Assembly (NCBI GenBank): GCA_000004695.1
Contig: CM000151.3
Location: 8,128,001-8,192,000, forward strand
Origin: Dictyostelium discoideum
Lineage: Eukaryota
Direction of reading: 5' to 3'
Length of the DNA stretch: 64,000 bases
Shown: positions 1-64,000 of the stretch, piece after piece
How positions within the stretch are numbered: the stretch's first letter is position 1
How the letters are laid out: each line of letters begins with the position of its first letter
Notes under the pieces: generated by a model
The model's input: only the letters and a program-made list of their open reading frames with translations
What the model was told of the DNA's origin: nothing
Databases searched by the model: none
Position numbers and translations under genes: made by a program

Positions 1-316
1 ATAAGTGTGGTTAAGCTTGTATTTATATTTTTTATTTTTATTTTTATTTTTTTTTATTTTTTTTTTTTAGATCGAAAAGATAATTTTCATAATTGTTTTT
101 TTTTTATTTTTTTTTTATTTTTTTTTTTTATTTTTATTTTATTAACTGTTTCATTTCAATGGTAATTTGTTGAATATTTAATTAATTTATCTAAATAGAT
201 ATACAGAGAAACGATCCTTTCTTCATGGTAACTTGAAAAATTGTTTAACACTGTGTGTTTTTTTTTTTTTTTTTTTTTTTTTACCTAAAACCCCATTAAA
301 TTATAATTTTTTCCAT

Positions 317-2866
<2,550 letters not shown>

Positions 2867-3040
2867 TGACCCTTTTTTATGGAAAAAAAAAAAAATAATA
2901 TTTTTTTATTTTTTTTTTTATTTTTTTTTTTATTTTTTTTTTTTTTGAAAATTTTCATCAGAATCAGAGACCTTTTTTTTTTTTTTTTTTTTTTTTTTTC
3001 GATAGTAATATAAATTGTAAATTAAAATTAATAAATAAAA

Positions 3041-3208
3041 ATGAATCGTTTAACCTTTTATGGATTATGTTTATCAGGCGCAGTTGGTATGGGTTTATTA
3101 GTAGGTTCACCAATGTATGTGTTATTATTTTAAAATAATAAATTATTATTATATTTTTTACTATTGACGCCACCACCCATCAATATTATAATATTAACCA
3201 ACAACAAA

Positions 3209-3253
<45 letters not shown>

Positions 3254-3430
3254 AACAGTTGTAGACCAGTTTTTGGTGAATTATTAGGTGCAAATAGGGA
3301 TCAAGAAAAACGTGAAAAAGAAATTAAAATTTTAATGGCTGGTGGTACAATTGACCCACACCACAACCACCACGATGATCACCATGATAGTCATGGACAT
3401 GGTCACGGTAAAATAAAAGGACACCATTAA
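3041..3430 (+). CDS. small protein (~81 aa) with a hydrophobic N-terminal segment and a His-rich C-terminal tail; two exons, about 3041..3114 and about 3259..3430
   Basis: ATG at 3041. Exon 1 (MNRLTFYGLCLSGAVGMGLLVGSP) ends at a GTATGT donor at about 3115. An AT-rich intron containing an (AAAT)n run follows, with the acceptor AG at about 3257-3258. Exon 2 encodes ICRPVFGELLGANRDQEKREKEIKILMAGGTIDPHHNHHDDHHDSHGHGHGKIKGHH*. Phase 2 is consistent across the junction. No homologue recognised. Confidence 0.4.
3211..3254. repeat. (AAAT)n microsatellite in the intron of the small His-rich gene
   Basis: aaataaataaataaataaataaataaataaataaataaa. Confidence 0.8.
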
Positions 3431-3743
3431 TACAAAATTTTAAATATCAATATATATAAAGAAATAAAAAAAAAAAAAAAATGAAAAAAAAAAAATGAAA
3501 AATATCAATAATATGTATGTCGAACATATATAAAGAAGAAATAAAATAAAACTAAAAAATGGAAAAAAAAGAAGAAATAAAGATAGTATAATATTATAAA
3601 AAATATTTAAGTATTGTTAGCAATAGCTATAATATGTGTGTGAGTGTAAAATCTTTTTGTTTTTTTTTTTTTATTATTATGAAGATAAGATATAGATAGA
3701 ATGTACAATTTTATTATTTATTATTTATTATTTATTATTATTT

Positions 3744-4149
3744 TTATAAATCTTTTGATTTTGATTCTAAATCAGTTATTATACTATCCCAATATGCGAA
3801 TCTATTTGAAATTTCTTGAATGATGTCATTGTATGATTGTACTTTTTCTTCTAATTTCTTATTCAATTGAATTGCAATCACTTCTTGTTCAAAGTGAATA
3901 TTTTCTAATGGTTTTAAAGCTTCATTTAATTTTGGAATTGATTGAGTTGAACTTGAATTTATAAATTTCTCCAATTCTCCCAACTTTTGTAAATTCCTAG
4001 CTGTACTATAAATTTCATCCTCTGCTGATAATATAATCGCTAATTTTTCAACACTATTCAATAATGATTCATTATCAACTATTTTATTAAATAATGTTTC
4101 ATTTGATTTATCTTTATATTTTTAAAATTTAAAATTAAAATTAAAATTT

Positions 4150-4193
<44 letters not shown>

Positions 4194-4569
4194 TATATAT
4201 AAAAAGTTTAAAAAACAACATACATATTAACATGAAATTATTAATTGATTCATTTTCAGATTTAATTTTATTTAAAACAGTTTTAAATTTTTCTAAAGAG
4301 TCTGTAATTGGTTCTTGTTGTTGTTGTTGTTGTAATTGTGATGTTGATATACTTGATGCTCTTGTTCTACCACCTGATGATTGAATTTGGTTTTGTTGTG
4401 ATTGTTTTTGAGCAGATGTAATTTGATTGAATGTTGGTAATGGTATTCTTAATAATGAATCTGTTGATGTTGATTGACAACCTAATAATAAAAATTCTAA
4501 TTTATTAACTCTATCTTCTAATTCATCAATTGATATATTAATTGATTCTTCACCACTGCTACTACTCAT
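3744..4569 (-). CDS. dynactin subunit 3 (p24/p22)-like coiled-coil protein; exons about 4569..4224 and about 4111..3744
   Basis: Two minus-strand ORFs joined across a GTATGT...AG intron (about 4223..4112), phase 1. The N-terminal segment IDELEDRVNKLEFLLLG, the middle segment KLAIILSAEDEIYSTARNLQKLGELEKF and the C-terminal FAYWDSIITDLE align with human DCTN3 ([51 protein letters not shown]). Confidence 0.55.
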
Positions 4570-4654
4570 TATTATTATTATTATTATTCGTTATATTTGA
4601 AAATAAATAAAGATATTATTTAAAAATGGAGTTGTTGTGTTTGTTCAAAATGAA

Positions 4655-4685
<31 letters not shown>

Positions 4686-4945
4686 TTTTGACCAAACCCC
4701 AAAAAGTTTTCCTTTTCACTTTTTTTTTTTTTTTTTTTTTCATTTTGACAAACACTAAACTATTTTTAACTTTAAAAAAAATAAATAAATAAATATTTAT
4801 TTATTTATTTTGGAATTTAATTTTAAATAGATAAAAAAAAAAAAAAAGTAATTTAAATTGATAATATTATCAAAGACTGAGTAGATAGATAATTTTGAAA
4901 TTATAAATGATTTCTTTTTTATTTTTATTTTTATTTTTATTTTTA

Positions 4946-6724
4946 TTAAATATTAATTGATATCCAAGTAAAATTATAAATTTGTGGCATATATTGATGA
5001 GAGATTAAACTCCAATCATTCCAATTAAATGGTGGACAATCAGAAGTTACAGTTGGACCATTACGAGCAACAGCAGTAAAAGAATTTACCATATCATAAT
5101 TAATTGCTTTTCCATCGATACCACCATGAGTACCATGATAAAACCAAGAGTAAATTGGATTACCACTTGGTAAAGAACCACCTTTGATATCGAATCTAGC
5201 ATTGATTGAATTACCAGGATAACCCATACTAAATGGGTCAGTTTTATATTGATTATAATCGATGATATTCATCATATCTTGTAAAGTTTCAAGTTTTGAA
5301 TGATCTCTACGGAAAATATTAGCACGTGGATTATATTCATAGGTGAAGAGGTCACCAAATTTCTCGACATAGTATGGGTAACCAAGGATATCAAACACCT
5401 CTTCAAAGTAAGGTCTATTATAACTTGGCCAATAACCTTGCTCCCAAAGTGTGAGTGTTACATCGGCAGCTTGATAACCACCTGGATATTGTTCAACGAT
5501 CCAAAGTAAATCCGATTGTAATTCAGTTGAATAAGGTGTAAACAATTTATAATCCAATACTACAAATTGAATATTATTTGTACCACTATTATTCTCAACA
5601 AATATTGATACCCATTGGAAACCATTGTTTGCCAATCTATTAGCCACTAAGTTTCTAACCCAATACATAAATGATTGTGCATTAATTTGTTGATATAAAG
5701 TTTGATTTAAAATTGTATTTAATGTTTCAGTTAAATGTAATTTCGATGGTCTAATTTGATAGAAATCATCAATTGATACCAATAAACCTGGATATGATGA
5801 GAATAAAGTTTCACTACCATAGGGTGTTGATGCAACTGGTATATTGATTCTCTTGTAAATTCTAATCATTACACTAAAATCTGCCCAACTTGTATGAGCT
5901 GACATTAAATCACTACAATTGTTTGTTAATTTAATAATTGATGTACAATGTCCAGTTGTTGCCATTAACTGTTCAACTTCTTTTCTATCCATTGGTATAA
6001 ATTCATTGTTTGGTGTGGTTGTTAATGTAACAATATCACCCATATCACCATAAAGATTAATCATATATATTTCAATAAAAGTTTTTTGATAATCTTCACC
6101 TGCTGCTGCATTGTAACCTTCATATAAACCAATTTGTTGACTCATTGCATTTCTAATTTGAATCCAATATGGATCTGTAGTTGATGATGAATTCACTCTC
6201 TCCATCATATATTCCCAATTATCAGATACAAATGTTAATGTCTCGGTTGGTATCTCCTTAATATTAGAGGTATTGAAAAAACTATTAAAATAATTTCCAG
6301 AGAATTTATAAATATATTCCCATGTTAAATAACCTTCAAGATATCCTGCTGCTTTAAATGCAATATTATCTGAAACTGTTGAAACTGTTTCAATTGATAA
6401 TTTACCCCAACCATCTTTATTCATTTCATCTTTAAAATATCCCTTTTTTTTTAATTAAAAAAAAAAAAAAAAATTAAAAATAAAAAAAATTAATATAAAT
6501 TATTTATTAATATTATTTTTTAAATTGGTCAAAAAAAAAAAAAAAAAAAGACATACCCATGCAATTGAACCTGGTATTTGTTTACCTTGGACAACTTGGA
6601 ATTGTGATGTAAGTGAATAATATTGAACATCTGAACCACTATCACTACTACTATCACTACTCGATAAAGAGTAGGAATTTGAAATTAAAAATACAATTAC
6701 AATTAATAAAATAAATAATTTCAT
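4946..6724 (-). CDS. phospholipase B-like (PLBL/LAMA family) secreted protein; exon 1 about 6724..6557 (signal peptide), exon 2 about 6442..4946
   Basis: Exon 1 encodes MKLFILLIVIVFLISNSYS (signal peptide) up to ...GSIAW and a GTATGT donor. The acceptor AG is at about 6444-6443. Exon 2 is a 492-aa ORF (GYFKDEMNKDGWGKLSIETV...) with phospholipase-B-like sequence throughout (e.g. ATTGHCTSIIKL, SWADFSVMIRIYK, VEQYPGGYQAADV). Confidence 0.85.
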
Positions 6725-6739
6725 TTTACATGTATGTTG

Positions 6740-6783
<44 letters not shown>

Positions 6784-7122
6784 CAGTAATATTTTATAAT
6801 ATTACTGCTCGGGTTTATGTGGTGCCCATGGGAAAATAAAAAAAAATTTTTTAAAAACAATTGAAAATATCTTGGTATGCCAATCAACCAGGCAAAAAAA
6901 AAAATAATGAAAAAAATAAAAAAATAAAAATTATAAAATCTAAAATAAAATAAAAATTATAAATTTTAAGATAAAATAAAAATAAAATAAAATAAAATAA
7001 AAAAAAATAATGAATTACAATTCCATATTATTAGATTATATTATTTTTAGTTTAATTATTTACAATTTTATTGATATATTTATTTTTTTTTAAATTATGA
7101 ATTATTATTTTTATTATTGATT

Positions 7123-7753
7123 TTATCTTTTTCCACCTCTACCACCACTTCTACCACCTCTACCACCACCTCTGCTACCACCTCTACCACCACCACCACC
7201 ACCTCTACTACTGCTTCCACCTCTATTATAACCTTTACTTTTACTTGAATATACGGTTTTAATATCATGTTTATTAATGTGTAATGTGCCATTTGAAAAT
7301 CTACCAATTTTGAGACCTGGTTCATCATCTTTATTATTATTACTATTTGATTTAATTGATTTCTTTATTGGTTTTTCACCTCTTAAAATACTCTTTTTTT
7401 TTTTTTTATAATAAAATAATAAATATTAGTAGGCTTTTAAAAATTGTTTAGAAAAAAAAAAGTTTTTATATGAAATTTACTTCTGTAATTAAATTTTCTT
7501 GTTTTTCTTTTTCAATTTTATTATTTATGATGGCTTTTTTAAAAGGTAAAAAAGTTTTTTTAACTTTTCTACCACTTTTTATTAAATCATCTTCAGCTGC
7601 ACTTCTTTTAACTCTTCTTGCTACAACTTTTAAACCTAAATTTCTAATCTCTTTTGATGCATCTTTAAAATATTGTCTTTGTTCATCACCAACTTGACCA
7701 CCGACTTTAAATGGTGTACTTTTATTACCACCTCTACCACTTTTGCTACTCAT
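7123..7753 (-). CDS. Gly/Arg-rich (RGG-box) protein, ~181 aa; exons about 7753..7481 and about 7392..7123
   Basis: Exon 1 (MSSKSGRGGNKSTPFKVGGQVGDEQRQYFKDASKEIRNLGLKVVARRVKRSAAEDD...ENLITE) ends at a GTAAAT donor, with an AG acceptor. Exon 2 encodes SILRGEKPIKK...GYNRGGSSSRGGGGGGRGGSRGGGRGGRSGGRGGKR*. The ORF track shows a spurious alternative frame (poly-V/E) over the same DNA. Confidence 0.55.
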
Positions 7754-7872
7754 ATTCCTAAATATATAAATTTGTGTGTTTTGTTTTTTTAAATGAAAAT
7801 TTCCATCGTTTTTTTTTTTTTTTTGATTTCCAAATTATTTTTATTTTTTTTTTTTTATTTTTTTTTTTTGTC

Positions 7873-7905
<33 letters not shown>

Positions 7906-8498
7906 CCAACTTTCTTTTTAATAAATTATTTAATTTATTAATTACTTAATGTTAATAAAAAAAATATTAATTAATTCTTACTTTTATGGTAATATCGAAT
8001 CTCTAAAATTAAATGGTGAGATTATTTTTTTTTTTTATTTTTATATATATTATTTTTTATTATTTTTATTTTTTTTATTTTTTTTTATTATTTTTTTATT
8101 TTTTTTATTTTTTTTGGAATGAAAAATAAAATTATTAAATTTGAAATTTATAGTTTTTTTTTAGGTTTTTTTTTTATTTATATTAAACTATATAAATTAT
8201 ATTATATTTTTAATAATTTTCTTATTTTATTTTTTAAGATCTCATTTTTTTGAAAAAAAAATACAAAACAAGATTGTGTTTGAAAAAAAAAAAAAAGGCA
8301 CATCTTCCAATTTTTATTCTTAGTAAAAAATAGGTCCAAAAAAAAAAAAAAAAAAAAAAACAAATTAAATAAAACAACACACAAATTAAAAAAAAAATTT
8401 TTATTTTATTTATTTATTTTTTAATTTGTATTTTTTTAATTCATTTTTTTTTTTAATTTATTTTTTATTTATTTAATAACATATAATTTTAAATAAAA

Positions 8499-8957
8499 AT
8501 GACAAGTAAATATTGTTGCCAACATGATGAATTTTCTTTAAGAAAGCTTAAAAAAAGTGAAGATTTCACTCTTTACCTTGATGAATTACTAGATCAAGAT
8601 GAGTTTCTAAAGATTCAGCCTGGTTACTGCACAGAGGAATGTAAACAAAAAATGAAGGAGATTTATAGAATTACATTCGAACGTTATATTGAGACTATAA
8701 ACAAATATTACAGTGACAGCAGAATTTTTGAATATAACTTGGGAAAAAATCCTCGAGGATGTGATATTTGGATGTATCGAGAATTTTTCAGTACTCCACC
8801 CCCTATCTCTCCCCAAGATGAATATGCTAGAATGGTCATAAAAGCAATGAAAGTTGGTATTAAAGATGGAAAGCCTGTTAGATTATGTGAATTGCCACCT
8901 GGTGTACAATGTGATTTTGATGCAAAAAACCTACCTGATTCTGAAGAAGATGAATAG
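8499..8957 (+). CDS. hypothetical 152-aa protein with codon usage atypical for this genome
   Basis: Intact ATG-to-TAG ORF (MTSKYCCQHDEFSLRKLKK...). It uses cag, gag, aag, cga, ccc and ggt codons much more often than neighbouring genes, and local G+C is visibly higher. No recognisable domain. Confidence 0.45.
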   Translation: MTSKYCCQHDEFSLRKLKKSEDFTLYLDELLDQDEFLKIQPGYCTEECKQKMKEIYRITFERYIETINKYYSDSRIFEYNLGKNPRGCDIWMYREFFSTPPPISPQDEYARMVIKAMKVGIKDGKPVRLCELPPGVQCDFDAKNLPDSEEDE

Positions 8958-9149
8958 AAAAATAAGTGTTAATTAAATAAAAAGAACTGTTTTAAATTTT
9001 TTTATTTTATTTTACTTTTATTTTTTTTTATAACTCTTATATAAGAGAAGTAGTTTATTTTTTTTTTAATTTTTAATATTTTTTTTTTATTTCTTTTAAT
9101 TATTTTTTTTTTTCTTTTTTTATTTCTTGCACCTCTTTTAGGTGCAAAG

Positions 9150-9365
9150 TTACCATATATATCGTTGAGCTTCTTGTGCAGTTGCAAAGGTTCTAATTAG
9201 CTCTTGTTTTTCTCTAAGTCTTTGCAATCGTCTTCTTTCACTTTCTTCTTGCATCAACCTTCTTCTTTCTTCTTGTTCAGCCAATCTTTGTTGTGTTTTT
9301 TTAATTTTTATTAATTTTACCGTTTCAGGGTCTGCTTCAATTTCTTTTTTTTGATGGGCACCCAT
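9150..9365 (-). CDS. hypothetical small (71 aa) Glu/Arg/Gln-rich coiled-coil protein
   Basis: ORF MGAHQKKEIEADPETVKLIKIKKTQQRLAEQEERRRLMQEESERRRLQRLREKQELIRTFATAQEAQRYIW, convergent with the 3' end of 8499..8957. No introns evident. Confidence 0.3.
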   Translation of the reverse strand: MGAHQKKEIEADPETVKLIKIKKTQQRLAEQEERRRLMQEESERRRLQRLREKQELIRTFATAQEAQRYIW

Positions 9366-9429
9366 CGTTTTTTTTTAAAAAGTAAACCTAATGATTTATA
9401 CATGTTTATATTTAATAATTGAGAATTTT

Positions 9430-9900
9430 TATTTTATGACATTGGTTTTGAATTATTTTTAAAAAAATCATTTTAAATTTTCTTTGATTCGTTACATTTT
9501 TGTTTCTATCTAATGATCATTTTCCAATGATTTTATATTAATGGTCATTGGAAAATCCTTTAGCTAGGAATTCTATAGAGAATCATTGAGTAAATAATGG
9601 TTTCTATAGGAAATCTTTAAACAACCATTAAAAATCGTTGATTTTTCTTTGGCTCAATTTTTAATAGTTTTCTATGTAATGGTCACATCTATACCGTTAT
9701 CAATCTAAAACCATTGGAAATAACAATATCTAATGATTTTCAATAAAGTTCAATAAAATTATAAAAAAATGAAAATAATGGATTTCATTAAAAGAATTTT
9801 TTTAAAATAAGATTAAAAATTTTATTTAAAGAATTTTTTTATTGATTTCCATAAGGAAACCATTATATGATTTTTTTTTTTTGTTTTTTTTTTTTTTATA
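9430..9900. repeat. cluster of short imperfect inverted/direct repeats built on a CCATTGGAAA / TTTCCAATGG-type core
   Basis: Roughly 8 copies: gatcattttccaatgatttt, aatggtcattggaaaatcc, aatggtttctataggaaatc, aaccattaaaaatcgttgatttttc, aatggtcacatctataccgttatc, aaaccattggaaataacaa, aatggatttcattaaaag, gatttccataaggaaaccatta. Several pairs are reverse complements of each other. The region is noticeably less AT-rich than normal intergenic DNA. Confidence 0.6.
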
Positions 9901-10020
9901 AAAATGAGAAAACTATTGGTACTTTATTATAATTAAAATAAAATAAATATTAATAAATGTAAAACTTTATAAAATAAATATTATTATAATAAAAGTAATA
10001 ATAAGGATAGATTGATTTGA

Positions 10021-10075
10021 TTTCTTGAAATTAATAACGAAATTAATAACGAAATTAATAACGAAATTAATTTGA
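10021..10075. repeat. 12-bp tandem repeat (cgaaattaataa) x3 flanked by the direct repeat tttgatttct
   Basis: gatttgatttcttgaaattaataacgaaattaataacgaaattaataacgaaattaatttgatttct. Confidence 0.7.
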
Positions 10076-11056
10076 TTTCTAAAAAATGTTTATTTTTTTT
10101 TCTATTTTTAGTGTAAAAAAGGGGGAAATAATTTAATTCATCAGTGAGCTGTCATTTTTAGTTTTGAACGTTTTGCATCATCAGATTCCAATGTTTGACT
10201 ATAAATATTTTCTTTACTTTTAATCTCTTGTTTAATTATTCTCTATCACGTTTTGGTTTCATTAGACCCTTGTTATATTCCAATGCCGATGATTCATTAA
10301 TACGGTCAAACTCTTTTTGAAAAGGTGTAGGTGGTACTTTCTTTAATTTTTCGGTGAACAAAACCGATGATGATTTATCACCAGTTATAGTTTTTGAAAG
10401 TTTTTTCCTATCGATTGGCATCTCCAATGTTGAACCTTTTTTTTATAATTTTCTTTTAAATCCATTCAAATTCATTTTTTTAAAAAAAATTATTCAATCA
10501 TTTTTTTAAAAAAAAAAAAATTTAAACATTAATTAAAATTATATTTTAGAAATAAAAAAGAAAAAAATGGAGCTTTTAATTCCATTAAGTTTATTGGGAT
10601 TATATTTATTTTCAGGGACAAGAGATTCAGTTCATAAGGGAGAAGTTAAAGATGACTTGAAAGAGAAACCTATAAAAGTTAATTTTAATTTAACTGACTC
10701 TACAAAAGTTGACCATAAAACTCATCTCAAACAGTACAGTTCATTAAAACCAGGTGACACATTGGAAATATTATAACAAAAACATTTAGATCACTCTACG
10801 AAAGATTTAAAACACCCAGTATCCATTATCAATGATAAGTCTGACAGTAAAATTCATCTTAAACGAACATACCGGAAAAGTTAAAGTTAAATTTATTGAT
10901 CATACAATTCGTAGTGATGTTAGACCAATCTCATTTGGAATTAATAAAAAATAATTTATTTTCTAAAAAAAAAAAAAAAATTCTCTTTATTATTTATTAT
11001 TTATTTTTAAAATTAGTTTTGTTTTTTTAAAAAAAAAAAAAAAAGAAAGAAAAAAA

Positions 11057-12300
11057 ATGGGTATCAGTGATCAAATCAATAGTAATTTATCAAGTCAATC
11101 TCCATTTACTGTAAGTACAAACCCAAGTGATTCAATGTTTCTTCCAACAAACAGAATTGCAAAAACAGCAGATTGGAAAGAGGAGAAAAAATATTACTAT
11201 CCAAAAGAATCGATTCAAAGTATTTATGAAGGTACAACAGTTCGTATCGTAATCGATAAACAAAATGGTAGACTTTATGGTTTGGAAATGGTAGTTGAAA
11301 TTGGACCATTGACTGCAAATGGTGCTACATTTACACGTCTCTGTAGGGATGTTGCTCATTCGATGGCCTATAGTGTTTCAATATGGAATGGTAATAATGA
11401 AATTCATAGACTTCATATGGATCATGAAAGAATTGAGATGGTTTTAACTAAATTAAAACATGAAAGGGACATGGAAGATAAGATGGCCGGTTACTATGAT
11501 GATGCGACACGTACTGCATTGGGTGCAACAAAACAAAAATTAATTTTTGATTTGAATTTCTTTCATACTGTCCACACTTCTGATGCACTCTATTTAAATG
11601 CCTGGCATTGAAATACACTTATCAAATTAAGATCAATCCTTTAAGAAGATGGGTAGAAACCGATGGTACTGATCCAAAAGCTAATGATTTCAAAGTTTAT
11701 CTTCGTGCTGATATTATTCATACACCACAGGATGAATATCGTATAGTTCATAATACTATCAACACTGGTACTGGTATTTTTTCACCAATTGAACATACAG
11801 AGATGAAAGAGCGTGTAGTACTCAACGTTGGTGAATCAAAACATTATGTTCAATTAACAAACATTATTGGTAATGGTCGTTCTTATTTTGTTGTTTTAAG
11901 AAGATTGGCAGACACTGAAAATCCAAAAGCACCAAGATATGATGATTTCATGCCATGGGAAAATATGCGTTTATTACATGCCGGTAATAAGGAAGTTCAT
12001 TTACCACATAATAATATGATGGATTGTTTTAAACATTTAAAGCATCGTTTTCATTTTGATGCATCCTACAATGATGATAAATCTCCAAACAGTATGAATA
12101 TTTATGGCTTCAGTTTTTCAGCTAATCCTATCGATGTCAAAAATCGAACAGGTTGTTTTTCATTCTCACAAGCAAACAATCTTCAATTGGAAGTAACAAC
12201 AAAAACTCTAACTGAACCATGGGTACTCGATTTTTATACAGCATCCACTCAAATCATTCAACAATCTGGTAACACAGCAAAAACAATTCTCCATTATTAA
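11057..12300 (+). CDS. hypothetical ~413-aa protein encoded as two abutting ORFs (11057..11611 and about 11608..12300) related by an apparent -1 frameshift; possibly a pseudogene or mobile-element ORF
   Basis: ORF 1 (184 aa, MGISDQINSNLSSQSPF...ALYLNAWH*) ends at TGA 11609-11611. ORF 2 (230 aa, KYTYQIKINPLRRWVETDG...TILHY*) is open from the same point in the -1 frame and has no ATG of its own (the track's M is a TTG). There is no GT...AG intron of plausible size between them. Codon usage is somewhat less AT-biased than typical genes here. Confidence 0.4.
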
Positions 12301-12440
12301 AAAAAAAAATAAAAAAGTATAAAAATAAAATTTTTTTTTTTTTTTATTTAAAATTGATAAAGAATTTTTTTATTAAAAATTAAGTCTATCGTTTCGTCGT
12401 TATCTTCTTTATCTTCGTTATCGTTGTCGATGGCATTGGT

Positions 12441-13443
12441 CTATAGATTATCTACTGATTTTTTAAAGATTTTTTTCTTTAGTTTTTTCATTTCTTTCTT
12501 TTTAGTTTTTTCCTCCTGAATTAACCACCACCCAGGGCATACTGAATCAGTGGGTAATGAACCCCTCTTTATATCAAAACGAGGCAAATCTTTAAATTGA
12601 TGGTATAGATTCGTATACTCATAAGGAGTGTATCTAAAGATTTCAAATTCTTTAAAAGAACTACCGATAGTAGACTTGTGTTTGGATGATAAAAACAAAT
12701 TTTTAAATTCAAACCATTATCACCTGGCGATAAAACTTCATGAAGTAATAATGTTTCTTTAAATTCCCATAGAAATATGTGATGATTCCTATCATTTTCA
12801 TTACAAACTCTACAATTCATTAGCTCCCGTTTCCTTAGAAGATCGATTAAAACCTTCCAATGTTCATCAATTTTCTCAAGTTTATGATTAAGAAAAAAAG
12901 ATTCCAGAGCAATTTTTATATGATGTAGCCGATTATCAAATCTATAAAGATGTTCTCAAACTTAATACAGTAAAAATTGGAAAGGATTTGGATGGAAAAC
13001 AATGTTTTATTCATGAGTTTGGTTCTTATGGTGACCGTATGGTTGGAGCATTGGTTGGTAGTGATCTCTTGGGTGGTTATAGTACTTTCTTTGGAATAAT
13101 TGTTTCGGTTTTCATAAAGAATAAGGACATTTCATTAAAATAATTCCTTCCATTGGTTAAAATCGATAGAGATTATACTGTTCCTGAAATGTTTGTTCTT
13201 TACAAAGAACTTAGATCAACTGGTCAATTTGCAAAATCACCAAATCTTTACAAATTTTATTGTTCATTACTTTGGCTCTTGGTAAATATTCATGAACAAC
13301 TTAGTGACGATGGTAAAAATGGTTTCGAATCTCAAGCGATCAACTTACCTCTTTGCAATTATATATTGGTGAATCTAAACACAGCGATTCCTTCGAAATT
13401 CTTTATTTTTTTTTTTTTTTTAATAACATCGCTCAATTTATAA
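12441..13443. pseudogene. degenerate, frameshifted ORF fragments on both strands immediately upstream of the tRNA gene; candidate mobile-element or foreign-gene remnants
   Basis: Minus-strand ORFs 12569..12820 and 12441..12698 overlap in different frames, so no intron can join them. Plus-strand fragments sit at about 12896..13140 (KKIPEQFLYDVADYQIYKDVLKLNTVKIGKDLDGKQCFIHEFGSYGDRMVGALVGSDLLGGYSTFFGIIVSVFIKNKDISLK*) and 13153..13443. Several stops and frameshifts separate the pieces, and CG-containing codons are present. Confidence 0.3.
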
Positions 13444-13486
13444 AATTCTTTATTATGTTTGGTTAAAATTGAAAAAAATTATCAAA

Positions 13487-13559
13487 GGGGATGTAGCTCA
13501 GATGGTAGAGCGCTCGCTTAGCATGCGAGAGGTAAAGGGATCGATACCCTTCTTCTCCA
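13487..13559 (+). tRNA. tRNA-Ala (anticodon AGC)
   Basis: GGGGATGTAGCTCAGATGGTAGAGCGCTCGCTTAGCATGCGAGAGGTAAAGGGATCGATACCCTTCTTCTCCA. This is a canonical eukaryotic tRNA-Ala(AGC) 5' two-thirds: A box TAGCTCAGATGG, anticodon loop CTTAGCATG, and G3:U70. The T stem is AAGGG/CCCTT, with compensatory changes relative to the common CGGGG/CCCCG. There is one acceptor mismatch (T6:T67). A T6 Pol III terminator follows directly. Confidence 0.8.
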
Positions 13560-13566
13560 TTTTTTG
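13560..13566 (+). terminator. RNA polymerase III terminator (T-run) immediately 3' of tRNA-Ala
   Basis: tttttt directly after the discriminator base. Confidence 0.7.
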
Positions 13567-13585
13567 GGCCGACGATATGAGATCG

Positions 13586-13599
13586 CAGGTTCGATTCCT
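13586..13599 (+). promoter_or_regulatory. extra (external) B box downstream of the tRNA gene
   Basis: caGGTTCGATTCCt lies about 27 nt after the tRNA 3' end. It duplicates the B-box consensus GGTTCGANTCC. External B boxes are a known feature of many D. discoideum tRNA genes. Confidence 0.6.
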
Positions 13600-13831
13600 A
13601 ATTTTATTATCAACAAATTTGAAATGTTTATAAATTTAACTTTACTCGAAAAGAGTTCAATTCAAACTTTAATAATATATGATTTGTAATAATAGTATAT
13701 TTAAATTATCTACTAAAAATTTCAATTTTTATTCATTAAAGACTATTTTAGTACCAATTAATAATATTACTTTTATTAGTTCATTAGATCAAGCATTTTA
13801 TAAATTTCAAAAATAAATAAAAAATAATAAT

Positions 13832-13873
<42 letters not shown>

Positions 13874-14775
13874 ATTTCAATTAAGATCTTTAGATGTGAT
13901 TCAAATACTTTGATATCAAAAAATTTACTACAATCAATTAAAATAAATTAATAATTAAATAAATAAAAAAAAGAGGTAAAAAAAAAAACTTAATATAGTT
14001 TATTTGTTTGAGTTTATTTTTTTTTTTTTTTTGTTTATGTATTTTTTACCGATATTTTTTTTTTTTCTGTCTCTCACTCTCTTACTTGAACATGTTGTTT
14101 TCAAGTATAAAAAAAAAATAAAAAAAAAAAACAAAAATAAAAATTGGTGGGTTGATTTTATTTATTTATCATTTTTAATTCCAAATCGGGTGTGATATTT
14201 GCTGGAAAAAAAAAATTATTTTTGTTTTTTTTTTTTTTTATTTTTTTTTTTTTAATTTTATTTTTCTAATAATATTAAAACTCATTAAAAAAAAAATAAT
14301 AATAATATTTCAATTCATTGTTCATTAAGCTTTATATATGTGATTAAAAAAAAATTAAAAAAAAAAAAAAAAAAAAATATAAAAAAAATAATTTATAACA
14401 CACACTCACAAATTTATACACTCACACAACACACCCTCACAAGTATAATATTTAAAATTCATATCAAATTTCAATTTTTTTTAACAACACACATATATAT
14501 AAATTCATAAAAATTATAATAAACAACCTCATTCATCAAATATTTGTAATTATTATTTTTTTTTTTTTTAATTTTATTTTTTTTTTATTTTTTTTATTTT
14601 TTTTTTTTTTTCTTTTAAAAGAAATAAAAAAAATAAAAAAAAGCTGTTTCTGTATAAAAAAAAAACAAAAAAAAAAAAAATTTATCTTCTTTTTATTAAT
14701 TTAAAACAATTTCAAATACCAAAAAATTTTTTTTTTTTTTAATTAAATAGTATACATACAATTAAAAATATTAAA

Positions 14776-15417
14776 ATGGATAATATCATTACAAATAGTA
14801 ATACCAGTGAAGTTGAAAATAATAGCAAACTCGATCTTTTGCAATCAACATTCCAATCAGCACCACAACAACAAATTCAACATAATCAAAAAAATCAACA
14901 ACAACAACAACAACAAAATTTAAAAAATATAAATAATTATCAAAATCATAATAATAAATTCAAAAGATGGAATGGATATTCCCCATCATTAAATAATTTC
15001 AATAATAATAATATCAATAATAATAATAATAATAGTTTTAATAATAATATTAGAAATTATAGTGATCAAGATTTAAAAAAAGAATTAGAATTAAGATCAT
15101 TAGAATTAATGAAAAAAGAAGAAGAGATAATGAAACTTCGTTCAAAATTAACAACACTTAGTGAACAATATACTCAAGAACTTGCAATATGTTGTCATTA
15201 TTCTAATAGCCTTTCCAATTTAAGAAAAGAAGTATATCAAATGAAAAATCAATTTTTGTCTAAAGAAGAACAAGTAAGTAAACTATTTTTTTTTTTTTTT
15301 TTTTTTTTTTATTCCATATATTAATATTATTTTAATTATTAGTATAAAAAACAAATCCAAGATCTTCAATATAAATTATACTGCGAATATCAACCAATTG
15401 GAAAGCTTAGAATTTAA
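14776..15417 (+). CDS. Gln/Asn-rich coiled-coil protein (~191 aa); exons 14776..15273 and about 15343..15417
   Basis: Exon 1 ORF ends ...SKEEQ at a GTAAGT donor (15274-15279). A 69-nt AT-rich intron containing a T-run has its acceptor AG at 15341-15342. Exon 2 encodes YKKQIQDLQYKLYCEYQPIGKLRI*. A heptad-like region LKKELELRSLELMKKEEEIMKLRSKLTTLSEQY is present. Confidence 0.55.
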
Positions 15418-15566
15418 TTTTAAAATATAAAGAATAAAATAATTAAAAAAAAAAAAGATAAATTAAAATTGTTTTATTTTTTATTTTTAAAAAAAAATTG
15501 GAATAATTAATAAACCACCTTTCCAGTCTTTATTTTTATTTTTATTTTTATTTTTATTTTTATTTT

Positions 15567-16624
15567 TTAAATATTTAATAAATTATTATAACATCTAATG
15601 ATTGAATCTCTGGAAGTTAAATAAGCTTGATTTCCAACGATATTAAAAGAAGTTACAACATCAGTATCAATACCAGATAAAGAGGTTATGATTTGATTTT
15701 TATCTAAATCCAACAAGAAACAACAACCATCACCAGAGGTAACCCAAATTGAATTTGCAATCTTTGAATTGGATGAATTTGCCTTTATATGATGAATTGG
15801 TGAGTTTGTAAATTGTAATCTACAAAAAGGTGAATTTAAATTTCTCTTATCCCAAAAGTAAATGGAACCATTATGGTCACCACCAATTATATAATTCTTA
15901 TGTACATGACAAGCATTGAATGCAACTGATCTTGTACTCTTTTCACCAGATTGTACAACATTCATTTGTGATATCATATTCTTTGATCTCAAATCAATTG
16001 CTTGTAAAAACCCTTCTTCTGCCGCTATAATCAATGTTTTACCATCTGTACCCACTTCTCTTTCATCAACTTTATTATTATCATTACTATTTGTAGTGGT
16101 GGTAGTTGGAATTGAGTCAAGTAATGATGATGCTATAAAACTATCATTAATTGGTCTTGATAATTTTGTTAAATTTGAAATGATCGATGATGTTGGTATA
16201 TCCCATAATTTACTTGTACCATCACGTGAACATGATACTAAATTTCTACCACGATCAACCAATGATGCCGATGTTATACCACCGATGTGTCCGACCAATG
16301 TAGAGGCGCATGTGCCTTCTATAGCATCCCAAATCTTTAATCTACTATCAGAGGAACCACTTAGTATAACCCTACCACTTGGGAAAAACATTGCCAAATC
16401 AACATCACCAACATGACCATCTAATTTTCTTCTAATTTGACCATCACCAGTTTCAAATACTTCCAATGTACCATCAGTACTACCATATACACCCAACTCT
16501 CCTAAATGACTAACACCCATTGATGTTATTCTTTTCTTTCCACCTGAAACTTTTAACTGTTTCTCTGGTGCATATATTTCAATACTATATTTATCATTTT
16601 CAACTCTAATATTATTTTTATTTT

Positions 16625-16664
<40 letters not shown>

Positions 16665-17072
16665 AAAATAAATAAATTAATAAATGTTTTTTAAATTAAT
16701 AAATAAATAAATAAATAAATAATATTTTTTTTTTTTTTTTTTTTCCTAAATTACAAAATAAATATTTATATAATTACTTTATTTGGTGTTAATTTAAATC
16801 CATAATCAGATTCAAATTTAAAATTATTTTCATCAATTTTGGTAGAATGAACTGATCCATGAATTGTATTTTTTAAATCTATAGTATTATAATAAAAAGT
16901 TTTTTGAATTTAGTAAATTAAAGAAAATATATATTGAAATATATATTAAATTACCTTTTTGATATGCAACCCAACAATTATCTGAATCTTGTTTATATGC
17001 CAATTGCCAATCATATTGAATTCTTACATATGGTAAAAAATGATAGGGTATTTCAGTTGTATTGCTTGTCAT
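15567..17072 (-). CDS. WD40-repeat protein (~390 aa); three exons, about 17072..16955, 16878..16778 and 16625..15567
   Basis: Exon 1 (MTSNTTEIPYHFLPYVRIQYDWQLAYKQDSDNCWVAYQK) ends at a GTAATT donor in phase 1. Exon 2 encodes DLKNTIHGSVHSTKIDENNFKFESDYGFKLTPNK and ends at GTAATT. Exon 3 (ENKNNIRVENDKYSIEIYAPEKQLKVSGGKKRITSMGVSHLGEL...) carries several WD repeats (LSGSSDSRLKIWD, LVSCSRDGTSKLWD, IIGGDHNGSIYFWD). Confidence 0.7.
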
Positions 17073-17871
17073 CTTTGTTATTATTGTAAATTAATAATTT
17101 GAAATTAAAAAAATGAATTTTTTTTTATTTTTTTTATTTTTTTTTTTTTTAATTTTTATTTTTTTTTTTTTTTTTTTTATTTGTGAAGTGAATAGAAAAA
17201 TTATGGAAAAAATAAAAAACTACTAATAAAAACAAAATTTGAAATAGAACAATTTTTATTTTTTACTTTTACTTTTATTTTCATTTTTTTTTTATTATTT
17301 TATTTCTCTTTTCACCAGTTCATTTAAAGAATATTTATTTTTTTTTTTTTTTACTAATACCAAAATCATTTATTTTTTTTTTTTTTTGATTTCCACATTT
17401 CTTTAAAATTATTCTTTTTAATAATCATCGGAATAGTTTGGGTGGGAAATTATTGATTTTTTTTTTTTTAAAAAATAATTATGATGTAATTATTTTTTTT
17501 TTTTTTTTAAATAATTATGATGTAACAATTACAAATTAATAAATTTAATTAAATTTAATAATAAATAAAATCTAAAAAACCTTTTTTTTTTTTTTCAATG
17601 AAAAAAATATTGAAAATAAAATGGAAAGAAAATTCGATAATGTCCTAAACTAAAATAAAAAAAAAATCTATAAAAAGATATTTTTAAAAATAAGTTTTTA
17701 TTTTTTTTTATTTTTTTTTTTATTTTTTTTTATTTTTTTTTTTTTTTAACCAGGGTATTTTTTTCTGATCAAAAACTGATTTTTTTTTTTTTTTTTTTTC
17801 ATTCCATTTTCTTTTAAAACAATTACTATTTTTTTTATTTTTTTTTTAAAAAAAAATAAATAATAAAAAAA

Positions 17872-18735
17872 ATGATGAAAAAATATTTAAATATTTATTT
17901 CTTTATTATTTTAAATTTAATATTATCAATTAAAATTGTAAAATCATCATATTCAAATTCACCACCAGATTTTTCATTTTTAGAAACTACTGCAAAAACA
18001 TTTTTAAGTTATTCATATGTTACATATTGTGATATAGATGATATTAGTAATTGGACATGTACTACATGTAAACATTCAGATGTTGAAGCATTCACAATTG
18101 TAAATACAATTTATAATGATACAACCGATACTCAAGCATATGTTGGCTATATTGGAAATGAGGTAATTGTTGCATTTAGAGGTTCAATGGATATTCAAAG
18201 TTGGATTACAAATTTACAATTTTTACAAATTGTTTACCCATTATACCCATCAGCAAAAGTACATAGTGGTTTTTATGACAGTTGGTCAAGTGTTAGAGAA
18301 CAAGTGAAGAGTTCAATTGATTTAGCATTAAAGCAATGTGGTAAGCAATGCAATGAAATCAAAGTAACCGGTCATAGTTTAGGTGCTGCATTGGCAACAT
18401 TGGCAATTGCCGAAATTCAAGGTTGGTACTCAATTCCTTCAACAATGTATAATTTTGGGTCACCTCGTGTTGGTGATTCTGTATTTGCTGAATACTTTAA
18501 TTCAATTCAACCAAATGTAATAAGAGTAACTTATGAACAAGATTTAGTACCACATGTACCACCTGAAAATGTTTTAAATTATCATCATATCCCAACTGAA
18601 GTTTACTTTAATACAAATTCAACTTTTAAAACTTGTGATGATAGTGGTGAAGACCAAACATGCGCCGATTCAACTATTGGTTATAGTATTTATGACCATC
18701 TTACTTATTTTGGTATGCATTGTTGTTGTCGTTAA
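17872..18735 (+). CDS. secreted triacylglycerol lipase, class 3 (fungal-type lipase fold)
   Basis: 287-aa ORF with an N-terminal signal peptide (MMKKYLNIYFFIILNLILSIKIVKS). It has the catalytic-serine pentapeptide GHSLG (VTGHSLGAALATLA) and the Asp/His region (YEQDLVPHVPP) typical of the Lipase_3 family. Confidence 0.85.
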   Translation: MMKKYLNIYFFIILNLILSIKIVKSSYSNSPPDFSFLETTAKTFLSYSYVTYCDIDDISNWTCTTCKHSDVEAFTIVNTIYNDTTDTQAYVGYIGNEVIVAFRGSMDIQSWITNLQFLQIVYPLYPSAKVHSGFYDSWSSVREQVKSSIDLALKQCGKQCNEIKVTGHSLGAALATLAIAEIQGWYSIPSTMYNFGSPRVGDSVFAEYFNSIQPNVIRVTYEQDLVPHVPPENVLNYHHIPTEVYFNTNSTFKTCDDSGEDQTCADSTIGYSIYDHLTYFGMHCCCR

Positions 18736-19735
18736 ATAAATTAATTTTAATATTAAAAAAAAAAAAAAAAAAAAAAAAAGTTTATTTGTTTATTTATTTC
18801 ATTTTTTTTTTTTTTTTTTTTTTTTGATAGTCAAAATCAGAGTTTAGGAAAAGAGTTGGTTAAAAATAATGAGAAACTACACGAAAATAGTCAAAAATTA
18901 AAAATAAATATAAAAATAAAAAAATAATAAATAAACTGAAACAAATCAAATCAAAATTAAAATTGGATTCCAAAAATTGTAAAGAAAAAAAAAAAAAAAA
19001 ACATTTTTATAATAATCAATTTTTAAAATAAAATAAAAATTTAGACCATCATTTTATCAGTTGGATTTAAAAAAAACTCGAGTTTTCAATTCAACTGATT
19101 AAATTACCACCTTTGTATTGTTTTGAGTAGAGGCGAATGATTTATTTGAAACTGTAAAAAATAATTTTCAAGATTTTTTTTATTTTCCAACTTCTTTTTT
19201 TTTTTTTTTCCACAAAATTATTTTTTTTTTTTTTTTTTTTTTTTTCACCAAACTTTTATTTTACTAACTAACTTTTTCTTAAAATTATTTTTAAAAAAAA
19301 AAAATATGATTAGGCCTAACTACCTCTTTTTTATAAAAAATCCCAATCAGATCAAATAACTTTATTTTTTATTTATTTTTATTTTATTTTTTTTATTTTG
19401 CACGGATTTTTTTTTTTTTTTTTTTTGTTTTTAAACAAAATAATAGTTTATTTTATTTTTTATTTTTTTTAATCATCCAATCTACCCTTCATCAACCAAT
19501 AATTTTATTTATTATTTATTTATTTACTATTTAATTTTTATTTATTTTAATAATTTTTTTTAGTTTTTTCAATTTTATTTATTTATTTATTAATTAATTT
19601 ATTTATTTATTTATTTATTTATTTATTCCATGTTTATTACTTTTTAGTATCATTACATTTGTAAAATTAATTATTGTATCATTACTTTAAAAAAAAAATT
19701 AAAAAATTAAAAAATAATAATAAAAATTTAATAAA

Positions 19736-21203
19736 ATGAATTTATATAAAAAATCTTTTTTACCAATAATATTATTATGCAACTTAATAATAAATGTTCA
19801 TTCATATGGTGAAGGTGATGGTAATGGTAAGTAATATTTTTTAAAAAAAGAAAATAATAATTTTAGATTATTAATTTTTTTTTTTTTTTTTTTTTTTAGG
19901 ATTACCAATTTGGCAAGAAAGAGAAAGTTTAAATTTATTGAATGCTGTACGTTTTGATCCAGTTGGATATAAAAATTATTTTATGTCAACTGGTTATAAT
20001 AATATGGGAAATGTATTTGCTAATAATATTTATCCAGCTACAAATCCAGTTTATTATAACTCTGTTTTAAATTCTCAAGCACGTTACCATTCAACTGATA
20101 TGGGTGTAAATAATTGTTTCTCACATTCAAATTGTGATGGTACTTCAATCACTGCAAGATTTAATGCATTCAATGCAAACTGTATGACTGGTTGGGGTGA
20201 AAATTTATCAGCTGGTTTTTCAAATGGTGTCCTAACTCAAAATTCTTTAATTTGTGAAACCCCACCATATTGTGTAAACGATGGTAATAATGATGGACAT
20301 AGATCAAATATGATGGTTTCAAGATGGGTCGCTGCAGGCGTTGGTTTTTATTATGCACCATCATCAACTTATAAATATTATTGGAGTCAAGATTACAAAG
20401 ATGCAACATGTGAACCACAAACCTCACCAATCTATTCAGGATCTCATAGTTTTTGGCCATCAGCATCAGTACCAATGTTCCATGCTTCATATTATAATAA
20501 AAAAGGTGAAAGTTTATCTTCAGCAAGAGTAGTATTTAGTTCTGGAGCATATGGTGATTTAAATTTAGCAATTGGTTCAACTAATAAAGGTTTTTATACC
20601 TTTTTTTTAAATGGTTATGTTATGTGTGATTCTTATATTTTTGAATTTGCTACAACCAATGGTAATGTTTACAGATATCCAGATAGTGGTTCATTATCAA
20701 TTGTAACTTCATCAGGTTCATGTTCAGCATGGTCATCAAATTATATTCAAGGTACAGTATCTCAAACAACAACTCAACCACCAGTTACTCAAACTCCAAC
20801 CCCTACCCCAACCCCAACTCAAACTCAAGCCCCAACTCAAACTCCTACTCAAACTCCTAGCCCAACTCAAACTCCTAGCCCAACTCAAACTCAAACTCAA
20901 ACTTCTACCCCAACACCAACTGAAACACCAACTGAAACACCAAATTCTAATGAAAACTCAAGTAGTTCATCTACTTTAATTGGTAATAGTTCAACCAATT
21001 CAGAATTACAAAGTAGTGAAAGTAATGATTCATCAACATCTGATAAATCTACTTCCTCAAACAACAATAATAACTCTGAACCAAATCTACCAGGTGGTAT
21101 TAATAAAAATTCCCAAAGTGAAGATTCAAATTCAAATCAAATATTACCAAATTTAATTGTACCATTCCTTCTTGGTCTTTTAATTAAAATATTATTATAC
21201 TAA
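19736..21203 (+). CDS. CAP/SCP/PR-1-domain secreted protein with a Pro/Thr-rich linker, Ser-rich region and C-terminal hydrophobic (GPI-signal-like) tail; exons 19736..19826 and about 19900..21203
   Basis: Exon 1 (MNLYKKSFLPIILLCNLIINVHSYGEGDGN, a signal peptide) ends at a GTAAGT donor at 19827. The intron has a T-run, acceptor ttttag. Exon 2 has a CAP-like core (HSTDMGVNNCFSHSN...GHRSNMMVSRWVAAGVGF...), then (TQTPTP/SPTQTP)n, then S/N-rich sequence, and ends LPNLIVPFLLGLLIKILLY*. Confidence 0.7.
20790..20940 (+). repeat. coding minisatellite (actcaaactcct-type 12-18 bp units) giving the Thr/Pro/Gln linker of the CAP-domain protein
   Basis: Repeated ACTCAAACTCCTAGCCCA / ACTCAAACTCAA units encode TQTPSPTQTPSPTQTQTQ. 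Confidence 0.7.
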
Positions 21204-21299
21204 TAATACATTTTAAAAATTAATAAATATAAAAAAAAAAAAAAAAAGTGTTTTTATAATATATATATTTAAATTGTTTATTTTATTTTATTTTATTTT

Positions 21300-22768
21300 T
21301 TAAAATTTATTTCTTGAAATCCAATCACCAGCAATTGGACCTAATCTTTGATGATCAAAACCTAAAGCATCAGTTAAAGATATTGAATAAGGAACAATTT
21401 CTTTACAAAGTTCTAAGATTTGAATTGAAATTGATTCAGATTGTTGAGGTGAGATGAATTGATATTTTAAGAACCAATTATCACGATCTATAATATTTAA
21501 TACATAGAGTGAAACTAAAAGTTTGAGAGCATTTCTAGTGTTTTCATCAGGATAATTGTTAACAGCGGCAATGAATTTATCGAGGATAGTTTTTTCAGTA
21601 TAAGCAACACCTAAACGAACGATATAGGTACCATTATCATTCCAAGCGTCCATAATTGCAGAACCTTCAGAGACGGAATCACTTAATTTCTCAGTTACAT
21701 ATTGAATGGTTTGATTTAATCTTGAATTTAAAGCTTCCAATAAGAAATCGAAAGATCTAATGTAATTTCTATCAGTTCTTTGTTTTTGTTCATTTGAAGG
21801 TTGTTGATAATCTGTTGGTGGATTCTTTCTAGATTCGGATAACATGAATTTGGCAACTTGTTGATATAATAGTATATTATCACCTTCGAAAGTTGTATAG
21901 ATTTCAGTCTCTGATTTGAAATTACCAATTAAATTCTCACTCAAGAACCCTTGACCACCACAAGCCTCTCTACACTCTTGAAGACAATCACGAGTTGACC
22001 AAGAACTATAAGCCTTTAAAGCCGATGCTAAAATATGAATTTCCTTCTCCTTTTTCTCTTTTTCAGACAATAAATCCAATAGATAATTATTTGAGAAATG
22101 GGTGGCGTAGGTGTTTGCCAAATGTGGAATTAAACGTTTTCTATGCGAGGAATAGGATATTAATTGTTTCTCGAATTTTGGATCTGAACCTTGGAATTGT
22201 TTTCTAGAGAATGAATATCTAATTGCCGTGGTCAAGCCAACTGAATTAAATGCAACTGACCCAATTGAAACAATGTAACGACCAAGTACCAATGCACCAA
22301 TGGTATTGGCAAAACGTTTATTTGCAGGATTAATTGGTGATGTGTAAATGCCTGCTTTGTTAACTCCACCAAATCTATTCAATAATTGGTCTCTTGGTAT
22401 ATGTAAATCTTTAAACATGATTCTACCATTATCAACACCATTCAAAGCCATCTTTACACCACAATCTCTAATATCAACACCCTTCACTAGACTACCATCA
22501 TCATTTCTAATTCTTGCAACAAATGCATGAACTCCTTCCATCTTACCACTAACTTTTAATTGTGCCATAATAATTGTATGTGTTGCATTCTTTGCTGATC
22601 CACCGATAAAATATTTTTGACTTGTAATAGTTGGTGAATTTATAATAAATTCTTCTTTATCATGATCATATTCTGCAATAGTTTCAATTGATTGTACATT
22701 TGATCCATGTCCTAATTCTGTTAATGAAAAACATCCAATAATTTCTAATTTTTCTACCTCTATATATA

Positions 22769-22823
<55 letters not shown>

Positions 22824-23585
22824 CAATAAATAAATAAATAAATAAATAATAATTGAAAAAATTACTTACTTTCAGTATATTTCTTTCTTTGTTCTTCTGA
22901 TCCTAAAAATACAATTGATGCACCAAATAATGAAAAGTGCACGCCCATTAAAGTTGTAACACTTGGGTTTTGGAATCTATAACCTTGTGTGAAAACTGCA
23001 ATTTTTTTGGGATTTCTGCAAATATTGATTGGGAAAAAAAAAAAAAAAATTTAAAAAAAAAAAAAAAAGATATTTTATTTTATTTTGAAAATCAGTAAAC
23101 TGCAAATTTTTTGGAAAAAAAAATGATAACTGGGAGAATTGGTGTTGATACCATCAAAAAAAAAAAAATGAAAAAAATAAAAAAAAAAAGGTGGTGTTTG
23201 GTGAAGGTGTTGAGAGGTTTGTTTTTTTTACTCTCTCTTTTAAAAAAAAAAAAAATTAATATTAAAAAATTTACCTTTCTAAATCAATTAAACCAAAATG
23301 TTTTGTTGCTAATTCCATTAATTTTTTAAATTGGTTAAATGTTAATTCTCTATCTTGTTCAAGTGAAAGACCAAAAGATGGTTGTAATAAAAAATTTTCA
23401 TTATTCCAAAAAGTTGATAAAGATTCTTTTAATTCTAGTTCATATGGAAATAAATATTTATTTAATAAATTGGCATCGAATGATTGTTTAATTTCCATAT
23501 ATTGTGGATCAATCTCTGATAAACAATCATTATTTGATAATAAATGTAGTGTATTAATTTGAATTCTTCTAATTGTTGATTCCAT
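21300..23585 (-). CDS. acyl-CoA oxidase (peroxisomal ACOX family); exons about 23585..23275, 23015..22870 and 22759..21300
   Basis: Exon 1 (MESTIRRIQINTLHLL...GLIDLE) ends in phase 2 at GTAAAT. Exon 2 encodes RNPKKIAVFTQGYRFQNPSVTTLMGVHFSLFGASIVFLGSEEQRKKYTE and ends at GTAAGT. Exon 3 (VEKLEIIGCFSLTELGHGSNVQSIETIAEYDHDKEEFIINSPTITSQKYFIGGSAKNATHTIIMAQLKV...) carries ACOX middle- and C-terminal-domain sequence (WSTRDCLQECREACGGQGF, TFEGDNILL). Both introns contain very long T/A homopolymers. Confidence 0.75.
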
Positions 23586-24463
23586 TTTTTTTTTTTTTTT
23601 TTTTTTTTTTAACTATAATTTATTTATTTGTTTTTGTTTATTTTTAATTATTATTATTTTTAATTATTATTATTATTTAAATTATAAAAATTAGAAAATA
23701 TAAAAAAAAAAATAAAAAAACACACTTTAATTTATAGATGGGATTTATATTTAGAAGTTTTTATTTATATATATAAAAGGGGTGTCCAAGTAAGAAGTTT
23801 TTTAATGTAATGAAAAATAAAAAAAAAAAAAATTTTAAATAAAAAAATGTAACCAAAAAAAAAAAAAAAAAAATAGATGTGTGGGGATTAGAAAGAAATA
23901 AAAAAAAAAAAATAAAAAAAAATTAATTTTTATTTTTTTTTTGAAAATATCAATTTTTAATTTTTTTAATTTTTTTTTTGGATTTGAAATTAAAATTAAA
24001 ATTTTCAGATATATATAACAACATAATTTACCAAAAAAAAAAAAAAAAAAAATTATAATTTGGTTTTGGGGTGGATTTATAATAATGAATTTTCTTTTAC
24101 ATTATCTCGTGTTTTTGGAAATTAAATAAAAAAATTATAATTATAAAAAAAAAAAAAAAGAGAAAAAAAATAGAAAAAAAATAAATAAGATGACGAATAT
24201 TAATTTTTCGAAAAGTGTTTAAAAATAAAAAAATAAAAAATAAAAATAAAAAAAAACAAACTCATTCAATTTTAATCATTTTTAGAAATGAAACAAATAA
24301 ATAAACAAAAAAATAAAAAAAATTGGTTGAGCTTTTTAGCTTTTTACAAAAATAAATTAAAATAATAATTTAAAAAAAAAAAAAAAAAACCGAATAGTTT
24401 TTTTTTTTTTTTTTTTCAAAAAATATTTCATTTTAATTTTATTTTTTAAATAAGTAAATTACA

Positions 24464-26059
24464 ATGATTTCAATTTTTAAAATCCTATCATCACCAAAAC
24501 CAGCAACAACAACAACAAATATTATTAACCCAATAAATATAATAAATGGAATAAGATATTTTTCGAGTAATCAAGAAGATTATCCATTATTTAAAAAACC
24601 AGTATTTAATGGTAAAGTTTTGAGAGGTGGTAGAAAAGTTTTTAAAAATGATTTAATTTATTCAAAAAAAGAATCTCATTATAATAATAATAATAATAGT
24701 AATAATAATAGTAATAATAATAATAATAATAATAATAGTAATAATAGAAATAATAATAATTTCAGCAATAATAGAAATAATAATAATAATAGAAATAATA
24801 ATAATAATAATAGTAATAGAAATAATAATAATAGTAATGATAATAATTTTAGAAATAATAATAATAATAATAGAAGAACTGAATATTATAAAAATGATTT
24901 TGATAGTTCAAAATATATTTCAAATAAACCAGAGATTAGAATTTTTGATTTACATGAACAAGCAGTTTATGGTATAAATCCAGTTTGGGTTGCATTGTCA
25001 TCTGGAAATAGAACATTTAATGCATTATATGTTTGTGGTACATTATTACCAAAATTAAAAGAATTGGGTATTGATATTAAAAATATTGAAAATTCAAAAA
25101 GAGAATATATTTCTGATTTTGATCATAACTATGGTAGAGAAACAAACCAAATAGAGGATGAAAATCAAGATGAACAATATTCAAATCAACATGATGAACA
25201 AGAACAAAATGAATATGAGGAAGAACAAGAAGAAGAAAAAGTACAAGAAGAAGAAGAGGATAATAATAATAATAATAATATTAAAAAAACAACATTTAAT
25301 AGATACAATGATAGAAAGAATTTAGTAGCATTAAAAGAAATTGTTAAAAATTCATTTAAACTTAAAATACCAGTTAGATCAGTTAATAAGGGTACTTTGG
25401 ATTCATTTTCGAAGGGTAGACCACATCAAGGTATAATTTTAGATGCATCACCATTGACTTTATTAAATATCGACTTTTTAGAGAAATTCGATATAAATGA
25501 AAGAGTGAATAAAAGAATGAATGGTGGTGGTGGTGGTGGTGGTGGTGGTGGTGGTAATAAGATTAACAATGATAAATATCCATTATGGTTAGTATTGGAC
25601 GAATTATGGGATCCACAAAATGTAGGTGCAATAATTAGAAATTGTAGTTTCTTTAATATCGATGGTGTGGTAATTTCAAATAAGAATTCAAGTCCTATAA
25701 CACCGGCAGCTTCAAAATCAAGTTCTGGGGCATGTGAAAGTTTTGTAATTAATCGTACAGAGTCAATTGAAGGTTTCTTAAAATCAAGTCAAAGAAATGG
25801 TTGGAATGTAGTTGGTACATCTTTAGATGACTTGAATGAAAACCAACCATGTCTTGATATTAATCAAATTAAATTAGATCAACCAACAATCCTCATACTT
25901 GGTAATGAAGGTTTTGGTTTAAAACCTTCAGTTTTAGAAATTTGTAATAAAACTATAAAAATCGTTGGTGGTAATTATAAAATTGATTCTTTAAATGTTT
26001 CTGTAACTTCTGGTATTTTAATTCATACATTATTATCATCTGGAACATTACCAAAATAA
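24464..26059 (+). CDS. SpoU/TrmH-family RNA 2'-O-ribose methyltransferase (MRM1-like, probable mitochondrial rRNA methyltransferase) with a long poly-Asn insert; single exon
   Basis: 531-aa ORF. The C-terminal third has SpoU motifs: LVLDELWDPQNVGAIIRNCSFFNIDGVVIS, ILILGNEGFGLKPSVLEICNKTIKI and SLNVSVTSGILIH. It has a Gly13 run and an acidic stretch. The N-terminal presequence-like region is MISIFKILSSPKPA. Confidence 0.75.
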   Translation: MISIFKILSSPKPATTTTNIINPINIINGIRYFSSNQEDYPLFKKPVFNGKVLRGGRKVFKNDLIYSKKESHYNNNNNSNNNSNNNNNNNNSNNRNNNNFSNNRNNNNNRNNNNNNSNRNNNNSNDNNFRNNNNNNRRTEYYKNDFDSSKYISNKPEIRIFDLHEQAVYGINPVWVALSSGNRTFNALYVCGTLLPKLKELGIDIKNIENSKREYISDFDHNYGRETNQIEDENQDEQYSNQHDEQEQNEYEEEQEEEKVQEEEEDNNNNNNIKKTTFNRYNDRKNLVALKEIVKNSFKLKIPVRSVNKGTLDSFSKGRPHQGIILDASPLTLLNIDFLEKFDINERVNKRMNGGGGGGGGGGGNKINNDKYPLWLVLDELWDPQNVGAIIRNCSFFNIDGVVISNKNSSPITPAASKSSSGACESFVINRTESIEGFLKSSQRNGWNVVGTSLDDLNENQPCLDINQIKLDQPTILILGNEGFGLKPSVLEICNKTIKIVGGNYKIDSLNVSVTSGILIHTLLSSGTLPK

Positions 26060-26193
26060 ATAATAAAAATAAAAATAAAAAAATAGAAATATTAAATGAA
26101 TAAACTTTTCTTTATTTTTTTTATTTTTTTTTTTATTTTTTTTTTTTTGTAAAACTTATTATTTATTATTTTTTTTAAATTAATTTTTTTTTT

Positions 26194-27379
26194 TTAAGCA
26201 AAGAAAACAACAAATATTACAATAAATACAATTAAAACTAAAAATATTTTTAAAATTAAACTTCTATTTGAAGATACATTTAAAAGTGTTTGAATTAAAG
26301 AATCGTGACCTCTTGAAATGTTTGCTAAAGAATCATCCATATTTGAATCAATTCTTTCAATGACTTCACCTTGCATCGATACCAAATTTGCTAATTGTGT
26401 GAAAATACCTTCTAATTGATTAATGGTCGATGATATATTCTCTGCTGCTCTTAAACGACTTGATGAATAATCTGTTGTATGCATCATTAATTCTTGTGGC
26501 ATTAAAATTGAATGTTCATTTGAATTATCATCATCCTCCATTTCATATTTATATAATGCTGAATCTAAAATAAATAAAAATAAATAAAAATAATAAAAAA
26601 AAGTTAGTTTTAAAATTGTAAAGTTAAAAAAAAAAAAAAAAAAAAAAAAAGAAGCACAATAACACAACAAACACAAGATGGTTATATGAACGAATTTGAT
26701 ATATTGATATTGATATATTGATATTTTGATATTTTGATAATTGGATAGACAGAGAGGGAAGGGGATGTAGAGGTACACAACAACAATAATAATAAACAAA
26801 AATAACAAAAACAATAATTAATAATTATTAATAAACTCTCTCACTAACCATCTCTGTTTGTTGTGTTACGGTGCCTAATATCACTTTTAGAAGAAGAAGA
26901 AGAAACATTACTATTATTTCCTGATGGATGTTCGTGTGATGAACCTGGTGGTGATGAAAATGTATTTGAATAACCTGAAAAACTATCTTTTTTCTCTTGT
27001 TGTTGTTTTAAACTCTATAAATAATAATATTTATATAGATTAATATATATAACTAAATCTAAATCTAAATCTATATCTAATATATACCTCTGTTCTAACT
27101 TCTAAAATATCTTTAAAATCTTTTGTCGCATTTGATAATTTTAAATTTAAAAATCCAACTATAGTCTCTGAATGATCACCAGTTTGTTTGTTTGGTTGTC
27201 TTGATGATTTTACATATTGATCAAGTGATGATAAATCTTTATTTAATTTTTGAATATCTTGTTTTATAATAAATGTTAATTCTTCAATTTGTGCTGATGA
27301 ATCCATAAATAATTTTGTATTTTTTGCCACTACATTTCAATATATTAGATAGATAGATGTTAGTTCCTTAAATTATGAA

Positions 27380-27416
<37 letters not shown>

Positions 27417-27649
27417 GTATGTATTTAAATATTTAGGTATTTATTTAATTATTTACTATTTGTTAATTTTATTAATTTCTCAGAGGTTTCAAAAACACCT
27501 TTACTTATTTCCGCTGCTGCATATGAGAATTGTGATTTTTGAGAATGTTGTTTTTTCCCTTTATGTGATATTGTTCCATTTTGTTCTTGTTTCCTTCTTA
27601 AAGTTTCTGCTAAATTACCAAATTCTGATGTTCTATCTTTAAACACCAT
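26194..27649 (-). CDS. syntaxin-5 (t-SNARE, ER-Golgi); four exons, about 27649..27457, 27329..27088, 27014..26849 and 26564..26194
   Basis: The N-terminus MVFKDRTSEF has the Sly1-binding DRTxEF motif of syntaxin-5. Exon 2 (AKNTKLFMDSSAQIEELTFIIKQDIQKLN...ILEVRTE) and exon 3 (SLKQQQEKK...) align with human STX5 (LFDDKAVEIEELTYIIKQDINSLN...VLEVRTENLKQQ). Exon 4 carries the SNARE motif (INQLEGIFTQLANLVSMQGEVIERIDSNMDD) and a C-terminal TM (LILKIFLVLIVFIVIFVVFFA*). Donors are GTAAAT, GTATAT and GTTAGT; phases are consistent. Confidence 0.7.
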
Positions 27650-27877
27650 TTTCTTTTTACTGTTTTTATATAAATATGTATATTATTATTATTCGTTGGT
27701 TTTTTTATTTTATTTTTTTATTTTATTTTTTTATTGTTATTTAATTATTATTATTATTATTATTATTGTTATAATTATTAAATTTTTAAAAGCTATATTA
27801 TACAAATATTTAAATTACACCAATATGTGTATTAAATAAAAACAAATTAAAAAAAAAAAAAAAAAATTTGAACCAAT

Positions 27878-27913
<36 letters not shown>

Positions 27914-29811
27914 AAAAATTAAAAACACCTCAAATTTTTATTTTTTTATTTTTAATTTTATTTTTTATTTTTATTTATTTATTTTTTTTTTTTTTTGGGA
28001 ATGAATATTCTGTTGATGTTCCATTTTCGTCAAAAATAATAATTTTATTTTAATCAAGATTGGTAATCGAGAATTTATAATATTTACAAATGAAGAGTAG
28101 GATTTACTAAAACAAATAAATATGAAACATTTTTTTATTAATTTAATAATCAAATTTAGGTTGATAAAGCTATCATTATATTCATAATTGAACTCTATAT
28201 ATGTTTTTAATATTATTTGGAATTTTAAAAGTTATTTTTTTTTTAAAAAAAAATAAAATAAAATAACAAAATAATCATACTTTAATAAAAACAATAAAAA
28301 CACATAAATCATGGAGAATTCAATAAAGAATATATAATAATGGTGTTTTCAATTTAAATATATCTTTTTTTTTAAATAATATATACTAATAATGATAATA
28401 GTAGTAATAATTTTAATAGTCCAAATAGTATTAAAAGTCATAAATCATTTTTAGAATGGAATAGAGAACGATACTTGGGGAGAATAAAACATAGAGAAGC
28501 AAGTGATGTTAAAATTTTATGCTTGGATGTTGATTTTATTTTGTTTATCTTTATTTTATTTTATTTTATTTTTTTTAAGTGGTAAAAAAAAAAGTTTTTC
28601 AAACAAATGCAATCAAATAAAAAAAAAAAAAAAATATAAAAATAAAAAAAAAAAAAAAAAAAATTATTTTCAAGATTTAAAGAATTGTTGCCACATCAAA
28701 AAAATATGTTTATAAAATAAAATCAATAAAATAATAAAATTAAAGAGTTAAATAAAAATAATACTATTTCAATGATTTGAAAAAAAAAAAATATTATTAC
28801 TGTTTTTTTATTTTTTTATTTTTTTTTTTTATTTTTAATTTTTTTAATTTTTATTTATTTATTATTTATAAATGTATTTAAAGAATAATACGTAGAAAGG
28901 GATACAGAAAGAGTTAAATATGTTGGAAGTTTTTTTTTTTTTTTAATGCCTTTCCCATTATTTTTTTTTTTTTTAAAAAAAAATAATAAATCTATTAATT
29001 GATTGGTCGACAGCAAAAAATATAAAAAAAAACAAAAGTGTTCCTGTATATGTTAATACCATTAAAATTTGGAATTTTATTTTAATTGCAAGGGTGTGGT
29101 GTTTATTATTTGTTTGTGTATATTAGATTTAAAAAAAAAAAAAAAAAAATAAAATAAAATAAAAAAAAAAAAAATAAATAAAAAATTTTATTTATTTGTA
29201 TCTTTTTATATATATTTAACACCCTAATATTGTATTAGCATACATACTTTTGTACTTTTATGTGATAAAAAAAATCATTCTTTTTTGATTTTTTTTTTTT
29301 TTTTTTCTTTTTTAATCATAATATTTACACTAAAAAATAAAAATTAATTTTATATTCTTTTATATATATAACTGTGTGATTGTTTTAATTTTTTTTTATT
29401 CTTATATTTTATTTTTATAAAAAAAACAAAACAAATGAAAATATATATACAAATATATACAAAATTATACATAAACACACACACTCTCTAATTTAAATTA
29501 ATTAAATTTTAAAATTGATTATTTTTTTTTTTATATATAAAAAAATTTTTTTATTTAATTTTTGATTTGACAAATAGATTTTTCTTTTTTTTTTTAAAAA
29601 AAATACACAATTATTTTATATTATATTGTTTTAGCACACTATAAATATATACTATTTATTTTTTATAATAATAAAAATAATAATAATAAAAATAAAAATA
29701 TTAATCATCAATAATCACATTAAAGAGTAATTTTAATAAACACAATCACACTAAATGTAACAGACCTAAATTAAAAAAAAAAAAAAAAAAAATTCAATCA
29801 CAATACAGTTA

Positions 29812-29851
<40 letters not shown>

Positions 29852-30068
29852 TATTACCAATAAATTTAAACCTATAAACTAAAAAAAAAGTTTAGGGTTT
29901 CCTTTTTTTTTTTCTTTTTTTTTTTCAAATTATTTAATTATTTATTTATTTTATTTTATTTTATTATATATATTTTTTTTTTTCCAAATAAAAAAAAAAA
30001 AAAAAAAAAAAAAAAATAATCGATTATATATATATATAAAATAAAAATCTAAAACAAAAAACAATAAA

Positions 30069-30371
30069 ATGATAATAAAAATAATAAAAAAAATATTTTT
30101 GTTGGTAATTTTATCTTTATTTTTTGGTAACAACAACAATAATAATAACATATATAATATAAATGGTATTGTTTTCGCACAATTACCAGGACTTCAAGGT
30201 GGAGGTGGAGTAACAAGTGGATTAATGGGATCATCATTATCAATGGGGGGGCCACGATCAAAATCATCAAGTATTACAAGTCCAGCAATAGATAGTTCAC
30301 TATTATCAACACCAATTGGTGGAAATTTATTCCCAATAAATAATAATAATAATAATAATAATAAAAATAAA

Positions 30372-30439
<68 letters not shown>

Positions 30440-32501
30440 TAATAATAATAATAAAGCAACAAATGGCTTATTAAATAATGATCTAACAACAGGTGGTTTA
30501 ATTTCTTCACCAATTCTAGCAACACCATCAAGTCAAAAATCAGATTTGACAACATCTTCAACATCTTCAACATCTTCAACATCTTCAACATCTTCAACAT
30601 CTTCAACATCTTCATCAACATCTTCAACATCATCATCCACAATATCAAATAGTATTATTCCATCTTTTACAACTACAACTACAACAACAACAACATCAAT
30701 ATCGACAATACCATTAAAAACAGCATCACCAACATTTTCCCCTGAACCAATTAATGAAATTGTAAATGATAAAAGTGATTCAAGTAATAGTATAGCACCA
30801 CCACAAAATACATTATTATCAAGAATACCAAAAACAACAATTTTAAAAAAGAAACCAGACCCAACTCCAAAACCAACAATAAATAATTTAAACTTAATAA
30901 ATGAAGATGAGGAGGAGGATGAGGGGGGAGAACAATTTTCAGAATCAGAATCAGATTATAATACATTACCAACTCAAATTATGGTTTGTGTTGGTAGTAT
31001 TTGTCCAAATGGTGCATGTATGGATGATTCACCAAATTGTGTTGGTCAATTAAATGATATTACTACAAGATGTCCATACGATACACCAGTTAGATGTCCA
31101 GATGGATCATGTAGTCAATCATTAGGTTTATGTCAATCATTAACTTTAAATTGTACACTTGGTATTTGCCCAAATGGTCAATGTGCACCATGTAATCAAT
31201 ATGATGGTTGTCCAATTGATATTCCATTTCAATGTCCAACTGGTGTTTGTTCAAAATTTGCATCACAATGTCAAAAATGTTTAAATGGTCATATGAAATG
31301 TTTTGATGGATCTTGTCAATCACCTTGTCCATATGTAAGTATATATTCACACAGTATAATAATTTATATATAAACTAAACTAATTTTAATTTTTTATTAA
31401 TTTTATATTTTAGCCACCATTTTATTATAAACCAATTACATTATCTAGAAATTTAATTAATGGTAAAAAAGATACAAAAGTAACAGTTAATAGTTATGAA
31501 CAACCATTGGATTATAATTCAAAACATATTAAAATATTGGATATTTATATTGAATCTGAAACAATACCAAGTAATACATTATTGAAAATTCAACCTGTAG
31601 CCGACTCTTCAGTTGAATTAATTAAAGGTGAGGAAAGTTGGCCTGATAATTATAATTACCAATTAGCATTATTATCACCAATCATTAATATAACTGCTTC
31701 TTATAATGGTACTTTATTAAAAAATTTTAAAAAAAAAATTAGATTTGAATTTAATTTAATTAATAATCCTGCATTTGTAAGTTTATTTTTTAATTATATA
31801 ATATTATTTTTATTAAAACAATTTAATATTAATATTAATAATAATTATTATATAATAAAAAAAAAATAAAGGATATTAATTTTATGTGTTTTGGATTTAT
31901 AAATGAAACAAGTGGTAAATGGGAAAAAGTTTCAAATGTTACAATTGAAAATTCAATGATGGTTGGTTATACTGATCATTTTACATCATTTGCAATGTTG
32001 ACATCATATAATGGTGATCCAATTATTGGAACAAATTATAAAGGTATAAATTCTCAAAATAATAATAATAATAATAATGGTTCTCCATTTACAATGAGAG
32101 AGAAAAATATTCCAAGATTAATGGGAATTGTATTTGGATGTATTGGTGCATGTCTTTTAATAATTATAATTGGTGTTTGTTGGCACCATTCTTCAAAACA
32201 TGGTGGTCTAAGACATTGGCTAATATCTCGTGCTGCCTCCTCTTCAAATATTAGAAGTAGTAGTAGTAGTAGTGGTAGTCCAAAAATTAGTGAATCTGGT
32301 GAAATAATATTAAATAATAGCACTAGTAGTGTAGTAAGTACTACTAGTCTTTGTAGCAGTAGCAGTACCAATAATCTTGTAAATAGTATAAGTAGTAGTA
32401 ATTTAAATATTAATAATAGTACAAGTATTAATATAAATAATAATGATTATAATAATAATAATATTATTAATAACAATAGTGATGGACTAATAAAAAAGTA
32501 A
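30069..32501 (+). CDS. secreted/type-I membrane protein with a signal peptide, poly-Asn, (STS)n, a Cys-rich repeat domain, a GPS-like juxtamembrane motif, one TM helix and a Ser-rich tail; exons 30069..31334, about 31414..31776 and about 31872..32501
   Basis: Exon 1 ORF (434 aa) runs up to ...SCQSPCPY at a GTAAGT donor at 31335. Exon 2 encodes PPFYYKPITLSRN...NNPAF and ends at GTAAGT at 31777. Exon 3 encodes DINFMCFGFINETSGKWEKVSNVTIENSMMVGYTDHFTSFAML ... LMGIVFGCIGACLLIIIIGVCW (TM) ... the S-rich tail and a stop. Repeated CPNGxC / CPxGxCS modules are present. Confidence 0.6.
30553..30640 (+). repeat. 9-bp coding tandem repeat (tcaacatct)n encoding (STS)n
   Basis: acatcttcaacatcttcaacatcttcaacatcttcaacatcttcaacatcttca... 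Confidence 0.8.
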
Positions 32502-32719
32502 AATAAATTTAAATATCTATTTTTTTTTTTCTTTTTTTTTTTTTCTTTGAATATTAAGTTGTTCAGATATTTTTTTTTTTTTTTTTGGGAAATAAAAAAA
32601 CAAAAATAATTGGTTGAAATCCATACTTTCAACAAAATTTTTATAATAAAAAATTTAAATTTCAATCATTATCATAAAAATCTTTTTTTTTGATCGAGGG
32701 TTTGTTTGGTGGGACCAAA

Positions 32720-32754
<35 letters not shown>

Positions 32755-33344
32755 GGAAATAATTGTTATTTTTAAATTATTTCAAAATTAGCTGCAAATT
32801 TTATAGAAAAAAAAAAAAAAAGTTTTAAAAATATCTTTTCCGATTGATTTAAAAAAATTAAAAAAAAAAAAATTAAAAAAATTAATAAAATTTGATATTG
32901 ATATTCAAGATGTCGACATAAATATTTTATTTTATTTTTTTATTTTTTTTTTTACTTTTTTCTTTTATTTTCATTTTTTTGAATAGCCCTGGTAATTTTT
33001 TTTTTTTTTTTTTTCATAACCATTATACCTTTGTACTATTACCTTTTAATATAAATATTTTATATATACATATATTTTACATAAAATATCATTTTCTTTT
33101 TTTTTTTGTTTTTATTTTTTTTATTATTATAAAAAGTTATAGATCAAAATAAATAAAAAATTTAAACAGAATGGTAATTATTTTTTTAAAACACCTTGTG
33201 ATTATTTTTTTTTTCTATTTTTTTTTTATTTTTTTTCATTTTTTAACATTTTCATTTTTTTATTTTTATTTTTTTTTTTATTTTTATTTTTATTTTTTTT
33301 AAAAAAAAAACCTTTTACTAATTTTTCATTTTTTTTTTTTTTTT

Positions 33345-33381
<37 letters not shown>

Positions 33382-33415
33382 TAAAAATAATTATTTTATA
33401 TAATACTTTAAAAAA

Positions 33416-34607
33416 ATGCAGTCAACTTCAGTTTCTCCAAATTATTTGGACTTGGTTCCAATTGATTTTATGATGAAATTATTACCATCAGAATATACTT
33501 TTCAAAGTTTATTTGAAGTCGATTACAGTAAATGGGATTGGAGTCAATTAATCCCATCAAAAGATTTCAAATTTATCGAGGGTGTTACACCATTCACAAA
33601 TAAAAATTTCATCTTTATGTCTATTTTCCTTTATCTTTTAACTGTTTTATCAATTAAAGTAAGTAATCCCGAATTTTTTAGATACGCAAAAAAAAAAAAA
33701 AGATATTTTTGGAATTTTTTTTTTTTTTTTTTTTAACCCTTTGTTTTTTTAAATTTAAAAAAAAAACACTTTTATTAATAGTTTTTTTTTTTTTTTTTTT
33801 TCTATTTAAAAAATTTAGGTTTTATTTAATGTTTTAAATATAAAAGGATGGAGACTTGGTATGATATCAGGTATTCATAATTTAATTTTATGTGTTTGGT
33901 CATTTGTTATGTGCGCAGGTTTATCATATGATCTTTTACTTTTATTCACTTCATCAGAACATGGTATAAACGCATTATTCTGTTCACCAGAGTCAAATCC
34001 ATTAACTGGAAGAATATTTTACTGGCATTATTTATATTTTATCAGTAAATTTTATGAATTTATTGATACTTTAATTATTGTTTTAAAAAGAGTAAATTAT
34101 TATTATTATTATTATTAAATATTTTAAAATAATTCAAACACTAAAATATATTTCTAACATTTATTTATTTTATTTGTTTAGAGAGAATTAATTTTCTTAC
34201 ATATTTGGCATCATGCAATTGTTGTTTTAATTGTTTGGACATGGTTACCAGGAGTTGCATATGCAAGTGTTGGTATGTTTGCCAATACATTAGTTCATGT
34301 ATTTATGTATTACTATTATTTTAGAACATCAATTAATCCATCAGTTAGAATTTGGTGGAAATCATATCTTACAAGTGGTCAATTATTCCAATTTTCAATG
34401 TCATTCGTATTAGCAATTCCATTCCTCTTACAAGATATTTCTTTAAATCAAACCACTGGTAAATTTAATCATTCATGTAAAGGTTGGGGTGCATTTGGTT
34501 TCACAATGGTAAACAATTTAATATTTTTAATTTTATTCATTAATTTCTATATTCAAACATATGTTAATAGAAAATCTTCAACAAAATCAAAATCAAAATC
34601 TGAATAA
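33416..34607 (+). CDS. fatty-acid elongase, ELO (ELOVL) family; exons 33416..33658, 33819..34091 and 34182..34607
   Basis: Exon 1 ends ...LTVLSIK at GTAAGT, acceptor tttag. Exon 2 ends ...IIVLKR at GTAAAT, acceptor gtttag. Exon 3 contains the ELO histidine box LHIWHHAIV and a YYYF..TSINP segment. A C-terminal KSKSKSE follows multiple TM segments. Confidence 0.8.
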
Positions 34608-34743
34608 AAAAAAAATAAAAAAAGAGAATAGGCAAAAAAAATTTTTTTATTTATATATTTAACACCTCAATTGTCCAATAATTAAAAGAAATTAATAATT
34701 TTTTTTATATGTATTAATGTTTATTTTTTTTTTTTATTATTAT

Positions 34744-34779
<36 letters not shown>

Positions 34780-35218
34780 ATATAAAACACGTTTGAAATA
34801 GATTTAATTTAAATCTATAGGTGTTGATTGTACAATTATTTATAATGATATTAAAGGTATTGATATATAATGTTTGAATTTTTTTTTTTTTTTTTTTTTT
34901 TGTTGGTGAGATTTATCTTTGTTTAATTACTATTCTTTTTTTTTTTTTTTTTTTTTAATTATACTAGTATATATTTATATAAATTATTCGCGTTAAATAT
35001 TTTTTTTTTTTTCTATTTTACAAAATTATTTACAAGTTTCTTTTCTTTTTTTTTTTTTTTTTTTTGAAAACGAAAATTGGATTCCAGATATGTTGATTAA
35101 AAAATGATATTATTTATAATTAAAAATAAGATATTATATTATTAAAAAGGTAATCGCACATTATTTATATATCCTTTTTAAGTAATTAACAAATTATTCT
35201 TTGTTTATAAAATTATAT

Positions 35219-36224
35219 TTAATATGTACAATTTAAGATTAAATTTTGTTGTTGGATTTTAGTGAGTTTGGCACTATTTGGTGATGGTGGTGGATTACCA
35301 CTATTATTTTCAACAACATCTTCATCGCTATTATTATTATTGGTGTTATTATTATTATTATTATTATTTATATGTTGTTGCGCTTGTTGGTTATTATTAT
35401 TATGTTGTTGATGATGATTTAAGAAATGTTGTTGTTGAACTTGTAAATGATGATTATGAATTGAAGATTTTAACAATTCTGATGGAACTTTAACGCTACT
35501 ATTATTTGTAATTGAGAAACCTGGATTGGTTTGAGAATTAACTTTATAATTATTTCCACCAAATGGATTTGGAAGTGGAGATATCTTGAAAGGATCATCT
35601 GAACCACTGAATAATAATGGACTCTTTGAAGAGCTTGCAGATGGAGAAGTACTATTATTATTACTATTATTATTGCTGTTGTTATTGTTGTTGTTGTTGC
35701 CACTAGCACTCTTCCATGGTGAGAATGGATTGGATGGAATTGGTGGTGATGAACCATTACCAATTGTTGAATGATGATTAGCAGATAACAAGGATGGACT
35801 TGATGATGAATGATAGTTTGGAGGTGGTGGCGAGATTGTACCACCATTATTGTTGTTGTTGTTTGAATGATTGTTACCACCATCTAAAATGGTAATATGT
35901 GAAGTTGAATGTTGTGGTGGTGTATTAATTGAAGGTCCATTCAAAGTTAAATTGTTATTAAAGTTTGATAATGAAAAATGTACACCACTTGCAGTTAACA
36001 ATGGGGAATTACCAACGATGGAAGGACTGGTAGTCAATGAAGAATTTACAACATTTGATTGGCTAGTTGTCATTGATGCTGGATTGTTACCTCTTGGAGT
36101 TCTACATTTTGGTGATGGTGTATCAGAGAAAATCATTGGAGAATACTTTAATAATAACAATTCCTCTTCAGTAAAACGTTCTTCATCATGAGCTTTTCTT
36201 TTTCTATTTATATCACCTTCTTCA

Positions 36225-36262
<38 letters not shown>

Positions 36263-36979
36263 GCTGTTATTATTATTATTATTGTTATTATTATTATTAT
36301 TATTATTTACAGGTTGTTGTGGTGATGGTTGAGTTTGTACAAATGAAGTTTTTCTTTTTGGGAAATTTCTATATAATGGATCCTCTCTTGGTGACTTGGT
36401 AGTACGTGGTGATAGACCAGCTTCAGGAGTTAGGCAAATGTTATTGTTTGAGACAATGGTAGGAGTACCACCACTAGCATTTATGTTTGCCTCTTCATCA
36501 TCGTAGATTGAGTTTTCCTTATCTGGTGGTAATGACCATGGATTTAATGGTTGAATTAATCTCCAATGACCATTACAACCCATAGCATCCCAACCAGATT
36601 CGAAATGACGACAATGACTAAGAGAATCTTGAACTTGTTTTCTCCAACGATCTGATTTGGCAGTATTAATTGAAAGATGATCCCAATGCGAGTCTACATA
36701 GGTGTAGATATCTTTTTTGAGGTTGAAATATTTCTTCTCTGGATGTAATACACTAAGACAATAGAGGGCAACACGTAATTTCAATGTCCAAGTGGCTCTT
36801 CTCTTTTGGAGACAACTTGGTGTACCATTAACACAAAGCATACATCCATCATATTCATATGGTGTTGAAACCAATATCTTTGTATGTGGAGAACATGGAT
36901 TAGATGAAGATGGTGATTTACTAATATTATTTGCCAAATTGGCTAAATTTACTGTTGGAATAATAATTGAATCTTTCAT
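35219..36979 (-). CDS. hypothetical 586-aa protein with a conserved-looking Cys/His-rich N-terminal domain and a very low-complexity (poly-N, poly-Q, S/P-rich) remainder
   Basis: Single ORF. The N-terminal 220 aa is non-repetitive with spaced Cys/His (CSPHTKILVSTPYEYDGCMLCVNGTPSCLQKRRATWTLKLRVALYCLSVLHPEKKYF...HWDHL...SHCRHFESGWDAMGCNGHW). It then has N24, N14 and a His/Gln-rich tail. Domain not recognised. Confidence 0.5.
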
Positions 36980-37780
36980 CTTATTTAAATTATTATTATT
37001 ATTAATAATTTTATTGGTAGCTATTTTTAATTTATTATTATTATTATTATTATTGTTTTTTATTATTATTATTTTTTAAAAAATATATATAATTATTATA
37101 ATTATTATTATTATTACTATTATTATTATTATTATTATTATTATTAGTTATTTTTAAATTTTTATTATTACACGTTTATATAAATATATTTTGTTTTATT
37201 TGTTAATTATTAAAAGTTTAATTAATTTAATCTAAATATTAAAAAGAATAAATATTAGTATTGGGGTTTTTTTTTTTTTTTTTTTTTTAAATAATTTATT
37301 GAGGATGGAGGAGGAGAAATAAAAAAATAAAAAAAAAAAAAAAAAGTTAACCAAAAAAAAAAATAAAAAATAAAAAAATAAAAAAAAAAAACATAAAACA
37401 ATAAATCCTTTTTTAGTGCAAGTTTTGTTTATTATAAAAAAAATAGAATAAATTATTTTATTTTTTATCAAATTCGTATATATTTTAAAGATATAAAAAA
37501 AAAAATTTTAAAATTTTTAAAATAATGGTGGATGAAGAAGAGAAAAACGGCTATTTTTTTTTCCCTTTTTTTTTTTTTTTTTTTTAAAACTATTATATTA
37601 TGTATGTAATATTTTTTTTATTTTTTTCTTTTTTTTTTTTTTTTTGGTGGGTTTAATATTTATTATTGCAGAAACACACACCATAAAAATATTAAAAGAC
37701 ACACAAAAAAAAAAAATACGAAATGCTACTAATATTTTAAAAAGATTATTAAATTGTTTAATTATTTTTTTAGATAACTA

Positions 37781-37822
<42 letters not shown>

Positions 37823-38103
37823 GAATACAGTTAAAAATAAAATAAAATAATTTTAAAGTAATAATAAAAAAATAAAATAAAATAAAATTAAAAAAAATAT
37901 AGAGTATTAAATGGATAAATAGATATAAATATTTTATTTATTATAATATAGTTGGGGTGTTTTATTTTTTTTTTATTTTTTTATTTTTTTTTATTATTAT
38001 TATTTTTTTTTAATTTTTTTTTAATTATTTTTTAAATAAATACACGCTAATATATACATTTAAAACCAACAAATATACCAATTATTGAGAGTTTAATTGA
38101 TTG

Positions 38104-38170
<67 letters not shown>

Positions 38171-39830
38171 TTTATTATTTTATTATTATTATTATTTTTT
38201 TTTTTTTAATGTTACATGTTAAAAAAAAAAAAAAAAAATTAAAAAAATATAAATAAAAAAATTACTCAAATAAACACACTATAATTCAATGCGATTACCA
38301 TACTTTTAAAAGTATGAGCACAACATTTGAATTTTTTGTGTCGTTAGTTAACCAAAAACATAAATAATTATAAAAATAAAAAATAACATAATGGGTGTGT
38401 GAAAGTGTGTTGAAAGGATTTTTTTTTTTTCTTTTCTTTTTTTTTTTGAGTGAATAGTTAATTCCAACTATAGTATATTAAATAACGTATTGTGGGTTAT
38501 GAGTGTGGGGTGTGGTGTTTTTATACAAATAATTGGGGGGTGCGTTATTTATTTAGATTACAGAATAGTTATGGATATCTTTCAAAATTACTAAACAAAT
38601 AAAATTATTATTTTATAAATTTAATAATAAAAAAAAAAAAAAAAATAAAAATAAAAAAAAACATATACATATATAAATATATAAAATATAAAATATATAT
38701 ATAAATATATTGTACCAGGGGTGGTAGTATTATTTTGTGTTTTGGTTGCATTATCTTTATAAATCATATAATTAAAATAGTGAAAATTTGCGAATGTAAA
38801 TTATGTAATGTGCTTGTTGCCTTGTTTTTACTAAATAATTATTTATAAAATAAATAATTAAAAATAATAAAATACAGAATGAAATAAAGAGAGGGGTCAT
38901 GCAAAAGACAAAACACAAGATAAACGGACTATATAATAAAATAAATAAAATAAATAAAATCATACAAAAATAATTGTGTATAATAAAATATGAATTTTCC
39001 AATTGTTTTTTTCTTTGTAATAAACTGCTAAATTGATTACAATAAAAAATTTAAAAAAAAAAAAATAAAAAAAAAAAAAAATTAATGGGATGTATATTTA
39101 CAATAAGCACAAAATAAAAATAAAAAATAAAAAAATAAAAAAAATACTTTTATATATAATATTAAAAAAAAAAAAAAAAAATTAAAAATAAATAAAAAAA
39201 AAACTTGCAATGATAAAAAAAAAAACTATTTACTTTTTTTTGATTACTTTTTTTTTTATTTTCTAATATAAATTTTTATTTTTGGATATTTTTAAAAAAA
39301 AACAATGACAAAAATTTAAATGAAAGTGCTTAGAAAAGGGAAAATAAAATTAATAAAAAAAAAAAATAGAGATAAAAAAAAAATATAAAAATAAAAAATA
39401 AAAAAATTAAAAATAATAATAAAAAAAAAAAAATGAATGAATGAAATAAAAAAAATAAATGAAAAAAGAAGAATAATTAATTAAAAGATTTAATTTTTTT
39501 ACTTTCTAATTACTTTTTATTTTTTTAATATATAATTAATAATATTGATAAAATTTTACTTTTTTGTACGTATTACAAATAAAATTTTAAATTTTTTTTA
39601 TAAAAAAAAAATAAATTACAAAATGGATAATGTAATGAAAAGAATAATTTTTTAATATAAAAAAAATAAAAATAAAAAAAAAAAATAATAAAAATTAAAA
39701 ATTAAAAAATTAAATAATAATAAAATAAAAATAATAATAATAATAATAATAAAATAAAAATAGAAAAAAAAACACAGAGGAATTATTTCGATTATCGTAA
39801 TTAATTTTGATAAAAAAAACACACTTTGTG

Positions 39831-39861
<31 letters not shown>

Positions 39862-40074
39862 TTTTGATCCTAAATTTAAACACACAAAAAGCACATTAAC
39901 ACACAAACACACTAAAAAAAAAAATTATTTTTATTTTATTTTTATTATTTTTATTAAATCAGTATCCTAAATATGTATGATTCATGTGATTAACTCCATT
40001 AAAGGAATAAAGAGTGAAAAAACATTTTTAGTTTTGTGGGCGAAATGTGTGTGTGTGATTTTCTTTAAAATACT

Positions 40075-40109
<35 letters not shown>

Positions 40110-41010
40110 AAATAATAATAATAAAATAATAAAAAAAATTAAAAGAATTGAAAGTAATTGTACAAACACACAAACACACATGAACAAAAACAAAAAATAA
40201 TTTTTTATCATAATAAGTAATTTTCATTGATTTTAAAAAAATTAATTCCTTACGTTTTTTGGCGATTTAAAAAAATTAAGTCAGTGAAAAATATTAATTA
40301 TTTTAAAAAAAAATAAAAGGAATTATTATTATTATTTAGAAATTAAAATTATTTAATTAAAAAAATTTTTTTTTTTTTTTAAAAATATAAACAATAAAAA
40401 TTAAATATATAATTATTTATATCTTTATTTTTTTTTTTTTATTATTATTGGTTATTTGGATTTTATTTGTTATTATTTTACAAAGATTCTCGATGTTTGA
40501 AGAAAAAAAAAAAAAAATAAAATTTAAAAATAAAATTTTAAATTGTTTTTTCAAAAAAAAAAAAAAATTTAACCTCTTGAAATGTTTGGAAAATTAAAAA
40601 AAATAAAAAAAAATTAAAATTTAAAAAAAAAATTAAAATAAATTGAAATTAAATACTTTCATTGGACAACTTGAATTTTTTATTCACTTTTTAGGAAATA
40701 ATTAAAAAATCTCTGAGAAAAATGTTGAAAAAAAAAAAAAACCACAAACCAAGTCAGTTAGTAAAATCAATATGAAAAAAAGTGTCTTTTGATTATTTTG
40801 AAAAACTTAAGTTTAAAAAAAAAAAAATAATAAAAAAAAAAAAAAATAAAAAATAAAAAATTATAATCGATATTTTTCAGTGTCAGTATTCATCGAGGCA
40901 ACACTTATAAAAATTTCTTTTTTTAATTTCTTTTTTTTTTTTAAATTTAATTAATTTTTAATTAATTTTTATAATTTTTTTTCTTCTCATACAAATACTT
41001 ACTTAATTTA

Positions 41011-41073
<63 letters not shown>

Positions 41074-41745
41074 AAAATTTTTAAAAAAAAAAGTGTCTTT
41101 TCATTTGAAGTTCAGTTACAATATTAAAATAAAAAAAAATTATTCGGAAAGACGTTTTACATGATTAAGTTGTGTTTCATTTGTTAAAATAAATTTTCCC
41201 CACAAAACCCTCTATTTCATCTGCCCCATTATTCACATAATTAATTTTTTTTAACAAAAATATGAGTTGTTGAAATATTTTTATATTATTTCTTAAAATC
41301 TCTAAAATTAATTGAAAAAAAAAAAAAATCATAATTGGACCAATTTTTTACTTGTATATTTAATCGATATTATTAATAATAAAAAAAAAAAAAAAAATCT
41401 TAAAAATAATTTCCATTTATATTAAAAAAAAATAGTTTATAAAATCACTTTATAAATTTAATAATGATACCATTTTTGATCTTTTTGTTTATTATAAAAT
41501 ATACAGTTTTAAATTTTATTAAATTTAATTTTTTTTTTTTTTTTTTTAAAAATAATTAATATGGGCCATATTTAATATTAAAAATGCACCATATTAAATA
41601 TTTAACAACTTTTTTTTTTTTTTTTTTGTTCCCCTTTTTCTTTTTTTTTATTTTATTTTATTTTTTTAAAAAAAAAAAAAAGGGAAAAAATTTGTTCTTT
41701 TTAATTTTTTATCTCTTTTTTTTTTTTTTTTTTTTTTAATGATAA

Positions 41746-42132
41746 TTAAAATTTACTTGATACACAGATTGTTACACCAGCAAGAACAAATATCATACCA
41801 AGATAAGATTTAAAATGTAATACTTTTTCACCTAAAAGCATACCCATTAATGAAGTAAATAGAAAGGTAAGGGAATTTGAGATTGGAACAACTAATGAAA
41901 TATCAACTTTACTAAGTGTATAAAAGAAAACCACTGAACCACTTAAATTGATCAACATTGGAATCGTATAACTTGGTCTAGTCCATAAATAAACAAATTC
42001 ATAAATAATTTGTGATAGGAAATTATCTTTTTTGACTTTTGAAACACCTTCACTTCCTCTTTTAATTAATGGATTTGTACCACCCCAAATAAATCCAACT
42101 AATAATAAACTAATAATATTGTAAGTATCCAT
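41746..42132 (-). CDS. TMEM234-family small multi-pass membrane protein
   Basis: 128-aa ORF MDTYNIISLLLVGFIWGGTNPLIKRGSEG.... The N-terminal LLVGFIWGGTNPLIKRGS matches the TMEM234 signature (ALWGGTQPLLKRAS). It has four predicted TM segments. Confidence 0.6.
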   Translation of the reverse strand: MDTYNIISLLLVGFIWGGTNPLIKRGSEGVSKVKKDNFLSQIIYEFVYLWTRPSYTIPMLINLSGSVVFFYTLSKVDISLVVPISNSLTFLFTSLMGMLLGEKVLHFKSYLGMIFVLAGVTICVSSKF

Positions 42133-42218
42133 TACTTTTTTAATTAAAATATGTTTGTGATTTGTTGGAAAAATAAAAATAAAAATAAAAATTTAAAAAA
42201 AAAAAAAAAAAAAAAACC

Positions 42219-42250
<32 letters not shown>

Positions 42251-42343
42251 TTTCGTTCGTTTTTTTTATTTTTTATTTTATTATTTTTTTTTTTGGTTTG
42301 TTTGTTATTATTATTAATATTAATAAATAATTTATTTTAAAAA

Positions 42344-43360
42344 ATGCAATTAGTGGATTGGTTATCAAGTCATGCTAAAGTTGAAGATATTAATAAAGAA
42401 AGATTTGGACTTGAATTAAAGAATGATCAAGAAATAAAAGAATGGAATAATGATATTGAAAATAGATATAAAAAGAATCAAGGTGATTTAAATGCAAAAG
42501 CATTAGATGCTTGTAGTAAAAGATTGGGTATACCATCAAGCTATATAAATAATAGAGTATTATGTGAAGCAATCAATTATTTCATTTCAGAGGGTGATAC
42601 AGATAAAGCAGATATTTTATTTGCTAAAGCAATTGGAAATGGTTCAGCTGAGGCTATTTACTTATTATCATTATTGCATACACAATCGAATGGAAACATT
42701 GAAGAATCTTTAGACTTGTATGAACAAGTTTCATCGCTACCCCCATTCATTACATTATCAGATGGTGTCACCACCATACCAAATGCCAGAGTCACCGATT
42801 CGTTATATCTCACTGCATCATTTTATTTCAATGGTATCGGCAAGGAAAGAGATTTACCAAAAGCAATCGAATTCTACAATAAAGGTATCGAATTGAAAAA
42901 TGAAAAATGTATTCGTGATTTAGGTTTACTCTATATCGAAGGTGTGGGTGTTGAAAAAGATATTGAAAAAGGACTTGACCTCTTAAAGAGTGCTTCTGAA
43001 TTGGGTGACCCTGTATCTAAATTCAATTATGGTATGTTATTATTCAATGATTCCCCAATCGAAGGTTTTAAATATATGCAAGAAGCTGCTGATTTAGGTG
43101 TTGAAGAAGCTCAAAATAAAGTTAAATTTTATAAACCAACAATTGAAAAAATCTTATTACAACCAAATATTGAAGAAGAATTATTAGAAAATCAAAAAAG
43201 AAATAATAAAAACAATAAAAATAACAATAATAATAATAATAAAAATAATAATAATAAAAATAAAAACAAATCATCTTCAAATAAAGAATCTGAAACACCA
43301 AAAAATATAATTGAAAAACCAAAGAATAAAATTATTGATGATTGTGATAATGTTGATTAA
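42344..43360 (+). CDS. Sel1-like (TPR-like) repeat protein, 338 aa, with a basic N/K-rich tail
   Basis: Repeated Sel1-type units: SAEAIYLLSLLHTQ..G, DSLYLTASFYFNGIGKERDLPKAIEFYNKGIEL, KCIRDLGLLYIEGVGVEKDIEKGLDLLKSASELGD, VSKFNYGMLLFN...GFKYMQEAADLG. Confidence 0.65.
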   Translation: MQLVDWLSSHAKVEDINKERFGLELKNDQEIKEWNNDIENRYKKNQGDLNAKALDACSKRLGIPSSYINNRVLCEAINYFISEGDTDKADILFAKAIGNGSAEAIYLLSLLHTQSNGNIEESLDLYEQVSSLPPFITLSDGVTTIPNARVTDSLYLTASFYFNGIGKERDLPKAIEFYNKGIELKNEKCIRDLGLLYIEGVGVEKDIEKGLDLLKSASELGDPVSKFNYGMLLFNDSPIEGFKYMQEAADLGVEEAQNKVKFYKPTIEKILLQPNIEEELLENQKRNNKNNKNNNNNNNKNNNNKNKNKSSSNKESETPKNIIEKPKNKIIDDCDNVD

Positions 43361-43699
43361 AATTAAATAAAATAAATAAAACTTGAACTAAAAATTGAAA
43401 AAAAAAAAAAAAAAAAAAAAAAAAAGAATTTTAAATGCAAATTAATTATAAATAGAATTTATTTTTTTTTTTTTATTTTTATTTTTTATTTTCACTAAAT
43501 TTAGTGAAAATAATACCATCTATTTTTTTTTTTTATTTTTTTTTTATAAAAAATTAAAAAATAAAAAATAAATAAAAAATAAACAAAAAAAACAAAGTGT
43601 GTGCTTTTTTTTTTTTTTTTTTTTTTTTTTATTATTTTATTGCATTTATTATTTTATTATTTTCACATATAAACAATAAAAAAAAAAAAAAATCTCAAA

Positions 43700-44128
43700 A
43701 TGACAATTTTAAAAGGGAATCCAATAAATGAAAAAATAATAAACAATCAATATAAAATAAAAAATTTAATTAGTGAAGAACAAGAAGAAAATTATTCAAA
43801 TTATAATATAAATAATATTAAAAATAATGATAACGATAATAATAATATAATAAATACAACACCAATTATAAAAACTAGATGTAAAATTTGTTGGATTAAA
43901 TATGTAAATAATGAATTAATAAAAATGGGTGAATGTAATCATCAAATGTGTAAACATTGTTCAATTAAAACATTTGAAATGGATATTGAAAGAAATAAAA
44001 AAATTGAATGTATATGGTGTGGCAATAAAATTGATGAACCTTTAATTTCTGATTTATTGGGTATAGATTATAAATTATACTTGGAAAATAAAAAGAATGG
44101 TAATAATAATCCTAATAATAATAATAAC

Positions 44129-44186
<58 letters not shown>

Positions 44187-44988
44187 TATTTTATAGTTTT
44201 TTATCAAATAATGGTAAATCATCAAATTTAATTAATATTTATTGGGAATGTCCATCATGTCAAGATAAAACATTAATTTTAAATCAAAATGAAGAAAAAA
44301 AAGTTTTATGCAAAACTTGTAACTATATTTTTTGTTTCTCTTGTAATGAATCTCATAATAACAATCAAACATGTGAAGAATATTTAAAAAAGGATGAATC
44401 AAGTTTAAAAACTTTTATTTGGAAACAATCAAATACAAAAAGATGTCCAAATTGTTTTGTATTTATTGGTAATTATTATTATTTTTTTTATTATTTTAAT
44501 TTTGATAAATTATTTTTTTATTTTTATTTTTGTTTTTTTATATTTTCCAAAAAAAAAAATTAAATAAAATAAAATAATAATAATAATTATAATAATAATT
44601 TAATTTTTTATTTTATTTTATATAAATAATTTATTTTTTATATTTATTAATGATTTTTTTTTTTTAAAAAAATTAAATTTTGTTTTTTTTTTTAATAAAT
44701 TCAAAGAAAAAAGAGGTGGCTGTTCATTTATGAGATGTGCAAAATGTAAATATGAATTTTGTTTTGAATGTTTATCTGTATATGTACGTATTCAAATAAA
44801 AAAATATATTTTCTAAAAAAAAAAAATGTCGACACATTTATCAATTTACTAATTAATTGATTTAATTTTATTAGAAAAAATTCCATCAATGTGATAATAG
44901 CGAAATGATATTTAAGGTAATTTTTATGATCTGTGCTTTGATTGGTTCAATATATATTGTATATTTATTAAAAAAAGTTAACACTTAA
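43700..44988 (+). CDS. RBR-type (RING1-IBR-RING2) E3 ubiquitin ligase; exons 43700..44468, 44707..44783 and about 44875..44988 (last exon uncertain)
   Basis: RING1 is CKICWIKYVNNELIKMGECNHQMCKHCSIK...CIWCGNKI. The IBR is WECPSCQDKTLILNQNEEKKVLCKTCNYIFCFSCNESHNNNQTCEEY. RING2 spans the GTAATT...AG intron (phase 1): CPNCFVFI | EKRGGCSFMRCAKCKYEFCFECLSVY, then a GTACGT donor. A short terminal exon KKFHQCDNSEMIFK... has a hydrophobic end. An alternative donor at aag|gtaatt (about 44917) cannot be excluded. Confidence 0.6.
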
Positions 44989-45754
44989 AATTTTAAATGT
45001 GTGGGGTTTTATTCCAATAAAAATAAAATATAAAAAAAAAAATAAAAAAAAAGATAAAAATTATAAAATCGAGCAAATTATATTTATTTTATTTTTATTT
45101 TTATTTTTTTATTTTTATTTTTATTTTTTAATTTATACAAATTCTAATTTAAATTTATATCATATATAAATTTCAAAGTTTATTTATCATCTTACAAATA
45201 ACCACTATTTCAAAAACCCACGTCTATTATCCTTTAATTAATATATTAATTAAATACAAATTTAGTAAGTGTTGATATAATATTATTTTAAAATTATTAA
45301 ATCATAAAAGTTTTACTTGTAAAAATAAAATTATTTGAAAGCATACACATATAAAAAAAAATAAAAAAAACAACACACACACATATTTAAAATATTTTAA
45401 AATTTTAAAAATAAAATAAAATATAAAAAAAAAAAAACCCGTCATATATGATGGTGATAAAAAGGAGATATTATAATTATACACATTATAATAATACTAA
45501 TCACAACAATTTGAGTTCAACAACACATAAAAGATCCAAAATTAAAAAAATAATAATAAAAAAAAAAAAAAACTAAAAAAAAAAAAAAAAAAAATTGGAT
45601 TTGGGTTACACAACATTTGGATATTAATAGTGTTTTCAACTTTAAATCATAATCTTTGTAATCTCTGAAATGTTTTTTTTTTTTTTTTTTTCAATATTTT
45701 CCAATCACTCTAAAAAAAAATGCCGTGTAAATTTGTCAATTCACTAAAAAGATC

Positions 45755-45791
<37 letters not shown>

Positions 45792-46185
45792 TTCAAAAAA
45801 AAACATTTGAAACTTATATCGACACATGTATGTGTAGGTTATTTTTATTTTTTTTTTTATTTTATTATTTTTTTTGTTTTTTTTTTTTTTTTTTCCATCA
45901 ATTTTTTATGGCTGTGGTGGTGTGAGTAAGAAGAGAGAGTGTGTGTGTGAAAATGACATTATAAAATCAAATTGGGGGTTTGCAAAAATAATTATAACTA
46001 TACCCACCCCACCCAAACTTTTATTTTATTTTATTTTTTTATTATTTTTTTAAAAAATTAAATCATGAATGATGAGTTTTGTGTTTTTTTTTTTTTTTTT
46101 GAAATGTGTTTTCATTGATAGTAAATCATATAGTAATATAAAAACACAACTCATTTTTTTTTATTTTTTTAATTTTTTTAATTAT

Positions 46186-46236
46186 ATTTTATTTTATTTT
46201 ATTTTATTTTATTTTATTTTATTTTATTTTATTTTT

Positions 46237-46245
<9 letters not shown>
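46186..46245. repeat. (ATTTT)n pentanucleotide microsatellite, about 12 units, intergenic
   Basis: attttattttattttattttattttattttattttattttatttttcc. Confidence 0.8.
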
Positions 46246-46269
<24 letters not shown>

Positions 46270-46702
46270 ATATAAAAAAAAAAAAAAGTGAAAATAAAAA
46301 ATAAAAATAAATTTAAAAATCTTGTACTATAAATAATTTGTAAAAAAAAAAAAAAAAATTGTAAAAATAAACAAAAAAAAAAAAATTAAAAAAAAAAGGG
46401 TTGCCCATTACTCATCATACTATCATTTAAATCAAAATTTTTTTAGAAAAAAAAAAAAAAAAAAAAAATAAAAAAATAAAATTAAAAAAAAATAAAATAA
46501 AAAAATTTAAATTAAAAATTTTTTTTTTTTTTTTTTTCAATCACAAACCATTTCACTACAAACATCTAACGCTCTTGAAGCAATCAAAATAATTTTTTAA
46601 ATATAAAATCAAACATATCAGTTTACGGTTACATCAACAAATCTTTTTTTTTTTTTTTTTTTCTCATTTTTTATTTTTTTTTAATATTATCTATATATAT
46701 AT

Positions 46703-46739
<37 letters not shown>

Positions 46740-46972
46740 ATAACAATAATAATAATAACAATAATAATAATAATTTATTTTTTTTATTTAAATCATTCAA
46801 TAATTTTTATTCTGTAAATTGTAGTATTTTTATTTTTTTTTTTTTTTATATATCTTATCTTTTTAAAGAAATTTTTTTATTAATATTATTTATTAAAAAA
46901 AAAAAAAAAAACAAAACAAAAAACAATTGTATTTTTATTTTTTAATTATTATAACTTCGACCTTTTTTTTTT

Positions 46973-47016
<44 letters not shown>

Positions 47017-47754
47017 ATTTATTTAATTTTTTAAAACTAGGTAGTGTTTTTTTTTTTTTTTAAAAAAAAAATTTTAAAAAAAAAAAAATTTCTTTTTTTT
47101 TTTTTTTGTCAAAATACACACTCAATAAGCAACAATACCATTTATAATAATACATTTCAACATCTCAAATTTTCACTTTTTTTTATTTAGTTAATAAATA
47201 TTATTATTTTTTATTATTATTGTTTTTTCCTTTTTCTTTTTTTTTTTTTTCTTTTTTTTTTTTTTAAATTTTTTTGTCATATTTAAACCTGTGCATCATT
47301 TATTTAAATTAATCAACTACCAAAAAGTCATAGTTTTGTTAACAAAAACAGACAAAATTCTATAAATCAAAAACAGGTAATTGGTTAACCCACCTTCTTT
47401 TTTAAGATTAATTTACAATAAATCAAAAATATACAAAAAAAAAAAATAAAAAAAAAAATTTAATTTAAAAAAAAAAAAAAAAAAAACAATATTAGTTTAC
47501 AAAAAAAAAAAAAAAAAAAAAAAATCAATAACCAACTCTCGCATTATTTTTCATTCACTATATAAATCAACAATAAATAATAATAATAATAATTAATTTT
47601 TTTTTTTGTACATAAATATAAATAAATAAATAAATAAATAAATAATTAAATAAAAAAAACTAAAAACTATAAAAAAAAAAAAAAAAAAAAGAAAAACAAC
47701 CAATCAAATAAAACAACAATAAGGAGGAGATTGTATTCTCAACGAATTTAAAGA

Positions 47755-47928
47755 ATGAATCATCAATATATACCATCTCCAATTTATAGCGACCAAAACT
47801 CTGGTGTACACAATGTAAATAAAAGTCTTCACAATTTAAATATAAATAACGGGAATAACAATTATAATTATAGCAATAATAATTATAATAATAATATAAA
47901 TAATAATAATAATATAAATAATAATATA

Positions 47929-47971
<43 letters not shown>

Positions 47972-48112
47972 TAAATCAATATCATCAAAATCACTATGAT
48001 CAATATAGTGATAACAATTGTAACAATAGTAATAGTAATAATATAAATAATAATAATAATATAAATAATAATATAAATAATAATAATATAAATAATAATA
48101 ATAATAATATAA

Positions 48113-48162
<50 letters not shown>

Positions 48163-48710
48163 TTGTTAAAGATACCTCAATTAAATATTTCACCAAATGG
48201 CGTTGGTGGTGGTAATGGAATATCAAATGGTAATGGTGTAAATAAAATATTTTCAAAGTTGGATTTATCAAAAGTACCAAACTCTTATCAGTTGGCACAT
48301 AATAGTTCAATGCCAAATTCACCAACCTCTTCCAATATATCACCATCAACACCAACTTCAATGGCTTTAAATTTGTCATCATTAAAATCGATTTTAGATT
48401 CTCCACCAGCAGCTCCTGCTCATTCAGCTTCTTCATCTCATAATAATGATCATCGTACTTTAAATATAAATGGAAATCATCATAATAATAATAATAATAT
48501 AAATAATAATATAAATAATAATGTAAATAATAATATAAACAATGGTAATGGTAATGGTAATGGTAATGGTAATAATAATAATAATAATAATATAGGTGTT
48601 AATGGTAGTGGTAGTAGTAATAGCTCATCACCATCGATTGGGTTTAGTATACCTTTATTACAATTGAAACAGATTGGTATTAATAATCAAACTTCACCAT
48701 CACAACAATC

Positions 48711-48748
<38 letters not shown>

Positions 48749-49162
48749 CTCAACATAATGGTATACCGTTAATTAATACAACTGAAATTCATCAAAGATC
48801 AAATCCATCAAGTGCAACCAATTCACCACGTGCTTTATATTATGGTAATGAATCATCTGTTGAGAATTCACCATTTACAACACCACTTTCATCACCACGT
48901 GGTCCAATTTCACCAAGAGCAACAATTAATTCATCAATGTCAAATTTACAATCAAATATTAGAGTTGAAGAACAATGGAAAAAGATTGAATACTATGTCA
49001 ATGATTTAAGTCATTTCATCTATGAATCAATTCGTAATAAAGATTATTCAAATTTATCAGAACTAAAAGAAAAAATTGATGAAGTTGTTAATACTTCAAA
49101 AGAAATTGAAATTATTCATAGTATTGCTAAATCGTATGTTGTTGTTATTTATTTTTATAATT

Positions 49163-49240
<78 letters not shown>

Positions 49241-49761
49241 TATTTATTTATTTATTTATTTTAATATAGATTACCACCACAAACAAGAGCAAGAAAGAAG
49301 AGATCAACCAAAGCAGAAAAATTACAAAAAGATCTTATTGGTATTAAAAGATCATATGTAACTACTCCAAAGAGTAAAGGAACTTATTGTATATTCTGTG
49401 GTACTATGGAAACTCCAGAATGGAGAAAAGGTCCAGGTGGCCATAAAACGTATGTATTTAATTAATTGTTTTATTTTTTTTTTATTTTTATTTTTAAATT
49501 TAAATTTATTAACAATATCAATTTTTATTTATTTATTTTCTAAAAAAAAAAAATAGATTATGTAATGCATGTGGTTTACATTATGCTAAAAATATTAAAA
49601 AAGAGAATCAAAATAATGGTGGTTCTCCAAATCCTCAACAAAACAATGTAACTACAACAACAACTACCACCACTTCAACATCTACCAATTCACCAAATTC
49701 AAATGGAAATAACTTTTCTCCTGAAAGTGCAATGAGTGTTTCAAAATTAATTAGCGATTAA
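47755..49761 (+). CDS. GATA-type zinc-finger transcription factor with a very long poly-Asn/Gln N-terminal region; three exons, 47755..49133, 49270..49449 and about 49556..49761
   Basis: Exon 1 (about 459 codons, N/Q/S-rich) ends ...IHSIAKS at GTATGT in phase 2. Exon 2 ([60 protein letters not shown]) ends at GTATGT. Exon 3 ([18 protein letters not shown]...SKLISD*) completes a C-x2-C-x18-C-x2-C GATA finger. With the sequence as given, the exon 2/3 junction is off by one nucleotide in phase (see findings). Confidence 0.65.
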
Positions 49762-50400
49762 CTTTCTTTCCAACCCTTTCACCATTATTATCATCATCAT
49801 CATCAATCATTGTATCATCCAATATATATATATATATATAAAAATAATACATATATATATATATATAAAATATACTTTTTTTTTTTTTCAATTTTATTCT
49901 CTCCTAAATAAAAAGAAAAAGAAAAATAAATAAAAATAAAAATATGCATCTTAATAAATACCTAAACCCCTTTTTTTTTTTTTTACCAAAATAAAATTTA
50001 TAATAATAATCCTAATAGTCCTATATTATAATCCTAATAAAAATAATAAAAAAAATAGAATAAAAGTTTATTTGTTAGTGACTGTATTTTCAATTTTAAA
50101 AAGGTTTTTAAATTAATTGGATTTGGAAAATAAAAATAAATTGAGATTTGGGTAGTCAAATTTGCTATGTTAAAGAAAAAAAAAAATACAAAATTAAAAT
50201 AGTCTTAAAGAATCCTATATTTTTTAAAAAACAATTCTTTTTACCAGAGCCATATTTTCATTCCGAAAGATGAAAAAAAAAAATCTAAATTCTAAAAATG
50301 TAACAATTTTCGGACCTTAACACAAAATATTTTTCAAATTCGGAAATTTTCAAATAAAAATTTTTATTTTTTGCGAGTTGTTCTCAATATTGAATGAAAC

Positions 50401-50434
<34 letters not shown>

Positions 50435-50926
50435 AAAAATAAAAAAAAAAAAGAACTGTTCAAATGTATTTTTTTTTTTAGTTTTTAAATATTGCCATTA
50501 TTTTTTTTTTTTTTTTTTTTATTTATTTTATTTATTTATTTTTTTTTTTTTTTTTTTTTTTTTCAAAAACAATGAAACAAAATCAAAATTACGAAAATTA
50601 AAAGAATTTTCGATACTTTTATTGCATCATGTATGTTCCAGAAAACGATTATTGAATAGAACGAGAGTTGATTTTTTAATTTATCTTGTCAATGCCACAT
50701 TGCATTTTTTTATTATTATAAATGTGGTGCGATCCTTTCGAAACTGAAATTTATTGAGCAATCGTAATGAATTAATTTAATTTGTAATGAAAAAGGTTTT
50801 TTTAAAAAAAATTAAAAGAACAGATCTATATTAATTTGCGAGTTATCCGTTCAATTATTTTTTTTTTTTTTTTAACCAGTTTTTGTGAATCCTATACCAA
50901 AAAAAAAAAAAAATAAAATAAAAACA

Positions 50927-50928
<2 letters not shown>

Positions 50929-50998
<70 letters not shown>
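50929..50998. repeat. (AAT)n microsatellite, intergenic between the two GATA genes
   Basis: aataataataataataata... about 23 units. Confidence 0.8.
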
Positions 50999-51000
<2 letters not shown>

Positions 51001-51156
51001 TAAAAAAAATAATAATAATAATAATTTAATAAAATAATAATAATAATAAAAAAAATAAAAAAAATTAATAAATTCCTTATATTAAAAAAAAAAATTAATT
51101 AATTTTATTATTTTTTTTTTTTTTTTTTTGATTCGAATCGAGGTGTCAAATCTTTT

Positions 51157-51209
<53 letters not shown>

Positions 51210-51446
51210 CCCCAAACCACCGTTCACCAAATTTATAAAAATAACCACTGCTTATAATAAAACTAAAAAAGATTTTTTTATTGGATATGAAATAATATCA
51301 AAGGTGTCACAAAACCAATTTTTTTTTTTTTTTTTTTTTTTTATTTATTTATTTATTTTTTAATGATTACCAATTTTTTTTTCTTTTTTTTTTTTTTTTT
51401 CTTTTTTTTTTTTCCAAACTTTTTTTTTATAAAATAAAATTAAAAA

Positions 51447-51479
<33 letters not shown>

Positions 51480-52290
51480 TCTTAATAGGGTTCCAATTTA
51501 AAACAAAATTAATTTTAAAGAAAACGATCAAAATTTATTTTTTTTTTAATTTTTTTTTTTTTAATTTTTCTTTTAAGAAAAAGTCTGCATAGATCCACAA
51601 CTCCGGATTTGGAAAGAGAATCTTTTTTTTTTTTTTTTCAGTTTTTCAACAAAAAAATTTGATTTTAAAAAAAATCAAAAAAAAAAAAAAAAAAAAAAAT
51701 TAAAAATTAAAAAAATTATTTTTTAAAAAAACCTGAAAAATTTTTTTCTTTTTTTTTTTTTTTATTATTTTTTTTTTTTGAATATCGCCCACCCCTTTTT
51801 TAAAAGAAATATTATACCACTAAAAAAAAAATATATATATACATATATATTTCACACATATAAAAATAAAAAATAGTAATCAAAAATTAATTTGATTTCA
51901 TAAATAAATAAATAACAGTAGTCACCAAAAAAAAAAAAAAAATAAAAAAAAATAAATAAAAAAAAAAATAAAATAAAATAAAATAAAAAAAAAAATAAAA
52001 TAAAAATAAAAAAAATAAAAAATAATTAAAAAAAAAAAAAAAATATTAAAAAAAGATCCCAACATAAATCGAAATTTTTTTTTTTTTTTTTTTGTGGATA
52101 CAATACAACACAACTGCAAATAATAATAATAATAATAATATAATATACGACAAAATTAAAAGCAATAATTTAAATAAAATAATAAAATAAAATAATAAAA
52201 TTAAATTATTAATAATAAATAATACACAAATAAAAAATAATTTAAATAAAATAAAATAAAAAAAATAAAAAAAAAATAAAAAAAAAAAAT

Positions 52291-52321
<31 letters not shown>

Positions 52322-52375
52322 ATAAAAAAAAAATAATAATAATAATAATAAAAAAACACCAAGGAAAAAAAAAAA

Positions 52376-54370
<1,995 letters not shown>

Positions 54371-56491
54371 TAGAGTCAGTAAGAGAGAGAGAGAGAGAAG
54401 AAAAAGAGAAATTAATTTTAATTCCTCTTTTTTTGCGTTATGTGTATATATGATATCGAATTTTAATATATATAAAAAAAAAAAAAGAAAAAAAAAACCA
54501 AGAAAAAAAAAGTGAAATTTAAGATTAAAACCCGAAGACTAGTTTTATTACCATTCTTTGTCAAATTTTAATCAAATCGATTTTTTTTTTTTTTAAAAAA
54601 AAAAAATAAAACTATTTTCTTCATTTAATTCTCCTAATTATAATATTCGGGTTTATTTGTCCCCAAAAAAAAAAAAAAAAAACAAAACAAAAATAATTAC
54701 ATTTACAAAATATAAAAATTAAATAAAAAATTGTATAAAAATTTTTTTTTTTTGGGTTAAAATAAAAATAGTAAATCAGGATTTTATTTTTACTATTTTT
54801 ATTTTTTTATTTTTGTGTTTAGGAAAAATAAATTAGCATAGTTATTAATTAGTTATCCCATTTTTTTTTTTCCCGTTATGTATTTTTTTTTTTTTTTTTT
54901 AAAATAATAGCCCATATAGATAATAGGAGTGTGGTGAGTATGTGGAAATTAAAATTTTAAAATTAATTTTAATTCATTGTTTAAAATTGGCATATATATC
55001 TAATAATTTTTAATTTTTTTTTTTTTTTTTTACAATGGGGTTAATATCTTAAAATTGTGGGTGGGTTATGTAGTTTAACACTTAAAATAAGAAATTGGAT
55101 TCTAATTTCTTAATATTGTGATCGCCATACATAATGTAATTAAGGAGGGTTTCTTTTTTTGTGTTTACTTTTAGCTTTTTTTTTTGTTTTTTATTTTTAA
55201 AATTATTTTTTTAAATTTACACTTATTCTAAAATTGTTATTTTACTCATAGTTTCATTTCCATATTTTCCCCCTACTAATATATAATTATTATATATGAA
55301 TAATTAATATACAATAAGTTTTCTAAAAAAAAAAAAAAAAAATTTGAAAAAAAAAAATAAATATAAAACTTTTTTATTTATTTCTCCCTTTTTTAATATA
55401 TAATTTATATTTTCTTAATTTATTAATTATTTTTTTAATAAAAAGAAAATTATTTAACCAAATAAAAATTTGCTTTTAACAAAAAAAAAAAAAAAAAAAA
55501 AAACAATCAACAATTGTTTAATTAAATCTATAAATAAAAAAATATTTTTAATTTAAAAAATACAATTCACCTTAATAAAAAAAAAAAAAAAAAAAAAATG
55601 ACAATTATAAGTAAATATTATTAATAAATTATTTTTTTTTGTTATAATAAATTAAAATATCTAATTACATTTTTTTTTTAAAAAAAAAATAATTATAGAA
55701 TCATTAACATCAATTTCAAAAATATCAGTTAATCAAAAAGAAAAAATTAATACATCCAATAATGATAGATTAAATTTCCAAACTCAAAACGAAAATTCAA
55801 GATGGAAGATTCCTTCATACATTATATATAACGTTAAATACAGATTAATTGCATATTGTTAATAAAATTAAAAAAATGTAAAATAACGTTTAGGAAATAA
55901 ATAAATAAAATAATCTTTTTTGTACCTTAATTAACTTTTTTTTTTTTTTTTAAATAAAAAGTAAAATTTAAGATTTTTATTATTTTATTATTTTTTTTTT
56001 TTTATTTAGTTGTATATACTCTATTTACTTTCAAACCAAGATATTTTAAACTTTGAAATTTGGTTTACATTTCTAAAAGAGGAACTTCTAAAATAATTAA
56101 AATAATAATGGACAATTAGTAAAGCTTCCCCAGGGTATTAATAAAATTTTAATAAATTAGAAAACTTTTAATTTTTTACACTTTTAACAATTAGCAAGTC
56201 CAAATTAATAAAATAAAGTATTGTTCAAAATTATATCTTTATATTTTATTTTTGTTTTTTTTTTATTTTTTTTTTTTTTAAAAGGATGGGTTGGTTTGTT
56301 TTTAAAATAAAATAAAAAAAATAAAATATTTTTTAAAAGTTTATATGTTACATAATAAATATATAGATATATGTATCTCTTTTTTTTTCTTTTTTTATTA
56401 TTACTTTTTTTTTAATTTAAAAAATAAAGAAAAAAAAAAAGGATTATATATAAATTTGTTTTTTTTTTTTTTTAAATTTTTTTTTTTTTTT

Positions 56492-58149
56492 TTAGGCTTT
56501 TACTCTTGAAGAAGTTCCAGAATTTTGAGTGATAGTTTTAGTAACGATTTCAGAGGATAATTCAGAAGGAGAGGAGACATGTAAATCAACATGATATGGA
56601 TGGAATAATTGTTTAACAGTACCAGAATGAGTACCAAGTTTAGCTCTAAACATACGATTGATATCTTCACCAACGAAATCGATGAAAGCAAATTTGATGG
56701 TATCAGAGAGATCGAATCTTTCAACTTCACGAACTAAGCCATAAGCAACGATCTTTGAATTCAAATGGCCGACCAATTCATCAACACCACCATTTCCTTT
56801 AGCAATGACAGTTAAAGTGGTATCATTTTTATAACCAACTAAACACCAATTAGTGTCAGTACTATCGGATCTAACATCTTTGATTGTATCTCTAACTTGT
56901 TGTTCATCATCGAAACCAAGTGTTGAACCACTTGATTTTGGCACAGCTGATGGTGTTGTAAATTTACTACCAGCACCAGCAAATGTTTTACCGGTTGTGT
57001 TTGAACCTTGAGTTGAAGCACTTGATGAACTGTAACTTGAGGTCATACGACCACCACTACCACGTGATTGAGCATCATCACTCAATACCATTGATGCTTT
57101 ACCTGATGCTTTTGCAACGGTTTCCTCTACAATCTCTTTTGAAATTTCTGATTTAACTGTACATTTAATATCAACATGATATGGTGTAACTAACTGATTT
57201 ACAAATCCAGTATGAGTACCTAAACGTGCTCTTAACATTCTTGGAATTTCTTTAAAAAAAAAAAAAAAAAAAAAGGGTTAATAAATGTTTAGAAAAATAA
57301 TATAGTAATATTAATAATAAAATAACCACGGTTATTACCTTCACCAATCCAATTAATATAAGCAAATTTAATTGTATCACTATTATCAATTTTTTCAACG
57401 ATACGAACTAAACCATAACCAACTAAATTATCTTGTAAATTTGAGATGAGTTCATTGACACCACCATTACCTTTACCTAAGAGAATGATAGTATTTGAAT
57501 TACCACCTTCATAACCAAAGAGTACCCAATCGATATCATTTTCATCGGATCTAAATTCTTTTAAGGCTTCACGAATTGCTGGTTCATCACCTAATTTAAT
57601 TGAGTCTTTATTTGAGGATGATGGTGAAGAAACTGAACCGTATGTTGATTTTCTGAAAGAGTTGGTTGGTGAAGTGGTTGATTTTGAAGCACCAGTTTTT
57701 GCACCATTTTCATCTAAAACTTTTGAACCTGTACCAGAGATATCTTGAATTTTATTTAATACGATTTCATCAGAGATTTCATTCTTTGAGGTGATTAAGA
57801 AATCACATTGGAATGAACCCAAGAAATCTTTAACACCACCAATGGTGACAGAGATTTTACCTTTTTGAAAGATTCCAACTTTTTCTCCAATGAAATTGAT
57901 GAATGCAAATTTAACGGTTTCACTATCATCGATTTTATCAATCTTTCTAACCAATGCAAATCCAACCAAATCATCTTGTAAATGTTCAACTAATTCTGCT
58001 ACACCACCTGAACCACTTCCAACTAATTTAATCTTTTCTGATTTTGGTGATTCAAATGATAATAATACCCAATCAGTTGAGGTTGAATCATTTCTTAAAT
58101 CTGCAATTGCTGATTTACATGATGAATCGTCGACAAATTGTAAAACCAT
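56492..58149 (-). CDS. actin-binding protein with three tandem ADF-H (cofilin/coactosin-type) domains; exons about 58149..57339 and about 57249..56492
   Basis: Domain 1 (MVLQFVDDSSCKSAIADLRNDSTSTDWVLLSFE...GSGSGGVAELVEHLQDDLVGFALVRKIDKIDDSETVKFAFINFIGE...), domain 2 (IREALKEFRSDENDIDWVLFGYEGGNSNTIILLGKGNGGVNELISNLQDNLVGYGLVRIVEKIDNSDTIKFAYINWIGE | EIPRMLRARLGTHTGFVNQLVTPYHVDIK...) and domain 3 (VRDTIKDVRSDSTDTNWCLVGYKNDTTLTVIAKGNGGVDELVGHLNSKIVAYGLVREVERFDLSDTIKFAFIDFVGEDINRMFRAKLGTHSGTVKQLFHPYHVD...) share the same motif order. The single GTAATA...AG intron (phase 1) splits domain 2. The linkers are S/T-rich. Confidence 0.7.
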
Positions 58150-58376
58150 TCTTATTAATAATTATTGTCTAAAAAAAAAAAAAATAAAAAAATAAAAAAA
58201 AAATAAAAAGAAATTTTAGATAAGTAAATATTTTATAATATGATAAATATAAAAATAATAAAAAAAAAAAAATAAAAAAAATAAAAATAGAAAAAAAATG
58301 AAAAAAGAAAAAATTAAATTTAATTAAATTTAAAATAAATATAAAAATAAAAATGTTGGTTGTATGGTGATATATG

Positions 58377-58417
<41 letters not shown>

Positions 58418-58996
58418 ACTGAAATATTCAGTTTATATGAATCCAAATAAAAAAATAAAAAAAAAATAAAATGCACATTCACACAAAAATATACATTCCC
58501 CACAATTGTTTTTAATTTAATAAATTTATTATAATAATAATTTTTTTTATTTTTTTTTATTTGGAAATTTTTTTTTTTAACAAATTACACAATATAACAT
58601 ATAATATACATCTCTAAAAAATTATACTATATCTATTTTTTACCTTTTTGTAGTGTTGTGTGAATATATTAAAATAAAAAAAAAAAAAAATAAAAAAAAA
58701 AAAAAAAGCAGAAAAATAAAAAAATTAAAATCATAAAAAAAAAAAAATAAAAAAAAAAGAATAAAAATCAAAAATTTTCAAATAAAAATAAAAGCATGGG
58801 TTTGGGGTCGTTTCATATGAATTATTTTTTTATTTTTTTCAGTAATAAATTTTATTGCACTTCAACAAAGAAAAATAACCACAAACACACACACACACTA
58901 AAAATAGAATTATTTATTTTATTTTCATTTTCAATTTTCTATTTTTATTTCTATTTTTATTTTTATTTTTTATTTATTATTTTTTTATTTTTATTT

Positions 58997-60912
58997 TTAT
59001 TTTTTTTTTAAAAAATAGATATTACTTTTTTTAGATTTATTCTGCAAGTAAGTTTGTAAATCTTTATCATTAATGAAATTGTTATTTAAATTATTACAAT
59101 TTTCAATGTTAAGGTAATAGTTTATGATATGAGTTGAGTTTTGATAAAAAGCGCCAGAAATTGCATCAGTGGTGATTTTAAATTGTTTTGGATAGTATGA
59201 TAAAATTAGATCACATAGTTCAACATCACCTCTAATAAATGAACTTTTAAATAAATGATTTTTTCTTTTTGAAATTAATGAATTTAAATGTTGATCAACT
59301 AATGATTTCAAAATTTGTTGAATATTTGGTTGAATGAAAAACATCTCTAATGGTAATCTTCTAGAATCATCAATTTCCATTTCATCATCATCACTATTAT
59401 CGTCATCACCATCATAAAATTCTATATCTTCATTATTATTATCATCGTCATCATTAAATTCTATATCTTCATTATTATCATTATTATGATTATGAGCATT
59501 TTCATCTTCTTCATTATCATTATTATTATTACCATTTTTATCATCAATTTCTTCTTCTTGTTCTTCTTCTTCTTCACTATTATCAGCATACTCATTTTCT
59601 TCATTTAATACTTCTTCATGTGATCGATTAATAGTATTATAAATTCCTGGGATTAATTCTTTGAATATGTCGATTTTTGAATTAAGATTATCACCATTAA
59701 TTATTGTTGAATAAAAATGATTATATCTTGATACTTCATAAATTAAATGATTCATAAATTCAATATTGAATTTTGAATCCATAGAATGAAAAGCTAGAGT
59801 GGGTCCAAAAACGTGATTATTTGAAATTAAATCATGGTAATTTTCGTGCATGAACTTTAGATTTCTATAGTTGCTATAGATTTCTTCTCCTCGGTAAAAA
59901 CCAATAATACTATTACTGAGTTGAATATTCCCATTGAAATTATCCAATAGGTATCTTGAAATTTCAAATTTATGACAAAGTAGTGAATTTTGAAATAAGA
60001 TATCAATGAAATTGTTTGAATAATAGTTTAATTCAATTAATTTCTTAATTTCTTCAATTTTCATTATTTTACATGAATAATATAAAACATCTTTTGATAA
60101 TTTAAATTGATTAATAGTATTTAATGGTTTAAAAAATATTAATTTATTATTATCATCATCATCATTATTCCATTGAGTTGAAAATGTTGAATGAGATGGT
60201 GGTGGTGGTGATGATGAACCAAATTGATCATTTTTAGTAGGTTTCTTTAAATGAAATGGTGAATTATAAGTGAATTGTTCATTTCTAATATTTTGATAAT
60301 GTTGACAATTTAATTGTATCCATTGTAAATATTTAAAGAATGAATCAACTCTTCTAATTTCTAAAAGGAATTGTAAATCATAATTGAATTGGTCGTGGAA
60401 ATAATCAGATTTTAGAGAAGTTTTTGAATTATTTGAAAAAGCATGGTTATATAAATTAATTGAAAATGATTCAATTAATTTATTTAAAATGTCAAGGAAT
60501 GAGCCAACTTTTTCATGGTTTTCATTTTCCCCAATTACATAATCAAATGAGAAATCATTTAAATTAAAACATTTAAATAAATTAACACCAAAAACAGTGT
60601 GAGTGCTATTATTACCACTAAACTCACTACCATTTAAAACTCCACGATTAAAAATATCAATAAAAACTTTTATACCAGGTAAATTGATAATATACTTTGA
60701 AAATTTTGGAGATCTAATATTAAGATAAAAGAAAACATGACATATACCATGATCAATTGTAATTGAGTATTCACTTAATAAATTATGGACATATCTAACT
60801 TGATCAATTTTAACACCTTTGGTTTTAATTAATATTAAAAAGAAAAAATTTAAAATCCTAGTAATAACATAATCTTCAGTATCTGCATCTTCTTCAAGTG
60901 ATTCTTCAAAAC

Positions 60913-60971
<59 letters not shown>

Positions 60972-62749
60972 TTATGAAATTTCTTTAAAAACAATTCAAT
61001 AATTTCAATGAAATTATCTATATCAATAAAACCATTATCATGACAATAATATTGGATTTGTTGGTATATATCAAAGATTTCATCGGATTTCTCGGTATTG
61101 TTGTGTCGTATATTTAATTTTGTAATTGTTGAGATTGAATCCATACTATTTATAAAAAGTCTTAGTGATTTAAAACTTAATGAAAAAACATAAATTAAAA
61201 ATCTATGGTTGATATCAGTTTGTGAGAATAATTGAAGATTTAATTTGAAATTTGGTGGGATGATAATGTTTATTAAAAAATGTCTTAAAAATAGACACAA
61301 TTCACCACTAACTTCAAAACTTTTAAAACCATTATCATTTAAATAGTTTAAAACTTTCATTCCATCTTCATTTGTCATATTTGGTAAACCATTCTTTAAC
61401 AATAGACAAATGGTTTTATCTACTGAAGCTATTAAGTCCAATGAATCTATTTTTTTTAAAGTTTCAATATCACATTTTAAAATTGAATTAAAGTATAGCT
61501 CATTTCTTTGTTCATCCATATATATATCATCAACATAATATTTAAAATCGATAATTTCATTTGTAGTAGTATCTCTAATAACTTCACAATTATACATACT
61601 TTGAAATTGATTAAAAAATATTTTACTAAAATTAATTTTTAAATCTTTAATAAAAAATTCTAATAATGCCTTTTTTTCATTTCTTGCATAAATCAATTCT
61701 AATTGTTCTTGTAAATACTTGGTGTTAATTTCACTTTCTTTTTCACAACTATAAAATCTTATATATAAACTTGAAAGTGATAAAAGAGTTTCCATTGAGC
61801 AATCTGCCTTTATTTTAGAAATTATAGCATGTTTTTCATTTTCTGTATTACATATAACATTTAAATCAATTAACTTTTTAATTACTTTAAAAGAATTTAA
61901 AAACCTTGTACAATGATTTAATTCAATGAATTGGTAACCTTTTTGTTTTATAGGTTTCACTTGAGTTAATGCTTCGAAAAGTGATGGTCTGGGTGGTGGT
62001 GTAGGTGGTGGCTCTGTTGTTGGCGCTGAATAAAGAATTGGATTGTCTAATATGAATTCCATAAATTCCAATTCATTTGCAAGTGATAATGATGTAATTT
62101 TAAATTCATTTGTTATGAAATCAAAACCATAATTATCATTAATTAAAGCACGTGTTGAATTTAATAATTCTTTAACAATTGTCAAGTTTTTTGTTTTTTT
62201 AAATGCCAATTCAAAAGACGACTCTTTAACAAATAAATTGTATGGTTGATTCGTTAAAATTCTAAGTGCTTCAACATTTTCATATTCAATTGCTAATTCT
62301 GTTAAATCACAACATTCAAATTGATTTCTTTTATTTTTTAAAAGCAATTGAAATATTTCTATCAATTTTTGATTTTCAACTTTTTTTTGAACTTCAAATT
62401 GATTTTTCTTTTCAGTTTCTTTTAAATTTGATCTTTCAATAATTTTATCATCATCATATCTCTTTAAAAATAATAAAAAAAATGATTTAACTGATTCTTT
62501 TGTAATTTCAATATATTCATTTAATTTGATTTTTTCAATTAAGACTTCAAATAATTTATTTTTTATCATCAATTCAAATGAGTAGGTTTCTTTAATACTA
62601 CACTTATTGTCAATATTAATTTCAGATGGATCAATATATTGGACCCATTCTGTATTTTTAATAATATAAAAAATTTCATTAAATATATATTTATTTCTAA
62701 AAACTTTCCAAAATAAAAATTCTATTCTATCATTATTATCTTCATCCAT
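58997..62749 (-). CDS. large (~1250 aa) hypothetical protein with a conserved N-terminal LFWKVF..Y.FNEIF domain, a poly-Asn run and an acidic D/E/N-rich C-terminal region
   Basis: The ORF is open to 62923, but the first 58 codons are poly-T/A promoter-like sequence. The likely start is MDEDNNDRIEFLFWKVFRNKYIFNEIF (ATG at about 62749), which mirrors the start of the divergent neighbour at 63422. No introns detected. It has an N19 tract and a (D/E/N)-rich block (EDIEFNDDDDNNNEDIEFYDGDDDNSDDDEMEIDD). Confidence 0.6.
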
Positions 62750-63280
62750 TTTCTTTGAGACTTGACTATTTGGTTTTTTTTTTTTTTTATTTTTTTTTTT
62801 GTTCGGCCGAATTGTAAAAAAAAAATTAAAAAAAATAAAAAATAAAACAAAATTAAAAAAAAGAAATAATTTGGAAAAAAAAAAAAAAAAAAAAAAAATT
62901 ATTTTATTTAACTTTTTAACCAAAGAAAAAAGGATAATTTATTTATTTTTTTTTTAATTTTTTTAAATTCATTTTTATACACACCCGGTGTGTTTTTTTT
63001 GCAGTCAAAAAAAAAAAAAAATTAATAAAAAAAAAAAAATCATTTATTTTTTGACTTAAAACATTTTTACTTTTTTCAGAAGTGTGCTACATCCAAAGGT
63101 TGTTTAAATCTCAAGCTAACAAATCTTTTATTGCATCTGGGTGTGTATAAAAATGTATTTATTATGCGCCATTTTTCAATAAAAATTTTGTTTTGGTAAT
63201 TTTCACCATGTTGTAAAAAAGTTAAAAAAAAAAAAATAAAAGTAAAAAAAAAAAAAAAAATAAAAAAAATAAAAAACCCA

Positions 63281-63316
<36 letters not shown>

Positions 63317-63421
63317 CCAAAATTCTTCTTAACATTACCATTTGAATTTGCTGTGTATTTTTACTGTTTTTACCTTTTTTTTTTTTTCCAACATATTTAT
63401 TATTTTTTTTTTTTTTTTAAA

Positions 63422-64000
63422 ATGTGTGATAAAATAGAAATATTATTTTGGAAAGTTTTTAAAAATCAATATTTATTCAACGAGATATTTAATCAAATTC
63501 ACAACAATCAATGGATTGAATATGATGACCCAAATAAATATAATGTTTACAATAGAGGTAAATTTGGAGACACTCACTCTTTACTAATAATGTTAGAAAA
63601 TGATCTACTCCCATTAATTAAAGATAAAATCAAACATGGTGATCATATAGAAATTACTTATGATTCAATGTTGGAACTTTTCTCAAAATTATCAACAGAA
63701 CCTTCAATAAATAGTAATAAAAATAAAAATAAATATAAAGATGAAGATTATTTAAAAATTATTGAATTATTAATGAAACATAGAAGAGATGAATTTGAAG
63801 TTTTTGATTTAATAATGATGGCAGTATCCTCTCGTTCTCCAGATGTTATTAGATTATTAGTTAATGAACCATATTCAGTTATAATTTATCCAACAATGCT
63901 TGAAAATGCAATTATGTATTCAAATTTAGCAACAATCAAAGAACTAGTAAATTTAGAACCAATAAATTTTAAAAACTATGGTATTAAATTAATCAGTGAA
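63422..64000 (+). CDS. paralogue of the preceding gene (5' partial, continues beyond the window), divergently transcribed
   Basis: MCDKIEILFWKVFKNQYLFNEIFNQIHNNQWIEYDDPNKYN.... It has the same N-terminal motif and a collinear similarity block (DEFEVFDLIMMAVSSRSPDVIRLLVNEPYSVIIYPTMLENAIMYSNLATIKELVN vs NQFECCDLTELAIEYENVEALRILTNQPYNLFVKESSFELAFKKTKNLTIVKELLN). Confidence 0.6.
   Translation, partial: MCDKIEILFWKVFKNQYLFNEIFNQIHNNQWIEYDDPNKYNVYNRGKFGDTHSLLIMLENDLLPLIKDKIKHGDHIEITYDSMLELFSKLSTEPSINSNKNKNKYKDEDYLKIIELLMKHRRDEFEVFDLIMMAVSSRSPDVIRLLVNEPYSVIIYPTMLENAIMYSNLATIKELVNLEPINFKNYGIKLISE

Follow-up and report, generated by a model that had tools for sequence, protein, structure and literature searches.

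The 64,000-nt stretch of Dictyostelium discoideum AX4 chromosome 2 analysed here (the window) contains, just upstream of a tRNA gene, about 5 kb of open reading frames (ORFs) whose origin is the question raised by this locus. A first-pass annotation of the sequence had taken 8400-13480 for an acquired and decayed foreign insert adjoining the tRNA gene, a general idea that is right, and had offered a graveyard of TRE5, TRE3 and DGLT-A retroelements as its likely content, which is unsupported. Instead, with a probability of roughly 85%, the region is read as a dead fragment of an endogenous mriyavirus-like DNA virus (Nucleocytoviricota), nearest in kind to the small (35-45 kb) mriyaviruses and Yaravirus relatives. 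Homology to related elements (blastn, tblastn) spans 8398-13397, close to the bounds first proposed, and within the whole window virus-type matches are restricted to 8499-13397 (tblastn). The broken, shortened ORFs noted beside tRNA-Ala(AGC) are indeed present throughout this run, which ends ~90 bp upstream of the tRNA. From left to right there survive a 152-aa ORF (still intact) and a small coiled-coil ORF, then the beginning of the large protein encoded beside the capsid gene, a 129-aa ORF, the gene for the major capsid protein (MCP), a VLTF3-like tail and part of a 366-aa protein. The related element loci L001 (from Dictyostelium cf. discoideum) and L002 align collinearly with the window, at nucleotide identities of 96% (10130-12879), 97% (12874-13381) and 76-84% (8398-9917; blastn). 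Hallmark genes within the window itself are limited to MCP and VLTF3; the ATPase, HUH, RuvC-like and YqaJ genes discussed below are confined to related loci in other strains or species.

The capsid gene is a pseudogene (11057-12300, plus strand) for a double jelly-roll MCP of the Nucleocytoviricota type, split into ORFs of 184 and 230 aa. These two ORFs (11057-11611 and 11608-12300) had already been seen to abut in different frames, and the cause is the loss of one nucleotide near 11603, as seen against the intact 414-aa copy from D. cf. discoideum (P0001), which has the same length as the repaired window ORF and is 95% identical to it. An earlier aside that the 413-aa two-ORF protein could equally be a capsid is correct. 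The MCP matches Pfam Capsid_N with an E-value of 9e-5, just under the cut-off, and phmmer retrieves 40 homologues, mostly of ~385-440 aa. Capsid_N is present in 18 of 34 members of this family and Capsid_NCLDV in four of the 34. The family profile matches capsid proteins in the PDB with E-values of 4.7e-26 to 3.6e-5, among them the solved MCPs of EhV-201 (4.7e-26), PBCV-1 (MCPv1-5 and Vp54) and faustovirus, as well as ASFV p72. The AF2 model (pLDDT 83, pTM 0.84) aligns in Foldseek to NCLDV MCP structures at E ~1e-22 to 1e-24, with TM scores of 0.72-0.80. In keeping with decay of the AX4 gene, its dN/dS against the L001 copy is 0.37, compared with 0.04 when the copy of D. cf. discoideum is set against that of D. 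dimigraforme.

The genes on either side of the capsid gene are likewise damaged. Upstream, the N-terminal ~118 codons of a 773-aa protein (10131-10475, minus strand) are truncated and carry several stops; they match L001, L002 and L003 at 70-72% and L004 at 51% (tblastn). This gene adjoins the capsid gene in all elements, and the N-domain of the intact protein matches virus-contig proteins at E-values of 2e-22 to 2e-26. Between the two lies the 129-aa gene (10567-10939, plus strand), which stands ahead of the capsid gene in every element and is 98% identical over 98 aa before continuing in a second frame (tblastn); a nonsense codon at 10774-10776 interrupts it, and its frame shifts near 10860. 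Downstream, what remains at 12351-12883 (minus strand) of a 470-aa VLTF3-like late transcription factor is its C-terminal part (residues ~293-470), at 87-93% to L002 11294-12706 (tblastn). The reading frame shifts near 12690 and meets a nonsense codon at 12441-12443, and the N-terminal 292 residues are gone through a ~1.5-kb deletion at ~12879. The intact VLTF3-like protein scores 25.0 bits against Pfam Pox_VLTF3, exactly the cut-off (E 1.7e-5). The last piece (12874-13397, plus strand) is an internal fragment, truncated at both ends, of a conserved 366-aa element protein (residues ~85-259). It is 95% identical to L002 13105-14205 (tblastn), 34% to L004 and 30% to a 408-aa protein of Acytostelium subglobosum, and is interrupted by stops at 12889 and 13141 as well as by a frameshift near 13320. 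The mutually frameshifted fragments that had been described on both strands are thus real, located at 12351-13397, and also contain in-frame stops.

The left block, 8398-9917, aligns collinearly with L001 1862-3479 at 76-84% nucleotide identity (blastn). Because the right block is closer (96%), the left one possibly derives from a different element variant. It contains the intact 152-aa ORF (8499-8957, plus strand), which matches L001 1951-2406 at 82% aa identity as well as paralogues in L002 (tblastn) and has no known domain in Pfam. Its dN/dS of 0.16 against the L001 copy indicates purifying selection. The ORF belongs to a small family with several paralogues within viral elements, and it also occurs elsewhere as solitary units of ~770 bp (L015, L016); given this and the strong divergence, the left block might have a partly separate history. 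Next to it, a 71-aa ORF (9150-9365, minus strand) is homologous to a 101-aa coiled-coil ORF found in the elements (L001 2530-2835; tblastn 91% over 70 aa) and has an altered C-terminus; its only Pfam match, to a coiled coil, is weak and sub-threshold. Between the left block and the remainder, a deletion scar at 9918-10130 marks the absence of ~5.6 kb of L001-type element (L001 3480-9065; blastn coordinates), which held four small genes and most of the 773-aa gene. A 12-bp tandem repeat, GAAATTAATAAC, lies inside the scar at 10027-10071.

More complete elements, present in multiple copies, are found in D. cf. discoideum, D. dimigraforme and A. subglobosum. These additionally carry an A32 packaging ATPase (30.6 and 39.1 bits against a Pfam cut-off of 22.8), YqaJ (85 bits), dNK (44 bits), a candidate HUH endonuclease and a weak RuvC-like match. 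The HUH and RuvC candidates lack any match in Pfam or the PDB and are assigned on motifs and weak matches, with motifs I-III of the HUH protein conserved in four sequences. One relative of the MCP (P0023) is encoded on a 35,694-nt contig, Ga0373638_0002274, that is placed under "Yaraviruses" in Table S1 of Yutin et al. 2024 (PMC11253617), and further MCP relatives lie on contigs of 34-39 kb. Five genes are common to the dictyostelid elements and this contig: MCP (1e-14), ATPase (2e-16), VLTF3 (2.6e-11, phmmer), the large protein (2e-26) and the RuvC-like protein (1e-5). The plus-strand MCP and minus-strand VLTF3 of the window are also adjacent on the contig, where the protein in the VLTF3 position, directly after MCP, bears a faint Pox_VLTF3 match as its sole precomputed Pfam mark. 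Additionally, the best BLAST hit of the Yaravirus HUH endonuclease is A. subglobosum XP_012747655.1 (PMC11253617 supplement), only 11 accession numbers from an MCP fragment of the same species (XP_012747666.1). The homology, the capsid fold, the lesions and the gene order common to the window, the fuller elements and this published contig are all direct tool results.

Mriyaviricetes comprise Yaravirus brasiliensis, Pleurochrysis endemic viruses and ~200 metagenomic genomes (PMC11253617). The dictyostelid elements resemble them in an NCLDV-type double jelly-roll MCP of ~400 aa, a VLTF3 gene beside it on the opposite strand, an A32 ATPase, a PDDEXK/YqaJ nuclease and a large protein in which one domain of ~100 aa is conserved, along with the candidate HUH endonuclease and RuvC-like resolvase; in both, no polymerase genes were seen. 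Unlike these viruses, however, the dictyostelid genes sit decayed within a eukaryotic chromosome, in a host distinct from the known Acanthamoeba and haptophyte hosts, and VLTF2, Mriya_48/50/51 and an SF3/SF2 helicase were not identified among them. The likeness to Yaravirus relatives is one of protein similarity and gene order, and the remnant may belong either inside or beside Mriyaviricetes. Endogenous mriyaviruses are reported from algal genomes (2026 preprint 10.64898/2026.06.19.733378). Similarly, the endogenous NCLDV-like dwarf viruses (NDDVs) of algae and the endogenized giant viruses (GEVEs) of green algae and Acanthamoeba are Nucleocytoviricota-type genes fixed in nuclear genomes, often multi-copy and decaying, whereas the present host belongs to another supergroup (Amoebozoa, Dictyostelia) and the AX4 copy is just a 5-kb relic. 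A literature search found no published report of such a virus lineage in Dictyostelium or other dictyostelids. The kind of virus is already known, and its occurrence in dictyostelids, here in the model organism D. discoideum, is apparently unreported.

Among the other possible sources, an endogenized giant virus of at least 100 kb, in place of a 35-45 kb mriyavirus-type genome, is unlikely, yet it is the most credible of these. At one contig end of D. cf. discoideum, virus-like genes extend with duplications across 76 kb or more, the accessory genes include dNK, and phycodnavirus MCPs are the top solved-structure matches of the family profile. A larger parent virus is conceivable because the copies in D. 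cf. discoideum form a mosaic, with some parts duplicated, some decayed and retrotransposons in between, but the 76-kb region resembles several such copies together with retrotransposons rather than a single genome. DNA polymerase, RNA polymerase, D5 helicase and other large-virus core genes are unflagged in ~125 kb of element loci (precomputed Pfam), and one MCP relative lies on the yaravirus-group genome with common synteny. For 22 of 37 MCP relatives the contig size is available and never exceeds 39 kb, which is weak evidence since most are fragments of 1-12 kb. A Polinton/Maverick, polinton-like virus or virophage is very improbable, despite these being the usual small capsid-encoding elements integrated in protist genomes, with Polintons reported in other dictyostelids (PMC3671162) and virophage and tectivirus-like capsids appearing far down the fold-search list. 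The MCP matches NCLDV MCP profiles directly, and the element includes a VLTF3-like gene, a type so far not known outside Nucleocytoviricota (PMC11253617). The loci showed no sign of a protein-primed polymerase, a retroviral-type integrase or a maturation protease, and their sole Phage_integrase match is part of a DIRS-like retroelement.

Nested, decayed tRNA-targeted retroelements (TRE5, TRE3, DGLT-A, Skipper, DIRS) are scarcely credible. The remnant does resemble TRE5, TRE3 and DGLT-A insertions as foreign, decayed DNA upstream of a tRNA gene, a different strain has one solitary 152-aa unit 175 bp upstream of tRNA-His, and retroelements do occur within related viral arrays (an LTR element in L001, a DIRS-like element in L011). 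Nevertheless, the region ORFs lack any Pfam signal for reverse transcriptase, RNase H, endonuclease or integrase, the retroelement ORFs of L001 and L011 have no match in the window (tblastn), and each sizeable piece of 8398-13397 is accounted for by virus-like element genes, with the NCLDV-type capsid, VLTF3 and A32 ATPase as hallmarks. In D. discoideum, TRE5 inserts about 48 bp upstream of tRNA genes and DGLT-A within about 30 bp. The debris had been said to end 45-75 bp from the tRNA, but element homology stops at 13381-13397, 90-106 bp upstream, a spacing that is therefore unfit for either. Nor is the T-run at 13404-13424, previously read as a retroelement sign, anything but ordinary, as runs of this size occur everywhere in the window (97 T-runs and 82 A-runs of at least 14 bases). 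Equally hard to credit is a set of odd-looking host genes, with DDB_G0277467 (P0003) as a real spliced gene. The AX4 annotation does hold this model, and the 152-aa ORF is intact and under purifying selection; however, the model uses invented introns to join the C-terminal end of the capsid to pieces of an unrelated gene, and every gene but the 152-aa ORF has stops or frameshifts. Orthologues in other dictyostelids had been proposed as the mark of genuine genes; homologues exist there, but as patchy, multi-copy, non-syntenic viral elements. The data already argue against a conserved, syntenic and expressed host MCP-like gene across dictyostelids without linkage to ATPase or VLTF3.

For the mriyavirus-like remnant, a plausible history would begin with integration of a virus genome, whole or in part, into nuclear DNA of the D. 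discoideum lineage, followed by vertical inheritance. Since no viral integrase was seen, the route can only be guessed, perhaps as non-homologous insertion or an HUH-endonuclease-mediated event. Decay would have come afterwards, an order that we infer, with two internal losses, of ~5.6 kb and ~1.5 kb, and truncation of the right end removing most genes. Among the six remaining ORFs, four are broken by frameshifts or nonsense codons, and a further small one has an altered C-terminus. The fragment presumably does nothing today, with the intact 152-aa ORF as a possible exception.

The flanking tRNA-Ala(AGC) gene (13487-13559, plus strand; ARAGORN, Rfam 58 bits) is a host gene and not part of the remnant. 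Downstream of it, GGTTCGATTCC at 13588-13598 resembles the external B box usual for Dictyostelium tRNA genes. No tRNA genes were found in the related element loci L001-L004, L010 and L011 or in one scanned virus contig (L013). That the remnant lies so near the tRNA gene is best explained by its survival at a site poor in genes and tolerant of insertions, not by targeting.

The composition of the region is less distinctive than first described. Its G+C content of 0.27 is higher than the window mean of 0.21, but it does not stand out visibly, as host coding kilobases reach 0.32-0.34. Similarly, the heavy use of G/C-ending codons ascribed to the ORF at 8499-8957 reduces to a slight excess (GC3 0.22). 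The remaining remnant pieces have values of 0.19-0.28, as against 0.07-0.21 for ordinary long ORFs in the window and 0.19-0.34 for three that are repetitive and of low complexity. The dense cluster of inverted repeats described at 9430-9900 is an overstatement for an AT-rich non-coding stretch, partly conserved in L001 3110-3479 (76%), with many short imperfect pairs (12-31 nt, 71-100% complementary) and no long or perfect repeat. The motifs AACCATT/AATGGTT and TCTATAG are locally enriched 20-40-fold there, a modest enrichment at counts of 3-4 copies.

Between 8398 and 13397, the window carries the decayed remains of a viral element, one gene of which encodes a major capsid protein (MCP). Two ORFs (11057-11611 and 11608-12300), rightly described in the first-pass annotation as abutting and out of frame, yield a protein of 414 aa when joined over one missing base, and alignment places the lesion, a 1-nt deletion, at approximately 11603. 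An intact 414-aa protein from D. cf. discoideum (P0001) is 95% identical to the repaired AX4 capsid ORF, and the same protein search returned an internally shortened gene model from D. dimigraforme and the AX4 model DDB_G0277467. As a single sequence, the capsid protein matches the Pfam family Capsid_N, the N-terminal domain of NCLDV MCPs, just below threshold (22.5-23.6 bits against a cut-off of 24). An exhaustive phmmer search collected 40 MCP relatives, mostly of ~385-440 aa, and Capsid_N is matched by 18 of the 34 relatives from which a family profile was built, Capsid_NCLDV by four. This profile matches capsid proteins of known structure in the PDB with E values from 4.7e-26 to 3.6e-5, among them the MCP of EhV-201 (4.7e-26), MCPv1 (6e-23), MCPv3 (2e-14) and Vp54 (2e-9) of PBCV-1, the faustovirus capsid protein (6e-6) and p72 of ASFV (~3e-5).

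The AlphaFold2 model of the capsid protein (pLDDT 83, pTM 0.84) has the predicted double jelly-roll fold, and Foldseek aligns it with the MCPs of PBCV-1, EhV-201, SGIV, faustovirus and ASFV at E values of 1e-15 to 1e-22 and TMq of 0.63-0.75. Against the viral structure predictions of BFVD, the E value falls to ~1e-24 and the NCLDV capsid matches reach a TM of 0.80. The capsid identity is therefore secure, owing to the intact copy, the family profile, the Pfam matches and the predicted fold. Three other searches contributed little. A word-index protein search with the MCP alignment retrieved only five proteins, as the index is too insensitive for this family; an IMG/VR locus search with two MCP relatives (P0020 and P0023) singly gave one spurious 27-residue match and nothing more; and blastn of 10500-13480 found zero matches in a phage collection, which is irrelevant to eukaryotic viruses.

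The remainder of the region is collinear with fuller elements in D. cf. discoideum. Positions 8398-9917 correspond to 1862-3479 of one element locus (L001) at 76-84% identity, 10130-12879 to 9066-11824 of the same locus at 96% identity, and 12874-13381 to 13357-13865 of a second locus (L002) at 97% identity. Approximately 5.6 kb of the L001-type element is missing between the first two blocks, leaving 9918-10130 as a scar, and a further ~1.5 kb has been lost at 12879. Exactly within the scar of the larger deletion lies a perfect 12-bp tandem repeat (GAAATTAATAAC, ~4 copies, 10027-10071). When all element ORFs were compared with the whole 64-kb window by tblastn, matches were confined to 8499-13397. 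The surviving pieces comprise a 152-aa ORF (8499-8957), which is intact and 82% identical to its L001 copy; a 71-aa ORF, the C-terminally altered remnant of a 101-aa coiled-coil ORF, without an internal stop; the first ~118 codons of a 773-aa gene that always adjoins the capsid gene; a 129-aa gene, invariably found just before that for the capsid; the capsid gene itself, in which the single-base deletion is the sole lesion; a minus-strand fragment covering residues ~293-470 of a 470-aa protein; and residues ~85-259 of a 366-aa protein. Besides the capsid gene's deletion, nonsense codons or frameshifts are found in four of the remnant's pieces.

In the current annotation of the locus, DDB_G0277467 (314 aa, window 11800-13640), at 100% identity to the window, joins capsid residues ~250-407 to a short out-of-frame stretch and two pieces of the 366-aa gene, which is unrelated; nothing in the viral genes matches the final ~24 residues. 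Its introns look invented by the gene predictor, and the model should be regarded as a chimeric artefact, which corrects the AX4 annotation at this point.

Towards the end of a 2.14-Mb D. cf. discoideum contig, there are at least two intact copies of the capsid gene (L001 and L002), and a third, partial copy of the element (L003) is present in the same species. The capsid gene of this third copy is rearranged internally: a 390-aa protein (P0004, L003 10001-11277) has the first ~50 capsid residues fused to unrelated acidic coiled-coil sequence. On a 58-kb contig of D. cf. discoideum (L004) there is a second, divergent element, and with its MCP only 31% identical, at least two divergent lineages exist within one genome. 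In A. subglobosum (L010), the MCP ORF is full length at 416 aa but annotated as a 228-aa fragment, and shares 49% identity with the L004 MCP and 37% with that of L001. Decay is not peculiar to AX4, since the VLTF3 gene of L001 and the ATPase gene of L003 are broken even in D. cf. discoideum. The AX4 flanks show zero synteny with the fetched loci of D. cf. discoideum and D. dimigraforme. Repeated proteins of 463-469 aa (L002 18603-19994 and L003 17951-19360) possess a repetitive, β-rich N-terminal half of the form D-T-x-G-I/V-x-F and a conserved C-terminal domain, without a Pfam match; they are possibly fibre or penton-associated proteins of the element.

The class of virus is indicated by gene content. 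Mriyaviruses, as defined by Yutin et al. (2024), are related to the giant viruses but small, with genomes of 35-45 kb; in common they encode MCP, ATPase, VLTF2, VLTF3, RuvC, PDDEXK, helicase and HUH endonuclease, and they have no polymerases (PMC11253617). The intact 470-aa homologue of the minus-strand fragment reaches 25.0 bits with Pfam Pox_VLTF3, exactly the gathering score (E 1.7e-5), and is read as a VLTF3-like protein, of which the window keeps a C-terminal fragment only (12351-12883). An A32-like packaging ATPase is found in related loci only, at 30.6 bits in L003, where the gene is frameshifted and was repaired, and at 39.1 bits in A. subglobosum (cut-off 22.8); tblastn of the element ORFs did not find it in the window. 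The related loci also encode a deoxynucleoside kinase. A PDDEXK nuclease of the YqaJ type (85 bits), fused to a weak AEP-like domain, is present on the A. subglobosum contig and was not seen among the D. discoideum-group loci examined. Candidate HUH proteins of ~180 aa in L003 and L004 carry the motifs hLTINT, GGRxHxH and YIxK in order and have homologues on two virus contigs; they have no Pfam match, and an HUH profile gave no meaningful match in the PDB. Indirectly in favour of the candidates, the best database match of the Yaravirus HUH endonuclease is A. subglobosum XP_012747655.1 (PMC11253617 supplement; original Yaravirus preprint), an accession eleven numbers from that of the A. subglobosum capsid fragment, XP_012747666.1. 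One element ORF has a faint PriCT_1 match, and across ~125 kb of element loci, the copies of which are mosaic with undefined boundaries, nothing was flagged as a DNA or RNA polymerase.

A direct link to this class is provided by the MCP relative P0023, which is encoded on JGI contig Ga0373638_0002274 (35,694 nt), placed under ‘Yaraviruses’ in Table S1 of PMC11253617. The dictyostelid MCP matches that of the contig with a phmmer E value of 1.7e-7 over the whole library and 1e-14 locally. A comparison covering 20 kb of the contig found five genes in common with the dictyostelid elements: MCP (1e-14), ATPase (2e-16), VLTF3 (2.6e-11, the 470-aa protein against the protein at the VLTF3 position), a large capsid-adjacent protein (2e-26) and a putative RuvC-like protein (1e-5). 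The last of these pairs 190-aa ORFs of L003 and of the D. dimigraforme locus L011 with a 190-aa ORF of the contig (E 1e-5 and 4e-4); the dictyostelid ORFs have no Pfam match, and the resemblance weakly marks them as candidate RuvC-like (A22) resolvases. As on the contig, the window retains a plus-strand MCP gene adjacent to a minus-strand VLTF3 gene. Further MCP relatives are encoded on contigs of 34-39 kb, one of 36,291 nt. The predicted gene set of the dictyostelid elements is most like that of the mriyaviruses.

The first-pass annotation had taken 8400-13480 for a candidate graveyard of tRNA-targeted retroelements (TRE5, TRE3, DGLT-A) or an acquired insert. The ORFs it named do exist, that at 8499-8957 is indeed intact, and the fragments on both strands (12351-13397) are broken by stops and frameshifts; such debris next to a tRNA gene is what prompted the retroelement reading. 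That reading is not supported: no ORF of the region has a Pfam match to a reverse transcriptase, endonuclease or integrase, so that the coding capacity of TRE5, TRE3 or DGLT-A, a reverse transcriptase with an endonuclease or integrase, is lacking, and the retroelement ORFs of L001 and L011 have no tblastn match in the window. Mobile elements do occur in or beside the viral arrays elsewhere: an LTR element with RVT_1, RNase H and integrase (L001 15400-20500), a DIRS-like element with RVT_1 and Phage_integrase (L011 17438-21116) and a DDE_Tnp_4 transposase (L003 1-1230). A Phage_integrase gene in L004 was considered as a viral integrase and rejected, the surrounding DNA being homologous to a DIRS-like retroelement (RVT_1 with Phage_integrase); the sole integrase-like gene nearby is of this retroelement kind. 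A Polinton/Maverick or polinton-like virus, another conceivable source of a capsid gene, is contradicted by the MCP, which is of the NCLDV type, and no protein-primed PolB, primase-helicase, or RVE or tyrosine-recombinase integrase of viral kind was flagged in the element loci.

Compositional arguments proved less robust. With a mean G+C of 0.21, the window is highly AT-rich, and the region, at 0.27, had been described as visibly richer in G+C, yet host coding kilobases reach 0.32-0.34. Similarly, the heavy use of G/C-ending codons was overstated, with GC3 at 0.19-0.28 in the odd ORFs against 0.07-0.21 in long host ORFs of the ordinary kind and 0.19-0.34 in three ORFs of repetitive, low-complexity sequence. 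The T-run near the tRNA gene is one among 97 comparable runs in the window. At 9430-9900, where a dense cluster of inverted repeats had been noted, short imperfect pairs are present in AT-rich DNA. The motifs AACCATT/AATGGTT and TCTATAG are modestly enriched locally in this non-coding stretch, recurring in both orientations, and it is ~76% conserved in L001 3110-3479. The stretch may represent a promoter or an origin of the virus, or the motifs could be due to chance in AT-rich DNA.

Between D. cf. discoideum and D. dimigraforme, the capsid genes differ with dS 0.30 and dN/dS 0.04, which indicates strong constraint during this divergence, such as a replicating virus or a gene under selection would show. 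The corresponding values for AX4 against D. cf. discoideum, dS 0.053 and dN/dS 0.37, are consistent with relaxed constraint after inactivation. A pair of element copies in D. cf. discoideum shares 99.6% identity across 6.2 kb, which points to recent duplication or reinsertion. A mriyavirus-like genome, or part of one, would thus have integrated into the nuclear genome of the D. discoideum lineage, perhaps by non-homologous insertion or an HUH-endonuclease-mediated event, and the fragment would then have been inherited and eroded, to be inert today. Should any part of it have kept a function, the sole candidate is the intact 152-aa ORF, whose dN/dS against a diverged copy is 0.16. Among wild relatives of D. 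discoideum, multi-copy elements persist in which the capsid genes are intact and strong purifying selection has acted on them; given the low capsid dN/dS and the near-identical copies, some may be recent, reactivatable proviruses or, by analogy with proposals for endogenous virophages and PLVs, may be kept for defence against other viruses. We tentatively suggest, at a probability of roughly 0.3, that dictyostelids are natural hosts of a repeatedly endogenizing mriyavirus-like lineage, of which the AX4 relic and its 152-aa ORF are a trace.

As a model organism, D. discoideum is of major importance to host-pathogen biology, and wild dictyostelids have, to our knowledge, yielded no virus isolate. 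In one paper, Dictyostelium is described merely as a ‘potential’ giant-virus host. The AX4 capsid relic, together with fuller elements in three other dictyostelids, indicates that a Nucleocytoviricota-related lineage has infected these amoebae. This widens the known host range of mriyavirus-like viruses, the only isolate of which infects Acanthamoeba. Endogenous Nucleocytoviricota elements are known, including dwarf mriyavirus-type ones in algae, and mriyaviruses are reported to lack integration genes (10.64898/2026.06.19.733378); for the latter reason, the addition of Amoebozoa to the hosts with endogenous mriyavirus-like copies is of note. Searches of the literature that paired Dictyostelium with MCP, VLTF3, Nucleocytoviricota, Mriyaviricetes or DDB_G0277467 turned up no account of the element, and the main texts of PMC11253617 and the original Yaravirus preprint do not mention dictyostelid endogenous elements. 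The MCP, ATPase and VLTF3 sequences can be used to seek active viruses among wild isolates.

Apart from tRNA-Ala(AGC), at 13487-13559, the region has no RNA gene, and element homology ends 90-106 bp upstream of this tRNA gene. The tRNA gene can be ruled out as part of the virus, because tRNA genes are absent from the six related element loci (L001-L004, L010 and L011) and from a scanned virus contig (L013). The 152-aa ORF and its immediate flanks (8340-9106) also exist as a solitary unit of ~770 bp elsewhere in the genomes. One such unit (L015 10801-11507), with 96% identity, comes from a second D. cf. discoideum assembly, where it stands 175 bp upstream of tRNA-His; another (L016 9854-10569, DDB_G0288733), on a 5.29-Mb D. 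discoideum chromosome, has 80% nucleotide identity, is frameshifted and has no tRNA gene within 10 kb. As the exact AX4 152-aa protein is absent from the protein-search output, this ORF may be unannotated. We read the proximity to tRNA genes as survival in insertion-tolerant DNA rather than targeting, a view on which two of three cases near a tRNA gene leave some doubt. Approximately 30 bp downstream of the tRNA-Ala terminator, the sequence GGTTCGATTCC (13588-13598) resembles the external B box with which Dictyostelium tRNA genes are typically associated.

Follow-up and report, generated by a model that had tools for sequence, protein, structure and literature searches.

What is the reiterated, G/C-containing DNA between positions 9430 and 9900 of a 64-kb window (64,000 nucleotides, the whole stretch analyzed here) of Dictyostelium discoideum AX4 chromosome 2, and does it serve a function? 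The preliminary description had presented it as a 470-bp non-AT island. Taken as a whole, the 9430–9900 segment has a GC content of 19.5%, which is close to the window mean of 20.7%. A true island is present within narrower limits, at 9483–9780, where the GC content is 23.8% between flanking spacers of 12–14%. This core repeat island, to which no strand is assigned, is delimited by the GC profile, k-mer enrichment, shuffle tests and the lack of an ORF. It is located 118–415 bp upstream of the ATG of DDB_G0277459; on the side away from this gene, it is followed by AT-rich filler and then by a minus-strand gene fragment starting at 10130.

The cluster of short motifs described in this segment is real. 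All of the strings quoted for it were found in place, namely TCATTTTCCAATGA at 9517, TCATTGGAAAATCC at 9545, GGTTTCTATAGGAAATC at 9599, AAACCATTGGAAATAAC at 9708 and TTTCCATAAGGAAACC at 9846. The CCAAT/ATTGG core, said to appear in several copies, occurs four times within 9430–9900, and TCATTTTCCAATGA and TCATTGGAAAATCC, given as exact reverse complements, are so over 12 nucleotides and not over all 14. Shared 7–9-mers, counted in direct and inverted orientation, occur at roughly three times their average frequency in 500 dinucleotide-preserving shuffles (p ~0.002–0.006), a density above that expected from composition. The combined 7-/8-/9-mer pair count is attained by at most 0.4% of shuffles for each of the intervals 9495–9760, 9495–9875 and 9430–9900. 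At the level of single words, TAATGGT is observed five times versus 0.29 expected, GGAAA six times versus 0.75, and GAAAATCA with at most one mismatch nine times versus 1.08; single island words are 8–17-fold over-represented relative to the remainder of the 64-kb window. When the 64 kb was scanned with sliding windows of 380 bp, the repeat region ranked first of 1,273 for inverted G/C-containing 8-mer pairs, and first again for the joint presence of direct and inverted 8-mer pairs.

These words do not derive from one motif. The single CCATTGGAAA-type motif proposed earlier is absent as one family; several overlapping word families recur instead, comprising CTAATGAT / TAATGRTCA, CATTGGAAA, TTCTATAG(A)GAAATC and AATAATGGTTTC. 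Likewise, the consensus WCCATTGGAAAW shows no enrichment as a window-wide family, with 59 matches at up to two mismatches versus 76.6 expected, of which five fall in 9520–9721. A single-consensus scan with ATTGGAAAATC at up to two mismatches was too loose to single out the island, and a literature search by motif strings returned primer and construct noise only.

Structurally, degenerate local duplications are stacked in the island, in units of 14 bp (three copies), ~42 bp and ~166 bp that carry short palindromes. The two largest units lie head to tail on the plus strand: unit 1 (~166 bp, 9503–9668, first letters TTTCTATCTAATGATCA) and unit 2 (9669–9834, first letters TTTCTATGTAATGGTCA) align with a score of 40, as compared with –2.3 ± 9.1 for shuffles, as expected of tandem repeats, and 166 is also the best ungapped self-offset of the island. 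Both units start with TTTCTAT[C/G]TAATG[A/G]TCA (TTTCTATNTAATGRTCA) and carry CATTGGAAA at an equal offset, and the AT-rich tail of unit 2 consists of a 37-bp sequence repeated twice (9766–9841). Three 14-bp tandem copies, TCTAATGATCATTT, TCCAATGATTTTAT and ATTAATGGTCATTG, are found in unit 1 (9509–9550, plus strand), as recognized from direct matches at offset 28 and from reading the sequence. They include a 10-bp palindrome, AATGATCATT, at 9512, and form the best-conserved block over all seven copies of the island that we describe below. The strings TCATTTTCCAATGA and TCATTGGAAAATCC are the arms (12 nt exact) of an inverted repeat with a 14-nt loop (9517–9558, no strand assigned). A direct pair, TAGGAATTCTATAGAGAATC (also written TTCTATAGAGAATC) and TTCTATAGGAAATC, follows at 9565–9616 on the plus strand with offsets of 31 and 42 bp; in the island as a whole, offsets of 14, 28, 31 and 42 bp recur. 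Further short dyads carried by the units are TCATTTTCC/GGAAAATGA and TTCYATAGGAA. Beyond unit 2, the palindrome GATTTCCATAAGGAAACC at 9844, followed by CCATTAT (9844–9866, no strand assigned), is inverted relative to AATAATGGTTTC at 9593; the latter and GAAACCATTAT at 9853 constitute the longest long-range inverted pair found, of 12 nt. TRF detected no repeat in 9483–9738, as expected because the copies are less than 70% alike; its nearest detections are a 10-bp repeat at 9739–9757 and the 37-bp repeat at 9766–9841.

We traced copies of the island in three other Dictyostelium assemblies via homologs of a 152-aa ORF and of a capsid-like ORF of the same locus. Six copies were found beyond AX4, giving seven in all: in another D. 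discoideum-labelled assembly (L003, 10965–11560), in D. cf. discoideum (L006, 2903–3500; L002a, at L002 10968–11185; and L002b, at L002 14505–14745, present at the same place in L007) and in D. dimigraforme (L008a, at L008 1240–1860; and L008b, at L008 4330–4600). They are 77–91% identical to the AX4 island and differ from one another by whole-unit indels; L008a contains three TTTCTATCTAATGAT-type units, and L002a and L002b comprise only the proximal ~160–190 bp. The palindrome block at 9844–9866 is conserved in L003 and L006. All seven copies adjoin a homolog of DDB_G0277459 or a truncated remnant of it. Relative to 227 kb of other Dictyostelium DNA, the density of the word set is 10–60-fold higher within the island copies, and the island is unique within the 64-kb window; across this window and ~166 kb of related Dictyostelium loci, no further word cluster was detected, and those outside the AX4 locus occur only at the gene-linked copies. 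Over the DNA covered, the island is thus a single type of locus that accompanies a single gene, and is neither a dispersed repeat family nor a promoter class. These comparisons rest on seven copies, some of which are closely similar to one another.

The gene with which the island travels, DDB_G0277459 (9150–9365, minus strand, matched at 100% identity), encodes a 71-aa coiled-coil protein. It is C-terminally shorter than its 84-aa paralogs, with an 8–9-bp gap relative to L002 near 9156. AX4 contains four paralogs, DDB_G0275483, DDB_G0268732, DDB_G0268726 and DDB_G0295815, and no paper in the searched literature mentions either DDB_G0277459 or these paralogs. Gene calls in L003 and L008 include an N-terminal extension (MYKSLGL...). 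In AX4 this extension is not in frame with the gene, and none of the AX4 proteins of the family has it; the start codon of DDB_G0277459 was therefore kept. Between this codon and the island lies the proximal leader and core-promoter segment of the gene (9366–9482, minus strand), as defined by alignments. Within the locus, conservation is highest in the leader at 9366–9403, with 0.026–0.05 mismatches per site versus 0.07–0.09 in the coding region, and this leader contains, at 9388 and 20–30 bp from the ATG, a further occurrence of the island word CTAATGAT.

The distribution of the copies bears on a possible transposon origin of the island, whether as a MITE, as a foldback element or as subterminal repeats of a DNA transposon. 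The island does have a feature of the subterminal transposase-binding arrays of Ac and En/Spm, in which short motifs are reiterated about ten times in both orientations within 300–400 bp (here ~350 bp), and it shares with MITEs and foldback elements its small size, its inverted repeats and a stable single-strand fold; in L002, a DDE_Tnp_4 gene lies ~7 kb away. Unlike MITEs, however, the island has no bounding terminal inverted repeats, no target-site duplication and no dispersed copies in ~230 kb, and its consensus is not enriched window-wide. The 12-nt pair at 9593/9853, the longest inverted pair over a long range, coincides with no homology boundary, and homology extends past both edges of the island. 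Neither does the island fold back end to end; it folds into a series of short hairpins, each of them local. Unlike the Ac and En/Spm arrays, it does not lie at the end of an element and is always linked to one gene: in L003 and L006 it is internal, with same-strand element genes on both sides. The terminal repeat region of a decayed transposon proposed in the preliminary description is thus not supported. We therefore regard a mobile-element origin of this kind as highly improbable.

We also considered whether the island is a decayed protein-coding exon, that is, a pseudogene predating the divergence of the copies. Its GC content (0.24–0.33) approaches that of the coding regions of the surrounding element (0.30–0.34), and one frame of L008a has somewhat fewer stops than random. 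However, stops occur in all six frames of the island; the ORFs of all copies are at most 46 aa long, with none conserved in L003 or L008. Stop-free stretches are only a crude classifier of coding and non-coding DNA here, with 84% of the AT-rich window falling in some stretch of at least 50 codons. Substitutions in the island are distributed over the three phases as 14/24/22, showing no 3-base periodicity, whereas the 152-aa ORF used as a control is strongly periodic (16/13/37, that is, 37 of 66 at the third codon position). A tblastx search of the island found nothing, and its peptide-like repeats are explained by the palindromic and tandem structure of the DNA. Stops, absent periodicity and the empty tblastx search rule out a protein-coding exon, and a decayed one is quite improbable.

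Folding of the segment, suggested earlier as a check, gave a positive result: single-strand folds are steadier than those of shuffles, with z-scores of –4.2 and –2.9 for RNA of the two strands and –3.6 for DNA. The DNA hairpin at 9517–9558 has an energy of –9.4 kcal/mol (z –3.9). This 14-bp hairpin, together with the fold stability of both strands and a palindrome (9844–9861) that in L003 and L006 follows the stop codon of the upstream gene by ~60 bp, would be compatible with a hairpin-forming transcript. Such a transcript might be a precursor of small RNAs by which the viral element is silenced, or provide a mimivirus-like hairpin signal at the 3' end of the upstream gene. The comparison of the copies points elsewhere. 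In the other copies, the arms of the 9517–9558 hairpin have been degraded by changes on one side without compensation, and mutated stem positions break pairs. In consensus folds of three to five sequences, a comparison of low power, covariation amounted to 0–2 doubtful compensatory pairs beside many broken ones, and the covariation term was positive, i.e., unfavourable. An Rfam scan of the window at gathering thresholds identified only a tRNA-Ala, and a scan of 9300–10200 at E ≤ 10 returned chance-level matches and no family for the island. Moreover, miRNA-like precursors would need longer stems, and the inverted DNA words by themselves account for the stability of the fold. A functional hairpin transcript is consequently rather unlikely.

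The surroundings of the island proved to be of another nature than first supposed. The "neighbouring debris" of the preliminary description is indeed present, but it belongs to a giant-virus-like element, with capsid and VLTF3-like genes, and not to a transposon. Judged by its gene content, the ~5-kb locus at 8360–13381 is what is left, after decay, of a giant-virus-like endogenous element that exists in multiple copies. The left part of the block shared with other loci is formed by the 152-aa ORF (8499–8957, plus strand), which belongs to a dispersed multi-copy Dictyostelium family with homologs of 62–95% identity; members of this family also occur alone in the loci L001, L004 and L005. To the right of the island, homology breakpoints define an AT-rich junction filler (9918–10129, no strand assigned), which marks the site where ~5.6–8.6 kb of L006 and L003 is missing in AX4; within it, at 10027–10071, lies a perfect tandem repeat of 12 bp, of the GAATTAATAACG type. 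The filler is followed by a 5' gene fragment (10130–10475, minus strand), which is 95–96% identical to L003 20124–20456 and to L006 from 9066. The gene encodes ~746–773 aa in related loci and is truncated in AX4, having lost ~2 kb of 3' sequence through the 5.6–8.6-kb deletion.

The locus further contains a frameshifted gene for a double-jelly-roll major capsid protein of the Nucleocytoviricota type (11057–12300, plus strand), part of which is annotated as DDB_G0277467. The ORFs at 11057–11611 and 11608–12300 constitute one capsid gene with a frameshift near 11600; an intact homolog, P0014, has 414 aa and is 95% identical, and belongs to a family of ~400-aa proteins. A profile of this family matched in the PDB the giant-virus capsid proteins of EhV-201 (E 1e-26) and PBCV-1 (MCPv1, E 3e-21), and 18 of 31 family members matched Pfam Capsid_N. 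The AlphaFold (AF2) model of the capsid protein (pLDDT 84, pTM 0.85) retrieved with Foldseek the double-jelly-roll capsids of PBCV-1, EhV and an iridovirus (SGIV), with E ~1e-22 and TM ~0.73. Next to it, with approximate bounds, is the 3' remnant of a VLTF3-like gene (12350–12879, minus strand), the 5' half of which is deleted in AX4: window positions 10130–12879 align to L007 9069–11826, and the next homology begins at L007 13357. The corresponding L007 ORF (11294–12706) scores 25.0 bits against Pfam Pox_VLTF3, exactly at the cut-off of 25. Related loci carry in addition an AEP_C962R (ASFV-C962R-type) primase domain, at 23.8 bits versus a cut-off of 23, and YqaJ and dNK genes. The element may instead be a large polinton-like virus.

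No tRNA gene related to the tRNA-Ala of the window was found in the related loci, and the tRNA-Ala at 13487 is therefore assigned to the host flank. Other ORFs of the window are ordinary amoeba genes, among them those for a DEAD-box helicase, a phospholipase B and an acyl-CoA oxidase. In IMG/VR, neither a match to the conserved island block nor a close relative of the capsid protein was found, and one metagenome scan for a conserved 22-mer gave five chance matches in unrelated, G/C-richer contigs. We found no description of an endogenous giant-virus-like element in Dictyostelium in the searched literature, although one may still be published. Endogenous Nucleocytoviricota elements are known from other protists, including Acanthamoeba, green algae, Euglena and Amoebidium (e.g., PMC12210455, PMC12455990 and PMC11244446). 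The Dictyostelium block resembles them in its capsid, VLTF3-like, AEP-primase-like, YqaJ and dNK genes, in being multi-copy and in its erosion by frameshifts and deletions.

Within this element, the island is a non-coding, locus-specific, duplicated and dyad-rich spacer inherited together with DDB_G0277459. Whether it is more than a spacer depends on how it has changed among the copies. Nearly all columns that are invariant over the seven copies lie in the block 9483–9560. Outside such comparisons by block, the words themselves are not favoured: positions in repeated G/C-containing 7-mers are 80% identical versus 79% elsewhere, and in a circular-shift test the value was 131/307. Sites conserved above the surrounding bases, as cis-regulatory sites would be, are thus not seen. 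In addition, the mismatch rate of the island, ~0.20 per site, is the highest among the segments of the locus. By comparison, its base composition appears to be maintained. The GC content of the island is 0.21–0.24 across the copies, with maxima of 0.28–0.33 per 200 bp that come near the coding range of the element, whereas other spacers of the element mostly have 0.05–0.13. Lineage-specific substitutions in the island number 43 from AT to GC versus 24 from GC to AT, or 20 versus 13 when the hard-to-align L008a is left out, with directions polarised by parsimony on paralogs and on small counts. The excess of AT-to-GC changes therefore suggests that the G/C of the island is not eroding toward the ~12% of neutral Dictyostelium spacers.

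Two interpretations of these data deserve the most weight. In the first, the island would be a promoter-proximal array in which protein-binding or promoter-like sites are reiterated, active now or in the intact element, and to this we assign a probability of roughly 0.4. The features counted in its favour are the position upstream of a gene start, the over-represented short words in both orientations, the linkage to the gene in all seven copies, the G/C content that has been kept, and the conservation of 9483–9560 and of the leader. Counted against it are the equal conservation of words and intervening bases, the high mismatch rate, the hairpin that is not kept among copies and the decay of the AX4 element. 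The binding-site array raised in the preliminary description therefore holds as to position, dyads in both orientations, retention in seven of seven copies and retained G/C, and fails as to conservation of the words; these and the intervening bases are conserved alike, and the array is therefore a putative one.

In the second, the island would be a neutral relic, a decaying by-product of tandem and inverted duplications in a long spacer of an endogenized virus, with G/C that was inherited from the donor and has yet to erode, and with no present sequence-specific function. We consider this possible and nearly as likely as a binding array, because the words show no extra constraint and the AX4 element is dying, being broken at several places. 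Repeated words without extra conservation, the top substitution density of the locus, the many indels between copies and the distal units, which are dispensable in L002a and L002b, are all what such a relic would show. It fits less well with an island of 21–24% GC in all sampled species when the other spacers of the element have 5–13%, with substitutions that are not AT-biased, or with an array that is kept beside every copy of the small gene, duplicates included.

Successive local duplications, of 14 bp in three copies and of ~42-bp and ~166-bp units, have built the island. If the words are binding sites, the following model may be proposed. A dimeric sequence-specific factor, of host or element origin, might bind the dyad words, candidates being, for example, AATGATCATT and TCATTGGAAAATC; a dimer is suggested by the dyad symmetry of the words. 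Bound at the array, this factor would set the transcription of the adjacent DDB_G0277459. The distal units may be duplicates of the proximal promoter, as suggested by the occurrence of CTAATGAT in the ultra-conserved leader. The neighbouring element genes are broken in AX4, and the array may therefore be only partly functional there.

Such an array would have a parallel in the host. The 5' flanks of Dictyostelium genes contain reiterated short G/C-containing elements in AT-rich DNA, such as the G-box/CAE bound by GBF. Like these upstream elements, the G/C-containing words of the island are set amid nearly pure A/T, are repeated in both orientations and precede a start codon by no more than a few hundred bp. 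Unlike the G-box or CA-rich elements, the island is composed of words such as CTAATGAT, CATTGGAAA and TTCTATAGGAAATC, shares no sequence with them and is situated in virus-derived DNA.

A viral parallel is provided by the hr regions of baculoviruses, arrays of ~30-bp palindromes at several loci per genome, to which a dimeric activator binds and which serve as enhancers or origins. The island resembles them in having tandem units with imperfect palindromes in an unusually long spacer of an element of large-DNA-virus type. It differs in that there is one array per small-gene copy, in that its dyads are shorter and in that no sequence is shared; the likeness is looser than that to the host elements. 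It is conceivable but unlikely that the island is a virus-derived cis module belonging to a family of endogenous giant-virus-like elements new to Dictyostelium. Such a module might resemble hr regions in acting as an enhancer or origin, or might be a reiterated promoter array recognized by the VLTF3-like factor of the element itself; selection would then keep it in several species along with the small gene, of which the host has retained five copies. Known viral promoter words, compared by eye, namely mimivirus AAAATTGA, poxvirus-early-like AAAAATGAAAA and chlorovirus AATGACA, gave partial or single matches that are not conserved across the copies or are on the wrong strand.

Taken by itself, the island is nothing unusual, being an upstream spacer that is duplicated and rich in motifs, and its viral context is the more notable observation. 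If its words are binding sites, they would offer a handle on the control of a five-member D. discoideum gene family of viral origin. At a broader level, the reference chromosome 2 of a model organism carries a decayed, capsid-bearing giant-virus-like remnant, and closely related Dictyostelium genomes contain several more intact copies of the element. Its presence could prompt the search for the large DNA viruses that infect social amoebae.

The entire block at 8360–13381 represents one copy, now decayed, of a virus-like element that is present in multiple copies. Its major capsid protein gene (11057–12300, plus strand, AX4 chromosome 2), of the double-jelly-roll, Nucleocytoviricota type, is frameshifted and is covered in part by the annotation DDB_G0277467. 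This capsid protein has intact 414-aa homologs, two of them encoded on a single D. cf. discoideum contig and one in D. dimigraforme. Less decayed copies of the element, found among the related Dictyostelium loci L002, L003, L006, L007 and L008, carry VLTF3-like, AEP-primase (C962R-type), YqaJ and dNK genes together with numerous ORFan genes. Two copies lie ~55 kb from each other on contig JBTAPH010000039.1, close to the contig end. Retrotransposon genes (RVT and integrase; RVT and Phage_integrase, DIRS-like) adjoin the copies at L006 and L008.

A tRNA-Ala(AGC) gene (13487–13559, plus strand) is located ~100 bp outside the viral remnant, past its right edge. The related loci have no counterpart of this gene, which is therefore part of the host flank. 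tRNA genes are known landing sites of Dictyostelium mobile elements. Inside the remnant, AT-rich filler DNA marks a deletion junction at 9918–10129, within which a perfect 12-bp tandem repeat of 3.8 copies (10027–10071) is flanked by ATTTGATTTC words. This AT-rich junction stretch, including the repeat, is missing in the related loci.

Directly upstream of the DDB_G0277459 start codon, a 38-bp segment (9366–9403) is near-invariant, with 1–2 mismatches across all copies, and is more conserved than the DDB_G0277459 coding sequence itself. Gene callers read its counterpart in L003, another D. discoideum-labelled assembly, and in D. dimigraforme (L008) as an N-terminal extension (MYKSLGL...); this frame is broken in AX4.

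A second G/C-containing non-ORF island, at 54900–55200, contains the G-box-like words GTGTGGTGAG and TTGTGGGTGGGTT and a T-run at its end. It has no Rfam match at the gathering threshold, and may represent a small RNA gene or a group of promoter elements. Behind the repeat cluster upstream of DDB_G0277459, inverted pairs of G/C-containing 8-mers are most numerous at 35100–35700, contained in a 586-aa ORF for which Pfam returned no match, and at 26500–26700.

A Cys-containing 152-aa ORF (8499–8957, plus strand) likewise has no Pfam match. Its family is dispersed, with several copies per genome, and at three of the related loci (L001, L004 and L005) the family member is solitary and adjoins ordinary host genes. 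Substitutions in this ORF show a strong bias toward third codon positions, and the ORF is therefore a real gene. Since the nearest AX4 protein in the database, DDB_G0288733, is just 62% identical, the ORF may be without annotation in AX4. Truncated genes are also present on the minus strand, namely the remnant of a gene encoding ~746–773 aa elsewhere (10130–10475) and that of a VLTF3-like gene (~12350–12879). Fragments of this kind may be listed as short hypothetical genes in the AX4 annotation.

Follow-up and report, generated by a model that had tools for sequence, protein, structure and literature searches.

The locus and its two reading frames

The DNA analysed here, referred to as the window, is a 64,000-nt stretch of chromosome 2 of Dictyostelium discoideum AX4 (CM000151.3, positions 8,128,001 to 8,192,000 of the forward strand), and all coordinates are given relative to its first letter. 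Two overlapping reading frames in a -1 relation occupy positions 11057-12300. The features needed to describe them are as follows.

11057..11611, + strand: ORF1, AX4 annotation DDB_G0277465; codons 1-182 of a capsid gene (see below), then two codons out of frame and the TGA stop; aligns collinearly with intact 414-aa copies
11584..12300, + strand: ORF2 frame, -1 relative to ORF1; capsid-gene codons 184-414, ending at TAA 12298-12300
11603..11604, + strand: disabling lesion, TG for ACA (codon 183); found in the DNA alignment and the indel list, identical in L012
11593..11599, + strand: T_TTA_AAT, a canonical X_XXY_YYZ heptamer read in the ORF1 frame; regarded as a coincidence
11570..11631, + strand: formal GT...AG pair of 62 nt that restores the frame; annotated as an intron in the P0048 gene model, and judged not real

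ORF1 starts at ATG 11057, downstream of an A-rich region, and encodes 184 aa with the C-terminus ...LYLNAWH* at TGA 11609-11611. Its product is exactly identical to protein record P0053 / Q8MN46. The ORF2 frame opens at 11584, directly after a TGA at 11581-11583, and its first in-frame ATG is at 11803, so that an ATG is lacking from about the first 65 codons. An earlier note, made from the letters of the window, had placed the end of ORF1 at this TGA and had described a downstream -1 frame that is already open there and lacks an ATG, and both its coordinates and its description are borne out. The two frames share only 28 nt (11584-11611), and any switch between them is therefore confined to this interval. 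The reconstructed protein is 414 aa long, one residue more than the 413 aa first counted, and its gene spans 1,245 nt. The sequence of the pair is non-repetitive and has full-length homologues, which places it far beyond chance. Both DDB_G0277465 and DDB_G0277467 are members of the AX4 protein set. The latter is in part a chimeric gene model, since it starts at an internal Met and then splices through an antisense VLTF3-like remnant and another pseudogene remnant and past a tRNA. As a whole, the earlier observation stood in the -1 relation of the two ORFs and needed correction in its length, its statement on introns and the slippery string that it quoted, the last two of which are taken up with the alternative explanations.

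A double jelly-roll capsid protein encoded by the intact gene

Where it is intact, the gene encodes a major capsid protein (MCP) of the Nucleocytoviricota type, with a double jelly roll. The AlphaFold2 model of the intact orthologue P0001 (pLDDT 83, pTM 0.84) contains two consecutive eight-stranded jelly rolls, and its best Foldseek matches in the PDB are the capsid proteins of PBCV-1, EhV-201, SGIV, Faustovirus and ASFV (E 1e-22 to 1e-15, probability 1.00, query-normalised TM-score 0.63-0.75). The best matching predicted viral structures are likewise giant-virus capsid proteins. Comparison of the family profile A3 with PDB sequences gave the EhV-201 MCP at 4.7e-26 and the PBCV-1 MCPs at 6e-23 to 4e-8. 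Pfam Capsid_N was found in 18 of the 34 family members and Capsid_NCLDV in four, and the AX4 reconstruction alone remained sub-threshold against Pfam (21.9 bits with a cut-off of 24; E = 1.4e-4). A jelly-roll capsid fold, which the earlier note had proposed looking for, is thus supported by model, structural search and profile alike.

The fold is shared with Vp54 of PBCV-1 and the MCPs of EhV-201 and SGIV, with query-normalised Foldseek TM-scores of 0.7-0.75 and at a size of 414 aa compared with ~437 for Vp54. The family profile matches EhV-201/PBCV-1 capsid sequences at 1e-26 to 1e-9, while identity between the Dictyostelium protein and solved or predicted viral capsid proteins is just 10-16%. 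The capsid gene adjoins a VLTF3-like gene, and VLTF3 is seen as diagnostic of Nucleocytoviricota (Yutin et al. 2024, PMC11253617). Unlike MCP genes of that phylum, it lies in a chromosome among host genes and carries a frameshift. A profile search of the family alignment against a set of 5.8 billion proteins returned five matches, none of them from a named virus.

Intact copies in other strains and selection on the gene

Intact copies, which the earlier note had proposed looking for elsewhere in the genome, were found in other strains and species. Single-frame 414-aa copies that are 95-97% identical are present in D. cf. discoideum (L001, L002 and three further protein records, P0049), the wild-type D. 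discoideum strain GCA_054859385.1 has two intact copies (L010 and L011), and related single-frame copies are found in D. dimigraforme. In at least nine intact copies both halves form one 414-aa protein, and the expectation of a once-functional gene of ~46 kDa with a non-repetitive product was well founded. Among the protein-cluster members listed, the AX4-like assembly is represented by the relic gene model alone.

Outside the AX4 branch, purifying selection on the capsid gene is strong. In a branch test that used D. dimigraforme as outgroup, 8 nonsynonymous and 5 synonymous changes fall on the AX4 branch (dN/dS ~0.41), compared with 7 nonsynonymous and 45 synonymous changes on the remaining branches (dN/dS ~0.04; Fisher p = 0.0009). 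Selection on the gene is relaxed along the AX4 branch. The AX4-branch value of 0.41 does not differ significantly from 1 (p = 0.16), yet it is not clearly neutral, and constraint on the gene may have ended only recently.

A single complex lesion breaks the gene

At the DNA level, the intact copies read GCC ACA GCA TTG GAA where the window reads GCC -TG GCA TTG AAA, so that codon 183 has undergone a one-base deletion and two substitutions (ACA to TG). This is the sole indel or stop across the 1,245-nt capsid gene; relative to the intact copies, the ORF2 frame has no other in-frame stop or indel. The change is complex and lies outside any homopolymer run. Residue 183, where the frame breaks, lies between strands 160-165 and 187-193 in the first jelly roll, and neither ORF1 nor ORF2 holds a complete jelly roll. 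The AX4 locus has no uninterrupted reading frame for the protein, as ORF1 ends within the first jelly roll.

The orthologous syntenic locus of an independent 2025 assembly (L012, GCA_054883475.1) has the same 71-mer across the lesion site. L012 matches the window at 99.72% over positions 1033-23850, with 5 mismatches in 22.8 kb, and may come from the same laboratory lineage as the AX4 reference. Being so close to the window, it excludes a sequencing error and leaves room for a mutation confined to this lineage. In a more divergent Logan assembly, ORF2 alone is called, starting at the same TTG (P0050).

The capsid gene lies in a decayed element

The capsid gene is surrounded by the remnants of further genes of the element, listed here with the two genes at its margins.

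8499..8957, + strand: intact 152-aa Cys-rich gene; left limit of the homology shared with loci in other strains that bear the element; 81% identical in amino acids to L001 1951-2406
10131..10487, - strand: N-terminal remnant (~118 codons) of a 746-781-aa element gene; TAA nonsense codon, 1-nt deletion and 8-nt deletion, the rest deleted
10567..10954, + strand: remnant of a 129-aa element gene; AAA>TAA in codon 70 (10774-10776) and 2 nt lost at 10860
12351..12883, - strand: C-terminal remnant (~177 codons) of a VLTF3-like gene; 1-nt deletion near 12677 and TCG>TAG, the N-terminal ~290 codons deleted
12874..13397, + strand: internal remnant of a 364-366-aa element gene; two TAA nonsense codons and a 1-nt deletion, both ends missing
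13487..13559, + strand: tRNA-Ala(AGC), 90 bp past the right end of the relic; given as context, with no link shown

Each of the four neighbouring element genes is truncated, and between them they contain 10 nonsense or frameshift lesions. At their rate ~6.9 disabling lesions would be expected in the capsid gene, and it has one (Poisson P ~0.008). Homology to the element is restricted to 8493-13397, and the flanking host genes encode phospholipase B, a WD40 protein, a lipase and acyl-CoA oxidase. Integration targeted to the tRNA gene was considered and is unsupported, as intact copies have no adjoining tRNA.

The intact 470-aa homologues of the VLTF3-like gene match Pfam Pox_VLTF3 exactly at its cut-off (25.0 bits, cut-off 25), and all three match no other family. 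An AlphaFold2 model of the VLTF3-like protein, built from 3 sequences, was unusable (pLDDT 38). VLTF3 aside, almost no Pfam family was matched by 10 neighbours in L002/L001, 10 L006 proteins and 10 proteins encoded on the metagenomic contig L004.

Alternative explanations for the two frames

The reading closest to the current annotation is that DDB_G0277465 and DDB_G0277467 are two separate functional genes. Their place in the AX4 protein set speaks for it, as do the ATG and A-rich upstream region that ORF1 has of its own. It is nevertheless highly improbable given that in the intact copies both align, one after the other, with a single 414-aa protein, that neither half amounts to a complete jelly roll, and that the DDB_G0277467 model is the chimera described above. 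An error in the AX4 reference, with a gene that is truly intact at this locus, was one of the alternatives raised in the earlier note. It has in its favour that other strains and species carry intact copies from which this one differs in length by a single base, and that exact look-ups of ORF1 and of two ORF2 versions in the assembly index gave no match, so that no encoding contig is on record for either product. However, the L012 locus, at which an intact single-frame copy would have spoken for such an error, has the identical lesion, and the P0048 gene model of the same assembly (GCA_054883475.1) bridges the break with an invented intron. The divergent Logan assembly also yields ORF2 separately, the ACA>TG change is not of the homopolymer kind, and the flanking remnants hold five further indels and five nonsense codons. 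We regard an assembly indel as scarcely credible.

Splicing and recoding are slightly better placed, and both remain very improbable. The earlier note had dismissed an intron on the ground that no GT...AG pair of at least 50 nt is available. That ground is wrong, since 49 frame-restoring GT...AG pairs of 40-400 nt exist, among them the 62-nt pair at 11570-11631; the dismissal itself holds. Removal of this segment would restore the frame and give a 393-aa protein, and the deposited P0048 model of another strain has exactly that junction (FFHT|INPLRR). D. discoideum introns are reportedly ~87% A+T with a GTAAGT-like donor, according to the genome paper, whereas the donor here is GTCCAC and the G+C content is 35%. 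In all intact copies this 62-nt segment is conserved coding sequence and aligns collinearly, and without it the protein would lack 21 residues, among them strand 187-193 in the first jelly roll. A real intron at this position is thus hard to believe in. Programmed -1 frameshifting, which had also been suggested, would require a slip on U_UUA_AAU (11593-11599) to give a 414-aa capsid-like protein (...LYLN-CLALKYTYQ...). The earlier note had pointed to a slippery-looking context, but the canonical heptamer, T_TTA_AAT, sits just 5' of the string that it quoted. This heptamer is in the ORF1 frame and within the 28-nt overlap, with the lesion 4 nt 3' of it; a protein made by slippage would depart from the ancestral sequence at just three residues, and the capsid gene is far poorer in lesions than its neighbours. 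Against this, the heptamer is unchanged in every intact copy of the DNA alignment, in which it encodes Y-L-N and no shift is needed, and every intact homologue is single-frame. The two-frame layout is therefore derived rather than conserved. Heptamers of the X_XXY_YYZ type occur at 2.2% of in-frame positions in the AT-rich window, which gives a chance of 0.14 of at least one among the 7 positions available in the overlap. The 101 nt downstream (11600-11700) fold no better than shuffled sequence (MFE -12.3 kcal/mol, shuffle mean -14.6, z = +0.78), with 151 of 200 shuffles folding at least as well. Viral -1 sites such as the coronavirus U_UUA_AAC with its pseudoknot or stem-loop are similar in that U_UUA_AAU lies in the zero frame just before a zero-frame stop and the downstream ORF is in -1; the AX4 locus differs from them in having no stimulatory structure, no conserved architecture and a heptamer with a 14% chance expectation. 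The neighbouring element genes are all dead and selection is relaxed. Programmed frameshifting is accordingly improbable in the extreme, although low-level -1 slippage on this heptamer may give some near-wild-type protein in AX4.

Most probably a frameshifted pseudogene in an endogenous virus relic

The ORF pair is very probably a frameshifted pseudogene, the two halves of one 414-codon capsid gene within an endogenous virus relic of ~5 kb. Of the explanations put forward in the earlier note, the frameshifted pseudogene is supported by the intact copies, the lesion mapped to one deleted base, the relaxed selection and the broken neighbours; the sequencing indel is rejected and the programmed -1 frameshift is unsupported. 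In the sequence of events that we propose, a virus-derived element would have entered what is now AX4 chromosome 2 and decayed to the fragment at ~8.5-13.4 kb of the window. In the AX4 lineage, codon 183 changed from ACA to TG, and through the loss of one base the final 231 codons came to lie in the -1 frame. Ribosomes on any transcript would stop at TGA 11609-11611, leaving a 184-aa fragment that ends within the first jelly roll, and recoding would play no part. A functional product is probably not made from the AX4 capsid gene, and we infer that the element derives from an infecting virus.

Relation to known viruses

The virus lineage behind the relic appears to be undescribed, and to our knowledge no Dictyostelium virus has been isolated so far. 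One possible reading, which we put forward tentatively, is that the relic and its intact relatives are traces of small giant-virus-like viruses of an undescribed lineage, perhaps akin to mriyaviruses, whose host is or recently was Dictyostelium. It is supported by intact copies that are multi-copy and strain-polymorphic, by their strong purifying selection and by relatives on ~35-kb contigs. A narrower form of this reading is that the host kept the capsid gene after its neighbours had died. The gene has one lesion where about seven are expected, and slippage on U_UUA_AAU may rescue it in part in AX4.

Mriyaviruses (Yaravirus, Pleurochrysis endemic viruses; 35-45 kb), which are relatives of giant viruses, combine a small giant-virus-type capsid protein with VLTF3, and the VLTF3-like protein here reaches the Pfam family only at its cut-off. 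Their genome size is comparable to that of the gene-dense metagenomic contigs of 35.3 kb and 36.4 kb on which relatives of the Dictyostelium capsid protein are found. A YqaJ-type nuclease and a prim-pol-like protein are among the gene types listed for Yaravirus, and a divergent Dictyostelium element encodes both. The Yaravirus preprint reports a dictyostelid as the best match of gene 28. All members of the Mriyaviricetes have an HUH endonuclease, a packaging ATPase, VLTF2 and RuvC, whereas the Dictyostelium side offers motif-level candidates for HUH and RuvC only, at 3440-3976 and 4612-4971 of L006, with a meaningful Pfam or PDB match for neither. No A32-like P-loop of a packaging ATPase was seen in the sampled loci, a sample that leaves out ~28 kb of a 58-kb contig, and scans of IMG/VR with three sub-alignments found no relatives.

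Endogenous giant-virus-like insertions are known from amoebae, for example Acanthamoeba, and from other protists (Maumus and Blanc 2016, PMC5203793), where a hallmark gene lies in a chromosome, in a decayed fragment and among pseudogenised neighbours. The Dictyostelium relic is of the same kind, and related strains have intact multi-copy versions. That study included D. discoideum in its screen and reported 61 virus-like proteins for it, and a D. discoideum capsid gene is not mentioned in the parts of the article available to us. In the literature that we searched, neither a Dictyostelium capsid gene nor DDB_G0277465 / DDB_G0277467 is reported.

Implications

The frameshift itself is that of an ordinary pseudogene and calls for no new mechanism. 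Its consequences for annotation are direct. The "hypothetical protein" genes DDB_G0277465 and DDB_G0277467 are the halves of a broken capsid gene and are due for re-annotation, and gene predictions for new assemblies bridge the break with a false intron. Beyond annotation, the relic leads to intact, multi-copy and strain-polymorphic blocks of capsid and VLTF3 genes in wild D. discoideum and sister species. These provide a handle for asking if D. discoideum, a model amoeba, is or has recently been host to a DNA virus from the giant-virus lineage.

The capsid pseudogene

The window locus is a genuine pseudogene: a giant-virus-type capsid gene broken by a frameshift, within a small relic of an endogenous virus. 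Among the options raised in an earlier note, it is the frameshifted pseudogene that is borne out, by intact single-frame copies, the lesion at 11603-11604, damaged neighboring genes and a dN/dS of ~0.41 vs. ~0.04 on other branches. The -1 relation of the ORF pair described there is confirmed by the limits of the two frames:

ATG 11057 to TGA 11609-11611, + strand: ORF1, 184 aa
Open from 11584 (after TGA 11581-83) to TAA 12298-12300, + strand: ORF2 frame, offset -1 relative to ORF1, first ATG at 11803

Any frame switch is therefore confined to 28 nt. The G+C content of the window is ~20%, and its sequence corresponds to chromosome 2 of D. discoideum AX4. The ORF1 product exactly matches DDB_G0277465 (P0053), and part of ORF2 falls in DDB_G0277467 (P0003). 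The latter model (window 11803-13816) begins at an internal Met of ORF2 and splices across an antisense VLTF3-like remnant and another pseudogene remnant, then beyond a tRNA gene. In P0048, a model from a 2025 assembly (L012 10001-12760), the frameshift is additionally bridged by a false 62-nt intron. Both models appear to be artefacts of gene prediction across decayed pseudogene sequence.

When the ORF1 and ORF2 frames were joined and used as a query against 5.8 billion proteins, P0001, a 414-aa protein from D. cf. discoideum (95% identity, 100% query coverage), was recovered, as was a D. dimigraforme copy. Both are uninterrupted across the junction, reading ...LYLNATALEYTYQ... In the DNA alignment, intact copies have AAT GCC ACA GCA TTG GAA and the window has AAT GCC -TG GCA TTG AAA, with one base missing from codon 183 and two substituted (11603-11604). 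This lesion is the sole indel or premature stop across the 1,245-nt capsid gene relative to intact copies. Intact copies, which the earlier note proposed to look for elsewhere in the genome, were found in other genomes, as the cluster listing holds further single-frame 414-aa copies, two in D. discoideum strain GCA_054859385.1 (P0047; L010, L011) and three additional protein records in D. cf. discoideum (P0049). Judging from these alignments, ORF1 and ORF2 are one gene, not two.

Exhaustive searching with HMMER recovered 40 relatives, most of them 400-430 aa long. Pfam Capsid_N matches 18 of 34 family members (best 3.7e-11) and Capsid_NCLDV four of the 34, while the family profile matches the EhV-201 (4.7e-26) and PBCV-1 (6e-23) capsids among PDB sequences. 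The jelly-roll capsid fold that had been suggested for checking was recovered in an AlphaFold2 model of an intact copy (pLDDT 83, pTM 0.84), which has two consecutive beta-sandwiches; its top Foldseek matches are the capsid proteins of PBCV-1, EhV-201, SGIV, Faustovirus and ASFV, and giant-virus capsid proteins rank first among predicted viral structures. Residue 183 falls within the first jelly roll, thus neither ORF encodes a complete domain.

Alternative explanations

The sequencing indel considered in the earlier note is ruled out, as an assembly error in general is, by the separate D. discoideum assembly GCA_054883475.1. In that assembly, locus L012 is syntenic: it has the phospholipase B, 152-aa, WD40, lipase and acyl-CoA oxidase genes of the window, is 99.72% identical to window 1033-23850 with 5 mismatches, and is identical across the lesion. 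The 591-aa model there, P0048, keeps the AX4 residues and goes from ...FFHT directly to INPLRR..., i.e., the predictor bridged the break via a 62-nt GT...AG pair. P0050, from a Logan assembly, also has ORF2 as a free-standing 228-aa ORF with the same TTG start, and has five differences from AX4, yet shares the AX4-lineage Lys186. Given its closeness, L012 may belong to the same laboratory lineage as AX4; it excludes assembly error but not a lineage-specific mutation.

A spliced intron had been dismissed for want of a GT...AG pair of at least 50 nt, which is incorrect, since frame-restoring pairs are present, e.g., the 62-nt pair 11570-11631. This candidate is ruled out by its donor (GTCCAC), its 35% G+C, its coding and collinear status in all intact copies, and the loss on excision of 21 residues, one jelly-roll strand among them. 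As for programmed -1 frameshifting, a slippery site is present as reported, but the string quoted needs correction: the canonical X_XXY_YYZ heptamer is T_TTA_AAT at 11593-11599, in the ORF1 frame. Against its use, the heptamer is unaltered in intact copies, where it codes for Tyr-Leu-Asn. In the window's long open frames, 2.2% of in-frame positions carry such a heptamer, the chance of at least one among the seven available positions is P = 0.14, and no stable RNA structure was found in the 101 nt 3′ of it, folding being no better than shuffles (z = +0.78). The locus is thus best read as a frameshifted pseudogene.

Decay of the relic

Window homology to element-bearing loci is limited to 8493-13397, with ordinary host genes on both flanks, and two blocks of the intact loci (~5.6 kb and 1.5 kb) are absent. 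The neighboring genes are damaged:

10131-10487, - strand: 746-781-aa gene remnant, N-terminal part; TAA nonsense, 1-nt deletion, 8-nt deletion
10567-10954: 129-aa gene remnant; AAA>TAA, 2-nt deletion
12351-12883, - strand: VLTF3-like gene remnant, C-terminal part; 1-nt deletion, TCG>TAG
12874-13397: 364-366-aa gene remnant, internal part; two TAA nonsense codons, 1-nt deletion

Over its 1,245 nt the capsid gene (11057-12300) shows a single disabling lesion, vs. 10 in 1,805 nt of these remnants (10131-10954, 12351-13397), a rate at which ~6.9 would be expected (Poisson P ~0.008).

Capsid-gene changes assigned to branches with D. dimigraforme as outgroup
AX4 branch: 8 nonsynonymous, 5 synonymous, dN/dS ~0.41
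All other branches: 7 nonsynonymous, 45 synonymous, dN/dS ~0.04

The substitution pattern differs significantly between the two (Fisher p = 0.0009), and dN/dS on the AX4 branch is intermediate. The capsid gene may have been under selection longer than its neighbors; the alternative is chance.

A tRNA-Ala(AGC) gene (13487-13559) lies 90 bp past the right edge of the relic. No adjacent tRNA was found at the intact copies elsewhere, so this closeness may be coincidental. The window also holds an intact 152-aa Cys-rich protein (8499-8957; motif C..EC..KM) and an ORF of 71 aa rich in Arg and Glu (9150-9365, - strand), members of small families tandemly repeated around intact elements of other strains (L001, L002, L003).

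Gene content and viral affinity

At intact loci, the gene after that for the capsid protein is on the opposite strand and encodes a 470-aa protein, which with two homologues matches Pfam Pox_VLTF3 and no other family, only at the curated cut-off; VLTF3 is taken as diagnostic of Nucleocytoviricota affinity (Yutin et al. 2024, PMC11253617). A divergent paralogous element in D. cf. discoideum, on a contig of 58 kb (L006 and L009; JBTAPH010000006.1, positions 1-30068), has a 31% identical capsid protein, a 43% identical VLTF3-like protein and conserved gene order (large protein, 127-aa protein, capsid gene), and encodes a YqaJ nuclease (2e-25) with weak deoxynucleoside kinase and prim-pol matches. 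It also carries a tyrosine recombinase, a tandem array of four paralogous small MTSVYGDLILQDGAKVIDKSG... proteins and, at motif level only, a candidate HUH endonuclease (L006 3440-3976, - strand; FLLTINT, HSHTVIK) and a candidate RuvC (L006 4612-4971, - strand; N-terminus IIGIDPGIKNLG).

Metagenomic relatives of the capsid gene lie on gene-dense contigs of 35.3 kb and 36.4 kb. On the latter, virus-like contig (L004; ENA ERZ2485795 NODE_934), a 1,680-aa protein (1835-6877, - strand) resembles the N-terminal part of the 746-781-aa capsid-gene neighbor (28% identity over 203 aa, E = 5e-9), which indicates a putative second conserved virion-module gene. A capsid-gene fragment is present in Acytostelium, another dictyostelid, and a Yaravirus preprint gives a dictyostelid as the best match for one Yaravirus gene. 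The element DNA that was sampled yielded no packaging ATPase, and scans found no relatives in IMG/VR. Gene content, the two metagenomic contigs, the Acytostelium fragment and the Yaravirus match suggest that the element may be related to mriyaviruses.

Intact elements and probable strain polymorphism

The AX4 fragment shares ~96% identity with the intact copies in D. discoideum GCA_054859385.1. Those copies are 98.5-98.7% identical to the D. cf. discoideum ones and lie in a retrotransposon-rich region that is not syntenic with the window; the window fragment is therefore an older one with a placement of its own. The intact block (large protein, 129-aa protein, capsid gene, VLTF3-like gene) occurs at L010 and L011 (JBTAPF010000019.1, 2.49-2.54 Mb) and, in D. 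cf. discoideum, at L001, L002 and L007 (last 76 kb of JBTAPH010000039.1), in at least two copies 99.6-99.7% identical within a genome, beside retrotransposons. Within the protein cluster listed, the AX4-like assembly is represented by the relic model P0048 only. Together these observations suggest that the element is presence/absence polymorphic within the species.

Other copies are altered. P0004 (L007 10001-11277), a third copy that is chimeric or rearranged, is a 390-aa model that has only the first 52 residues of the capsid protein, followed by low-complexity coiled-coil-like sequence; the two genes upstream of it are those that precede the other copies. In D. dimigraforme, the capsid gene at L003 (10001-11116) is also dead (132-nt deletion, premature stop at ...CFKH*) and the VLTF3-like gene is split; a second copy, P0051, has 400 aa and a different C-terminus.

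The frameshift as originally posed is ordinary. What is worth following is the identity of the gene, its mis-annotation and its intact, strain-polymorphic relatives.

Follow-up and report, generated by a model that had tools for sequence, protein, structure and literature searches.

The ADF-H domain ranks among the few core actin-binding modules, and reviews and primary papers consistently describe five classes of proteins that carry it, with one or two domains each. Coactosin (COTL1; coaA in Dictyostelium; EhCoactosin, structure 4liz) consists of one domain, about 140-150 aa long, with no other module attached. COTL1 and cofilin compete for F-actin, and filaments are protected by COTL1 (PMC3890291); a passage of PMC8256272 cites Röhrig et al. 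(1995) for the counteraction of capping by coactosin. In proteins of the Abp1/drebrin class, a single ADF-H domain at the N terminus precedes helical or Pro-rich regions, to which Abp1 adds a C-terminal SH3 domain. Neither coactosin nor Abp1 severs filaments, and Abp1 is described as an F-actin side-binder (PMC2447895). In twinfilin, two cofilin-like domains that bind G-actin and barbed ends are separated by a linker and followed by a C-terminal tail. The gelsolin superfamily, with three repeated actin-binding domains in severin and CapG and six in gelsolin and villin, offers an analogy only: the fold is related but the domains are of another family, are packed against each other and respond to Ca2+.

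The protein analyzed here is the product of Dictyostelium discoideum AX4 gene DDB_G0277615, located on the minus strand of a 64,000-nucleotide stretch of contig CM000151.3 (the window, to whose first letter all coordinates below refer). It has the same domain type as coactosin and, like it, no other module; however, with 522 aa and three domains chained by disordered basic linkers, it falls outside the size range of the coactosin class and is multivalent. Tandem ADF-H domains and a linker are features shared with twinfilin, but there are three domains instead of two, none of them has a detectable sequence match to twinfilin and the C-terminal tail is lacking, so that the biochemistry is expected to differ. 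The helical or Pro-rich regions of the Abp1/drebrin class and the SH3 module of Abp1 have no equivalent in a protein where PF00241 is the only family found. As opposed to the packed domains of gelsolin, those of the DDB_G0277615 protein are predicted to be arranged as beads on a string, and no sequence similarity between this protein and the gelsolin superfamily was found.

Structure of the gene and its product

The gene is composed of two exons on the minus strand. Exon 1 (57339..58149; 811 nt) extends from the ATG start codon (58149-58147) through residues 1-270 to the first base of codon 271, ending at 57339 with the sequence ...AAT TGG ATT GGT GAA G. Exon 2 (56492..57249; 758 nt including the stop) specifies residues 271-522 and terminates with a TAA codon (56494-56492). 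The 89-nt intervening sequence (57250..57338, minus strand; GTAATAAC...TTTAAAG) has GT..AG borders and splits the Glu271 codon (NWIGE|EIPRM); since exon 1 measures 811 nt, the intron is of phase 1. Joining 58149..57339 to 57249..56492 generates a 1569-nt reading frame for a 522-aa, 56-kDa protein. Over its full length, this spliced product is identical, residue for residue, to the annotated protein (XP_001134588.1; UniProt Q75JY8), which appears as "hypothetical protein" at NCBI and bears the automatic name "Coactosin" in UniRef. This identity marks the window as nuclear DNA of D. discoideum. The region is very AT-rich, with a G+C content of about 13-16% in the flanks versus 30-36% in the coding part. 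A Pfam search with the ORFs adjoining the gene produced no match and provided no functional context.

A Logan RNA-seq contig, L002 (SRR17156089; 1613 nt), contains an unbroken 522-codon frame. Its sequence aligns with 100% identity to positions 58170-57339 and 57252-56495, skipping the intron; bases 26-46 of the contig align to 58170-58150 and represent a partial 5' untranslated region (58150..58170, minus strand). As L002 spans both exons without the intron, the two are part of one transcript. Whether RNA data would place them on a single transcript was one of the checks named beforehand in an earlier, sequence-only reading of this DNA, and the answer went in its favor. Thus, DDB_G0277615 is a real two-exon gene whose transcript is spliced to form a single mRNA. 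The alternative would be a gene-model artefact resulting from the misjoining of two neighboring genes, 57289..58149 and 56492..57238, with no more than two domains per product. Each exon by itself does hold a long ATG-initiated frame, and the Logan data include unspliced contigs, from which proteins of 248 and 286 aa were called. However, L002 joins the exons exactly at the GT..AG sites to give one 522-codon frame, repeat 2 would be halved if splicing did not occur, and the three-domain product recurs in over 100 homologues, of which many are known from transcriptomes. With a fusion artefact ruled out by the spliced contig, the chances that the gene model is wrong are negligible.

When the segments of the protein were scanned separately against Pfam, all three repeats were recognized as members of the ADF-H superfamily over the whole domain. 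PF00241 (Cofilin_ADF) scored 84.1, 86.5 and 81.5 bits for domains 1, 2 and 3 (D1, D2 and D3), the cut-off being 22.4 bits, and covered positions 1-125, 1-124 and 2-124, respectively, of the 125 in the profile. No family besides PF00241 rose above threshold in a Pfam scan of the protein. D1 (residues 1-141; 57727..58149, minus strand; E = 8.6e-24) is the most divergent repeat, showing 38% identity to D2 and 37% to D3, versus 50% between D2 and D3. D2 (E = 1.5e-24 for the whole domain) is divided by the intron into an exon-1 part (residues 182-271; 57339..57606, minus strand) and an exon-2 part (residues 271-322; 57095..57249, minus strand), the latter holding the long helix PRMLRARLGTHTGFV. D3 (residues 379-517; 56510..56926, minus strand; E = 5.4e-23) is followed by five residues only. 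Linker 1 (residues 142-181; 57607..57726, minus strand) and linker 2 (residues 323-378; 56927..57094, minus strand) contain 42% and 41% Ser plus Thr, respectively, and two Pro each; Pfam detected no SH3 domain. Both linkers are basic (pI about 10), whereas the domains are acidic (pI 4.6-5.2).

An AlphaFold2 model, built from an alignment of 58 homologous sequences, comprised three domains with pLDDT values mostly above 90, D1 included, and an overall pTM of 0.40. In each domain the secondary structure elements follow the order H-E-E-H-E-E-H-E-H, in keeping with the ADF-H fold, in which helices flank a central mixed sheet and strand 4 leads into a long helix. The linkers were modeled as disordered, with pLDDT below 50 over residues 142-180 and 324-378. 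The low pTM, combined with the low confidence of the linkers, argues for independent domains on flexible tethers with no fixed packing between them. Together, these data predict a protein consisting solely of three independently folded ADF-H domains and two disordered, basic linkers. The sequence-only reading had called for three complete tandem ADF-H domains separated by Ser/Thr-rich linkers, and both points were borne out, the first by PF00241 (81-86 bits in each of three matches) as well as by the three modeled folds. It had also proposed that the repeats share the same order of motifs; this holds generally, except that repeat 1 of D. discoideum is devoid of the LGTH..PYHVD half and reads KISVTIGGVKDFLGSFQCDF instead. 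In most other species, repeat 1 retains a ..SVHxGxVKxFIGQxHVD motif. Finally, the intron had been placed in phase 1 at an "equivalent position" inside repeat 2. Phase and location within repeat 2 were correct, but repeats 1 and 3 have no counterpart to which the position could be equivalent.

Affinities of the three domains

Searches of PDB sequences with the single domains retrieved three groups only, namely drebrin-like mAbp1 (1x67), the coactosins (4liz and the human and mouse coactosin-like protein, CLP) and drebrin (5y1z), with the exception of actophorin, which matched at merely E = 0.11. The best match was the mAbp1 ADF-H domain 1x67 for D2 (2.8e-16) and the Entamoeba coactosin 4liz for D3 (3.4e-11). 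With a family profile, 4liz (1.2e-25) and 1x67 (2.4e-25) ranked first, followed by CLP (about 2e-20), drebrin (8e-20), yeast Abp1 (9e-10) and, between 1e-7 and 1e-3, actophorin and the cofilins. Neither twinfilin nor GMF matched at E<=1 when the family profile was run against PDB sequences, and no twinfilin match at E<=1 was obtained in single-sequence PDB searches with the domains. Identity of the domains to CLP and EhCoactosin amounts to 23-29%, and the C-terminal GG motif of CLP has an SG counterpart here. In Foldseek comparisons, coactosins came first (4liz, 1vfq and 1t3y, at TM 0.86-0.88 and rmsd about 2 A), then mAbp1, drebrin and yeast Abp1, then the cofilins; overall, the domains reached TM 0.78-0.88 with coactosin, Abp1, drebrin, cofilin and actophorin structures.

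By sequence and by modeled fold, then, the domains belong to the coactosin/Abp1-drebrin branch, as opposed to those of cofilin, twinfilin or GMF, affinity to which is ruled out by the PDB sequence and profile searches. In particular, E-values of 1e-7 to 1e-3 for cofilins and actophorin, against 1e-25 for coactosin and Abp1, place the protein outside the ADF/cofilin class in terms of domain similarity. The ADF-H domain of Abp1, drebrin and mAbp1 (HIP-55) is as close in sequence as coactosin: the two score equally well with the profile, and in a neighbor-joining (NJ) tree the tandem family forms a separate group next to both. Of the "coactosin/twinfilin-like" character attributed to the protein in the sequence-only reading, the coactosin half is thus well founded (profile matches from 1e-25 to 1e-20 with coactosin and Abp1/drebrin structures) and the twinfilin half, with no match at E<=1, has to be abandoned. 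As a whole, the architecture fits none of the five textbook ADF-H classes.

These comparisons bear on a twinfilin-like mode of action, in which the protein's targets would be ADP-G-actin and/or the terminal protomers of barbed ends, with sequestration of monomers, capping of filaments or faster depolymerization as the outcome. Twinfilin is the sole characterized protein made of tandem ADF-H domains; furthermore, the structure matching the model with the best Foldseek E-value is twinfilin in an uncapping complex (7ccc_B). The latter ranks at the top because two domains align simultaneously, but the superposition is poor (rmsd 21.9 A, TM 0.22-0.33), and PDB sequence and profile searches that reach coactosin and Abp1 at 1e-25 do not retrieve twinfilin at E<=1. 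PF00241 being the sole Pfam family in the protein also speaks against this reading, and the five residues past D3 are too few for a C-terminal tail like that of twinfilin. In D. discoideum, twinfilin is encoded by a gene of its own. One point in favor is the strong conservation, throughout the family, of the long-helix motif RM.RA.LGTH.G, as the long helix is the G-actin-binding element of cofilin and twinfilin (PMC2447895). On the whole, we consider a twinfilin-like activity unlikely.

The structural searches raised a further possibility, that of severing or capping in the manner of gelsolin and severin. ADF-H and gelsolin folds are structurally related, and Foldseek retrieved gelsolin G1-G3, CapG, adseverin and villin V1-V3 with the three-domain model. 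Relatives with six domains exist as well, so that the three- and six-domain versions would mirror severin/CapG and gelsolin, respectively. The alignments are poor, however (TM 0.1-0.2, rmsd about 20 A), the domains are predicted to be unpacked (pTM 0.40, disordered linkers), arrays of two, four, five and seven domains occur too, and the nearest relatives, coactosin and Abp1, are non-severing (PMC2447895). A gelsolin-like activity is therefore highly improbable.

Predicted interaction with actin

In HMMER alignments, Lys75 of human CLP (SKRSKFALITWIGE) aligns with Lys80 in D1, Lys261 in D2 and Lys456 in D3, the coactosin residue thus having an equivalent in every repeat. According to a passage of PMC8256272, which cites Provost 2001, the K75A change in coactosin abolishes F-actin binding. 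Among 79 non-redundant three-domain proteins, the Lys75 column is occupied by Lys or Arg in all D1 sequences (79/79), in 75 of the 79 D2 and in 77 of the 79 D3. The long helix opens with Lys or Arg, in the column of Arg in the LQRAK motif of CLP, in 77/79 D1, 79/79 D2 and 79/79 D3. Since both columns are kept, all three repeats look constrained at the known binding surface. We infer from homology and from these two conserved positions that each domain probably binds actin. D1 of D. discoideum, whose long helix diverges (VGIFQKGKISVTIGG, versus the family consensus VPRMQKARISVHxG), may bind differently or not at all. Entamoeba coactosin binds G-actin too; hence, exclusive specificity for F-actin is not assured.

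We favor, with a modest degree of confidence, the view that the protein is a multivalent, weak and non-severing binder of the filament side, which would achieve high avidity through its repeats, stabilize filaments against cofilin and/or interfere with capping, and/or form bundles. Each domain would bind weakly to the side of F-actin, in the manner of coactosin and Abp1, and would neither sever filaments nor sequester monomers. The linkers, of about 40 and 56 residues, would serve as flexible tethers measuring about 14 and 20 nm when stretched. Sites of the cofilin/coactosin type lie 5.5 nm apart along an actin strand; given this spacing, tethers of about 14-20 nm should allow one molecule to reach neighboring protomers. 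Occupancy of two or three protomers per molecule would make binding to F-actin far tighter than that of coactosin. With cofilin's sites occupied, filaments would be stabilized against cofilin and/or capping would be hindered; stabilization or protection of filaments is the net effect to be expected from the competition of COTL1 with cofilin and from the anti-capping activity of coactosin. Domains landing on different filaments would lead to cross-linking or bundling. The basic linkers could make additional electrostatic contacts with acidic actin, and their Ser/Thr-rich composition makes them likely sites of phosphoregulation, a suggestion that is speculative.

Not all ADF-H domains act on actin alone. 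GMF binds the Arp2/3 complex, and CLP binds 5-lipoxygenase. By analogy, the protein could be a scaffold or adaptor in which at least one domain binds the Arp2/3 complex or some other non-actin partner and links it to filaments. A non-actin partner is in fact known in the same branch, as the ADF-H domain of drebrin in the matched PDB entry 5y1z is bound to ZMYND8. The D1 domains, moreover, form a clade of their own (see below), compatible with sub-functionalization. The retention of the actin-site basic residues in all three domains speaks against such a role, and arrays of up to seven near-equivalent domains are better suited to repeated binding along a polymer than to recruitment of distinct partners. 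In addition, GMF is undetected by sequence, no SH3 or other Pfam module is present, and no acidic Arp2/3-activating motif was seen on inspection of the D. discoideum linkers by eye. We regard the adaptor role as rather doubtful, ranking it after the twinfilin-like activity and before gelsolin-like severing in order of likelihood.

Tandem ADF-H arrays in Amoebozoa

The DDB_G0277615 protein belongs to a family that we define by the exclusive presence of at least two coactosin/Abp1-type ADF-H domains, by short disordered linkers and by homologues across Amoebozoa. A word-indexed homologue search identified 140 relatives, whereas an exhaustive HMMER search with D3 yielded 1187 cluster representatives at E<=1e-3, including 167 at E<=1e-30. 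Nearly all of the best 150 HMMER matches are multi-domain, with 2-6 matched stretches. Sorting the apparently complete proteins with a custom domain HMM gave 76 with two domains, 106 with three, 10 with four, two with five and four with six; a further search added 7-domain relatives of about 1180 aa. The three-domain architecture is therefore recurrent, occurring in more than 100 complete homologues alongside relatives with two, four, five, six or seven domains. Linker length is constrained in the 66 complete homologues compared, with 26-43 residues (median 34) in linker 1 and 37-79 (median 52.5) in linker 2; pooled, the linkers are net basic, with S, A, T, G and K prominent in their composition.

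All matches that bear a name are amoebozoan. As most matches are metatranscriptome contigs without an organism name (one 6-domain relative is from an MMETSP transcriptome), restriction to Amoebozoa rests on the named matches only. The latter include Dictyostelia (Dictyostelium spp., Tieghemostelium, Cavenderia, Heterostelium, Acytostelium and Synstelium) as well as Physarum, Planoprotostelium, Protostelium, Phalansterium, Pelomyxa and Mastigamoeba. Arrays of three and four domains are present in Vermistella, of four and five in both Dermamoeba and Stenamoeba, and of six in Vermamoeba. Named members thus span three phyla, Evosea, Discosea and Tubulinea, and this spread, along with the existence of more than 100 complete three-domain homologues, implies selection on the multi-domain state. 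The tandem array family is old in Amoebozoa.

The gene was already annotated and its domains are visible to any Pfam scan; hence, databases already contained the observation as such. A search of the full-text literature returned no paper on DDB_G0277615 or on a three-ADF-H or multi-domain ADF-H architecture, an earlier mention being possible. Apparently, therefore, a known gene and a known domain form an uncharacterized architecture class, broadly conserved in Amoebozoa and undescribed so far. We tentatively raise a broader proposal, which we hold to be possible but less than probable: arrays of 2-7 coactosin-type domains could constitute a sixth, functionally distinct ADF-H class, confined to Amoebozoa as far as now seen, in which the number of consecutive protomers clamped would be dictated by repeat number and linker length. 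No characterized ADF-H protein works as such a high-avidity "staple", by which filaments would be shielded from cofilin or gathered into bundles. A conserved coactosin-type family of this sort would add a class to a core module, and it occurs in organisms where much of actin biochemistry began (Dictyostelium, Physarum, amoebae). It offers a natural test of the effect of multivalency on a weak, non-severing side binder, one that is feasible by Dictyostelium genetics and imaging. Were the protein to prove an ordinary F-actin binder, what remains would be an architectural curiosity in an annotated gene.

The history of the repeats was approached by comparing domains across proteins. For most of the 79 three-domain proteins, the nearest domain in another such protein occupies the same position (D1, 73/79; D2, 74/79; D3, 70/79). 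Identity matrices revealed clear position-specific orthology to Heterostelium and Physarum, extending in the case of D1 to the Archamoebae. A simple NJ tree of 142 columns, itself weak, grouped the D1 domains of Dictyostelia, Physarum, Planoprotostelium, Pelomyxa and Mastigamoeba with a bootstrap value of about 50%; this clade has a distinct signature that is conserved across Evosea. D2 and D3 formed a joint group, split only within Dictyostelia and Physarum (bootstrap 22-23%), and strict one-to-one orthology of D2 and of D3 across all Amoebozoa is unsupported by the tree. Of the two domains of a 2-domain Physarum paralogue, one falls with D2 and the other with D3. Independent expansions seem to have produced the arrays of Vermistella, Dermamoeba and Vermamoeba, as well as a marine 4-domain protein.

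The intron positions provided an additional clue. In Planoprotostelium, a phase-2 intron is found in all three repeats, each time within the codon (TG|G) for the invariant Trp of TDW. This shared position indicates an origin of the repeats by tandem duplication of an intron-bearing unit. The TDW introns have been lost in D. discoideum, and the single intron of the D. discoideum gene and an intron in Heterostelium are no more than one codon apart.

Introns within the repeats

In the Planoprotostelium fungivorum orthologue (protein P0025), all three ADF-H repeats are interrupted by a GT..AG intron in phase 2 (MDYQ01000131.1, around positions 1580-1640, 2370-2410 and 3120-3160). Each of these introns cuts the codon for the invariant Trp (TG|G) in the repeat's TDW motif; position and phase are identical across the three repeats. 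This identity points to tandem duplication of a unit that already contained the intron.

The single intron of the Dictyostelium discoideum gene, DDB_G0277615 (window 57250-57338), was compared with an intron of the Heterostelium album homologue (GL290985.1, around 2370-2462). The former is in phase 1 and cuts the fifth codon of WIGEE; the latter is in phase 0 and lies directly 3′ of WTGEN. Since the two positions are 2 nt apart, the introns either descend from one old intron whose position has slid or were gained independently of each other.

Array size and gene annotation

In Dictyostelium purpureum, the orthologue is represented by two partial gene models lying on the same 144,503-bp contig: DICPUDRAFT_91304 (333 aa), which covers the first and second domains (D1-D2), and DICPUDRAFT_12292 (125 aa), which covers the third (D3); these are proteins P0011 and P0132. 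The two models are probably a single three-domain gene split by annotation.

A protein of 328 aa from Physarum polycephalum (P0105) has two domains and, together with about 75 similar complete proteins of approximately 325 aa, constitutes a two-domain subfamily of its own. Detailed domain comparison within this subfamily was carried out on one member, P0105. Against the triple protein, its first domain is nearest to D2 and its second domain to D3; the identities to the Physarum domains are 56% for D2 and 50% for D3. Physarum carries both a two-domain and a three-domain gene.

The largest arrays found, P0302 (1175 aa) and P0306 (1183 aa), both from metatranscriptome/Logan contigs, consist of seven tandem ADF-H domains with no other content. 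A six-domain protein, P0195, comes from Vermamoeba vermiformis. Its cluster includes P0286 and P0288-P0291, several of which bear the JGI/IMG label "ssRNA-specific RNase YbeY (16S rRNA maturation enzyme)"; these proteins contain ADF-H domains only, and the label is evidently a misannotation.

Surroundings of DDB_G0277615

The long ORFs flanking the gene, at window positions 58997-62923 (minus strand), 52376-53524, 47755-49269 and 53574-53978 (all plus strand), gave no Pfam match at E ≤ 1e-3; among them is the ORF of 1308 aa that adjoins the gene upstream. Viewed on the minus strand, homopolymer T/A runs of up to about 50 nt adjoin the 5′ UTR upstream (58340-58440) and the stop codon downstream (56440-56500). 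Very long runs of this kind are typical of Dictyostelium intergenic DNA.
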